Part shown: positions 1 to 41,888 of the stretch, one piece after another
Numbering within the stretch: position 1 is the first letter of the stretch
Layout of the letters: each line of letters opens with the position of its first letter
Source of the DNA: an uncultured Bacilli bacterium
GTDB taxonomy: Bacteria; Bacillota_I; Bacilli_A; RF39; UBA660
DNA length: 41,888 nt
Reading direction: 5' to 3'
Assembly (NCBI GenBank): GCA_947628485.1
Contig: CANRAA010000003.1
Span: 1 to 41,888, forward strand
Program-made: the position numbers and the translations under genes
The notes under the pieces: model-generated
What the model was told of the DNA's origin: nothing
Database searches by the model: none
What the model saw: only the letters and a program-made list of their open reading frames with translations

Positions 1-39
1 CTTTATTCATAGTAAAAATTGTTTACTTTATTTACTTTA

Positions 40-68
40 TAGACTTTTCGCTAGAAATTTAGTACAAT
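40..68 (+). promoter_or_regulatory. sigma-A-like promoter for the rSAM operon
   Basis: TAGACT-N17-TACAAT upstream of AGGAGG RBS and ATG at 100. Confidence 0.55.
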
Positions 69-99
69 AATTTTAGAAAGAATTCTTTAGGAGGGTTTT

Positions 100-1086
100 A
101 TGTTAAAGGAAGTCAAAATTGAGTTAACTAACAGATGTATGCGTAATTGTTTTCATTGTTCAAGTCGAGCAACAAATGATAAAAAATATATTGAGGAACT
201 TTCCTTTAATGATGTCGCCAGAATTATTCTTGAGGCCAAAGAAATGGGCGCCGAAAGTGTTGTTTTTACCGGTGGTGAACCTTTAATGTATAAACACTTA
301 GATTTACTTATTGGGTTAGCTAAGGGTTTAGATTTAAAAACAACTATCTATACTTTTGCTTATAAAACTAAAGAAAATTTAAGAAAATATCGCCATTTAA
401 TAAACGCTGGTTTAGATAAAATTATTTATTCACTAGCCGATAATCTTTCTTTAGAAGAAGATGTTTCCTATTATACTAATGAAGAATTTTTTGATAAAGT
501 ATTTAAAGATAATAATGGTAAGTTAGGTTTTCATTATGCTTTAAGTAAAGACTCTTTTAGGAGTTTTCCAAGAGTTTTAAATTATACAATGGATGCTTTT
601 AAAGATAAACCTTATTTTGATAAGGTAAGTATTTTAAGATTTGTTCCCCATGGTAAAGGCACTTTTGATATGGATTTAAGTAAAAAAGAACTTTTAGAGT
701 TAAAGAAATTTTATTTAAATAGTTTATTTCAAGATAAAATAAGACTAGGTTCACCTTGGAATATTTTAGGTATTTCTAATAGTCCTTGTGTTATTGGCGA
801 TGAAATAATGATTATTGGTTTTGATGGGGTGGCTTATCCTTGTGATTCGGTTAAATATTTTAAGAATTTAGGAGTAAGCGGCAATATTAAAGATAATAGT
901 TTATTAGAGTTATATAATTCCGAATATTTTAAAAGTTTAAGAGAGGTTCAAAAGGAGTCTAGTTGCAGTGGTTGTGAAAATTATGACATTTGTAAAAGTG
1001 GTTGTTTAGGACAAAAAATTATTGATAGTCCTTATAAATCATTAAAAAGAATAATAAGGGAAAAAGATCCAAAGTGTATGAGGTAA
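100..1086 (+). CDS. Radical SAM protein with C-terminal SPASM domain
   Basis: ELTNRCMRNCFHC (CxxxCxxC), FTGGEP, C-terminal DGVAYPC...GNI...CSGCENYDICKSGC. Confidence 0.9.
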   Translation: MLKEVKIELTNRCMRNCFHCSSRATNDKKYIEELSFNDVARIILEAKEMGAESVVFTGGEPLMYKHLDLLIGLAKGLDLKTTIYTFAYKTKENLRKYRHLINAGLDKIIYSLADNLSLEEDVSYYTNEEFFDKVFKDNNGKLGFHYALSKDSFRSFPRVLNYTMDAFKDKPYFDKVSILRFVPHGKGTFDMDLSKKELLELKKFYLNSLFQDKIRLGSPWNILGISNSPCVIGDEIMIIGFDGVAYPCDSVKYFKNLGVSGNIKDNSLLELYNSEYFKSLREVQKESSCSGCENYDICKSGCLGQKIIDSPYKSLKRIIREKDPKCMR

Positions 1087-1087
1087 A

Positions 1088-2032
1088 ATGAAAGTAAGAG
1101 AGGAAGTTTATAATTTATATTGGTATTTTGCCTGGGAAAGGCAAAATATCTTTTGGAAGAAATTAAAAGGTGAGGCATCTCCTTGGACTGATGACCCCAT
1201 ATTAAGAGAATACAAATTTTGTAATAGTTACAGAGTAAATGATCGCGTTAGTCAATATCTTCTTAAGAATGTTATTTATAATGGGAAGAAATATCGTAAA
1301 GAAGATATGTTATTTCGCATTATTCTATTTAAATTATTTAATAAAGAAAGTACATGGGAATTATTAATAAATAATTTTCAAGATATAACTTTAGAAAGTT
1401 TTAAGATGGAAGAATATTCTAAAGTTTTAACTAAGGCTAAAAGTGAAGGGATAAAACTATATAATGATGCCTACATTAGTTGTGCCAATAAAGCCTTTGG
1501 TTATAACTTCAAACACGATAATCATTTAGCCTTACTTCATAAAATGTTTTTGGAAGATTTGGTGCAAGATAAAATAATTAAATGTAAAAGTATGGAAGAG
1601 GCCTTTAATATCTTAAGAAGTTATCCTTTAATAGGTAACTTTATGGCTTATCAATTAGTAACGGATATTAACTACAGTGAAGTAGTGGACTTTAGAGAAG
1701 ATGAATTTACGGTTGCGGGTCCGGGTTCTATAAGAGGCATAAGGAAGTGTTTTACCAGTAGAGATGGTTTAAGTTATGAAGATATTATTCGTTATATGTA
1801 TGAAAATCAAGATAGGGAATTTAAAAGATTAGGACTTAATTTTAAAAGAATTGGAAATCGTCCTTTAGAACTTATTGATTGCCAAAATATCTTTTGTGAA
1901 CTAGATAAATATTGTCGTGAAAAGTTACCAAATTTAAAATCTAACCGAGTTAAGATTAAAAAGAAATATGTTCCGAAAGAAGATAAGATAGAGTATATGT
2001 ATCCGCCAAAGTGGCAGATAGAAATAAAATAA
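1088..2032 (+). CDS. 5-hmdU DNA kinase helical domain / aGPT-Pplase1-like putative DNA base hypermodification protein
   Basis: ERQNIF...PWTDDPIL..YKFCNSYRVNDRVS, GNFMAYQLVTD, GPGS.RG and CELDKY motifs; starts 1 nt after the rSAM stop. Confidence 0.75.
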   Translation: MKVREEVYNLYWYFAWERQNIFWKKLKGEASPWTDDPILREYKFCNSYRVNDRVSQYLLKNVIYNGKKYRKEDMLFRIILFKLFNKESTWELLINNFQDITLESFKMEEYSKVLTKAKSEGIKLYNDAYISCANKAFGYNFKHDNHLALLHKMFLEDLVQDKIIKCKSMEEAFNILRSYPLIGNFMAYQLVTDINYSEVVDFREDEFTVAGPGSIRGIRKCFTSRDGLSYEDIIRYMYENQDREFKRLGLNFKRIGNRPLELIDCQNIFCELDKYCREKLPNLKSNRVKIKKKYVPKEDKIEYMYPPKWQIEIK

Positions 2033-2117
2033 TTTTAAATCATAAATTTTATGGCCATATTTCGCTTGCTAATCAGTACTTTATGTAGTAAAATACTTCT
2101 TCAAGAGGGGGATTTAA

Positions 2118-2657
2118 ATGAAAAATACCGAAAATAAAATAAATAAGACATTATATGAAATTGAAACAAAGGATTTAAGTTTTAAACAATTTGAACAATA
2201 TTATAATGAAATGACATCTTTATTAGCAAAGGGTTATTCTAAAGAGGCCTGTAACATGGGTTATTCTTTATATAATGCGAATGTTTTATTAGATACATAT
2301 GAAAAATTAGAAAAATTTGAAGAATACAAAGAAAAATTAGAAGTAATTGTGGGTGAACTGGCCCGAAAATATGTCGAAAAGACTGGGGCTAATATCCCTA
2401 AAATTTTTGAAGAAATGACCCAAAAAGTTCAAAATGATAGTTTGACTTTTAAAAAATATAATTATTATGTTAATCTTTTAATCGTAGCTCATATGATTAA
2501 ATTAGAGAATATCGATTATTTAGAAATTGCTAAAACTTTACAAAGTGTTAATGTTAAAGGTAATAATAGTTTTGATAATGTTTATTTATATGTTAAAAGT
2601 TTATTAATGCTGGAAAATTTCACTAATCGATTGTCTGTTAATGATAAAAGAAGATAA
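2118..2657 (+). CDS. Hypothetical protein
   Basis: 179-aa ORF with GAGGGGG RBS; no recognised motif. Confidence 0.7.
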   Translation: MKNTENKINKTLYEIETKDLSFKQFEQYYNEMTSLLAKGYSKEACNMGYSLYNANVLLDTYEKLEKFEEYKEKLEVIVGELARKYVEKTGANIPKIFEEMTQKVQNDSLTFKKYNYYVNLLIVAHMIKLENIDYLEIAKTLQSVNVKGNNSFDNVYLYVKSLLMLENFTNRLSVNDKRR

Positions 2658-2727
2658 AGAAATAAATAGTTAACTTTTAGTAGTTAATTATTTTTTTCCA
2701 TTGTATAATTATTTCTATGAGGTTGTT

Positions 2728-4593
2728 ATGAAGATAAATATTAAAAATGGAGCTGTAACTTTAGGAATTAATACCATTTTAGAAGAAGTAAATATTGATA
2801 TAAATGATCATGATAAAATAGCCATTGTCGGAAGAAATGGAGCGGGAAAAACAACTCTTTTAAGAGCCATTATTAATCCCTCGATGTTTGAAAAAGGCCT
2901 TGGCGAAGATGATTTTAACGTTACCATTATGGGTAAATTTAAGATTGGCTATTTAGAACAAATAACTTTTTCTAATGAAGATATTACTTTAATTGAAGAG
3001 GTTAAAAAAGTATTTAGTGATTTAATAAGTTTGGAATGTAGAATTAATAATTTAGTTGAAGAAATGAATAAAAAAAATTCTTCTAAAATTATTAAAGTAT
3101 ATACAGAATTAGTAGAAAACTATAAATTACAAGGTGGTTATTCTTATCAAAAAGAATATGAGTCTTTATTAAAGAAATTTGGCTTTAGCGAGGAAGACAA
3201 GGAAAAAAGGCTAAAAGAGTTTTCGGGTGGGGAAAGAACCAAAATTGCTTTTATTAAATTGTTACTATCCAAACCTGATTTATTAATACTTGATGAACCG
3301 ACTAACCACTTGGATATTAAAACCATTGAGGCTCTAGAAGATTATCTAAAGGATTATCCTAAAACTTTAATTATTGTTTCGCATGACCGGATGTTTTTAG
3401 ATAATATCGTCGATACGGTTTATGAAATAGATTATGGGAAGACTTATAAATATAAAGGTAATTATAGTAATTATGAAAAAGAGAAAAAGTTAAGATATGA
3501 AAAAACTTTAAAAGATTATGAATTTCAACAAAAAGAAATTAAAAGATTAAGAAGTATTTATGAAAGATTTAGATTTAAACCCACTAAAGCGAAGATGGCC
3601 TTAAGTAAATTAAAACAAATTGAAAGAATGGATTTAATTGAAAAACCCAGAAAAGAAGATTTAAAAACTTTTCAAACTAATTTAAAAGAAATAACTAAAT
3701 CTAGTCAAATGGTTATGAATTTAAAAGATTTAACAATTGGTTATTATAAAGAGCTTGCTACTTTAAATTTAGAAATCCTAAGAGGGGAAAAACTCGGCAT
3801 CATTGGGGAAAATGGGATTGGTAAATCCACTTTAATTAAAACTCTTGCGGGATTAGTTAAACCTTTAAAGGGGGATATTTTGTATGGTACTAATTTAAAA
3901 ATTGGCTATTTTGACCAAAATCTCGCTATGCAAAGTAACGATAATACGGTTATTGAAGAGTTTAGATGTGAACTACCTGATTTATCTTATGAAGAAGTGA
4001 GGAAGGCTTTAGGTTCTTTTCTTTTTAAAGATGATGATGTGGATAAAAAAATAAATGTTTTAAGTGGTGGTGAAAAAGTTCGGTTACAATTATGTAAAAT
4101 TTTCTATCATAAACCCAATGTTTTAATTTTAGATGAGCCTACTAATCACATGGATATAGTGGGGAAAGAACATTTAGAAGACATTTTAAAAGAATATACG
4201 GGAACTTTAATTTTTGTTACCCATGACCGGTATTTAGTCAAAAAGATTGCATCTAGTCTTTTAGTCTTTGAAAATAACGAAGTAAAATATTATCGTTATG
4301 GGTATCAAGAATACTTAGAAAAAAGGAAAGATGTAAAAGAAGAAGTAAGACCTCAAAAAGAGAAGGTAAAAGTAAACACTTATAATTTAAATAAAGAGAT
4401 AAAACAAATTGAAAAAGAAATAACCAAGAATGAAAAAGAATTAAAAGAACTAAAGGAAAGTCTTTATAAAGAAGATGTGTATTCTAATAATGATAAATTG
4501 AATATAGTAAACGGGAAAATTGAAGAATTAGAAAAAGTTATGGAAAACTTAAATAAAACTTGGGAAGAATTATTAACTAAAATGAGTGATTAA
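2728..4593 (+). CDS. ABC-F family ATPase
   Basis: Two ABC domains (GRNGAGKT, FSGGE, LDEPTNH; GENGIGKS, LSGGE), no TM segments, C-terminal coiled coil; start moved to ATG 2728 after GAGG. Confidence 0.92.
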   Translation: MKINIKNGAVTLGINTILEEVNIDINDHDKIAIVGRNGAGKTTLLRAIINPSMFEKGLGEDDFNVTIMGKFKIGYLEQITFSNEDITLIEEVKKVFSDLISLECRINNLVEEMNKKNSSKIIKVYTELVENYKLQGGYSYQKEYESLLKKFGFSEEDKEKRLKEFSGGERTKIAFIKLLLSKPDLLILDEPTNHLDIKTIEALEDYLKDYPKTLIIVSHDRMFLDNIVDTVYEIDYGKTYKYKGNYSNYEKEKKLRYEKTLKDYEFQQKEIKRLRSIYERFRFKPTKAKMALSKLKQIERMDLIEKPRKEDLKTFQTNLKEITKSSQMVMNLKDLTIGYYKELATLNLEILRGEKLGIIGENGIGKSTLIKTLAGLVKPLKGDILYGTNLKIGYFDQNLAMQSNDNTVIEEFRCELPDLSYEEVRKALGSFLFKDDDVDKKINVLSGGEKVRLQLCKIFYHKPNVLILDEPTNHMDIVGKEHLEDILKEYTGTLIFVTHDRYLVKKIASSLLVFENNEVKYYRYGYQEYLEKRKDVKEEVRPQKEKVKVNTYNLNKEIKQIEKEITKNEKELKELKESLYKEDVYSNNDKLNIVNGKIEELEKVMENLNKTWEELLTKMSD

Positions 4594-4642
4594 ATATGTA
4601 AATTAACATGATTTTATGGTATTATATAAGCCGTGGTGAAAT

Positions 4643-5212
4643 ATGCAAAATGATACAATTGAAAAAATAACTGATTTTATATTTATGGGTAAAAAAATAG
4701 AAGAATTGGATTTTTATAATTTAGCGATTGTTTTAGGAAATAATTTATATGAAGAAACAGCTGAATGTTTAAAAGATTTAGTAAATTTAAATAAAATTGA
4801 TGCTACTTCCACTATTATTATTTCGGGAAAAAAAGGAACATTAAATAAAGATTTAGATGGAACAGAAGCGGAAATTATTTATCAAAAATTTTTAAAATAT
4901 AATTTAAATATCCCTTGTCTTTTAGAAAAAGAAGCTACCAATACCAAAGAGAATTTATTATTTAGTTTAAAATATTTAGAAGATATAAAGTCTTATCGAA
5001 AAATTTTATTAATTTGTAAATCATTTTTAGCTAGAAGAGCTTTTATGTGTGCTTATAATTTAGACTATCCAATTGATAGTATTGATATCATTGGGGTGGA
5101 AAAAGAATTTGGTAAAGATAATTGGTTTACTAATGCTTTATCTCGCAAAAGAGTATTAGCGGAATTAGAAAGAATTAGTCTTTATACTGAAAAAGGAGAT
5201 TTAAAGTTATAG
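4643..5212 (+). CDS. YdcF/DUF218 (SanA/ElyC-like) family protein
   Basis: IVLG, IIISG, TEAE, LEKEATNTKEN motifs. Confidence 0.75.
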   Translation: MQNDTIEKITDFIFMGKKIEELDFYNLAIVLGNNLYEETAECLKDLVNLNKIDATSTIIISGKKGTLNKDLDGTEAEIIYQKFLKYNLNIPCLLEKEATNTKENLLFSLKYLEDIKSYRKILLICKSFLARRAFMCAYNLDYPIDSIDIIGVEKEFGKDNWFTNALSRKRVLAELERISLYTEKGDLKL

Positions 5213-5246
5213 AAATTTGTGTTATTATAGAAGTTGGTGATGATAC

Positions 5247-6173
5247 ATGAAAATTGGGATACCAAGAGCATTTTTATATTATAAATATCATGTTTTATGG
5301 GAAACGTTTTTTGACGAACTAGGTATTGAATATGTGGTAAGTCCCAAAACGAATAAAGATATTATTAAAAGAGGCGAAATGCATGCCATGGATGAGTCAT
5401 GTTTATCTAGTAAGATTTTTACGGGACATGTTGATTATTTAATTGATAAATGTGATTATATTTTTATTCCCAGAGTAGCATCCCTAGGGGCTCATAAAGA
5501 TATTGTTTGTTCAAAGTTTCAAGCCATTTATGATGTTATTAATAATATTTATCGAGAAAAGAACTTAAAAATATTATATTATAGTATTGATATTTTAAAT
5601 AAAGATACGGAACTTAAAGCTTTTCTTAAGATGGGTAAGTTTTTAGGTAAAAAAAAGGTGCAAGTTTTAAAGGCTTATTATATAGCCAAACAAGCCGAAA
5701 AGACCGCCAAAATGATTGAAATAAACAATCAAAATAATTTACTTAAAAATGATAAATTAAAAATATTAATTGTTTCGCATCCTTATAATATTTATGATGA
5801 ATATGTAGGTAAGCCCATTACTGATACTTTAAAAGATTTAGGAAGTGAGCCTATTTTAGCGTGTGTTGTTGATGAGAAAAAAGCGAGAGAAAAAGCCAAA
5901 AAGATTAGTGCCACTTTACCTTGGACTTTTAATAAAGAATTAGTCGGAGCCATTTCTTTATACTTTGATAAAGTTGATGGAATTATTTTAGCTTCCTCTT
6001 TTCCTTGTGGGCCAGACTCTTTAGTTAATGAAATGATTGTCAGAAAGATTAAAGGAAAACCCATTATTAATTTAGTTTTAGATGGTCAAGAAGGAACAGC
6101 GGGACTAGAAACAAGACTAGAGAGTTTTGTGGATATTTTAAATTTACAAAAAGAAGGTGGCATTCATGAGTAA
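5247..6173 (+). CDS. Acyl-CoA dehydratase activase-related protein (DUF2229-like)
   Basis: KIGIPRA, ESCLSSK..GH, HPYNIYD, FPCGPD, TRLESF. Confidence 0.8.
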   Translation: MKIGIPRAFLYYKYHVLWETFFDELGIEYVVSPKTNKDIIKRGEMHAMDESCLSSKIFTGHVDYLIDKCDYIFIPRVASLGAHKDIVCSKFQAIYDVINNIYREKNLKILYYSIDILNKDTELKAFLKMGKFLGKKKVQVLKAYYIAKQAEKTAKMIEINNQNNLLKNDKLKILIVSHPYNIYDEYVGKPITDTLKDLGSEPILACVVDEKKAREKAKKISATLPWTFNKELVGAISLYFDKVDGIILASSFPCGPDSLVNEMIVRKIKGKPIINLVLDGQEGTAGLETRLESFVDILNLQKEGGIHE

Positions 6174-7236
6174 AGTAAAAGTTAATTTCCCTCGTTTTGG
6201 TTCTTATAATGTAGCCGTAAGACATATTATTGTAAATGGTTTAGGTGTTGATTATGTTGATGCCCCACCCATTACAAAGAAAACTTTAGAAATTGGGGCT
6301 AAATATTCTCCCGATTTTGTTTGTACCCCTTTTAAATATCAATTAGGAGGTTACATCGAAGCCATTGAAGCTGGAGCCAATACTTTAATTCAAGTGGGTG
6401 GAGCTTGTCGTTTAAATTACTATGGAGAACTACATGAACAAATATTAAAAGATTTAGGTTATGAGGTCCGATTTGTCAATATGGCTAACGCTGATTTTTC
6501 GAAGCCTTTAACTTTTTATGAAGAATTTAAAAAGATTAAACCGAGTGTTAATTTAAAAAAGATAACAAGTGCGGTCTTACTCGCCGTTAAAATGGTGGAA
6601 GTTATCGATAAAGTAGAAGATTACATTAGAGAGAATGTTGGTTTTGAAGTTGTGAATGGTAGTTTTGAAAAATTACATAAAGAATTTTTAGAGGACTTAA
6701 AAGAAGTTAATGATAAAAAAGAATTAAATTTAATAGCGAAACTTTATATGAGTAAACTAAAAAGAGTGGAAACTAACAAACCGAAAAATCCTTTAAGAGT
6801 CGGTATTGTTGGCGAATATTACACCATCATGGACGAATATAGCAATCATTATATGGAAAAGGAACTCGCTAAAAAAGGGATAATTATTGAAAGATGGATG
6901 AATGTATCGAATAGTATTTTTCATAATTATGTGAAAGAAATTAAGCAAAGTATTAAAAATTATGCGAAATATGATATGGGAGCCACTTCCATGTATACGA
7001 TTAAAAAAGCTTTAGACTATGCTAAAGATAATTTTGATGGTATTATTCATGTTAAAAGTTTTGGGTGTACTCCCGAGATTGATACGATGCCTGTTTTAGA
7101 AAGAATTAGTGAAGACTATAAAATACCAATTATTTATTTTAGTTTTGATACCCAAACTAGTGATGTTGGTATTAATACGAGAATTGAGGCCTTCTACGAT
7201 ATGATAATGATGAGAAAGGAAAAAAAGATAAAATGA
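6166..7236 (+). CDS. 2-hydroxyacyl-CoA dehydratase family subunit
   Basis: CTPFK, GACRLNYY, VGIVGE, SFGCTPE, TRIEAF; start placed at ATG 6166, overlapping the upstream stop. Confidence 0.75.
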   Translation: MSKVKVNFPRFGSYNVAVRHIIVNGLGVDYVDAPPITKKTLEIGAKYSPDFVCTPFKYQLGGYIEAIEAGANTLIQVGGACRLNYYGELHEQILKDLGYEVRFVNMANADFSKPLTFYEEFKKIKPSVNLKKITSAVLLAVKMVEVIDKVEDYIRENVGFEVVNGSFEKLHKEFLEDLKEVNDKKELNLIAKLYMSKLKRVETNKPKNPLRVGIVGEYYTIMDEYSNHYMEKELAKKGIIIERWMNVSNSIFHNYVKEIKQSIKNYAKYDMGATSMYTIKKALDYAKDNFDGIIHVKSFGCTPEIDTMPVLERISEDYKIPIIYFSFDTQTSDVGINTRIEAFYDMIMMRKEKKIK

Positions 7237-8192
7237 AGAAAGCATATATGGGTGTAGATATTGGATCAATATCTACCAAAGGAATAATTATAGATGAAGA
7301 TAATAAAATACTAGCTAGTGAATATATATGGACGGAAGGAGACCCAATCGGGGCGGTTAAAAGATTAATAAGTATTTTAAAAGGACAATTTAATGAGAAA
7401 AAATATAAAGTAGTGGGAGTAGGAACGACAGGTTCCGCTCGTAAATTAATCGGCGTTATCCTAGGAGCCAACATTGTTAAAAATGAAATAACGGCTCATG
7501 CCATTGGAACTTTATCATTATATCCTGATGTCCATACCATTTTTGAAATTGGAGGCCAAGACTCTAAAATAATTATTATTGACCATGGTATTGTTACCGA
7601 TTATGCCATGAATACTTTATGTGCGGCTGGAACAGGATCATTTTTATCTAGTCAATCGAAAAGATTAGGTCTTGAAGTTGAAGAATTTGGGGAAATGGCT
7701 TTAAAGAGTAAGAATCCCACTAATATTGCGGCCCGTTGTACAGTTTTTGCCGAAAGTGATTTAGTTCATAAAGTCCAAATTGGTCATAAAAAAGAAGATA
7801 TAATTGCGGGACTTTGTAAGGCTGTTGTTAATAACTATTTAAATAATGTTGGTAAAGGTAAAAAGATTAGTGCTCCAATAGTATTCCAAGGCGGAGTATC
7901 TAAAAATGTCGGAGTTATTAAAGCCTTTGAAGAAGCTACTGGCGAAAAAATTATCGTGGACCCTAATTCCCATTTAATGGGAGCTCTAGGAGTAGCCATT
8001 CTATCTAAAAAAGCTCCGGAGGTAAGTTTTGATTTTAATATTGAAGATGTTACTTTTGAAACTAAAGGTATTGAATGCAAAGGATGTGCCAATAATTGTG
8101 AGAGAATTTGCGTTTATAAAGATGGAAAACTTATTGATGCTTGGGGTAATAAATGTGATAAAGGGGCTATTAAAGTTAAGGCAGGTGTGTAA
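7233..8192 (+). CDS. Acyl-CoA dehydratase activase (HgdC/BadF-like ASKHA ATPase)
   Basis: GVDIGSISTK, EIGGQDSK, MNTLCAAGTGSFL, RCTVFAES, GGVSKN. Confidence 0.9.
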   Translation: MKKAYMGVDIGSISTKGIIIDEDNKILASEYIWTEGDPIGAVKRLISILKGQFNEKKYKVVGVGTTGSARKLIGVILGANIVKNEITAHAIGTLSLYPDVHTIFEIGGQDSKIIIIDHGIVTDYAMNTLCAAGTGSFLSSQSKRLGLEVEEFGEMALKSKNPTNIAARCTVFAESDLVHKVQIGHKKEDIIAGLCKAVVNNYLNNVGKGKKISAPIVFQGGVSKNVGVIKAFEEATGEKIIVDPNSHLMGALGVAILSKKAPEVSFDFNIEDVTFETKGIECKGCANNCERICVYKDGKLIDAWGNKCDKGAIKVKAGV

Positions 8193-8749
8193 TGAAAGAT
8201 ATTATAAATTTTTATACAAAGTTTGTTGAATTAGAAAATGTTTTAAGAAAAGGCTGGTTAATGCGTAGGGTTCCTGTAGATAGAAAAGAAAGCGATGCTG
8301 ACCACACCTTACAAACTATACTTCTAGCTAATTTAATTATAAAAAGATATGATATTAAAGAATTATCTATAGAAAAAGTTATGGAGATGCTTTTAATTCA
8401 TGAAATAGGAGAAATTGTTATTGGTGATATATCAATGATTGAACCTGATTATATAGAAAAAAAGAAAAAAGAAATTACAGCAGTTAATGAAATTCTAAAG
8501 TTATTAGATGAAAAATTAGCGAATTATTATTTTTCTTTATGGCAAGAATTTGAGGCCCAAGAGACTAATGAGGCTCAATTTTGCTATTTTATTGATAAAT
8601 ATGATGCGGTAATTAAAGCAAAATTTTACGATGATAAGTTTAATAAGAACGAGTATTTACAAGAATTTTATAATCATGCTCTAGAAAATTTAAAGAAAAA
8701 TAATAATATATACTTAAAATATTTCAGCATCGATACAAAAATAAAATAA
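8192..8749 (+). CDS. HD-domain phosphohydrolase (YfbR/HD_3-like)
   Basis: RKGW, ESDADH, IHEIGE..IGD, DKYD. Confidence 0.8.
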   Translation: MKDIINFYTKFVELENVLRKGWLMRRVPVDRKESDADHTLQTILLANLIIKRYDIKELSIEKVMEMLLIHEIGEIVIGDISMIEPDYIEKKKKEITAVNEILKLLDEKLANYYFSLWQEFEAQETNEAQFCYFIDKYDAVIKAKFYDDKFNKNEYLQEFYNHALENLKKNNNIYLKYFSIDTKIK

Positions 8750-8765
8750 TTAAATTAAAAAAATA

Positions 8766-8794
8766 GCAGTCTATTTTTTAAAGATTGCTTTTTT
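8766..8794 (+). terminator. Intrinsic terminator
   Basis: AGCAGTCT/AGATTGCT stem followed by a T run. Confidence 0.5.
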
Positions 8795-8807
8795 AAATAA
8801 GAAAATC

Positions 8808-8838
8808 TTGACTTTAACCTTAGGTAATAGTTTATATT
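8808..8838 (+). promoter_or_regulatory. MerR-type promoter/operator
   Basis: TTGACT-N19-TATATT with imperfect dyad ACTttaACCT-T-AGGTaatAGT across the spacer. Confidence 0.7.
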
Positions 8839-8858
8839 AAGGTTAGAAAGGAGATAAT

Positions 8859-9503
8859 ATGCTTATTAATGAAGTTGAAAATATCGTGGGATTATCTAAA
8901 AAAAGTATTCGGTTTTATGAAGATAATCATTTACTAAATCCGAAAAGAAAAGATAATGACTATCGGTATTATGATGAAGAAGACATAAAGAAATTAAAAA
9001 TTATTAAATTCTTAAGAGAATTAGATGTGCCCATTAAAGAAATAAGAGAATTAAACGAAGGAAAAATAGCTTTAAAAGATTGTTTAAATAATCGGATTCA
9101 AAAAATTGATAGTTTAAAATTAAATTTTGATAAAGTAAAAGAAATGTGTCAAGAAATAATAAAAGATGATGTTACTTATGAAAATTTAAATATTGAAAAA
9201 TATTTTAAAGAAATAAATATATTAAATAAAAAGGAGAGATTTACAATGAATAGGGAGTTACCTAGTAAAGGAAAAAGAATTGGTGGGGCTGTTCTTTCTA
9301 GTTTAATTTTTAGTGGTATTTTTATCTTTTTGATTGGTCTTATTTGTTATTTTCAAATTACGGAAGCAGAAAAATGTCCATGGCCATTATTTTGGTTTTT
9401 AATGTTAATTCTTGGTTTACCAGTGGGAGCAGTTTTAATTAATTTAATTAAAAGAATTAAAGAAATTTTAGGAGGTGAAGAAGATGAAGCTAGTAAATAT
9501 TGA
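8859..9503 (+). CDS. MerR family regulator with C-terminal transmembrane segments
   Basis: INEV...GLSKKSIRFYE...R.DNDYRYY; two hydrophobic helices near the C-terminus. Confidence 0.85.
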   Translation: MLINEVENIVGLSKKSIRFYEDNHLLNPKRKDNDYRYYDEEDIKKLKIIKFLRELDVPIKEIRELNEGKIALKDCLNNRIQKIDSLKLNFDKVKEMCQEIIKDDVTYENLNIEKYFKEINILNKKERFTMNRELPSKGKRIGGAVLSSLIFSGIFIFLIGLICYFQITEAEKCPWPLFWFLMLILGLPVGAVLINLIKRIKEILGGEEDEASKY

Positions 9504-9804
9504 TTACTTACCAGGAGAAGAAATAGAGGAAGTTTTAGGACTTGTTAAAGGACAAATTGTCCAATCCAAAAACATCGGTCGGGATTTTATGGCCGGGCTT
9601 AAAACCATTGTCGGTGGTGAAATTGCAAGCTACACTGATATGATAAGTTTAGCTAGAAAAATGGCTACCAAAAGAATGGTTGATGAAGCCGAAAGTTTGG
9701 GGGCTGATGCTGTTATTAATATTCGTTATGGTTCTTCCGCTGTTATGGGTGGGGCTGCTGAAATTATTGTTTATGGTACGGCCGTTAAGTTAAAAAAGAA
9801 ATAA
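9484..9804 (+). CDS. YbjQ/UPF0145 family protein
   Basis: GRDFMAGLKTIVGGE, GADAVINIR, YGTAV. Confidence 0.9.
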   Translation: MKLVNIDYLPGEEIEEVLGLVKGQIVQSKNIGRDFMAGLKTIVGGEIASYTDMISLARKMATKRMVDEAESLGADAVINIRYGSSAVMGGAAEIIVYGTAVKLKKK

Positions 9805-9855
9805 AAAGACTTTATAAATTTAAATAGATAGATTATAATGGTTATAGGTGATAAC

Positions 9856-10476
9856 ATGAAAAAATTAATCTATCTATTTTTATTTTTGGCAATATTTACT
9901 TTTACAGGATGTTCCAAAAAAGATTTAACAAATGGGGAAATCGAAAATGTTAAATATACAGAAACGGAAGAAGTAACTAATTATGTCAAAATGGTTACTA
10001 ATAAAGATAAGGTAGTAATTATGGAGTTATATCCAGATATTGCTCCCGAAACTGTGGCTAATTTTCAAAAGTTAGTCAAAGAAAAATTTTATGATGGTTT
10101 AACTTTCCACCGGGTAATTGCCGATTTTATGGTGCAAACGGGAGATCCTCTTGGTAATGGTACTGGCGGAAGTGAGGAGACTATTAAAGGGGAATTTGCC
10201 CAAAATGGTTTTAAAAATAACTTAAAACATGAAGAAGGAATAATATCGATGGCGAGACAAGAAAAAAATTTTGATAGTGCTTCTAGTCAATTCTTTATCT
10301 GTGTTAATGATAATGATAGTATTGGTTATTTAGATGGGGCTTATGCCGCTTTTGGTAAAGTAATCGCGGGTTACGATAGTATCTTAGAAATATCTAAAGT
10401 AAGAACTGATGATTATGACAAACCAATAGTTACCCAAAGTATTAAAACAATGCGTTTTGTAAATATTGAAAAATAA
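9856..10476 (+). CDS. Cyclophilin-type peptidyl-prolyl isomerase lipoprotein
   Basis: Lipobox FTGC; FYDGLTFHRVI, QTGDP, SMAR, SQFFI. Confidence 0.92.
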   Translation: MKKLIYLFLFLAIFTFTGCSKKDLTNGEIENVKYTETEEVTNYVKMVTNKDKVVIMELYPDIAPETVANFQKLVKEKFYDGLTFHRVIADFMVQTGDPLGNGTGGSEETIKGEFAQNGFKNNLKHEEGIISMARQEKNFDSASSQFFICVNDNDSIGYLDGAYAAFGKVIAGYDSILEISKVRTDDYDKPIVTQSIKTMRFVNIEK

Positions 10477-10495
10477 AAATTAATCAGGAGGTTTT

Positions 10496-12007
10496 ATGGA
10501 GAATTATTTTGATTTTATAATTTTTTTGGCTTTTGAAAGATATTACGATTATGAAGATAAAAGGTCTTTAACTTTTGAGGAGTTACATAATTATCGTGTT
10601 GCTCTTACCCAAGAACATGTTAGATACCATAATTTATTTTCTGGTTATGATGATGAATATTTACCGGGATTGCTTAAAGAATTTCATAATTTTGGTCTTA
10701 ATTTGTCTTTAGAAGTAGAAAGTAAATATTTTACAAATTTTTTAATTAATTATAAAGAATATTTTACTTATGATAAGACAAAAATTTATTTAAAAGAAGA
10801 TGTTGATATGGGGTCATTTGAAGATGTGAAATTTGAACTTCCTTTTTATGAAGATCCATATAATAAGTTAATATGTGGCGAATTAATTAGTCTAAGTGGT
10901 AGTTCAAAACCAATGGATGCTTTACATGCTTTTAAAATTAAAAATGAAACTTTAAAACTTATTGAATTAGAAAAAACTTTAGAAAAATATTATCATGAAT
11001 ATAAAATTATTAAAAATAGTCCTAATATAAATGTTATTTCTAAAAAAATAATAGATACTTTAACTAAAATAGGAAATTTTCCTTTTGCAAAAATTAGACG
11101 TTATCATTCTACCATTATTAGTTTATATGATCGAGATGATTATGATAACCTTAGTGAAGATATTTTAAAAGATAAATTTTATGAAATACATAGGATTAAT
11201 TTAAATCATTTATTAGCAAGTAGTTTTTATGATGCTATTTTTGGAACTAAATCTATCGCTTGTGATAAGTTGCTTTTAGATATGTCGGGTATATTTAAAT
11301 ATAAACGTTTTGAAGAAGCAAAAAATAGTGAAGAAGAGGAAGAAGAAATTGATCCATCTGATATAATGCAACCAGTTTTCCCTGATAAATTTTTAGAAGA
11401 AATGGAAAAAAGAAAAGAAGAATTAGGGGCTTATCATGATGACTATGAAGATGAAGTAGATGATGATGACGAAGAAGAAATAGAGGATGAAGAAGAGGAA
11501 GAAATTAGTGAAATAGAAATAGCAATGGAAGATATTAAACACTATTTATTTACTCAAGATATTAATCGAGCCTTTTATTTAAGATATATCATTTTAGCAC
11601 ATTATCTTATAAATAAATATGGAAATAATGAAGAATTAGAAAATGTTAAATCTCGGTTACTATTTTTATTAGATAACTATGGGGAAAGTTTAACCGAAGA
11701 AAAGAATTTTCTTAAAGTATTAGAAAGTGTTCCTTTAGATAAATTTACGAAAGAGGATTTTGAAGATTTCTACATGGTATCAAGAGTATTTTTAGTAGAA
11801 ATATTAAAGGGATATGCAGAAGTAGATATCTTAAAGAAATTAATGTACATTTCTACTTATTATTTATTAACTAAAGATATCGTCATAGATAGAATTATAA
11901 CTAAATATCAAAATACAGAAATAGGTAAAAAAGTAAAAAAAGTTATTTATAATAATGATTATAGTGATTTTATTGAAAAAGATAAAAAATTAATTAAAGA
12001 AAAATAG
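10496..12007 (+). CDS. Hypothetical protein with long acidic tract
   Basis: 503-aa ORF with GGAGG RBS; D/E-rich region about 11330-11520. Confidence 0.75.
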   Translation: MENYFDFIIFLAFERYYDYEDKRSLTFEELHNYRVALTQEHVRYHNLFSGYDDEYLPGLLKEFHNFGLNLSLEVESKYFTNFLINYKEYFTYDKTKIYLKEDVDMGSFEDVKFELPFYEDPYNKLICGELISLSGSSKPMDALHAFKIKNETLKLIELEKTLEKYYHEYKIIKNSPNINVISKKIIDTLTKIGNFPFAKIRRYHSTIISLYDRDDYDNLSEDILKDKFYEIHRINLNHLLASSFYDAIFGTKSIACDKLLLDMSGIFKYKRFEEAKNSEEEEEEIDPSDIMQPVFPDKFLEEMEKRKEELGAYHDDYEDEVDDDDEEEIEDEEEEEISEIEIAMEDIKHYLFTQDINRAFYLRYIILAHYLINKYGNNEELENVKSRLLFLLDNYGESLTEEKNFLKVLESVPLDKFTKEDFEDFYMVSRVFLVEILKGYAEVDILKKLMYISTYYLLTKDIVIDRIITKYQNTEIGKKVKKVIYNNDYSDFIEKDKKLIKEK

Positions 12008-12019
12008 GTGAGGTGGGTT

Positions 12020-12096
12020 ATGTTAAATAAAGAAGGTTTAAAAAAAGAAATACCAAATAATATATATATCTAATTATGAATGAAAACTAGGAGAAA
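12020..12096 (+). repeat. Degenerate duplicate of the 5' end of the dcd-like gene at 13464
   Basis: 44 bp identical from the ATG, then diverged up to CTAGGAGAAA; encodes MLNKEGLKKEIPNNIYI*. Confidence 0.9.
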
Positions 12097-12099
12097 CAA

Positions 12100-13350
12100 A
12101 TGGTGTACAATGATGTAGGGAAAAATTTTTTAATATCTGATTTAGCTGGGAAGGTTATAAGTGTTTTTAAGGATGTATTTTTAGGAATTTATTTTTTGAA
12201 AATAACACAAGGAAATATAGTTAATGTTTCTATGTATTATATAACTTTCTTTTTAACTTACTTAATTTGCTTAATAATTGTAAATAGATTACAAAAATTA
12301 AATTTAGTTTCTATGTTTAGAATAGGAATATTTTTAAGCTTAATGCAATGCATACTATTGTTAATCGTGGGCGAAAAAATTTCAAATTTTATAATTCTTT
12401 TTGCAATATTTGCAAGTATAGGAAATGCATTTTATTATTATCCCGAGCAAATATTAATAAAAAGAGTAAATAGAGAAGATGATTTTCAGAACTATATTAC
12501 TAAAGATCAAATTTTAAAATATACGATAAGCATCATACTTCCTTTTGTTTTGGGTTATTGTATTAGCAAAAATTCCTATGAATTAGCTTTTTCTGTATTA
12601 ATAGTAGTAATTTTAATTTGCTTTATTTTTTCATTGTTTATAAAAGAAATTGATTTAAAGCACGAAAAAATAAATTTAAAAAGATTTTTCACAAATATTA
12701 ATAAAAATGGTAATAGAAAAATAATAACATTATTAAGTTTTAGAACATTATTTAGAGGTCTAAGTTCTTTTGGTGTTCTATCGACACTCATTACTATTAT
12801 GACTTTTCTTGTGGTTTCAACTGAATTATCATTAGGAAGTATTAGTAGTTTTATAACTATTATTTCTATTTTAGTAATATATTGTACCAATAAATTTATA
12901 AAAAAAGAAAATTTATATAAATTATTCATTCCATTATCTATTATACAAAGTATAGTGGTTATAATACTTACATTTAGTATGATGTATTTTGATATAAATA
13001 TGATGATTCACATGGGCACAATAAATATAAGTATTGGATTTTTATTAGTACTTTTATATAATATAGTTAACGGAATAAGTAGTCCTATTTTTGAAATATC
13101 AAATTCAGTTGTATACTATGAATGTATGTGTAAACAAAATATTAATAAAGAAGATGAACCTAATTATGTTTTTTGGTTTGAAATTATGATAAATATTTCA
13201 AGGAGTTTAGGTTATTTAATTTTAATAATTGTTTCGAAAATAGGATTTAATTTAAATATTATTTCAGTTTTAATTGTAGTATTTACTTTAATGTATATAG
13301 CTTTTGCATATACATTAAAAAAAATAAATAAAGATTATTTATTAAATTAA
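12100..13350 (+). CDS. MFS-like multi-pass membrane transporter
   Basis: About 11-12 hydrophobic segments over 416 aa. Confidence 0.7.
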   Translation: MVYNDVGKNFLISDLAGKVISVFKDVFLGIYFLKITQGNIVNVSMYYITFFLTYLICLIIVNRLQKLNLVSMFRIGIFLSLMQCILLLIVGEKISNFIILFAIFASIGNAFYYYPEQILIKRVNREDDFQNYITKDQILKYTISIILPFVLGYCISKNSYELAFSVLIVVILICFIFSLFIKEIDLKHEKINLKRFFTNINKNGNRKIITLLSFRTLFRGLSSFGVLSTLITIMTFLVVSTELSLGSISSFITIISILVIYCTNKFIKKENLYKLFIPLSIIQSIVVIILTFSMMYFDINMMIHMGTINISIGFLLVLLYNIVNGISSPIFEISNSVVYYECMCKQNINKEDEPNYVFWFEIMINISRSLGYLILIIVSKIGFNLNIISVLIVVFTLMYIAFAYTLKKINKDYLLN

Positions 13351-13463
13351 TATAAATACTATTGAAATGGATTTTTATTATTACTATAAACTGCAAAAAT
13401 AATTATATTTGTTGTTAAATAGATAATTATATATTAAACTAATTAAGTTGTTTAGGAGGTTTT

Positions 13464-14018
13464 ATGTTAAATAAAGAAGGTTTAAAAAAAGAAATACCAA
13501 ATAATATCTATGTATCTAATTGGGAAGAAAAGCTAGGAGAAAATTACATTGAAGTAACTTTAGGTGATACTTTAAAAGTTTATGATACCCCTTTTTTGGA
13601 TGTGCAAAATCCGAGTCTAACTCAAGTAATTAAAATACCCGAGGAAGGCCTTATGTTAGAGCCTAATAAACTATATTTAGGAAGAACTAATGAATATACT
13701 AAAACTTATGGGTTTGTGCCTCTTTTATCAGGAATAACTGAACTGGCTAGTTTAGGAGTGGAAATTCATATTACCGCTGGTTTTGGTGATAATGGTTTTG
13801 AAGGAACTTGGACTTTGGAAATTATATGTGCTAATCCCACCATAGTTTATCCTAATATTCCGATAGGCAGAATTTATTATTACCCTTTAATAGGTAATGG
13901 GGAAAATGTTTACCGAGGAAAATATTTTGGACAAGTTGAAGCGACGGAGTCAAGGATGGCTAAAGAATATAAAAGGGTAAAAGTGTTAGAAAAGGAAGAA
14001 CATCATGCTCACAAATAA
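13464..14018 (+). CDS. dcd: dCTP deaminase family protein (single domain, partly degenerate)
   Basis: LEPNKLYLGRTNE, HITAGFGDNGFEGTWTLEI, YRGKY; lacks RSSxxR. Confidence 0.8.
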   Translation: MLNKEGLKKEIPNNIYVSNWEEKLGENYIEVTLGDTLKVYDTPFLDVQNPSLTQVIKIPEEGLMLEPNKLYLGRTNEYTKTYGFVPLLSGITELASLGVEIHITAGFGDNGFEGTWTLEIICANPTIVYPNIPIGRIYYYPLIGNGENVYRGKYFGQVEATESRMAKEYKRVKVLEKEEHHAHK

Positions 14019-15027
14019 AGAAATTAAAAAACAAATAGATTTAGGAAATATTCAAATAGATAATATGCTTCATGATGCTTTAGATAAACCCAATAGTTGT
14101 CGGATTACTTTAAGTGATGAATTATATTTTTATGATTATATGGTGGTAGATACTAAAGAAAGTTATGAATATCAAGAAGAAGTATTTAAAGGGGTTATTA
14201 ATAAATTAAGAAAAACAAGAATACCAAAAAGTGGTATGCTTTTAGAACCACATAAAGTTTATTTAGCTAAGACTAATGAGTATATTAAAACTAAAGGGTA
14301 TGTTCCTGTTATGCACGGAAGAACTTCTTTATCCTTACTAGGACTTAGTATTGAACTTACGAGTGGTTATGGTACCGATAATTATGATGGACCTTTTTTA
14401 CTTAGTATAATTTGTACGAAACCCACAATAATTTATCCTAATATTGAAGTGGGCAATTTAACATTCTTTAAAAGTTTAGATGAGAAAAGCCTAGAAATTG
14501 GGATGCTTAGTGGGGATGAAATAATGAAAAGAATAACTACAGGTGATATTATAATAAATCCTGATAATAAAATATTGGTAAATCCTAATTCGGTCAATTT
14601 AAGTTTAAATCCGAAGATGGGTTATTATACGGATCCCATTTTAGATATCAAAAAAGAAAATAAAGTAGAATATTTTAATATTGGAGAAGAAGGAACTATT
14701 TTGTATCCTGATAAAACTTATTTAGGAAGAACGAATGAGTGGACCGAGACCAATAATTTAATTCCGATGATTAGTGGGCGTAGTTCTTTAGGAAGACTTG
14801 GTTACCATGTGCATTGCTCTGGAGGTATGGGTTCAATTGGGTATAAAGGTTATTTTCATTTAGGAATAAGAACAACTCTTCCTATTCGGGTTTATAAAGA
14901 TATGCTTACTTGTCAAATATATTATTTTACACCGGAAGGAGAAATAGAAAATACTTATAATGGCAGTATGCAAAATAAATGTGATGATAAATTAGGAAGT
15001 ATGTCTTATAAATTATTAAAAAAATAA
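14005..15027 (+). CDS. Tandem two-domain dCTP deaminase family protein
   Basis: Two Dcd repeats; the second has NPNSVNL, GRSSLGRLG and CQIYY. Confidence 0.8.
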   Translation: MLTNKEIKKQIDLGNIQIDNMLHDALDKPNSCRITLSDELYFYDYMVVDTKESYEYQEEVFKGVINKLRKTRIPKSGMLLEPHKVYLAKTNEYIKTKGYVPVMHGRTSLSLLGLSIELTSGYGTDNYDGPFLLSIICTKPTIIYPNIEVGNLTFFKSLDEKSLEIGMLSGDEIMKRITTGDIIINPDNKILVNPNSVNLSLNPKMGYYTDPILDIKKENKVEYFNIGEEGTILYPDKTYLGRTNEWTETNNLIPMISGRSSLGRLGYHVHCSGGMGSIGYKGYFHLGIRTTLPIRVYKDMLTCQIYYFTPEGEIENTYNGSMQNKCDDKLGSMSYKLLKK

Positions 15028-15083
15028 GTATAAAATAAATTAATTTGGTCATAATACTACTGTAGAGGGTTAATCTCTACCAT

Positions 15084-15112
15084 AAAAGGCACTTGGGTAA
15101 TGGTGTCTTTTT
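15084..15112 (+). terminator. Intrinsic terminator
   Basis: AAAAGGCAC/GTGTCTTTT stem with T tail. Confidence 0.6.
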
Positions 15113-15226
15113 CGTATAAAATTGTAATTTAGACTTGCAAATAATACAATTGTTTGATATATTAATTATGCTTGAAATTTATGAGAAAAAGTTTAAAATA
15201 TATAGGGAATATTGTGGTGATGGAAA

Positions 15227-18043
15227 ATGGATAAAATTGTTATAAGAGGAGCAAGAGAAAATAATTTAAAAAATGTTGATTTGGAACTACCTAAGAATAA
15301 ATTAATTGTTATGACGGGAGTTTCCGGAAGTGGTAAAAGTAGTTTAGCTTTTGATACGATTTATGCTGAAGGAGAAAGAAGATATGTGGAAAGCCTATCA
15401 GCTTATGCACGGCAATTTATTGGTTCGGGTGATAAACCGGATGTGGATTCCATTGAAGGGTTATCTCCAAGTATTTCGATTGACCAAAAAACCACCAATA
15501 AAAATCCCCGTTCAACAGTCGGAACTATAACCGAATTATACGATTATTTAAGACTTTTATTTGCGAGAATTGGGGTGCCTTATTGTCCAACGCATAAAAT
15601 ACCAATAAAAAGTCAAAGTATAGAAGAAATGACCAATAAAGTTTTAAATTTTGAAGAAGGAACGAAGATTGAAATATATTCGCCAATTGTAAGAGGGGAA
15701 AAAGGAACTCATAAAGATTTAATCGAGGACTTACGCAGCAAAGGTTTTACCAGAATTTTAGTTAATGGAACTTTATATAATAGTACGGATGAGATTACTT
15801 TAGAAAAAAATATTAAAGATGATATTTATGTTTTAATTGATAAATTAAGAGTTAGTAATGATGAGCGAAGTCGGATTTTTGAAGCCTTAGAAGTTAGTGC
15901 TAAAATGGCTCATGGTTTAGTTCTTATTAAGATAAATGATACTGAAGAACTATTAATGAGTGAGAACTATGCTTGCCCTTATTGTAATTTTTCTTTAAGT
16001 GAGTTAGAGCCAAGAATGTTTTCATTTAACTCACCATATGGGGCATGTGACGAGTGTAAGGGACTTGGTACGAAGCTTAAAATTAGTGAAGATTTATTAA
16101 TTCCCGATAAAAATAAAAGTATTAATAAAGGAGCTATTGTGGCTATCAACTTAGATAATAATATGTATATGAGTAGTTTATATACGGTATCTGAACATTA
16201 CCATATCAATTTAGATATTCCGGTTAAAGATATGCCTAAAAAAGATTTAGATATTATTTTATATGGTACCAATGATATAATGGATTTCCATTATGTAGCG
16301 AAAAATGGTAGTACCAGAGATACTAAAAGTAAATATGAAGGTATAGTTAATAATTTAGAAAGACGTTATTTAGAAACTAATTCTTCTTGGATTAGAGAAT
16401 GGATTGAAGGTTTTATGGTGGAATCCGTTTGTAATGAATGTCACGGAACTAGATTAAAAGACGAGATTTTAGCCGTTAAAATTAACAAGAAAAATATTTA
16501 TGAACTTACGGAAATGGCGATTGATGAATTAAAAGAATTTTTAGAAAATTTAAAACTTACTAATGAAGAAAAAGAGATTAGTGGCCTTCTTATTAAAGAG
16601 ATTTTAGCGAGATTAGAATTCTTAATGAATGTTGGTTTAAGTTATTTAACTTTAGCGAGAAGTGCGGCGACTTTATCAGGAGGAGAAGCCCAAAGAATAA
16701 GACTAGCTACCCAAATTGGGAGTAAACTTTCGGGTGTCTTATATGTTTTAGATGAGCCATCGATTGGTTTACATCAAAGAGATAATGAAAAACTAATTAA
16801 TTCGTTAAAAGAAATGCGGGATTTGGGGAATACCTTAATTGTGGTTGAACACGATACCGATACAATGCTCGCGGCCGATTATTTGGTTGATATTGGTCCT
16901 GGGGCTGGAGATGCTGGAGGTTATGTGGTAGCCTCTGGTACTCCAGAAGAAGTAATGCAAAATGAGAAAAGTATTACGGGTCGTTATTTAAGTGGTAAAG
17001 AAAAAATTGAAATTCCTAAGAAACATCGGAAAGGTAATGGCTTATTCTTAGAAGTAAGAGGAGCTGAAGAAAACAATTTAAATAAAATAAATGTTAAATT
17101 TCCTTTAAATAAATTCATTGTGGTAACGGGCGTTTCCGGAAGTGGTAAATCAACTTTAGTTAATGAAATACTCTATAAAACCTTACATAAAGAAATATAT
17201 CGTTCGAAAGATATTCCGGGTAAATGTAAGGGTGTTAAAGGTATCGAAAATGTTGATAAAGTAGTCAATATTAGTCAAGATGCTATTGGTAGAACGCCAA
17301 GAAGTAACCCAGCTACTTATGTGGGAGTATTCGATGATATAAGAGATGTCTTCGCTAACATGAAAGAGTCGAAAATGCGGGGATATGACAAAGGAAGATT
17401 TTCCTTTAATGTTAAAGGTGGAAGATGTGAAGCCTGTTGGGGTGATGGTGTTAAGAAAATCGAAATGCATTTCTTACCAGATGTTTATGTTCCTTGTGAT
17501 GTTTGTGGGGGTAAAAGATATAATAAAGAAACTTTGGATGTTAAATTTAAAGGCAAAAGTATTGCCGATGTTTTAGATATGCGGGTAAGTGAAGCCTTGC
17601 CATTCTTTGAAAACATTCCTAAAGTTTATGATAAATTAAAAGTTATGAATGAAGTAGGACTTTCTTATATTAAATTAGGTCAAGGAGCTCCAACCTTATC
17701 GGGTGGTGAAGCCGGAAGAGTAAAACTAGCGAAAGAACTTCAAAAGAAAGCCACAGGTAAATCGGTATTTATCTTAGATGAACCTACAACGGGACTTCAT
17801 TCGGCTGACATTAAAAAACTCCTTGAAGTTTTAAATCGAATTGTTGATAATGGCGATACCGTAATTGTTATTGAACATAACTTAGATGTGATTAAACAAG
17901 CTGACTATGTTATTGATTTAGGACCTGAAGGTGGTAAATTTGGCGGAAATGTTATTGCCACTGGTACTCCAGAAGAAGTAAGTAAAATTAAGGGATCATT
18001 TACCGGAGAATTCTTAAAGAAGATATTTGACGCTAATAAATAG
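15227..18043 (+). CDS. uvrA: Excinuclease ABC subunit A
   Basis: GARENNLKN, TGVSGSGKSSLAFDTIYAEG, zinc fingers, two LSGGEA signatures. Confidence 0.98.
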   Translation: MDKIVIRGARENNLKNVDLELPKNKLIVMTGVSGSGKSSLAFDTIYAEGERRYVESLSAYARQFIGSGDKPDVDSIEGLSPSISIDQKTTNKNPRSTVGTITELYDYLRLLFARIGVPYCPTHKIPIKSQSIEEMTNKVLNFEEGTKIEIYSPIVRGEKGTHKDLIEDLRSKGFTRILVNGTLYNSTDEITLEKNIKDDIYVLIDKLRVSNDERSRIFEALEVSAKMAHGLVLIKINDTEELLMSENYACPYCNFSLSELEPRMFSFNSPYGACDECKGLGTKLKISEDLLIPDKNKSINKGAIVAINLDNNMYMSSLYTVSEHYHINLDIPVKDMPKKDLDIILYGTNDIMDFHYVAKNGSTRDTKSKYEGIVNNLERRYLETNSSWIREWIEGFMVESVCNECHGTRLKDEILAVKINKKNIYELTEMAIDELKEFLENLKLTNEEKEISGLLIKEILARLEFLMNVGLSYLTLARSAATLSGGEAQRIRLATQIGSKLSGVLYVLDEPSIGLHQRDNEKLINSLKEMRDLGNTLIVVEHDTDTMLAADYLVDIGPGAGDAGGYVVASGTPEEVMQNEKSITGRYLSGKEKIEIPKKHRKGNGLFLEVRGAEENNLNKINVKFPLNKFIVVTGVSGSGKSTLVNEILYKTLHKEIYRSKDIPGKCKGVKGIENVDKVVNISQDAIGRTPRSNPATYVGVFDDIRDVFANMKESKMRGYDKGRFSFNVKGGRCEACWGDGVKKIEMHFLPDVYVPCDVCGGKRYNKETLDVKFKGKSIADVLDMRVSEALPFFENIPKVYDKLKVMNEVGLSYIKLGQGAPTLSGGEAGRVKLAKELQKKATGKSVFILDEPTTGLHSADIKKLLEVLNRIVDNGDTVIVIEHNLDVIKQADYVIDLGPEGGKFGGNVIATGTPEEVSKIKGSFTGEFLKKIFDANK

Positions 18044-18067
18044 AAAACTAATTGTAAAAAAGATTTT

Positions 18068-18116
18068 AACACAATGTACCACACAAACTTGACTTATGTG
18101 GTACGTGTGTTTTTTA
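18068..18116 (+). terminator. Intrinsic terminator after uvrA
   Basis: AACAC..GTACCACA/TGTGGTAC..GTGTT followed by a T run. Confidence 0.55.
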
Positions 18117-18175
18117 AAAAGATTTCTAGTAATAGAATCTTTTTTATGTTACAATTAATATTGGAGAGTGGAGAT

Positions 18176-18988
18176 ATGAACCCAGTGGCATTTACAATTG
18201 GTAGTTTTGAAGTTAGATGGTATTCTCTTTTATTATTAGTAGCCATGCTTATTGCCATATTACTTTTAATAAAAGAGGGTAAAAGATTTAATATTCCCAA
18301 AGACTTTTTGTTTAATTTAGCTTTTTGGGTTATTATCTTTGGTTTAATTTCGGCAAGAATTTATTATTGTGTCTTTAATTTCTCTTTATATAAAGATAAT
18401 TTACTCGATGTTTTTAAAATATGGGAAGGTGGACTTGCTATTCATGGCGGTTTAATTGGAGGCCTTATTACTCTTATCATCTATTGTAAGAGATATAATA
18501 TTAATTCCTTTAAAGTAACGGATATGACAGTTGTTCCTTTACTTTTAGCGCAAGCCATTGGAAGATGGGGTAACTTCTTTAATGGGGAAGCTCATGGAGT
18601 AGCCACGACTTATTATCATTTAAAAGAATTACATATCCCGGAAAAGATAATTGAAGGTATGAAAATTGGTAATGTTTATTATCATCCCACCTTTTTATAT
18701 GAAAGTATTTATTGTTTAATTGGTTTTATTATTTTACTTTTTGTAAGAAGAATAAAATATTTAAAAAGAGGACAACTTACATGTATCTATATGATGTATT
18801 ATTCGGTAGGACGTTTCTTTATTGAGGCTTTAAGAACGGATTCTTTAATGCTTGGCGGTTTTAGAGCGGCCCAAATAGTTTCGATTATTTTATTCTTAGT
18901 TGGTTTAATAATATTTATTGTGTTATCAAGAAAAGGTAAATTTGAAGATTTATATAATGAAGGGGAAAATAAACCCATAATGTTTTAA
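18176..18988 (+). CDS. lgt: Prolipoprotein diacylglyceryl transferase
   Basis: IWEGGLAIHGG, QAIGRWGNFFNGEAHG, HPTFLYES; start at ATG 18176 after GGAG. Confidence 0.96.
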   Translation: MNPVAFTIGSFEVRWYSLLLLVAMLIAILLLIKEGKRFNIPKDFLFNLAFWVIIFGLISARIYYCVFNFSLYKDNLLDVFKIWEGGLAIHGGLIGGLITLIIYCKRYNINSFKVTDMTVVPLLLAQAIGRWGNFFNGEAHGVATTYYHLKELHIPEKIIEGMKIGNVYYHPTFLYESIYCLIGFIILLFVRRIKYLKRGQLTCIYMMYYSVGRFFIEALRTDSLMLGGFRAAQIVSIILFLVGLIIFIVLSRKGKFEDLYNEGENKPIMF

Positions 18989-19000
18989 AGGAGGATTTTT

Positions 19001-19891
19001 ATGTACGATTTAATAATAATAGGAATGGGTATTGGGGGTGTTACTGCGGGTATCTATGCGAAAAGAGGCAATTTGAATGTTTTAATATTAGATAAAGGAA
19101 TGCCAGGAGGTATGCTTAATAATATTGAAAAAGTTAGTAATTACCCTGGACTTATAAATATTAAAGGAGGAGAGTTTGCTAATCTTTTATTTGATCAAGT
19201 TAAAGATTTGGAAATTCCTTATAAGTTTGAAATAGTTAATGAAATAAGAGTGGAAAATGCTAAAAAAATAGTAGTTACCGATAAAGGTGAATATGAGACG
19301 CAAAAAGTAATTATTGCGACCGGGACTAAACCTAAATATTTAGGACTAGATAATGAAAAAGATTTACTTGGAAGAGGAATAAGTACTTGTGCTACTTGTG
19401 ATGGAGCTTTCTATAAAGATAAAGATGTCGCTGTAGTTGGTTCTGGTAGTAGTGCTTTACAAGAGTCTTTGTATCTGGCTAATGTTTGTCATAAAGTCTA
19501 TCTTTTAAATAGAAAAGATAAATTTAAAGGGGAAAAGATACTCGAGAAAAAGGTCAAAGAAAAAGATAACATGGAAATTATCTATAATGTTAATATTAAA
19601 AAATATCATGAAAATGATGGTAAAATCGAAAGTATTACTTTAGATAATGAAAAAACATTAGAAGTGTCCGGAGTATTTATTTATATTGGATATAAACCTA
19701 ATACAGATTACTTACAAAATTTAAATATTTTAGATGAACAAGGTTATGTTAAAGTAGATGAGCATTTTATGACGGAGATTGATGGGGTTTATGCCATTGG
19801 CGATGTTATAAAAAAAGATATCTACCAATTAGTAACAGCGGCGAGTGATGCCATTAATGCTGTAAGTAATATTATAAAAATTAATAATTAA
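19001..19891 (+). CDS. trxB: Thioredoxin reductase
   Basis: N-terminal FAD-binding glycine motif, CATCDG, VVGSGSSA, AIGDV. Confidence 0.9.
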   Translation: MYDLIIIGMGIGGVTAGIYAKRGNLNVLILDKGMPGGMLNNIEKVSNYPGLINIKGGEFANLLFDQVKDLEIPYKFEIVNEIRVENAKKIVVTDKGEYETQKVIIATGTKPKYLGLDNEKDLLGRGISTCATCDGAFYKDKDVAVVGSGSSALQESLYLANVCHKVYLLNRKDKFKGEKILEKKVKEKDNMEIIYNVNIKKYHENDGKIESITLDNEKTLEVSGVFIYIGYKPNTDYLQNLNILDEQGYVKVDEHFMTEIDGVYAIGDVIKKDIYQLVTAASDAINAVSNIIKINN

Positions 19892-19894
19892 GAT

Positions 19895-19930
19895 AAAAAG
19901 GTATAGCTGAGAGTTTAGTTATACCTTTTT
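19895..19930. terminator. Bidirectional terminator between convergent genes
   Basis: AAAAAGGTATAGCT/AGTTATACCTTTTT. Confidence 0.75.
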
Positions 19931-20007
19931 TAAATATTCTAAAATATCTTTATCTTTTATCTTTTATATTTAAAATCTTTATTAATAAACGATATAATTA
20001 ATTCCAT

Positions 20008-20238
20008 TTATTTAACTATGGATTTTTTATAGGGTTTTCTTTCGTCAGTTCTATAAAGTAAATAGTCCGTACTTGTATTATATAAATCCGCTAGTTTACT
20101 TAATTTATGTAAGGGTATTTCATTAACACCTGACTCGTAACGGCTATATTGGGGTTGGGTAACTTTTAAAAATTTAGCAATTTCTATTTGAGACATATCT
20201 TTGTCTTCTCTTATCTCTTTTAATCTATTCATATACAT
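20008..20238 (-). CDS. XRE family HTH regulator
   Basis: RLKEIREDKDMSQIEIAKFL.VTQPQYSRYESG...TSTDYLL. Confidence 0.92.
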   Translation of the reverse strand: MYMNRLKEIREDKDMSQIEIAKFLKVTQPQYSRYESGVNEIPLHKLSKLADLYNTSTDYLLYRTDERKPYKKSIVK

Positions 20239-20283
20239 TATATGTCACCTAAATATAATTTTACATTATTGCTTTTCCAAATA

Positions 20284-20341
20284 TTGACTAATATACGTTT
20301 TACGTATATAATTAACTTAAGAATATACGTATAACGTATAT
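20284..20341 (+). promoter_or_regulatory. sigma-A promoter with two palindromic operators
   Basis: TTGACT-N17-TATAAT (20284-20312); ATATACG-N5-CGTATAT at 20291-20309 and 20323-20341. Confidence 0.75.
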
Positions 20342-20431
20342 ATTTATATATAGTATAACAATTATATTTTGTTATTATATTTTTATTTTGAATATATAAT
20401 TCGGTATTAGCAACACATAAAAGAGGTTAGT

Positions 20432-21133
20432 ATGATAAAAGAGAAAATAAGGAATTTAAAAGAGAAATTAAACTTTAAAGTAATATACATAGTAGTATGT
20501 TTAATCTTTCTTGTGGGTTTACTTTATTTTAATAAAACCCATGCTTATTATGATTATGAAAGTGGCTGGGTACCGATATTTACTGGTAAGGTAGGAAACT
20601 TTACGGGTAAAGGTGATACTAGTCCCTTAAATCAACCATCTGATGTAAATTTATTATTTTTAGTTCAAGATATAACTAATCCTAAAAATTATACTGTTAT
20701 GGAAGGAACCCCAGTAGCAGTATCAGGTTATCAAGTAAATGAAAAAAAGAGTAATTGTATACCTGCAGATGGAACATATCAAAAGTATGGGGAGAATGTT
20801 TATTCCATAGCAAGTGATGGAACAGTAACTGTAAAAGTAAAAGAAAATAAACCAAATCAAGTAGTATGTCGAATATATTATGATTATGGAAAAGATTTAA
20901 CAAAAGATGATGTTATAGTATTTGCTTTAAAAGAAGATCCATTAGGAATGGTAATCTATAATAATAAACATTATGTAATGAGTGAAGAAATACCAAGTAC
21001 AGGTTATACCTATAATAGTTCAAGTTGTAAGAATACAGATATAGCAACAAGTATAAGTTACAATGCCTCAACAGGCTTTACTTTTAAAACTAAAGGACCA
21101 AATATATGTTATGCATATTTTAATATAGGTTAG
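20432..21133 (+). CDS. Secreted/surface protein with two Cys-pair repeats
   Basis: N-terminal hydrophobic helix then THAYY; repeats P..GY...S.C...C..Y(Y/F). Confidence 0.7.
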   Translation: MIKEKIRNLKEKLNFKVIYIVVCLIFLVGLLYFNKTHAYYDYESGWVPIFTGKVGNFTGKGDTSPLNQPSDVNLLFLVQDITNPKNYTVMEGTPVAVSGYQVNEKKSNCIPADGTYQKYGENVYSIASDGTVTVKVKENKPNQVVCRIYYDYGKDLTKDDVIVFALKEDPLGMVIYNNKHYVMSEEIPSTGYTYNSSSCKNTDIATSISYNASTGFTFKTKGPNICYAYFNIG

Positions 21134-21144
21134 GAGGATTTTAA

Positions 21145-22263
21145 ATGAAAAAGAAAGTATTAAATATTTTAGTAGTTATCTTAACAATAAGTATAATAGT
21201 TGAAGGTTATATCTGTTTTAAAAATGTTAAAAATAATAAAGTATTAGAAGATATCAAAACAGTAGATATATTTGATAATAAAGATAAGACCATATCTATA
21301 ATGGTCCAAGACCCCACAACCTTTGAATACCAATCAGATACAAGTAGAACTTCATGGCCCCAAAAGACAGAATACATATATGCTGGAACTAAATGTACTG
21401 ATGCGAGTGGAACAGATGTAGGAGATACAACACCATATTTAAAATTTGACGAAAGTGATTATACAGCAACCATAACAACTAAGAAAACAATCTATTGTAC
21501 CTTATACTTTGCTAATGGAAGACCAGCCTTAGAAGTGTTAAAGGCCAAAGGAGGAGATTACTATGCTGGAGGAGGAGACCATACAACAGTAGTGGATGAA
21601 TTGTACCGATTTAAAGGAACAGTAGGCCAAGTAGATAATAATTATATATGTTTAGGAGCATCCGAAAATCCTGATACATGTAAAGCAAATTCAGAAAACA
21701 TGTATCGAATAATCGGAGTCACAACAGATGGCAAACTAAAAGTGATAAAAGCTAAAAAATATGGAGATAATCAAAAATGGAATAGTAAAGCCTCCTCGGA
21801 TGTAAAATGGAATGCATCGACTTTATATACATACTTAAATAGTACATTTTATAATTCACTTAATGCAAGAATACAAGGATTAATAGATAACTATACATGG
21901 AAAATGGAATTAACAACATCAACACCAGGAACAACAACAGGAAATCAAGATGGAACAATACAAAATCATATAGGGTTAATGTATGGAAGTGATTATGTAA
22001 ATGCAGGAGCACAAGATAAAACAAATTGGTTATTCATACAAAATGGTTATAGTGGAAACCCAGCAGAGTTTGAATGGACAATGAGTAGTTGTGGCTACAA
22101 CGGCGGTGCCCGTGCGTGGTTTATGCGTACAGGCGGCTACTTTGGCGTGGAGCTTGTGAGCGACCCGTATGCAGTTCGTCCGGTCTTCTATCTGTTATCC
22201 ACAGTAGGATTAATAGGTGAAGGAACAGTATCTCAACCATACACTGTAACAACTATTAAATAA
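21145..22263 (+). CDS. Secreted protein with C-terminal variable (DGR-target-like) domain, paralog 1
   Basis: N-terminal TM; NYIC.G, MYRIIG, IGLMY.SDY, NWLF, EWTMS...AW...VRPVFYL, GEGT..PY. Confidence 0.75.
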   Translation: MKKKVLNILVVILTISIIVEGYICFKNVKNNKVLEDIKTVDIFDNKDKTISIMVQDPTTFEYQSDTSRTSWPQKTEYIYAGTKCTDASGTDVGDTTPYLKFDESDYTATITTKKTIYCTLYFANGRPALEVLKAKGGDYYAGGGDHTTVVDELYRFKGTVGQVDNNYICLGASENPDTCKANSENMYRIIGVTTDGKLKVIKAKKYGDNQKWNSKASSDVKWNASTLYTYLNSTFYNSLNARIQGLIDNYTWKMELTTSTPGTTTGNQDGTIQNHIGLMYGSDYVNAGAQDKTNWLFIQNGYSGNPAEFEWTMSSCGYNGGARAWFMRTGGYFGVELVSDPYAVRPVFYLLSTVGLIGEGTVSQPYTVTTIK

Positions 22264-22361
22264 ATAATTAGATAAAAAATGATAAAAGCAAGTATATTGC
22301 AAATATATTGCACTTGATTTAAAGAAAAAAATATAGTATCCTTATAAAGGAGTGATGCTTT

Positions 22362-22652
22362 ATGAGTACGATATCTAATACGACTAATATGACTATTAGA
22401 ATTGATAAAGATTTAAAGAAAAGTGTTGATGAATTATTTAAAAAACTGGGAACTACTACTAACTCCGCAATTAATATGTTTTTAAGACAATGTGAGAGGG
22501 AACAAGGTTTGGCATTTAAACCAACAATAGCTCCAAAACCTAATAAAGAATTATTAGAAACTTTACAAGAAATAGAAGATTATAAAAAAGGAAAGGTAGA
22601 TCTTCCTAGTTTTGATACAACTAAGGAATTATTTGATTATTTAAATAAATAA
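22362..22652 (+). CDS. RelB/DinJ family antitoxin (no adjacent toxin)
   Basis: TIRIDKDLK...LFKKLG...SAINMFLRQ..REQGLAF, PNKE. Confidence 0.85.
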   Translation: MSTISNTTNMTIRIDKDLKKSVDELFKKLGTTTNSAINMFLRQCEREQGLAFKPTIAPKPNKELLETLQEIEDYKKGKVDLPSFDTTKELFDYLNK

Positions 22653-22681
22653 TATTAAAAATTGAATTATATTCTAAATTT

Positions 22682-22709
22682 AAAAGAAGATAAAAAACTA
22701 TCTTCTTTT
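22682..22709. terminator. Bidirectional terminator
   Basis: AAAAGAAGATA/TATCTTCTTTT perfect stem between convergent genes. Confidence 0.7.
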
Positions 22710-23052
22710 AAAAATCACTAATTATAGGGAAATCGCTATAATTTGATAAATATTCATTAATACTTTGAGATAAATAATAATATTTATTATCGATATTATT
22801 ATTTTTTAATAAATCTAAATAATCTTTAAATACTAACATAACTATGTCTTTATTATTGCTACTAACTAACATAATATTATAAAGTCTATTTAATTTATCT
22901 ATAATTGTTACTTCTTTATCTATTTTACCTTCTAAAGCAGATGCTTTAATAGCCTTGTCTAAACTAATAAAGGGGTATTTTGAAGTTATTTCTTGGGATA
23001 CTTGGTTAATTCTTTCATTTTCTTCTAAATTACCATTGTATTCATAATTCAT
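22708..23052 (-). CDS. Hypothetical protein
   Basis: 114-aa ORF starting 2 nt after the ClpX-like gene stop. Confidence 0.65.
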   Translation of the reverse strand: MNYEYNGNLEENERINQVSQEITSKYPFISLDKAIKASALEGKIDKEVTIIDKLNRLYNIMLVSSNNKDIVMLVFKDYLDLLKNNNIDNKYYYLSQSINEYLSNYSDFPIISDF

Positions 23053-23054
23053 AA

Positions 23055-24761
23055 TTAACCTCTAACTCTTCTATTTACAGAGTTTTCATTAATTTTATTA
23101 ATCGTATATTTATCTAAATGAATAACTGGACTATCTCCTCTTAAAACTTCTTTCATATAGTAAGTTCTAATATTATTTATAACTGTTTGTAAGCTTCTAG
23201 CTCCCGTATTTAAATTATAAGCATGTTCTGAGATGGCTTCATAAGCCTCTTCATCTATTTCTAAAGTTTTACCATTCATATTAATCCATTTTTCTAATCC
23301 TATTAAAGGACTGATTGAGGACTCTTTTAAAATTCTTATTAAATCTTCTTTAGAATAATCATTGGTATGTAGGTAAGTATTAAATCTCCCAACAAGTTCT
23401 CTTTCTAAACCAATACCAATTAAATCATCAGGGGTAATACTATAATTAGACTTATCTTTATCTGTTTCTTCTGTAGCACTAAAACCTAAACTAATTTTTT
23501 TATCTTGTTTTTCTTCTCTTAAGTTCGATAATGCCCCAAGACAGACAAAAGTAAGTTTTGAGGTATCAAATTCTATTTTTTTCTTATCAAATAGATTATC
23601 TCCGACATCAATTGTATATTTACCACCACCAAGGAAGTCTAAAAGTTGTTGTTGAACAGCTTTTTTCATTTCTAAGCCATCTTTTGAAGTGGCTAGTTTA
23701 TCAAGTTCATCTAAAACAACAATTCCTCTTTGGGCTAAACTGACATTATCGCCGGCTTTATGGTATAAATCAACTAAAGTATCGGTAACATCTCCTCCTA
23801 CATAACCCGTTGAAGAATAATTAACAATGGAAGTAGCCGTAAAAGGAATATTTAACTTTTTCGTTATTTCTCTTGTAATGGCTGTTTTACCTGTTCCCGT
23901 TGGACCATCTAAAAAGATAATTGATCTTTCCCCATCAGATAATTCTTCTAAAGAGGCTAGTTGTTGATTATTAACAATGTTATAAAATAAATTTTCAGTA
24001 GTTTCTTCTTGGCCAATAAACTTTTTTAAAATGTCCTCTAAGATTTGCCATAAATGACTTTTATCTTTACCTAAAAATCCTACTGGCATAAGTTCCGGAT
24101 CAGGTAAATCTTCAGGTATTTTTTGTAAATATTTATCATATTTCTTTGGCTTATCTAAAACTTTACTTTCCAATATTTTTTCTGGTATTTCCTTTATTTT
24201 TTCTCTTTCTTGTTTACTTAAAGGGGTTACTAATTCGTTTTGAAGTAAATATTCTTCTAATTTTCTAAATATCGAATGTTTACTAAAAGTTAAACAATTT
24301 AAATTACATTTTTGAGATAATAAGTTATAAAAATTGGCCTCACTAAAGTTAGTAAATCCTAAAGATAAATAAAGTAATTCAGGACAAATTTTATTAATGC
24401 GATATCTAGAGCCTAAATTAATAATCATTTCTCTAAAAATAGAGACCATATTACTATTTGCATAAACCAAGTCATAATCTTCTTTATTTGGTAGTTTTTT
24501 TAGTTCATCTTGTCCTAAATTAACAAAAGACATAAGTCTATTTAAATTAATATCTGAAGATTCATACAAATAATCTTTAATTTTACTATTAGTAAAAAAA
24601 CCTCCTAAGAAAAAGGCCATAGCTACTTTATCTTTATCACTTAAAGTGTAACTAATTTTTTGAGAAGTATATGTTTTCTTAATTGTTTTATCTTTAATTG
24701 CCACATATATATCTGTTACTCTTTGAATATAATTACTACATCCTTCATAATCATGTTCCAT
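23055..24761 (-). CDS. ClpX-like AAA+ ATPase with unrecognised N-terminal domain
   Basis: IGQEE, GPTGTGKT, TGYVGGDV, AQRGIVVLDELDK, VQQQLL, SLGF loop, ELVGR, TGARSL. Confidence 0.8.
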   Translation of the reverse strand: MEHDYEGCSNYIQRVTDIYVAIKDKTIKKTYTSQKISYTLSDKDKVAMAFFLGGFFTNSKIKDYLYESSDINLNRLMSFVNLGQDELKKLPNKEDYDLVYANSNMVSIFREMIINLGSRYRINKICPELLYLSLGFTNFSEANFYNLLSQKCNLNCLTFSKHSIFRKLEEYLLQNELVTPLSKQEREKIKEIPEKILESKVLDKPKKYDKYLQKIPEDLPDPELMPVGFLGKDKSHLWQILEDILKKFIGQEETTENLFYNIVNNQQLASLEELSDGERSIIFLDGPTGTGKTAITREITKKLNIPFTATSIVNYSSTGYVGGDVTDTLVDLYHKAGDNVSLAQRGIVVLDELDKLATSKDGLEMKKAVQQQLLDFLGGGKYTIDVGDNLFDKKKIEFDTSKLTFVCLGALSNLREEKQDKKISLGFSATEETDKDKSNYSITPDDLIGIGLERELVGRFNTYLHTNDYSKEDLIRILKESSISPLIGLEKWINMNGKTLEIDEEAYEAISEHAYNLNTGARSLQTVINNIRTYYMKEVLRGDSPVIHLDKYTINKINENSVNRRVRG

Positions 24762-24865
24762 TTTTTATTCCCCCAGTGCTAGATATTATATCACATTTTG
24801 GCTAAATTTAAATATTTAATTGTAATTTATTTTAATAATTGTTATACTTTATAATAGTGAGTTGT

Positions 24866-25492
24866 ATGAAGGAATTAAGATTTTATGATTATTTTTATAT
24901 CTTTATTATAGGAAGTGTGTTTGGTTGGATATTTGAAGGCATTGGTTCAATTGTAATTGATCATTTACTTCTTAACCATTCCGCTTTAGTTTTAGGACCC
25001 ATTAATGCCATTTATGGATTTGGGGCATGTTTCCTAACTTTAATGCTTTATAAAAAACAAAAAGCCAATGTTTTAGAAATATTTTTAATATCCGTTATTG
25101 GTTGTTCAATACTTGAATACTTTATGAGTTGGGGTATGGAATTAGTCGTTGGATTTCCGGCTTGGAATTATTCGAAATTTTTTATGAATTTAAATGGTCG
25201 AATTTGTTTACAATATTCTTTAATGTGGGGTGTTTTAGGAGTCATTTATATTAAATATATTTTCCCCTTACTCCAAAAATTTATTGCTAAAATTAATCCT
25301 AAATGGGGTAACATTATAATGAAAGTTTTAATTGTATTTTTAGTATTTGATATCATTTTAACATCATTTGCGGTAATGCGAGCCCATTCTTTTGATAAAG
25401 GAATAGAACCGCATAATAGTTTTGAAAAATTTTTAGATAAAACCTTTAATCGAGATTATTTAAAAAATATGTATGGAAACAATTGGGAGTAG
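24866..25492 (+). CDS. Putative ABC transporter permease-like membrane protein (DUF1113-type)
   Basis: GSVFGWIFE, GP...IYGFGA, LEY, WNYS...NLNGRICL..S..WG. Confidence 0.8.
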   Translation: MKELRFYDYFYIFIIGSVFGWIFEGIGSIVIDHLLLNHSALVLGPINAIYGFGACFLTLMLYKKQKANVLEIFLISVIGCSILEYFMSWGMELVVGFPAWNYSKFFMNLNGRICLQYSLMWGVLGVIYIKYIFPLLQKFIAKINPKWGNIIMKVLIVFLVFDIILTSFAVMRAHSFDKGIEPHNSFEKFLDKTFNRDYLKNMYGNNWE

Positions 25493-25495
25493 ATT

Positions 25496-26587
25496 ATGAA
25501 AGTTTTGATATTAACCTGTAATACTGGAGGCGGACACACAAGTTGTGCTAAATATATTGCGGAAGAATTAAATATGAATGATATTCATGCCGATGTTTGC
25601 AATTATTTAGAGTTAGTTGGGGAAAATATTGCCCGGATTATTGAAAAATTATATTTAGACTCTACGAAAGGTAATGGGACAATTTTTAAAGGTGTCTATC
25701 GAATTGGTGAAATTTATAATAAAAGTAATATTATAAGTCCGGTTTATTTACTTAATAAGATGGCTAAAGAAAAAATTAGTAATTATATTAAAGATAATGG
25801 TTATGATTTAACAATTTGTACTCATTTATTTCCAAGTATGGCTTTAACGGAAATTAAAAAAGAAGAGAATATTAAATTTATTAATGTGGCTACCGATTAT
25901 GAATGCATTCCTTTTTGGAATGAAACTAATCCCGATACTTTCGTAATTCCTAGTCCTAATTTAACGAATGAATTTGTGAAAAAGGGATTTGCCAAAGATA
26001 TTATTTTACCGATTGGAATACCGGTTTCTACCAATTTTCGTTTAAAACATGAGGAAATAGATATTCCTAAAGATAAAGAATATATTTTACTAACCTCGGG
26101 AAGTATGGGTTTTGGTAATATGAAAAATTTAGTTAATGAAATCTTAAAAGAAATCAAAGATTATTATTTAGTTGTTATCTGTGGTAATAATGAAAAGTTA
26201 AAAGGAATATTAGATAAAATAGATAATCCTAATTTAATTGTGGTTGGTTTTACGAAAAATATGAGTGAATACATGCAACACAGTAAAGTAGTTATTACTA
26301 AACCAGGAGGCCTTACTACTAGTGAAGTAGTTACTCTTCGTAAACCTTTAATTCATATGATGCCAATACCAGGTGTCGAAAACTACAATGCCAACTTTTT
26401 TGCAAGTAATGGTATGAGTCTAAAGGCTAAGAATATTGAAGAAGTACTTACCTGCTTAAAAAAATTATTAAAAGATGATAAGTTACAAAAAAATATGATA
26501 AAGAAACAAAAAGAATTAATTAAAGAAAATTCTTGTGAATTATTAGTCGAATATATTAAAGATAATTATATGAAAAAAAGTGCTTAA
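25496..26587 (+). CDS. MGDG synthase/UgtP-like glycosyltransferase
   Basis: TGGGH, CTHLFP, ATDY, GIPV, GSMG, CGNN, TKPGGLT.SE, PIPGVE..NA. Confidence 0.88.
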   Translation: MKVLILTCNTGGGHTSCAKYIAEELNMNDIHADVCNYLELVGENIARIIEKLYLDSTKGNGTIFKGVYRIGEIYNKSNIISPVYLLNKMAKEKISNYIKDNGYDLTICTHLFPSMALTEIKKEENIKFINVATDYECIPFWNETNPDTFVIPSPNLTNEFVKKGFAKDIILPIGIPVSTNFRLKHEEIDIPKDKEYILLTSGSMGFGNMKNLVNEILKEIKDYYLVVICGNNEKLKGILDKIDNPNLIVVGFTKNMSEYMQHSKVVITKPGGLTTSEVVTLRKPLIHMMPIPGVENYNANFFASNGMSLKAKNIEEVLTCLKKLLKDDKLQKNMIKKQKELIKENSCELLVEYIKDNYMKKSA

Positions 26588-26595
26588 ATTTAAGC
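26578..26595 (+). repeat. 18-bp direct repeat, left copy
   Basis: AAGTGCTTAAATTTAAGC, identical to 29780-29797. Confidence 0.9.
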
Positions 26596-26724
26596 GATTA
26601 GGATATTTCAAAAAAAAGAGATGAGTTATTTAATTTATAATTCTTAAGAATTTAATAAATGGAGTGAAAGGAAATTTCATTCTTTTTTAATGGTGTTGTG
26701 TTTGTAAATTCACATTATGAGATA

Positions 26725-26845
26725 TTGACTAATGTCGTTAATTGGTATATTATTTAAATATAAGGTACATAAATACGACAACAATAATATGGTATATAAA
26801 ATATAAATATATACCATATTAATAATGAAATTTATATTCGGTATT
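26725..26845 (+). promoter_or_regulatory. Promoter and structured leader of the paralog 2/3 operon
   Basis: TTGACT-N17-TATTAT; 14-bp perfect inverted repeat 26785-26821; ATTCGGTATT at 26836-26845. Confidence 0.6.
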
Positions 26846-26868
26846 TAAAACAAATAAGGAGAAGTAAA

Positions 26869-28334
26869 ATGGAAGAGAATAATATAAGTAATAATAACTT
26901 TAATAGAAAGAAAATGGTAAAAATAAGTATACTTGGCTTAGTAGCGTTAATTTTGGCAATCGGGGGGGGGTTACCTATGCCTACTTTACCCTAGGGGCAA
27001 TAAATAATTCAGAAGAAACAAATATAACAATTAAAACCGGAGCTAAAAAGAATATAAAATTAACTGGGGGAACAACAAATTATAAACTACATTTAGAAGT
27101 ATCTGATATGGCCCAGAATAAAATAAATTCAGTTTATTATGGGACAACAGATGTAAATAAAAATTATGAAACAGAAGAAGAAAAAGGAACAATAATATTA
27201 GGTAATATAGAAACTGAAGGAAGTTTAGTAGATGAATATACATGTAATGCCACAGTTAATATAGCATTAGATGGAGAAATGCAAAGTGCATTAAAAGATA
27301 ATGATTTAGTATTAGTAATAACTCAAGGAGAAACAACAAATACAATAGATTTATCAGAGGATATAACATCTCCTACTTTTTCGTTTGATTTAAAACAAAT
27401 AGAGCCAATTAAAGCTTACTTAAAATTTACAAATCAAGAAACCAATCAAAGTGGAATAGCCGGAAAAGAATTAAACATAACAATTAATATAAATGATTTT
27501 GCATGTGAGATAAAAAAGAGTGCTTTACCAGTATTAAAAAGTACCACATCACCAGAGTATTTAAAAGAAGCAGTAGAAAATGATGAACTTTTAAGATATG
27601 TAGGAACAGCAACCGATGCCAACGAACATAGATTAAATAATTATATATGTTTTGGAACAACTGATAAAAGTACATGCACAGAAAATCCCGATACATACAT
27701 GTATCGAATCATAGGAATAACAACCGAAAATGTAAATAGAGATTTAGGACTTGTTCCAAATCAAATAAAGATAATAAAAGCAACACCATCAAATACAAGC
27801 CAAGCATGGTCAACAGATTATGAAACAGATATAGATTGGGATAATGAGAGTAATACCGTAAAAATATATTTAAATAGCATATTCATGGAAACAATAACAA
27901 AGTTAGTAGGACCACATAATTGGAGTGATTTAATAACAAGTCAACAATGGTACAAAGGAGATAATACAAGTGCAAGTAGTAGTGAAATAGAAGTAAAAAC
28001 ATTAACAACAAGTAGTTATAAAATAGGCTTAATGTATGCCAGTGATTATATAAATGCAGGTCCAAATACTTATTCAGATAGTTTAAATAATTGGTTATTC
28101 ATCCAAAACGGCTGGAATGGAAATACTGAAGAAAATGAATGGACAATGAGTAGGTATGGCAAGAACAGCTACGACGGTTACAGTGCGTGGTATGTGGGGG
28201 CGGGCGCCACCTTGAACGATGCTGGTGTACATTGGGATACGCCTGTAGTCCGTCCCGTCTTCTATTTAATACCAAATATAACCTTAACAGGTGAAGGAAC
28301 AGAAACAAGTCCATTTATAATAAGTGAGGAGTAA
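26869..28334 (+). pseudogene. Secreted protein with variable C-terminal domain, paralog 2; frameshifted at G9 tract
   Basis: ATG 26869 with AGGAG RBS reads to ..LAIGGG then stops; G10 or G7 at 26962-26970 gives GVTYAYF in frame with ORF 27108-28334. Confidence 0.8.
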
Positions 28335-28338
28335 GAAG

Positions 28339-29724
28339 ATGAATAAAAATAATAAAAGAATTATAATTATATCTACAATAGTATTAGTAATAGCCTTAAT
28401 TTTATCAGTAGTGGGAGTTTCTTATGCTTTCTTTAACTTACAAATAAATGGTGAAGATACAACAACTAAAATAGAAATATCAACGGGAGATGCTAATGGA
28501 ATAATATTATCAGGTAAAGTAGAAAACTTTCATATAACAGTAGATGCCGATGATATGGCTTATAATAATATGGGGTATTATTATGCAACAAATGAAGATA
28601 AAAATTATGTCAAAAATAAAGAAGATGGGATAAAAGAATTAGGAACAATAGAAATAAAGGGAGCATTAGAAAAACCAAATACATGTGATGCTACAATAAA
28701 AGTAGAGTTAACATCTAGTATATTAGAAAGTATTCAAGAAGGAGACTTTACCTTAGGTTTAATATATGGGAGTAATGAAACAGAAATAGATTTAAAGAAC
28801 ATACCTAGTGATGGAACAATTATAGAATTTGAACTTGATGGTAAAACAAGTCCATCATATATACAAGCCTATTTAAAATTAAATAATGCCAATAGAGATC
28901 AATCATATTTAGCAAGTCAAGAAATAAATGTAAAAGTAAATGTAGAAGATTTTATGTGTGAAGCAAGTGATGGCATACCACCACTTGAAATGTTAAAACA
29001 AACAGGTGGAGAAGTATTTGCAGGTGGAGGAGATCATACAACATTAGTGGATGAATTATATAGATATGTAGGGACATATGAAGAAGTTACAAACAACTAT
29101 ATATGTTTAGGGAAAACATTTAAAGATACATGTCAAGATGGAGAAAACATGTACAGGATAATTGGGATAACAGAAGATGGAAAATTAAAAGTAATAAAGG
29201 CAAAAAAATATGGAACAAATCAAAGATGGTTTAGTAGTAGTTCAAATAGTGAAAATTGGGGTTCAACAGAGGTATACACATATTTAAATAGTACATTTTA
29301 TAAATCATTAGATAAAAGAATACAAGGATTAATAGATAATTATACATGGAAAATGGAATATAGCAATAGTTATCCATGGGGGAGTGCAATAGTAACAAGT
29401 GAAGGAACAGTAACAGCAAATATAGGTTTAATTTATGCCAGTGATTATGTAAATGCATATAAAGATTTTTCGCTAGAAAACTGGTTATTTATTTCTCATG
29501 GATTGAATGAAAATGTAGAAGAAAACGAATGGACCATGAGTAGATATGGTTATTTCGGTGATGACGACACTTATCGTGCGTGGACTGAACTTACAGATGG
29601 ATTTATGCACGGGAGTCTTGTTGATAATGCGTTTGCTGTACGCCCTGTCTTTTACATAAAACCTAATATCACCTTATCTGGTGAAGGAACAGAAAGTAAT
29701 CCATTTATAATCCATACTAAATAA
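28339..29724 (+). CDS. Secreted protein with SipW-like signal and variable C-terminal domain, paralog 3
   Basis: GAGGAG RBS; hydrophobic helix ending GVSYAFF; same C-terminal motifs as paralogs 1 and 2. Confidence 0.8.
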   Translation: MNKNNKRIIIISTIVLVIALILSVVGVSYAFFNLQINGEDTTTKIEISTGDANGIILSGKVENFHITVDADDMAYNNMGYYYATNEDKNYVKNKEDGIKELGTIEIKGALEKPNTCDATIKVELTSSILESIQEGDFTLGLIYGSNETEIDLKNIPSDGTIIEFELDGKTSPSYIQAYLKLNNANRDQSYLASQEINVKVNVEDFMCEASDGIPPLEMLKQTGGEVFAGGGDHTTLVDELYRYVGTYEEVTNNYICLGKTFKDTCQDGENMYRIIGITEDGKLKVIKAKKYGTNQRWFSSSSNSENWGSTEVYTYLNSTFYKSLDKRIQGLIDNYTWKMEYSNSYPWGSAIVTSEGTVTANIGLIYASDYVNAYKDFSLENWLFISHGLNENVEENEWTMSRYGYFGDDDTYRAWTELTDGFMHGSLVDNAFAVRPVFYIKPNITLSGEGTESNPFIIHTK

Positions 29725-29779
29725 TATTTATTAAGACATATAAAAAAACAAACAGGTTTTACCTATTTGTCAACAATCT

Positions 29780-29797
29780 AAGTGCTTAAATTTAAGC
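29780..29797 (+). repeat. 18-bp direct repeat, right copy (part of a palindrome)
   Basis: AAGTGCTTAAATTTAAGC followed by ACTTTTT. Confidence 0.9.
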
Positions 29798-30388
29798 ACT
29801 TTTTAAAGGTCCAAAATTTTTTACTAATCTTCTTCCTTTTCCTAAAGTACGAGCCTCATATTCCATATCTCTTTTAGGACTAACTAGTTCAATATTAAAT
29901 GTTTCACATAAAGTTTCCACCATATTTTTATAAATTTTAACAGCTTCTTCAACATAACCTTCTCTAATTGCATAAATACAAGGAATTAAGAAACTATCAA
30001 GTAATTTTTTGGAATAATCATAACTATTTTCCATATTCTTTAAATGATTACTTATTTCAGGACCAACTATATCATATTGTAAAAGTAAATTAGTATATTT
30101 AAAATCACATTTTAAAATGTTTTCTCTAAATAATCTTAAAATACTTAATATTTCACAATCATCACTATAACCTAAAATATCACATATCATCGTAGTTATA
30201 TAGCAGCCAGTTGGTTTAAATTCACTACTACTGGAAGTTGATTTAACCTCTTCTCTTGAATGATCTTTACAACTATCAGTTGGACATTTCCAACTACCAT
30301 TATTTTTACATTTATGCATATTAGAATTCATATAATATGTACTGTTTCGGTCGTACCAATCACAATTTGAACAACATAATGTTGCCAT
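29792..30388 (-). CDS. CFI-box-CTERM-like domain protein with Cys-rich N-terminus
   Basis: GCYITT...DDCEIL..LR.FRE..L...Y..VGP.I; N-terminal CCSNC..C..C..C. Confidence 0.65.
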
Positions 30389-30472
30389 AATAATATCCCC
30401 TTTCAAAAGCGATATATATTATACAATGTTTTTCTTTTTTGTCAAGTATGGTATAATAAGATTGGTGATAGT

Positions 30473-31393
30473 ATGAACGAAGAAATTCTTTCTTTAATTG
30501 ATGTCTATGGCGAAAATTTAACTGAAAAAGAATATATAACAGATCCGGCCATAGCAAGAGATAACGAAATCAAAGAGGCTATTTTAACTTTACTTACGCC
30601 CGAGAAAAGTGCTCTTTTAGTTGGTAAAGCTGGGATTGGTAAAACGGCCATTGTGGAAGGTATTGCTTATCGTATTCAAAAAAATGAAGTACCGGATGCC
30701 CTTAAGGGTTGGACAGTTATTAAAATAAATGTGGCCAGTTTAATTGGAACGACAACCAATGAAAAAGATACTCAAAGTAAACTTGATGCAATAATAAGGG
30801 AAATAGTCGCTCGGGAAAAAACCATTCTTTTTATTGATGAAACCCATCTCCTTGTTAATAGAAGTGGCGGTATTGACTTTGCTAACCTTTTAAAACCGAG
30901 TTTAGATAGAGGTTTAATTAAAATGATCGGGGCCACTACCCAAGAAGAATATGAAACTTATATTTTAAGAGATAGAGCTTTCTTAAGAAGATTTCAAAAG
31001 ATTGAAGTTAAAGAAACCGATAAACCAACTACAGTTAAAATACTTATGGGTACTATTCCAAAGCTAGAAAAACAAATTGGGGTAAAAATTAACTACAAAC
31101 CATTTCAAATTGAAAAATTTATGAAATTTATTGTCGAAATGACTGATGAATATAAAAGAGTATATGAAATTTCCAGTAGATATCCTGATATTTGTTTAAC
31201 AATTGTGGCTAATGCCTTTACTTTTGCTTTATATGATAATGAAAAGACAGTTACAACCAAACATTTTTATAAAGCTATTTGTAATTGTAAAAGTGTTTAT
31301 CCGGATGTTTTACAAAAAGAAATTCCGCGGTTTGTTCAAGAATTTAGTGAATTTATTCGCGCTGAAAATGTTAATTTAAATGATAAGGGCTAG
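30473..31393 (+). CDS. Stand-alone ClpA/B-type AAA-1 (D1) ATPase domain protein
   Basis: [58 protein letters not shown]. Confidence 0.85.
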
Positions 31394-31409
31394 AAAATAG
31401 CCTTTTTTT
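31386..31409 (+). terminator. Intrinsic terminator
   Basis: AAGGGCTA/TAGCCTTT followed by a T run. Confidence 0.55.
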
Positions 31410-31451
31410 CTTGCCTTTTTATATAATCTTTGGTATTATTTTAATTGTCAT

Positions 31452-31528
31452 GGCGGTCTTGGTGAAGTGGTTAACACGCCGGATTGTGGCTCCGGTATGC
31501 AAGGGTTCGATTCCCTTAGACCGCCCCA
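31452..31528 (+). tRNA. tRNA-His (GTG)
   Basis: G-1 plus acceptor GCGGTCT/AGACCGC, anticodon stem CCGGA-TTGTGGC-TCCGG, GTTCGATT T-loop, encoded CCA. Confidence 0.97.
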
Positions 31529-31538
31529 TTAGGGTAAT

Positions 31539-31562
31539 AACACACTATAAAGGTGTGTTTTT
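31539..31562 (+). terminator. Terminator after tRNA-His
   Basis: AACACAC/GTGTGTT followed by Ts. Confidence 0.65.
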
Positions 31563-31606
31563 ATATATACAAAAAAACAGACAATGTCTGTTAATTTCAA
31601 GTTTTA

Positions 31607-31843
31607 TCAATTCAAAGTTCTTTTTTTAACTAATTCTTTATCTTTTATCTTTTCTAAGAAATGTTCCTGAGCATCTTGTAAACTCCATTTTCCATTATCA
31701 TTACAAAGTTCTCTTGGTCTAATTTCTTCGGGATTTTTAAAAGAATTGATATATTTAGATTGTTTCCTTTGAGGATGTTCCTTATGTTCATTTAAATTAC
31801 TATAAGCATCACTAATTAAAACACCATGGGGAGTTATTCCCAT
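31607..31843 (-). CDS. Small hypothetical protein
   Basis: 78-aa ORF with AGAAGTGA RBS-like sequence. Confidence 0.5.
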   Translation of the reverse strand: MGITPHGVLISDAYSNLNEHKEHPQRKQSKYINSFKNPEEIRPRELCNDNGKWSLQDAQEHFLEKIKDKELVKKRTLN

Positions 31844-31906
31844 AATATCACTTCTTTCTAATTAATTATTTTAGCATAAAGAAATATCTAAATAAAGATA
31901 TTTTTC

Positions 31907-33316
31907 TTAATCAAAGAAATCTTCCCAAGGATCTTTTCTTTTTAATCTTTTTATAGCCATATCGATGGTTACTTCATTAGGTTTAATTTTATCGAGTTCG
32001 CTCCAAGATATCGGCATCGAAACACGACATTTTTTTCTTAATCTAATGGAGTAAGGGGCAACACTTGTGGATGATCTTGTGTTTCTAATCCAATCAATAA
32101 ATATTTTGCCTTTTCTTTTATTTTTTCTTATGTTACTGGTATATTTATCGGGCCAAGTCTTTTCCATTAAAAGGGCAATATTTTTGGCTGTTTTTCGAAA
32201 TTCTTCCCAACTTAATTTCATCTTTAGGGGTACCAAGATATGATAACCTTTACCGCCACTAGTCTTAAGATAGGATTTTAAATCTAACTTATCTAAAATA
32301 CTCTTTAAATCTTTAACACCTTCTCTAAGTTTTTTAATACTTAATTTTTCATCAGGATCTAAATCAAAAACCATAATATCAGGTTTTTCTAAAGATTTAA
32401 TTGTACTTTCCCAAATGTGAAATTCATAACTATTTCTTTGAACTTCAGATATTAAGCCTTCAACATTTTTAATGTAGTAGTAGTCTTCTTTTTCCTTTTC
32501 GCTATCTAAAATAATTTTACCGATGCCTTTATTGTTATTTTCAAAATGTTTTTGAAAAAAGATATCACCTCCATAACCATCAGGGCATCTTATCGTACTC
32601 GTAATACGGTTATTGAGGTATGGTAACATTCTCTTAGCTACTTTATGATAGTACTTAACAATATCCATCTTGGTAACTTTGGGATTTTTAAAAATAACTT
32701 TACTCGGACTAGATATTTCAATATTATCCACAATATTTTCTTTTAAATTGGTCTTGGTTTTAATAATGTTATCTGCTATTTCTTGCATAGTCCGGTTAGT
32801 TTTAATACTTTTATTTAGTTTGGTAATATCTTTATATTCTAAATAATTGTCTTTTTCTTTAATTAAAAGCCAAGATTCACTATCATTAGGAAGTTTAATT
32901 AAAGTCCATTTTCCTTTTAATCTTTTACCATAAAGGATAAATTTAAACATTTTAATCTTAAAATTTTTATTTATTTTAGTAATGGGTTCCCAAAAGCCTT
33001 CATCCCAAAGCATGACAGTGCCACCCCCATATTCACCTTTCGGAATAGTTCCTTCAAAATTACGATAACTTAAAGGATGATCTTCCACCATAATGGCTAA
33101 CCTTTTATCTTTAGGGTTATATGATGGCCCTTTCGGAACAGCCCAACTTTTTAAAGTACCTTCCCATTCTAACCGAAAATCATAATGATCTTTCCTGGCC
33201 AGATGATGTTGGACAACAAATCTTAATTTTTTATCTTTTTTGTTTTCTACTTTCCCTTTAGGTTCTTTCGTTTTCTTAAAATCTCTTTTTGCATTATATT
33301 TATCTAAATTTGCCAT
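31907..33316 (-). CDS. ligD: LigD-like 3'-phosphoesterase plus primase-polymerase fusion without a ligase domain
   Basis: YNAKRDFKKT.EP, FVVQHH.A...HYDFRLE, SWAVPKGP, EDHP; then RCPDG, FFQKH, VFDLDP, KTSGGKGYH, IFIDW.RN, APYS.R. Confidence 0.85.
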   Translation of the reverse strand: MANLDKYNAKRDFKKTKEPKGKVENKKDKKLRFVVQHHLARKDHYDFRLEWEGTLKSWAVPKGPSYNPKDKRLAIMVEDHPLSYRNFEGTIPKGEYGGGTVMLWDEGFWEPITKINKNFKIKMFKFILYGKRLKGKWTLIKLPNDSESWLLIKEKDNYLEYKDITKLNKSIKTNRTMQEIADNIIKTKTNLKENIVDNIEISSPSKVIFKNPKVTKMDIVKYYHKVAKRMLPYLNNRITSTIRCPDGYGGDIFFQKHFENNNKGIGKIILDSEKEKEDYYYIKNVEGLISEVQRNSYEFHIWESTIKSLEKPDIMVFDLDPDEKLSIKKLREGVKDLKSILDKLDLKSYLKTSGGKGYHILVPLKMKLSWEEFRKTAKNIALLMEKTWPDKYTSNIRKNKRKGKIFIDWIRNTRSSTSVAPYSIRLRKKCRVSMPISWSELDKIKPNEVTIDMAIKRLKRKDPWEDFFD

Positions 33317-33498
33317 AACATCCCTCATTTTTATTTTGATTTAATATTAAAAAATTATACTAGAGATAAAATATGTGTTATAATGGGATCACATCTTATA
33401 AATAGTAATAGTGTTTGGCAGTTTTTTTGTTAGTATTATTTTAAAAGCAAAAAAAATATGCTATACTTATTGTAGTAAGAAAAGTAAGGAAAAATTAG

Positions 33499-33645
33499 AT
33501 GGCCAAAAATAATTATTTGTTAGTTTCAGCAAAGTTAACATCAATAAGGCAAATTATTATTCCAAAGATTGTTCGAGAAACATTAAATATAGAAGAAGGA
33601 GATTCTGTGACTTTTTATACAATAGGAAAGTTATACAAAAAGTGA
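33499..33645 (+). CDS. Short AbrB/MazE/SpoVT family DNA-binding protein (not in ORF track)
   Basis: Own translation: MAKNNYLLVSAKLTSIRQIIIPKIVRETLNIEEGDSVTF..; AAGGA RBS. Confidence 0.7.
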   Translation: MAKNNYLLVSAKLTSIRQIIIPKIVRETLNIEEGDSVTFYTIGKLYKK

Positions 33646-33702
33646 AAATTATGTGTTGACATTCATTTGTTCGTATAGGATGATTATATTATCCAGGAGG
33701 TA

Positions 33703-34050
33703 ATGGTTGTGTTAGTAAATCGAGCTTATAAATTTAGAATGTATCCAAACGTTGAACAAATAGAATTAATAAATAAAACTATAGGTTGTGCAAGACTTGT
33801 ATATAATATAATGCTAAGTAAGAAAAAAGATAATTCTAAACTTAGTAAGTTAGATATGATAAAAGAAATACCAAATCTATATAATGAATATCCCTATGTG
33901 TCGAAGAAGAAATTCCTTATGTAAAATCTAATACAACATCTGTAATAGGAATAGATATGGGATAAAGTTTAATAACAATAAGTGAAGGAATAAGTTATGG
34001 TAATCCCAATTATTTAAAAAAATATGGAAAGAAGATAAAAGTTAGTTAAT
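33703..34050 (+). pseudogene. tnpB: Internally deleted IS200/IS605 TnpB remnant
   Basis: RAYKFRMYPN.EQ..LINKTIGCARLVYN N-terminus; another frame gives VIGIDMG*...SEG..Y.NPNYLKKY (RuvC-I region). Confidence 0.8.
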
Positions 34051-34141
34051 TAAATTTTATGAAAATTTATTATTAGGAAAAAATAATAATTTGCATTCAC
34101 AAGATTTAAATGTTAAAGATTTATTTAGGAGTGAAAGTAAT

Positions 34142-35590
34142 ATGGAAAAGATAATAAAAAATAAAATAGATGCTATTTGGTTAGATTTTGCAAATGGGGG
34201 AATGACAGATCCATTATCAGTAATAAAACAAATGACTTATTTGTTATTTATAAAAGGACTAGATGAAGTTGAAACAAATAATGAGCAAACAGAACAATTA
34301 TTAGGAGTTAAATTTAACAGAATATTTGATGAGAAACATCAGGATTGTAGATGGAGTAAATTTAAAAATTTATCTGCTACAGAAATGTTTAATTTGATGT
34401 CAACTAAGATATTTCCTTTTATAAAAAATATGAAAACTGGTAAAAATTCTTCATTTTCTAAATATATGGAAAAAGCCATGTTTATGGTTCCTAGTGCATT
34501 AGTATTGGAAAAAGTTGTTACCAAATTGGATTCAATACCAATGAAAGATAGAGATACAAAAGGGGATATTTATGAGTATTTACTTTCTAAGTTATCAACT
34601 GCTGGAAGAAATGGTCAATTTAGGACACCAAGACACATTATAAAAATGATGGTTGAATTAGTTAAACCAACTCCAAATGATATTATATGCGATCCGGCAT
34701 GTGGTACAGGTGGCTTTTTATTAGAAGCAAGTGAATATTTAAGAAAAAATCATTCTGAATTATTTAATAGTAATAGTCAAAAACATCATTTTAATAATGA
34801 TATGTTTTATGGCTTTGACACGGATGATACAATGTTAAGTATTAGTGCTATGAATATGATTATGCATGGTATTGATAATCCCAATATTGAATATAAAGAT
34901 TCTGCATCAGTAGAAAATACAGATACAGATAAATATTCATTAATATTAGCCAATCCTCCATTTAAAGGATCTATTGATGAATCAACAATTTCCCCTTCTT
35001 TGTCTAAGATATGTAATACCAAGAAAACGGAATTATTATTCTTAGCGCTATTTATTAGATCATTAAAAATTGGTGGTAGATGTGCTTGTATTGTTCCAGA
35101 CGGTGTATTATTTGGGAGTAGTAATGCTCATAAAGCAATTCGAAAAGAAATAATAGAAAATAATAAGTTAGAGGCAATTATTTCTATGCCGAGTGGAGTA
35201 TTTGCGCCATATGCTGGTGTTCAAACAGCTGTTATGATATTTACTAAAACAACAACAGGGGGAACAGATAAAGTCTGGTTTTATGATATGACTGCAGATG
35301 GTTATAGTTTGGATGCTAAACGAATACCTATAAAAAATAATGATATTCCAGATATAATAGAAAGATATAATAATCTTGAAAAAGAAAATGATAGATCTAG
35401 AACTGATAAATCTTTCTTTGTTTCTAAAGAAGAAATTGTTAACAACAATTATTATTTATCAATAAATAAGTATAAAGAAATAATCCAAGAAAAAGTAGAA
35501 TACGAAAAACCTAAAGTAATACTTAAGCAAATAATGGATATGGAAGATGAATTTCAAAAGCAACTTAAAGAGTTAAAGGAGTTATTATAA
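34142..35590 (+). CDS. hsdM: Type I R-M methyltransferase subunit
   Basis: GDIYEYLL, GQFRTPRH, DPACGTGGFL, NPPF, VPDGVLFG. Confidence 0.95.
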   Translation: MEKIIKNKIDAIWLDFANGGMTDPLSVIKQMTYLLFIKGLDEVETNNEQTEQLLGVKFNRIFDEKHQDCRWSKFKNLSATEMFNLMSTKIFPFIKNMKTGKNSSFSKYMEKAMFMVPSALVLEKVVTKLDSIPMKDRDTKGDIYEYLLSKLSTAGRNGQFRTPRHIIKMMVELVKPTPNDIICDPACGTGGFLLEASEYLRKNHSELFNSNSQKHHFNNDMFYGFDTDDTMLSISAMNMIMHGIDNPNIEYKDSASVENTDTDKYSLILANPPFKGSIDESTISPSLSKICNTKKTELLFLALFIRSLKIGGRCACIVPDGVLFGSSNAHKAIRKEIIENNKLEAIISMPSGVFAPYAGVQTAVMIFTKTTTGGTDKVWFYDMTADGYSLDAKRIPIKNNDIPDIIERYNNLEKENDRSRTDKSFFVSKEEIVNNNYYLSINKYKEIIQEKVEYEKPKVILKQIMDMEDEFQKQLKELKELL

Positions 35591-36780
35591 TGTCAAAAGT
35601 AGAAAAAGCAATAAGTGATTATCTATTTTTTCAGGAAGGACCTGGTATAAGAAATTATCAATACACTACTGAAGGAATTAAACTACTTAACGTTTCTAAT
35701 TTAACAAATGGAAATATAGATTTAAGTAACTCAAATAGATATATTTCTTTTAAAGATGGAAATGGTAAATATAAACATTTTTTGTGTGATGAAGGTGATT
35801 TAGTAATTGCAAGTTCGGGAATAAAAGTAGATTATTTTGATAAAAAAATGGGATTTATAAAAAAGGAAATGCTTCCATTATGTATGAATACTAGTACAAT
35901 TAGATTTAAATCATTAGACTCATCAGTCCTTAATTTAAAGTATTTTATGTATTATTTAAAAAGTAATCATTTTAAAAATCAGTTAAGACATAATATAACT
36001 GGTTCAGCCCAATTGAATTTTGGACCATCACATTTAAAAAAAATGAATTTTATTTATTATGATATAAAACGTCAAAAAGAAATAGTAAAAAAATTGGAAT
36101 GTATTAATAATTTGATTGAAATAAAGAAAAAACAAATAACTAAATTTGAAGAATTAATCAAATCCCAGTTTGTTGAGATGTTTGGTAATGAAAAAAAGTA
36201 TCCTAAAGAAGAATTAAAAGATAATATAGTAGAAATGTTTATTGGTCCTTTTGGAAGCGCTTTAAAAAATGAATTTTTTGTTTCAGAGAAAAATAAATCT
36301 TGCGTTGTGTATGAACAAAAACATGCTATTAACAAATACATTGGGGATTTTAGGTATGTAGATAAACAGAAGCATAATGAATTAAAAAGATTTGAAATAT
36401 TACCTGATGATATTATTGTTAGCTGTAGGGGAACAATAGGAGAAACTTATGTAATACCAAAAAATGCTCCACTTGGAATAATGCATCCCTCTATAATGAA
36501 AATTAGATTAAATAATAATAAGTATAATGCTACATTTTTTAATGAAATAATAAAGCAATATTTAAGTGATAGTTTAAGTCAAACAAATGGTGGAACAATA
36601 AAAATGGGAATTAAGGCATCTGATTTGAAAAAAATAAAATTTATACGACCAGAATTAAAAGAGCAGTTGAAATTTATAGATATTAAAAATAAGATCGATA
36701 AACAAAAATTTGATTTTGAAAAAAGTATGAAAAAATTAGAAGAAATACAGTCGGCATTAATGCAAGAGTACTTTGGATAA
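35590..36780 (+). CDS. hsdS: Type I R-M specificity subunit
   Basis: Two TRDs with conserved helices (LIKSQFVEMFG; LMQEYFG); lies between hsdM and hsdR. Confidence 0.9.
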   Translation: MSKVEKAISDYLFFQEGPGIRNYQYTTEGIKLLNVSNLTNGNIDLSNSNRYISFKDGNGKYKHFLCDEGDLVIASSGIKVDYFDKKMGFIKKEMLPLCMNTSTIRFKSLDSSVLNLKYFMYYLKSNHFKNQLRHNITGSAQLNFGPSHLKKMNFIYYDIKRQKEIVKKLECINNLIEIKKKQITKFEELIKSQFVEMFGNEKKYPKEELKDNIVEMFIGPFGSALKNEFFVSEKNKSCVVYEQKHAINKYIGDFRYVDKQKHNELKRFEILPDDIIVSCRGTIGETYVIPKNAPLGIMHPSIMKIRLNNNKYNATFFNEIIKQYLSDSLSQTNGGTIKMGIKASDLKKIKFIRPELKEQLKFIDIKNKIDKQKFDFEKSMKKLEEIQSALMQEYFG

Positions 36781-36907
36781 AAGTATTCATTTATAATTTA
36801 ATAATTTAGGTTAAATTAAATGAGGAATAGCATAAATTTTGGAATATAGCTAAAAAGTATATTGTATGATAAAATTGTATTGTAGTATTTTATGAGGTGG
36901 GGAAAGT

Positions 36908-39900
36908 ATGATATCAAATTTTGATTTTGTAGAAGATAATAGATTGAAAGATGTAAAAAATGCTTGTATTGTAGCGGAACAAGGATTAAAGGTGACTTCT
37001 ACAGTATGTGTTATAATGTCAAGGAAAGCTTTAGAATTGGGTGTAAAATGGGTATATGGTGTTGATGGAGAATTAACTGTGCCTTATGAGCAAACTTTAG
37101 CAACTTTAATTTATGATAAAAACTTTAAAAATATAATAGATCCCATCTTATTCAAAAAAATTATTTATATTCAAAAGTTAGGTAATCAAGCAGTTCATAG
37201 TAGCAAAAAATAAATAAGCAAGAAGCTGTTTTAGCACTTAAAAATCTTCATGATTTTATATTATGGATAACATATTTGTATTGTGATAAATATATAGAGC
37301 ATGAATTTAATGAAAGTATTATACCAAATCCAGAAAATAATATGTTATATGAAGAAATGCCAAACAATTTGTTAGGGAAACTAAATGAAAATGATAAAAC
37401 AATAGAACAATTACAAAATCAGTATAAGGATTCAAGAAAACAAAATACTATTAGTAGAAAAGAAAAACAAAGTTCAATTCCGTATGATATTAAAGATATT
37501 TCAGAATTTAAGACACGTAAACAATATATTGATTTGGAACTAGAAATAGCAGGATGGGAATTTAATAATAACATAGTTGAAGAAGAGCCTGTAATAGGTA
37601 TGCCTAATGCATCAGGTGATGGATTTGTAGATTATGTTTTAATGGGTGCAAATGGAAAGCCAGTGGGATTGGTCGAAGCAAAAAGAACTTCTAAAGATGC
37701 AAGAGTTGGTCAACAACAAGCAAAAATATATGCTGATTGTTTAGAAAAAAAATATAATCAAAGACCTATTATATTCTTTAGTAATGGATTTGACATTTTT
37801 ATGTGGGATGATTTAAATTATCCTTATAGAAAAGTATCTGGTTTTTATACTCAAGATGAATTACAGATGTTAATTGACAGAAGAACACAAAAAAAAGATT
37901 TAAAACATATTTCAATAGATGAGAATATAACTAATAGAACTTATCAACAAGAAGCAATAAAAGCTTATTGTGATGATTTAAATAATCATCAAAGGAAAGG
38001 GTTATTGGTAATGGCTACTGGAACAGGTAAAACAAGAACTGCAGTATCTATTGTTGATGTTTTAATAAATAATAATTGGATTAAAAATATACTATTTTTA
38101 GCTGATAGAGCTGAATTAGTAAAACAAGCAAAAAGAGCGTTTAATAAATTATTGCCATCTTTATCAACTATTAATTTAGTAAGTGATAAAGACAATGCTG
38201 AAAATGCAAGAATGGTGTTTTCTACGTATCAAACTATGATAAATGCTATTGATGACATAAAAACAAAAGATAACAAAAAGTTATTTACAGTTGGTCATTT
38301 TGATTTAATAATTGTTGATGAAGCTCACAGAAGTATTTATAAAAAATATCAAGCAATATTTGATTATTTTGATGGATATTTATTAGGTTTAACAGCTACG
38401 CCAAGAAGTGATATTGATAAAAATACATATAAAATATTTGAATTGCAAGATAATGTTCCTACATATTCATACGAATATGAAGAAGCTGTTGCAAATGGAT
38501 TTTTAGTTGATTATCATACTATAGAGTGTTCAACAAAATTTATTAGAGAGGGAATTAAGTATAATGAATTATCTGAAGAAGATAAAGAATCCTTTGAAGA
38601 TACATTTGCAAATAGTGAAGATGTAGTAGATACAGTTGAAGCTTCAGCAATAAATAGTTGGTTATTTAATGATGATACAATTGATAAAATATTAAATACA
38701 TTAATGGAGAAAGGACTAAAAGTTGAAAGTAATGATAAACTTGGTAAAACAATTATTTTTGCTAAGAATCATAAGCATGCTGAAGCCATAGAAAAAAGAT
38801 TTAATTTATTATATCCTCAATACAATGGTCATTTTGCTCGAGTAATAGATATACATACAAATTACTATTCATCATTGATAGAAGATTTTTCTGACAGTAC
38901 TAAAATGCCTCAAATAGCGATATCAGTTGATATGTTAGATACGGGAATAGATATTCCTGAAATATTAAATTTAGTATTCTTTAAAGAAGTTAAGTCAAAA
39001 GTTAAATTTTTACAAATGATTGGTAGAGGAACAAGACTTTGTCCTGATTTATTTGGGTTAGGTAAAGATAAAAAAGAATTTTATATATTTGATGCATGTC
39101 AAAACTTTGAGTTTTTTGAACAAAATCCTAAGGGTAAAGAATCAACTGTTGGCATTAGTCTTTCACAATTTATTTTTGAATTAAAAGTTGATATATTAAG
39201 AGAATTAGAAAAAGTAGAATATTTAAATGATGATGAATATATTAATTACAAAAATTTATTATTAGAAGAATTAGTTGATACAGTTAATTCCTTTAATACA
39301 TTAAGATTTGATGTAAGGCAAAGAATAAAATATGTTGAAAAATATAAAGAAGCTGTTAATTGGAATAACTTAACTGATTTAGCAGTTAAAGAAATAAAAG
39401 ATAATTTAACTTCTTTAATAGCTTCTAATGATAATGATGAATCAGCAAAGCAATTTGATAGATTGATGTTAGCTATTGAATTATCAAAAATGCTTAATAT
39501 AAAATATGAAAGAGAAATAAAACAATTAAATCATATTGGTGAGGGATTGACAAGACTTATGAATATTCCTCAAGTTCAAGTTAAGAAAGAAGATATTAAA
39601 AAAATATTAAAAGATAATTATATAGAAAGATCTGATATTATTGAAATTGATCGAATAAGAGATTCATTAAGAGATCTTATTAAATATCTTCCCCAAAAAA
39701 TTAGAAAAGATGTTTATACAGATTTTAATGATTATATAAATATTGTTGAAAAAGATGATAGAAAAATTGAACAAAAAGAATTATCAGATTATAAGAAAAA
39801 AGTTAATTTCTATTTAAAAAATCATGTGGATAATGAAATAATAAATAAAATAAGAAACAACGAAAAAATTAGTCAAGAAGAAATTAATAAACTTCAAGAT

Positions 39901-40257
39901 ATATTATTTAATGATTTAAACTCTAATAAAGAAGAATACAATATGAATTATAATAATGAATCTTTAGTTTTATTAGTAAGAAAAACAGTAGGATTATCCA
40001 AAGAGACCATTGATAAAGAATTTTCTAAGTATATAAATGAGAATGAGCTTAATGTAGAACAAACAAGATTTATAAATTTAATTAAAAATTATATTATGAA
40101 AAATGGTGTAATTGATAAAAAAATATTAAATGAAGATCCATTTACAAATTATGGCAGTATTCTTCAACTATTTGATGGTCAAATTAATTTAATTAAAATT
40201 TTAATTGCTATTATAGATCTTATTAATGTAAATGGTGAATTTAATCAAAACTTTTAA
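36908..40257 (+). pseudogene. hsdR: Type I R-M restriction subunit, frameshifted at A6 (37205-37210)
   Basis: VDYVL..VEAKR, MATGTGKT, DEAHR, TATP, QMIGRGTR; adding one A joins ORF 36908-37213 to ORF 37276-40257. Confidence 0.85.
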
Positions 40258-40267
40258 AATGTGAATT

Positions 40268-40288
40268 AAAGTGCAAATTTTGCACTTT
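40268..40288. promoter_or_regulatory. Palindrome upstream of fic (operator or terminator)
   Basis: AAAGTGCAAA-T-TTTGCACTTT. Confidence 0.5.
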
Positions 40289-40329
40289 TAATTACGATTT
40301 TGTATAATTATAATGGAGATGGTTAGTAT

Positions 40330-41382
40330 ATGAAGAATAATGAAAAATGGAACATGGAATTATCTGAATATATTAAACAAAATGAACCTAGTCAAAAAGA
40401 AAAAGCTAAAATTTGGAAAACGGCAATTGGACTTCAAGATGTTGATGGATTAAAACCTTCACAATATTTAATAGAAACTGCTAAAGAACATATTGAAGGA
40501 AATATTAGTATTGATGAAGTAAAGAAAAGAATAGATGATTATTATAAAATAGAAAATAATCGTAAGTTAGAAAGCACTAGTGAAGAAGCTGATAAAGTTT
40601 CGGCTAGAATAACTGAAATTTTAAGTGAAAATAGTTTTAATTTTAATATTTTTGAATTAATTAGTATTCATTTAAGATTATTTAAAGGAATATATAAAGA
40701 AGCTGGTAAGATTAGAAATTATAATTTTACTAAAAAAGAATGGATTTTAAATGATGATACAGTAATATATTCTTCATTTAAAACTATAAAAGAAACTTTA
40801 GAGTATGATTTAGATCAAGAAAGAAATTTTTCATATAAAGATTTATCTTTAGAAGAATCAATAAAACACATTGCCAGATTTACCGCTAATATTTGGCAAG
40901 TACATCCTTTTTGTGAAGGAAATACAAGAACAACAGCGGTCTTTATCATAAAATATTTAAGAACATTTGGTTTTAAGATAAATGACGATGTATTTGCAGA
41001 AAATTCATGGTATTTTAGAAATTCATTAGTTAGAGCCAATTATAAAAATTTTGAAAAAAACATTTTTGAAGATACATCTTATTTAGAAAAGTTCTTCTTT
41101 AATTTATTAAGTGATACTAAATATGAACTTAAAAATAGATATATCCACATAGATTACAAGAATAAGAAATATAAGCCAAATTCAAATAATAAAAAGTATA
41201 CTTTAGAAGAACAAGCAATTATAAATATCATAAAACTAAATGAATCAATTAAACAAGAAGAAATTGCTAAGGAAATAAATAAATCACTTAGAACAGTAAA
41301 ATCTATAATGAAGGGAATGCAAGAGAAGGGTATGATTACTCGTATCGGTGGGAAGAAGAATGGTAAATGGATGGTTTTATAG
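40330..41382 (+). CDS. Fic family protein with VbhA-like N-terminus and C-terminal winged HTH
   Basis: AIGLQDVDGLKPS, HPFCEGNTRT, QEEIAKEI..S.RTV...RIGGKKNGKW. Confidence 0.88.
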   Translation: MKNNEKWNMELSEYIKQNEPSQKEKAKIWKTAIGLQDVDGLKPSQYLIETAKEHIEGNISIDEVKKRIDDYYKIENNRKLESTSEEADKVSARITEILSENSFNFNIFELISIHLRLFKGIYKEAGKIRNYNFTKKEWILNDDTVIYSSFKTIKETLEYDLDQERNFSYKDLSLEESIKHIARFTANIWQVHPFCEGNTRTTAVFIIKYLRTFGFKINDDVFAENSWYFRNSLVRANYKNFEKNIFEDTSYLEKFFFNLLSDTKYELKNRYIHIDYKNKKYKPNSNNKKYTLEEQAIINIIKLNESIKQEEIAKEINKSLRTVKSIMKGMQEKGMITRIGGKKNGKWMVL

Positions 41383-41476
41383 AAAAGTTAAAACTATTAG
41401 AGTATAATTAATACATTAAATTTGATTAAGCTAACAAAATTAAGGTAATTACATATCTTATAATAGGTGATATACT

Positions 41477-41545
41477 ATGGATGAAAGAGCAACTAAAAAG
41501 GTGGTAATTGATGCTGGACATGGAGGTATCGGTTTAGCCCAATAA
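41477..41545 (+). pseudogene. 5' fragment of N-acetylmuramoyl-L-alanine amidase (Amidase_3)
   Basis: AGGTGA RBS; MDERATKKVVIDAGHGG then IGLAQ*. Confidence 0.75.
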
Positions 41546-41647
41546 AATTATAGAATGACTATAAATGCTGGTAAATACAAGAGTTTAAGGTACTTGATAA
41601 AAGTATCTTTTATTATAATTAAATTCGATTAGCGCGCTAAAAATAAG

Positions 41648-41688
41648 CACAAACATCGGTAATTGGTTGTTAATTACCGATGTTTGTG
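41648..41688. promoter_or_regulatory. 17-bp perfect inverted repeat upstream of the AbiEi-like gene
   Basis: CACAAACATCGGTAATT-N7-AATTACCGATGTTTGTG. Confidence 0.7.
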
Positions 41689-41717
41689 ATAAAATTGTAA
41701 TATGAGGAAGTGATAAT

Positions 41718-41888
41718 ATGCTTTATTCTTATAAAGAACTTTTAAAAATTGAAAAAAGCAGATATAATATCGAAAAAAAATTAAAAAAGAAAGAAATATT
41801 TAAAGTTGAAAATGGTATTTATTCAACAAAAGAAATAGTCAATCCAACTCTCATATATGCTAAAAAATATCCGAATGCTATTGTAACA
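41718..41888 (+). CDS. Probable AbiEi-like type IV TA antitoxin, truncated by the window end
   Basis: GAGGAAG RBS; MLYSYKEL...IFKVENGIYS...KKYPNAIV; upstream inverted repeat fits autoregulation. Confidence 0.55.
   Translation, partial: MLYSYKELLKIEKSRYNIEKKLKKKEIFKVENGIYSTKEIVNPTLIYAKKYPNAIVT

Follow-up and report, generated by a model that had tools for sequence, protein, structure and literature searches.

Three paralogous genes of an uncultured Bacilli bacterium (RF39; UBA660), all found in a window of 41,888 nt that is the whole stretch of DNA analysed here, end in short GC-rich segments, which raises the question of what wrote these segments and whether they are still being rewritten. 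The initial annotation, which was made from the letters alone, proposed that they are dispersed chromosomal targets of a diversity-generating retroelement (DGR), diversified in trans. The features that bear on this question are listed in Table 1.

The three genes (p1, p2 and p3) are mutually homologous, the C-terminal domain of p2 being paralogous to those of p1 and p3, and all of them have the arrangement EWTMS...AW...VRPVFY, in which the AW codons are GCGTGG in each, as had been described. The ORF at 26869 had been given as the second paralog; this paralog does exist as the gene body downstream, but the ORF itself is a short leader, out of frame with the body. The p1 protein matches the Pfam DUF6273 model (PF19789, E 2.6e-10, 40.9 bits, above the gathering cut-off of 23.5 bits), p3 is slightly below this cut-off with 22.3 bits, and p2 has no Pfam match in the profile search. 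The ATG of p3 is preceded, 8 nt ahead, by an AGGAG motif. The companion gene p0 has no family match at curated cut-off in the profile search, and a paralog of it also stands ahead of the target on contig C7 of the same genome.

Table 1. Features of the window, with the reverse transcriptase of contig C7 in the last line
Feature	Position	Strand	Description
Companion gene p0	20432..21133	+	233 aa; N-terminal membrane helix, then THAYY motif; precedes p1
Paralog 1 (p1)	21145..22263	+	372 aa; membrane anchor, beta-rich middle domain, C-terminal DUF6273 / C-type-lectin-like domain (predicted)
VR1, DGR-type variable region of p1	22087..22194	+	36 codons; GC 0.58, A 0.13
Direct repeat, left copy	26578..26595	.	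18 nt, AAGTGCTTAAATTTAAGC; edge of the paralog 2-3 insertion
Paralog 2 leader ORF	26869..26994	+	41 aa, signal-anchor-like; frameshift separates leader from gene body
G9 homopolymer	26962..26970	+	+1 G or -2 G would fuse leader and body
Paralog 2 (p2) body	26970..28334	+	frame open from 26970; ATG-started ORF 27108-28334, 408 aa
VR2, variable region of p2	28149..28262	+	38 codons; GC 0.58
Paralog 3 (p3)	28339..29724	+	461 aa from ATG at 28339; GTG start at 28324 gives 466 aa
VR3, variable region of p3	29539..29655	+	39 codons; GC 0.44; most decayed of the three
Direct repeat, right copy	29780..29797	.	18 nt, AAGTGCTTAAATTTAAGC; here part of a complete palindromic terminator
DGR-type RT	C7:24688-25812		374 aa; RVT_1 66 bits; carries LPIGNMTSQ

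The fold prediction that had been suggested gives an AF2 model of p1 with a pLDDT of 87, whose C-type lectin matches in structure comparison extend over residues ~124-353. The model matches the Lcl C-terminal domain with a Z of 7.6, and the matches with Z 5-6.2 are mostly C-type lectin domains, aligned over residues ~165-353. The C-terminal domain of the paralogs is C-type-lectin-like in its predicted fold, and the variable region (VR) is placed at the C-terminus of this domain in the p1 model, as is expected of a DGR target. The family comprises 41 loci in the genome, so the dispersed repertoire that had been suspected is large. Outside this genome, the best homologue of p1 in a protein collection search is 67-71% identical, and no near-identical one is present in that collection.

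The exact GC counts (0.60 at 22091-22190, 0.58 at 28161-28260 and 0.46 at 29551-29650, against 0.31 at 21901-22000) are equal to the values formerly counted by hand (60, 58 and 46%, against 31%). Among the 25,760 segments of 100 nt that form the genome background (mean GC 0.275, sd 0.065), GC is >=0.58 in 3, >=0.50 in 61 and >=0.46 in 163, and in the entire 1.30 Mb no 100-nt stretch is richer in GC than the one where VR1 lies; the GC spikes are beyond chance. The reported switch in codon usage is present as well, with third-position A at 5-13% within the VRs and 51-53% in the remainder of each gene, and with a rise of C and G in VR1 and VR2 (C3+G3 61-63%, against 14-18% outside) and of T in VR3 (T3 56%). 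Such a GC-rich patch could in principle come from amino-acid selection (Gly, Ala, Arg, Trp, Tyr) or from foreign DNA with no retroelement involved, and the segment does encode many Gly, Ala and Arg residues. This explanation is very improbable, since the fall of A takes place at synonymous third positions, beyond the reach of amino-acid selection, and since it leaves aside both the non-coding AAY-rich near-copies that have an identical scaffold and the adenine-biased mismatches described below.

Neither an RT domain nor a TR-unit motif is present in the window, as the initial annotation had stated; the profile search finds two RT domains in the genome, on contigs C24 and C7 only. The genome-wide search for an RT and an AAC-rich template, which had been proposed as a check, recovers the C7 RT with an Avd gene and six units rich in Asn codons that contain template repeats (TRs). 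The C7 enzyme is the only DGR-type RT of the genome, and carries the I/LGxxxSQ motif that marks DGR RTs. Its best sequence match among solved structures is a 328-aa chain named 'Reverse transcriptase' (8ub7_A, E 1e-22), which we take to be the Bordetella DGR RT, and the best group II maturase is matched at 4e-9. Full-length relatives of this RT are found in 9 of 18 same-genus genomes. The ORF just upstream of it matches two Avd models, NF033474 DivGenRetAVD (E 2.2e-8, 34 bits, cut-off 80) and PF22296 bAvd (E 2.3e-6, 28.5 bits, cut-off 40), both over the whole length of the profile, yet under the curated cut-offs. The ORF ahead of avd, whose open frame continues upstream, has a weak MutS_I match (E 0.065, far below cut-off), and a second small ORF 3' of the RT matches no family.

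The TR units stand alone on six contigs, are non-coding and have conserved flanks; in each, the AAY-rich TR is accompanied by an extended -10 box of its own, by a structured 3' part that is conserved, and by an intrinsic terminator hairpin. The TRs are 108-119 nt long here and 98-120 nt in two relatives, in agreement with the several templates that had been guessed from the differing VR lengths, and members of this family differ in length and in fixed Trp/Gly positions. The relatives G032 and G040 have 13 and 9 units, respectively (E<=1e-50), and because these repertoires are larger and the present assembly (89.6% complete) is divided into 98 contigs, the six TRs are probably an undercount. 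The layout of RT, TRs and paralogs is found again in related genomes, and these comparisons speak against a case in which the C7 RT contig is foreign to the organism and no relative combines the three.

Mismatches between the VRs and the templates are concentrated at adenines, as had been predicted. VR1 differs from the C7 template at 18/26 A sites and 9/55 non-A sites (Fisher p 6e-6), VR2 from the C20 template at 16/28 and 11/67 (p 1.3e-4), and VR3 from the C8 template at 21/35 and 20/69 (p 3e-3), and the bias is similar against a set of 26 TRs from three genomes. A proof of principle is given by two paralogs of the same genome: the C18 VR, compared with the C7 TR, is changed at 14/26 A sites and at 1/52 non-A sites, the latter at the IMH position, and the C7 target, compared with the C20 TR, at 15/32 and 3/76. 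The standard DGR criterion, used in PMC5758913 and PMC10907252, is that a VR equals its TR at every non-adenine site. None of the three window VRs has such a full match to any of the 26 TRs, and each carries 9-20 mismatches of this kind. In the best alignments, non-A mismatches range from 9/55 to 11/67 for VR1, from 12/79 to 17/80 over the full length of VR2 (6/42 on a partial 66-nt alignment to L058, a TR of a relative) and from 11/52 to 20/69 for VR3. Well-preserved paralogs also carry 3-15 non-A mismatches to the assembled TRs, so mismatch counts alone cannot split active from inactive copies.

The segments at the VR ends add to this comparison. The 10-mer GCGGTTCGCC is invariant in 26/26 TRs and has 18 exact occurrences in the genome, which are 6 TRs and 12 paralog C-termini (12/41 paralogs). 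It does not occur in the window, where VR1, VR2 and VR3 are all devoid of an intact homing segment (an IMH-like GC-rich element) and carry GCAGTTCGTC, GTAGTCCGTC and GCTGTACGCC at this site, with 2, 4 and 2 of the 10 positions changed. The changes are largely silent, since VR1 and VR3 keep A-V-R, while VR2 encodes V-V-R through an Ala-to-Val replacement. The 3' end of VR1 is GCAGTTCGTCCGGTC, where templates and fresh copies have GCGGTTCGCCC.GTC, and that of VR2 has drifted to GTAGTCCGTCC; the template scaffold GCGTGG ... GT.CG.CC.GTCTT is retained in all three. Hence the window copies have drifted in end segments that are invariant in the templates and in 12 other paralogs. In the Bordetella phage, according to the available part of PMC3240598, a target was inactivated by introducing silent mutations at the two ends of its VR, and a functional IMH is required; the requirement for the end segments is taken over here from that system, which has a different RT.

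Changes at template-invariant positions and in both of the end segments needed for homing make the window copies most likely old and now fixed, and VR3 looks the oldest, judging by the decay of its NNC codons to NNT. A long decay of VR1 and VR2 is argued against by their GC of 0.58, as high as that of the freshest copies (0.53-0.57). Taken to its full extent, the initial annotation implies that the three segments are currently active, the C7 RT writing them in trans from unassembled templates or by partial, mosaic homing. The RT, the Avd gene and multiple TRs are intact, the GC of VR1 and VR2 is undiminished, and the larger repertoires of the relatives leave room for further templates; a template for VR1 or VR2 could be missing here, because TR units are repeats that assemble badly. 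The codon architectures around GCGTGG (6+17 codons in VR1, 8+18 in VR2) are equalled by no assembled TR, but pieces match TRs of relatives, L058 corresponding to the 5' part of VR2 and L061 to its 3' part, and the end type TGG.ACGCCT of VR2 is also found in L061 and in the C20 template. Furthermore, VR2 is a place where contigs of the presumed source run are interrupted (28196/28204); repeated 31-mers of the genome do not account for this break, which could reflect heterogeneity there.

Nevertheless, present activity of the window copies is rather unlikely. An unseen TR with the silent changes of the window is hard to expect when all 26 TRs of the three genomes have identical invariant ends, the homing 10-mer is in none of the three copies, and VR3 is stable across two studies. 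A contig of the independent run X5, which covers 29441-29773, has 3 differences in 333 nt, no more than the flanks, and X5 contigs on single-copy neighbours (n=5) have from 1/292 to 8/438; this comparison uses assembled contigs, in which minor variants may hide, and the listed pieces from other studies cover VR3, not VR1 or VR2. Of the original proposal, the DGR origin stands, upheld by the RT, Avd, the TRs, the adenine bias and the fold, while ongoing rewriting is opposed by the non-A mismatches, the drifted ends and the nearly unchanged VR3. The explanation that we prefer, with somewhat better than even confidence, is that VR1, VR2 and VR3 are old DGR-written tips that are probably no longer rewritten, the machinery being elsewhere in the genome.

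The cassettes that hold these genes also differ among genomes. In G032, G040 and G046, the left flank (to ~26595) joins the right flank (from ~29780) with one copy of the 18-nt direct repeat, so the paralog 2-3 cassette is a 3.2 kb insertion, absent at the syntenic site in 3/3 nearest genomes examined. The p0-p1 cassette is missing in G040 between equivalent flanking genes, and in the present genome the p0-p1 pair is 86% identical to a cassette on contig C40, with a mosaic of local identities between 98% and 63%. Cassettes would thus move by gain and loss at the DNA level, and the writing could have taken place in an ancestral paralog, the segments reaching their present loci by cassette duplication, insertion or gene conversion and never having been homing targets here. 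This is improbable as a separate explanation; it is inseparable from the preferred one on the present data and partly contained in it, and alters the place of writing, not the writer.

A further layer of variation may act on p2. The leader at 26869 is out of frame with the body because of the G9 tract, the frame from 26970 reading VTYAYFTLG... and being open into the 27108 ORF. A G9 tract near the 5' end of the coding sequence, across which leader and body are shifted by one base, matches the layout of a phase-variable gene, and six more tracts are at the equivalent place upstream of paralog cassettes, five of them G9 (out of frame) and one G8 (in frame). Expression of p2 may additionally be gated by slippage of this tract. 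No length change of it is among the listed contig differences, in which minor variants are dropped.

Under the preferred explanation, the machinery outside the window would consist of the C7 operon (MutS-like ORF, Avd and DGR-type RT) and of at least six stand-alone TR RNA genes on six contigs. By analogy with the published DGR mechanism, the RT-Avd complex would copy TR RNA into cDNA, misreading adenines, and the cDNA would then replace the homologous 3' end of a target gene. The targets would be the membrane-anchored family of 41 loci, in which the rewritten loop region is predicted within the C-terminal C-type-lectin-like domain. The window copies would later have acquired mostly silent point changes, at positions that do not vary among the templates as well as at the two homing ends.

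More tentatively, and with less than even confidence, this genus of ~1-1.5 Mb gut Bacilli may use combinatorial surface variation, in which one DGR RT, an autonomous family of template RNA genes (6 in this genome and 13 or more in a relative), ~40 membrane paralogs and poly-G switching combine template choice, adenine mutagenesis and phase variation. Tips would be born, rewritten and frozen in a continuous cycle, with the three drifted copies of the window at its archived, selected end. If active, the system would be among the densest programmed-variation systems in a bacterium and a natural experiment in template and target choice by one RT. The window copies would show what becomes of a DGR-written tip after rewriting ends, with the scaffold kept, the homing ends drifting silently and NNC passing to NNT, a pattern that would permit a sequence-only ordering of targets by the time since their last rewriting.

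Among known systems, the Bordetella phage BPP-1 DGR (Mtd, Avd, bRT) has in common with the present one an RT with Avd, adenine-specific mutagenesis and a VR at the 3' end of the gene. In both, a GC-rich segment common to TR and VR is followed by a short differing stretch; here the VR has GTC at this place, and the TR has GCC plus small insertions. BPP-1, unlike this genome, has one TR, between avd and brt, and one target, and its GC-rich cruciform with a 4-nt loop was not found directly behind the window VRs by visual inspection. The C7 operon is similar to the MSL-type DGR (architecture D in Wu et al. 2018, to which the Legionella DGR belongs), where, in the available part of PMC5758913, a small MutS-like ORF adjoins avd and the RT, but the MutS_I match on C7 is far weaker than the cut-off and an extra ORF of no family lies 3' of the RT. 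Phage DUF6273 targets (tentaclins and related single-domain proteins) have been modelled with a C-type lectin domain whose VR is a surface beta-hairpin (available part of PMC10743442), and p1 likewise combines DUF6273 with a C-type-lectin-like prediction. Those proteins belong to phage tails or decorations, have their TR and RT in cis and sometimes carry the domain at the N-terminus, whereas the proteins described here are cellular, are anchored in the membrane, carry the domain at the C-terminus and have their templates at remote sites.

The DGRs of Thiohalocapsa PB-PSB1, as presented in the available part of PMC10907252, resemble this system in their incomplete loci and remote targets served by an RT or TR from elsewhere, and one target there matches a template yet is without variation. 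They differ in that their host is multicellular and has several RTs, and that putative antigen sensors are the targets, while the present 1.3 Mb genome combines a single RT with many TR genes and with proteins that are adhesin-like, and the window copies, unlike those targets, do not match a template at all non-adenine sites. A further likeness is with the Treponema denticola DGR, which is also chromosomal and non-phage and in which one RT serves scattered paralogous surface proteins of C-type lectin fold, TvpA and seven remote targets (available part of PMC5758913); TvpA (2y3c) is among the structural matches of the p1 model (Z 5.9, 136 residues aligned). The Treponema element has an HRDC accessory gene instead of Avd and a MutS-like ORF. 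Seven is the largest number of non-adjacent targets in that survey, compared with 41 paralog loci here, 12 of them with an intact homing segment, and the available text of the same survey describes no multi-copy TR gene family for DGRs. In the surveys, an element has a single template, and the targets of a genome or element number no more than six to eight (PMC5758913 and PMC11661182, available parts). DGRs with remote targets are already known, and what would distinguish the present one, as judged from its sequence, are 41 loci of one target family and six templates, predicted to be separately transcribed, with one RT in 1.3 Mb.

The three window paralogs have in common the C-terminal pattern EWTMS ... 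AW ... VRPVFY, and the AW codons are GCGTGG in all three. GC content is 0.60 at 22091-22190, 0.58 at 28161-28260 and 0.46 at 29551-29650, and 0.31 at 21901-22000; the GC-rich paralog tips reported in the initial annotation are confirmed, and its hand-counted values are exact on recount. The genome (G000) has a mean GC of 0.275, and among its 25,760 windows of 100 nt, 3 have a GC of at least 0.58 and 163 of at least 0.46. Codon third positions switch on entering the variable regions (VRs), as had been claimed: A3 is 5-13% within the VR segments versus 51-53% outside, and C3+G3 in VR1 and VR2 is 61-63% versus 14-18% elsewhere. In VR3, 56% of third positions are T and 18% are C, a sign of compositional decay. 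The differing lengths that had been noted correspond to different codon architectures, with 6+17, 8+18 and 9+17 codons on either side of GCGTGG in VR1, VR2 and VR3, respectively. An assembled template repeat (TR) with equal codon architecture, of the type found on contig C8, exists for VR3 only, and VR2 is matched in parts by TRs of related genomes.

An RVT_1 profile search of the G000 assembly (1,295,524 bases in 98 contigs, 89.6% complete, the window being contig C3) retrieved two reverse transcriptases (RTs), located on contigs C24 and C7. The C24 enzyme (C24:5726-6697) is retron St85-like (NF038233, E 2e-64) and is unrelated to the diversity-generating retroelement (DGR). The DGR RT, which the initial annotation had proposed to search for in the whole genome, is present on C7 together with a TR copy. 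Its best solved-structure sequence match is 8ub7_A ('Reverse transcriptase', 328 aa; E 1e-22), with group II maturases far behind (4e-9). Upstream of the RT lies a four-helix ORF matching DGR Avd models over the full length, with scores under the curated cut-offs. A small ORF before avd (C7:23950-24340) has a faint MutS_I match (E 0.065). The frame of this small ORF stays open as far upstream as a possible ATT start, ahead of which lies an AGGAG motif. A 99-aa ORF that follows the RT (C7:25784-26083) has no family match. Either of these two ORFs might encode an accessory protein of an MSL-type DGR. Upstream of the MutS-like ORF, C7 carries a further member of the window gene family (C7:20798-22006), whose tip recurs at C7:22190-22297 as a non-coding near-copy rich in AAC and AAT. 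An Rfam search of the two loci C7:19900-22400 (L041) and C7:23188-27309 (L003) gave no matches at E<=0.1. Full-length relatives of the RT are found in nine of 18 genomes of the same genus, and an RT 97% identical is encoded at two further loci from uncultured Bacilli MAGs.

A search with the C7 template revealed five more copies, on C85, C2, C95, C8 and C20, giving six TR units in G000. The six are built alike: each has an extended -10 box (TGTATAAT), then a leader that is conserved, a TR of 108-119 nt and a 3' part of about 150 nt, likewise conserved. In a computed fold this 3' part forms a pair of small hairpins together with a long, U-run-bearing terminator hairpin, and the stems stay paired despite base changes between copies. 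Three of the units are located among unrelated genes. A seventh unit, at about C7:23680-23821 and upstream of the MutS-like, Avd and RT genes, lacks a TR, its leader and first TR bases being fused to the 3' part and terminator. In related genomes, TR units are found upstream of RTs, sometimes two in tandem, and at E<=1e-50 they number 13 in G032, nine in G040, six in G008 and three in G001. The 20 units parsed from G032 and G040 (L051-L070) contain TRs of 98-120 nt, all starting with AGGTATGG and all containing the 10-mer GCGGTTCGCC, which is invariant in the 26 TRs of the three genomes. The templates are therefore a diversified family in their own right: the 26 TRs differ in length (98-120 nt) and in the sites at which fixed TGG, GGC or GAC codons stand in place of AAY.

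Features of the window and of other G000 contigs (C-numbers), with mismatches of the VRs to TRs
Feature	Position	Strand	Description
Paralog 1	21145-22263	+	372 aa
VR1	22087-22194		vs C7 TR: A mismatched 18/26, non-A 9/55, Fisher p 6e-6
Leader ORF of paralog 2	26869-26994	+	41 aa
Paralog 2 body	27108-28334	+	408 aa
VR2	28149-28262		vs C20 TR: A mismatched 16/28, non-A 11/67, Fisher p 1.3e-4
Paralog 3	28324/28339-29724	+	466/461 aa
VR3	29539-29655		vs C8 TR: A mismatched 21/35, non-A 20/69, Fisher p 3e-3
18-nt repeat AAGTGCTTAAATTTAAGC	26578-26595 and 29780-29797		direct repeat, half of palindromic terminator
C7 RT	C7:24688-25812		374 aa, LPIGNMTSQ, RVT_1 match
Leader poly-G tracts	window 26962-26970; C11:28318-28326; C33:12108-12116; C34:13493-13501; C61:295-303; C77:3553-3561; C81:821-828		C81 tract is G8
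Putative promoter-spacer runs	C12:204-212; C22:12914-12922; C95:668-675; C95:3732-3740; C20:16617-16625; C97:1745-1753

The genome-wide paralog count that had been called for is 41 loci, obtained by tblastn with four C-terminal domains against G000. Under A-lenient scoring, 18 of them can be aligned with a TR across 78 nt or more; since such an alignment could favour adenine mismatches, the comparison was redone with neutral scoring, which left the conclusions unchanged. Under neutral scoring, several paralogs clearly carry the DGR signature: changes affect 14 of 26 A sites and 1 of 52 non-A sites between the C18 copy and the C7 TR, 15 of 32 and 3 of 76 between the C7 target and the C20 TR, and 19 of 35 and 5 of 69 between the C45 copy and the C8 TR. 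VR1, VR2 and VR3 keep the template scaffold, and their mismatches to the TRs are adenine-biased. With the RT, the TRs, the adenine bias and the 41 loci, the initial interpretation was right as to a DGR origin and a repertoire of copies. Pairwise flank and VR identities of the 18 loci were discarded, as inconsistent flank windows at the alignment ends and free end gaps produced spurious values of 1.00. No orthologue of the C7 target above 72% was found in five relatives, and a protein search found no homologue of paralog 1 above 77% identity, the best matches being paralogs from G000 itself. Flank-pattern scans of metagenome contigs for VR1 and VR2 gave no matches for either, and NCBIfam gave nothing meaningful for the four window proteins. 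A YAFF/THAYY motif may be a SipW-type signal peptide. Two types of repeated intergenic element occur downstream of many targets: a GC-rich, hairpin-like one starting with ATATCGCCCAAGGCGG (on C7, C45, C11, C29 and C84) and one with repeated GTCGAA/TTCGAC motifs (on C55, C40, C23, C81, C13 and C21); neither is found downstream of the three window genes.

As judged from their sequences, the window copies are DGR-written and probably now frozen. In the best full-length alignments to the 26 TRs, each window segment retains 9-20 non-A mismatches. The segment ends say more than these counts. The exact GCGGTTCGCC occurs 18 times in G000, in six TRs and 12 paralog C-termini and nowhere else, and is absent across the window, where the 3' homing segment (IMH-like) reads GCAGTTCGTC, GTAGTCCGTC and GCTGTACGCC in VR1, VR2 and VR3, respectively. 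The end of VR1 and VR3 still codes for Ala-Val-Arg and that of VR2 for Val-Val-Arg, an Ala-to-Val change. At the 5' end, VR1 and VR3 have drifted away from AGGTATGG. A passage on the Bordetella phage DGR describes that a functional IMH is needed at the VR 3' end and that a target was inactivated through silent mutations at both VR ends (PMC3240598); this rule on end segments is borrowed from another DGR, which leaves some room for continued rewriting of the window copies, a rather unlikely alternative. The same alternative is favoured by the incompleteness of the G000 assembly, in which TR units are repeats, by the GC of VR1 and VR2, which equals that of the freshest copies, and by paralogs with intact ends, which likewise reach 15 non-A mismatches under A-lenient alignment and so point to unassembled templates.

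Four sequencing runs were compared as assembled Logan contigs, among which the 41 paralogs cross-map when 85% likeness is allowed, with 915 unlisted differences and many joints, which masks site-level variation in VR1 and VR2. In the presumed source run (X1), a joint 22088>22170 (skipping 81, side 33) could stem either from a variant of VR1 or from the contig of another paralog. Sharing of 31-mers with C40, C45 and C89 accounts for a contig break at 22188. Contigs of X1 also end at 28196 and restart at 28204, within VR2, where no 31-mer is repeated in assembled G000 that would cause the break; this could speak for ongoing rewriting, and may reflect heterogeneity, locally low coverage of this G-rich sequence or a paralog missing from the assembly. 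In the run of an independent study (X5), a 333-nt contig across VR3 has three differences, no more than the single-copy neighbourhood. VR3 looks the oldest of the three window copies. The non-A mismatches, the drifted ends and the decay and stability of VR3 therefore lead to the reading of all three as DGR-written and probably frozen, and the present activity proposed in the initial annotation is probably wrong.

The cassettes of the window are absent from the syntenic sites of the nearest genomes. Paralogs 2 and 3 lie on 3.2 kb between the two copies of the 18-nt direct repeat, and in three related genomes (G032, G040 and G046) the sequence left of about 26595 abuts the sequence right of about 29780, forming an empty site. 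G040 has the same flanking genes but lacks paralog 1 and its companion gene (20432-21133) between them, and in G032 the pair is arranged differently. The closest relative of this pair is the C40 cassette of G000, 86% identical overall. Identity is 98% in the companion gene and drops to 63-72% over the VR, and it is only 67-68% at 21742-21861, which lies outside the VR. Thus, the family evolves by DNA-level gain, loss and mosaicism in addition to retrohoming.

In the AF2 model of paralog 1 (82-row alignment, pLDDT 87), a membrane helix is followed by a middle domain rich in beta structure and by the C-terminal domain. The top structural match of the C-terminal domain (model residues 124-372) is to residues 32-306 of 9qa6_A, in the N-terminal part of the IgA peptidase of Thomasclavelia ramosa, with Z 16.5 and 17% identity over 199 aligned residues, well above the generic C-type lectin matches. 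This likeness is a hint that the two proteins may have in common a module for binding host glycoproteins or antibodies. The Legionella Lcl C-terminal domain matches with Z 7.6, followed by a long series of C-type lectin domains with Z 5-6.2, among them Treponema TvpA (Z 5.9). Paralog 1 also has a DUF6273 match, and a passage on phage DGR targets bearing DUF6273 reports them modelled as C-type lectins (PMC10743442).

The ORF at 26869, which had been taken as the start of a paralog, is a leader that stops at 26994, so that the paralog itself stands and this start does not. A run of nine G residues sets the leader one base out of register with the paralog 2 body, whose frame is open from 26970. 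G000 has 19 homopolymer runs of G or C that are 7 nt or longer. Seven of them lie at one same place, after a short signal-anchor leader and upstream of paralog cassettes; six are 9 nt long and out of frame, and the 8-nt one is in frame. These tracts suggest slipped-strand phase variation superimposed on the DGR family. At least six other runs, of 8-9 G or C, lie between TTGACA-like and TATAAT-like boxes. Phase-variable promoters classically have a homopolymer of this kind in the spacer between the two boxes.

Mechanistically the system is a DGR, and its closest counterparts are the chromosomal DGR of Treponema denticola, which has seven remote targets, the trans-acting DGR loci of Thiohalocapsa and the MSL-type DGR cassettes. 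In the article texts searched for several TRs per genome, a dispersed and separately transcribed TR gene family was not found described, and the sole find was a metagenomic remark on Treponema. Passages of two surveys give maxima of eight targets per element and of seven non-adjacent targets (PMC5758913), and of six targets per MAG (PMC11661182). The G000 system differs from the closest known systems in its scale and in its template gene family, and the system behind the window copies is an unusual DGR variant.
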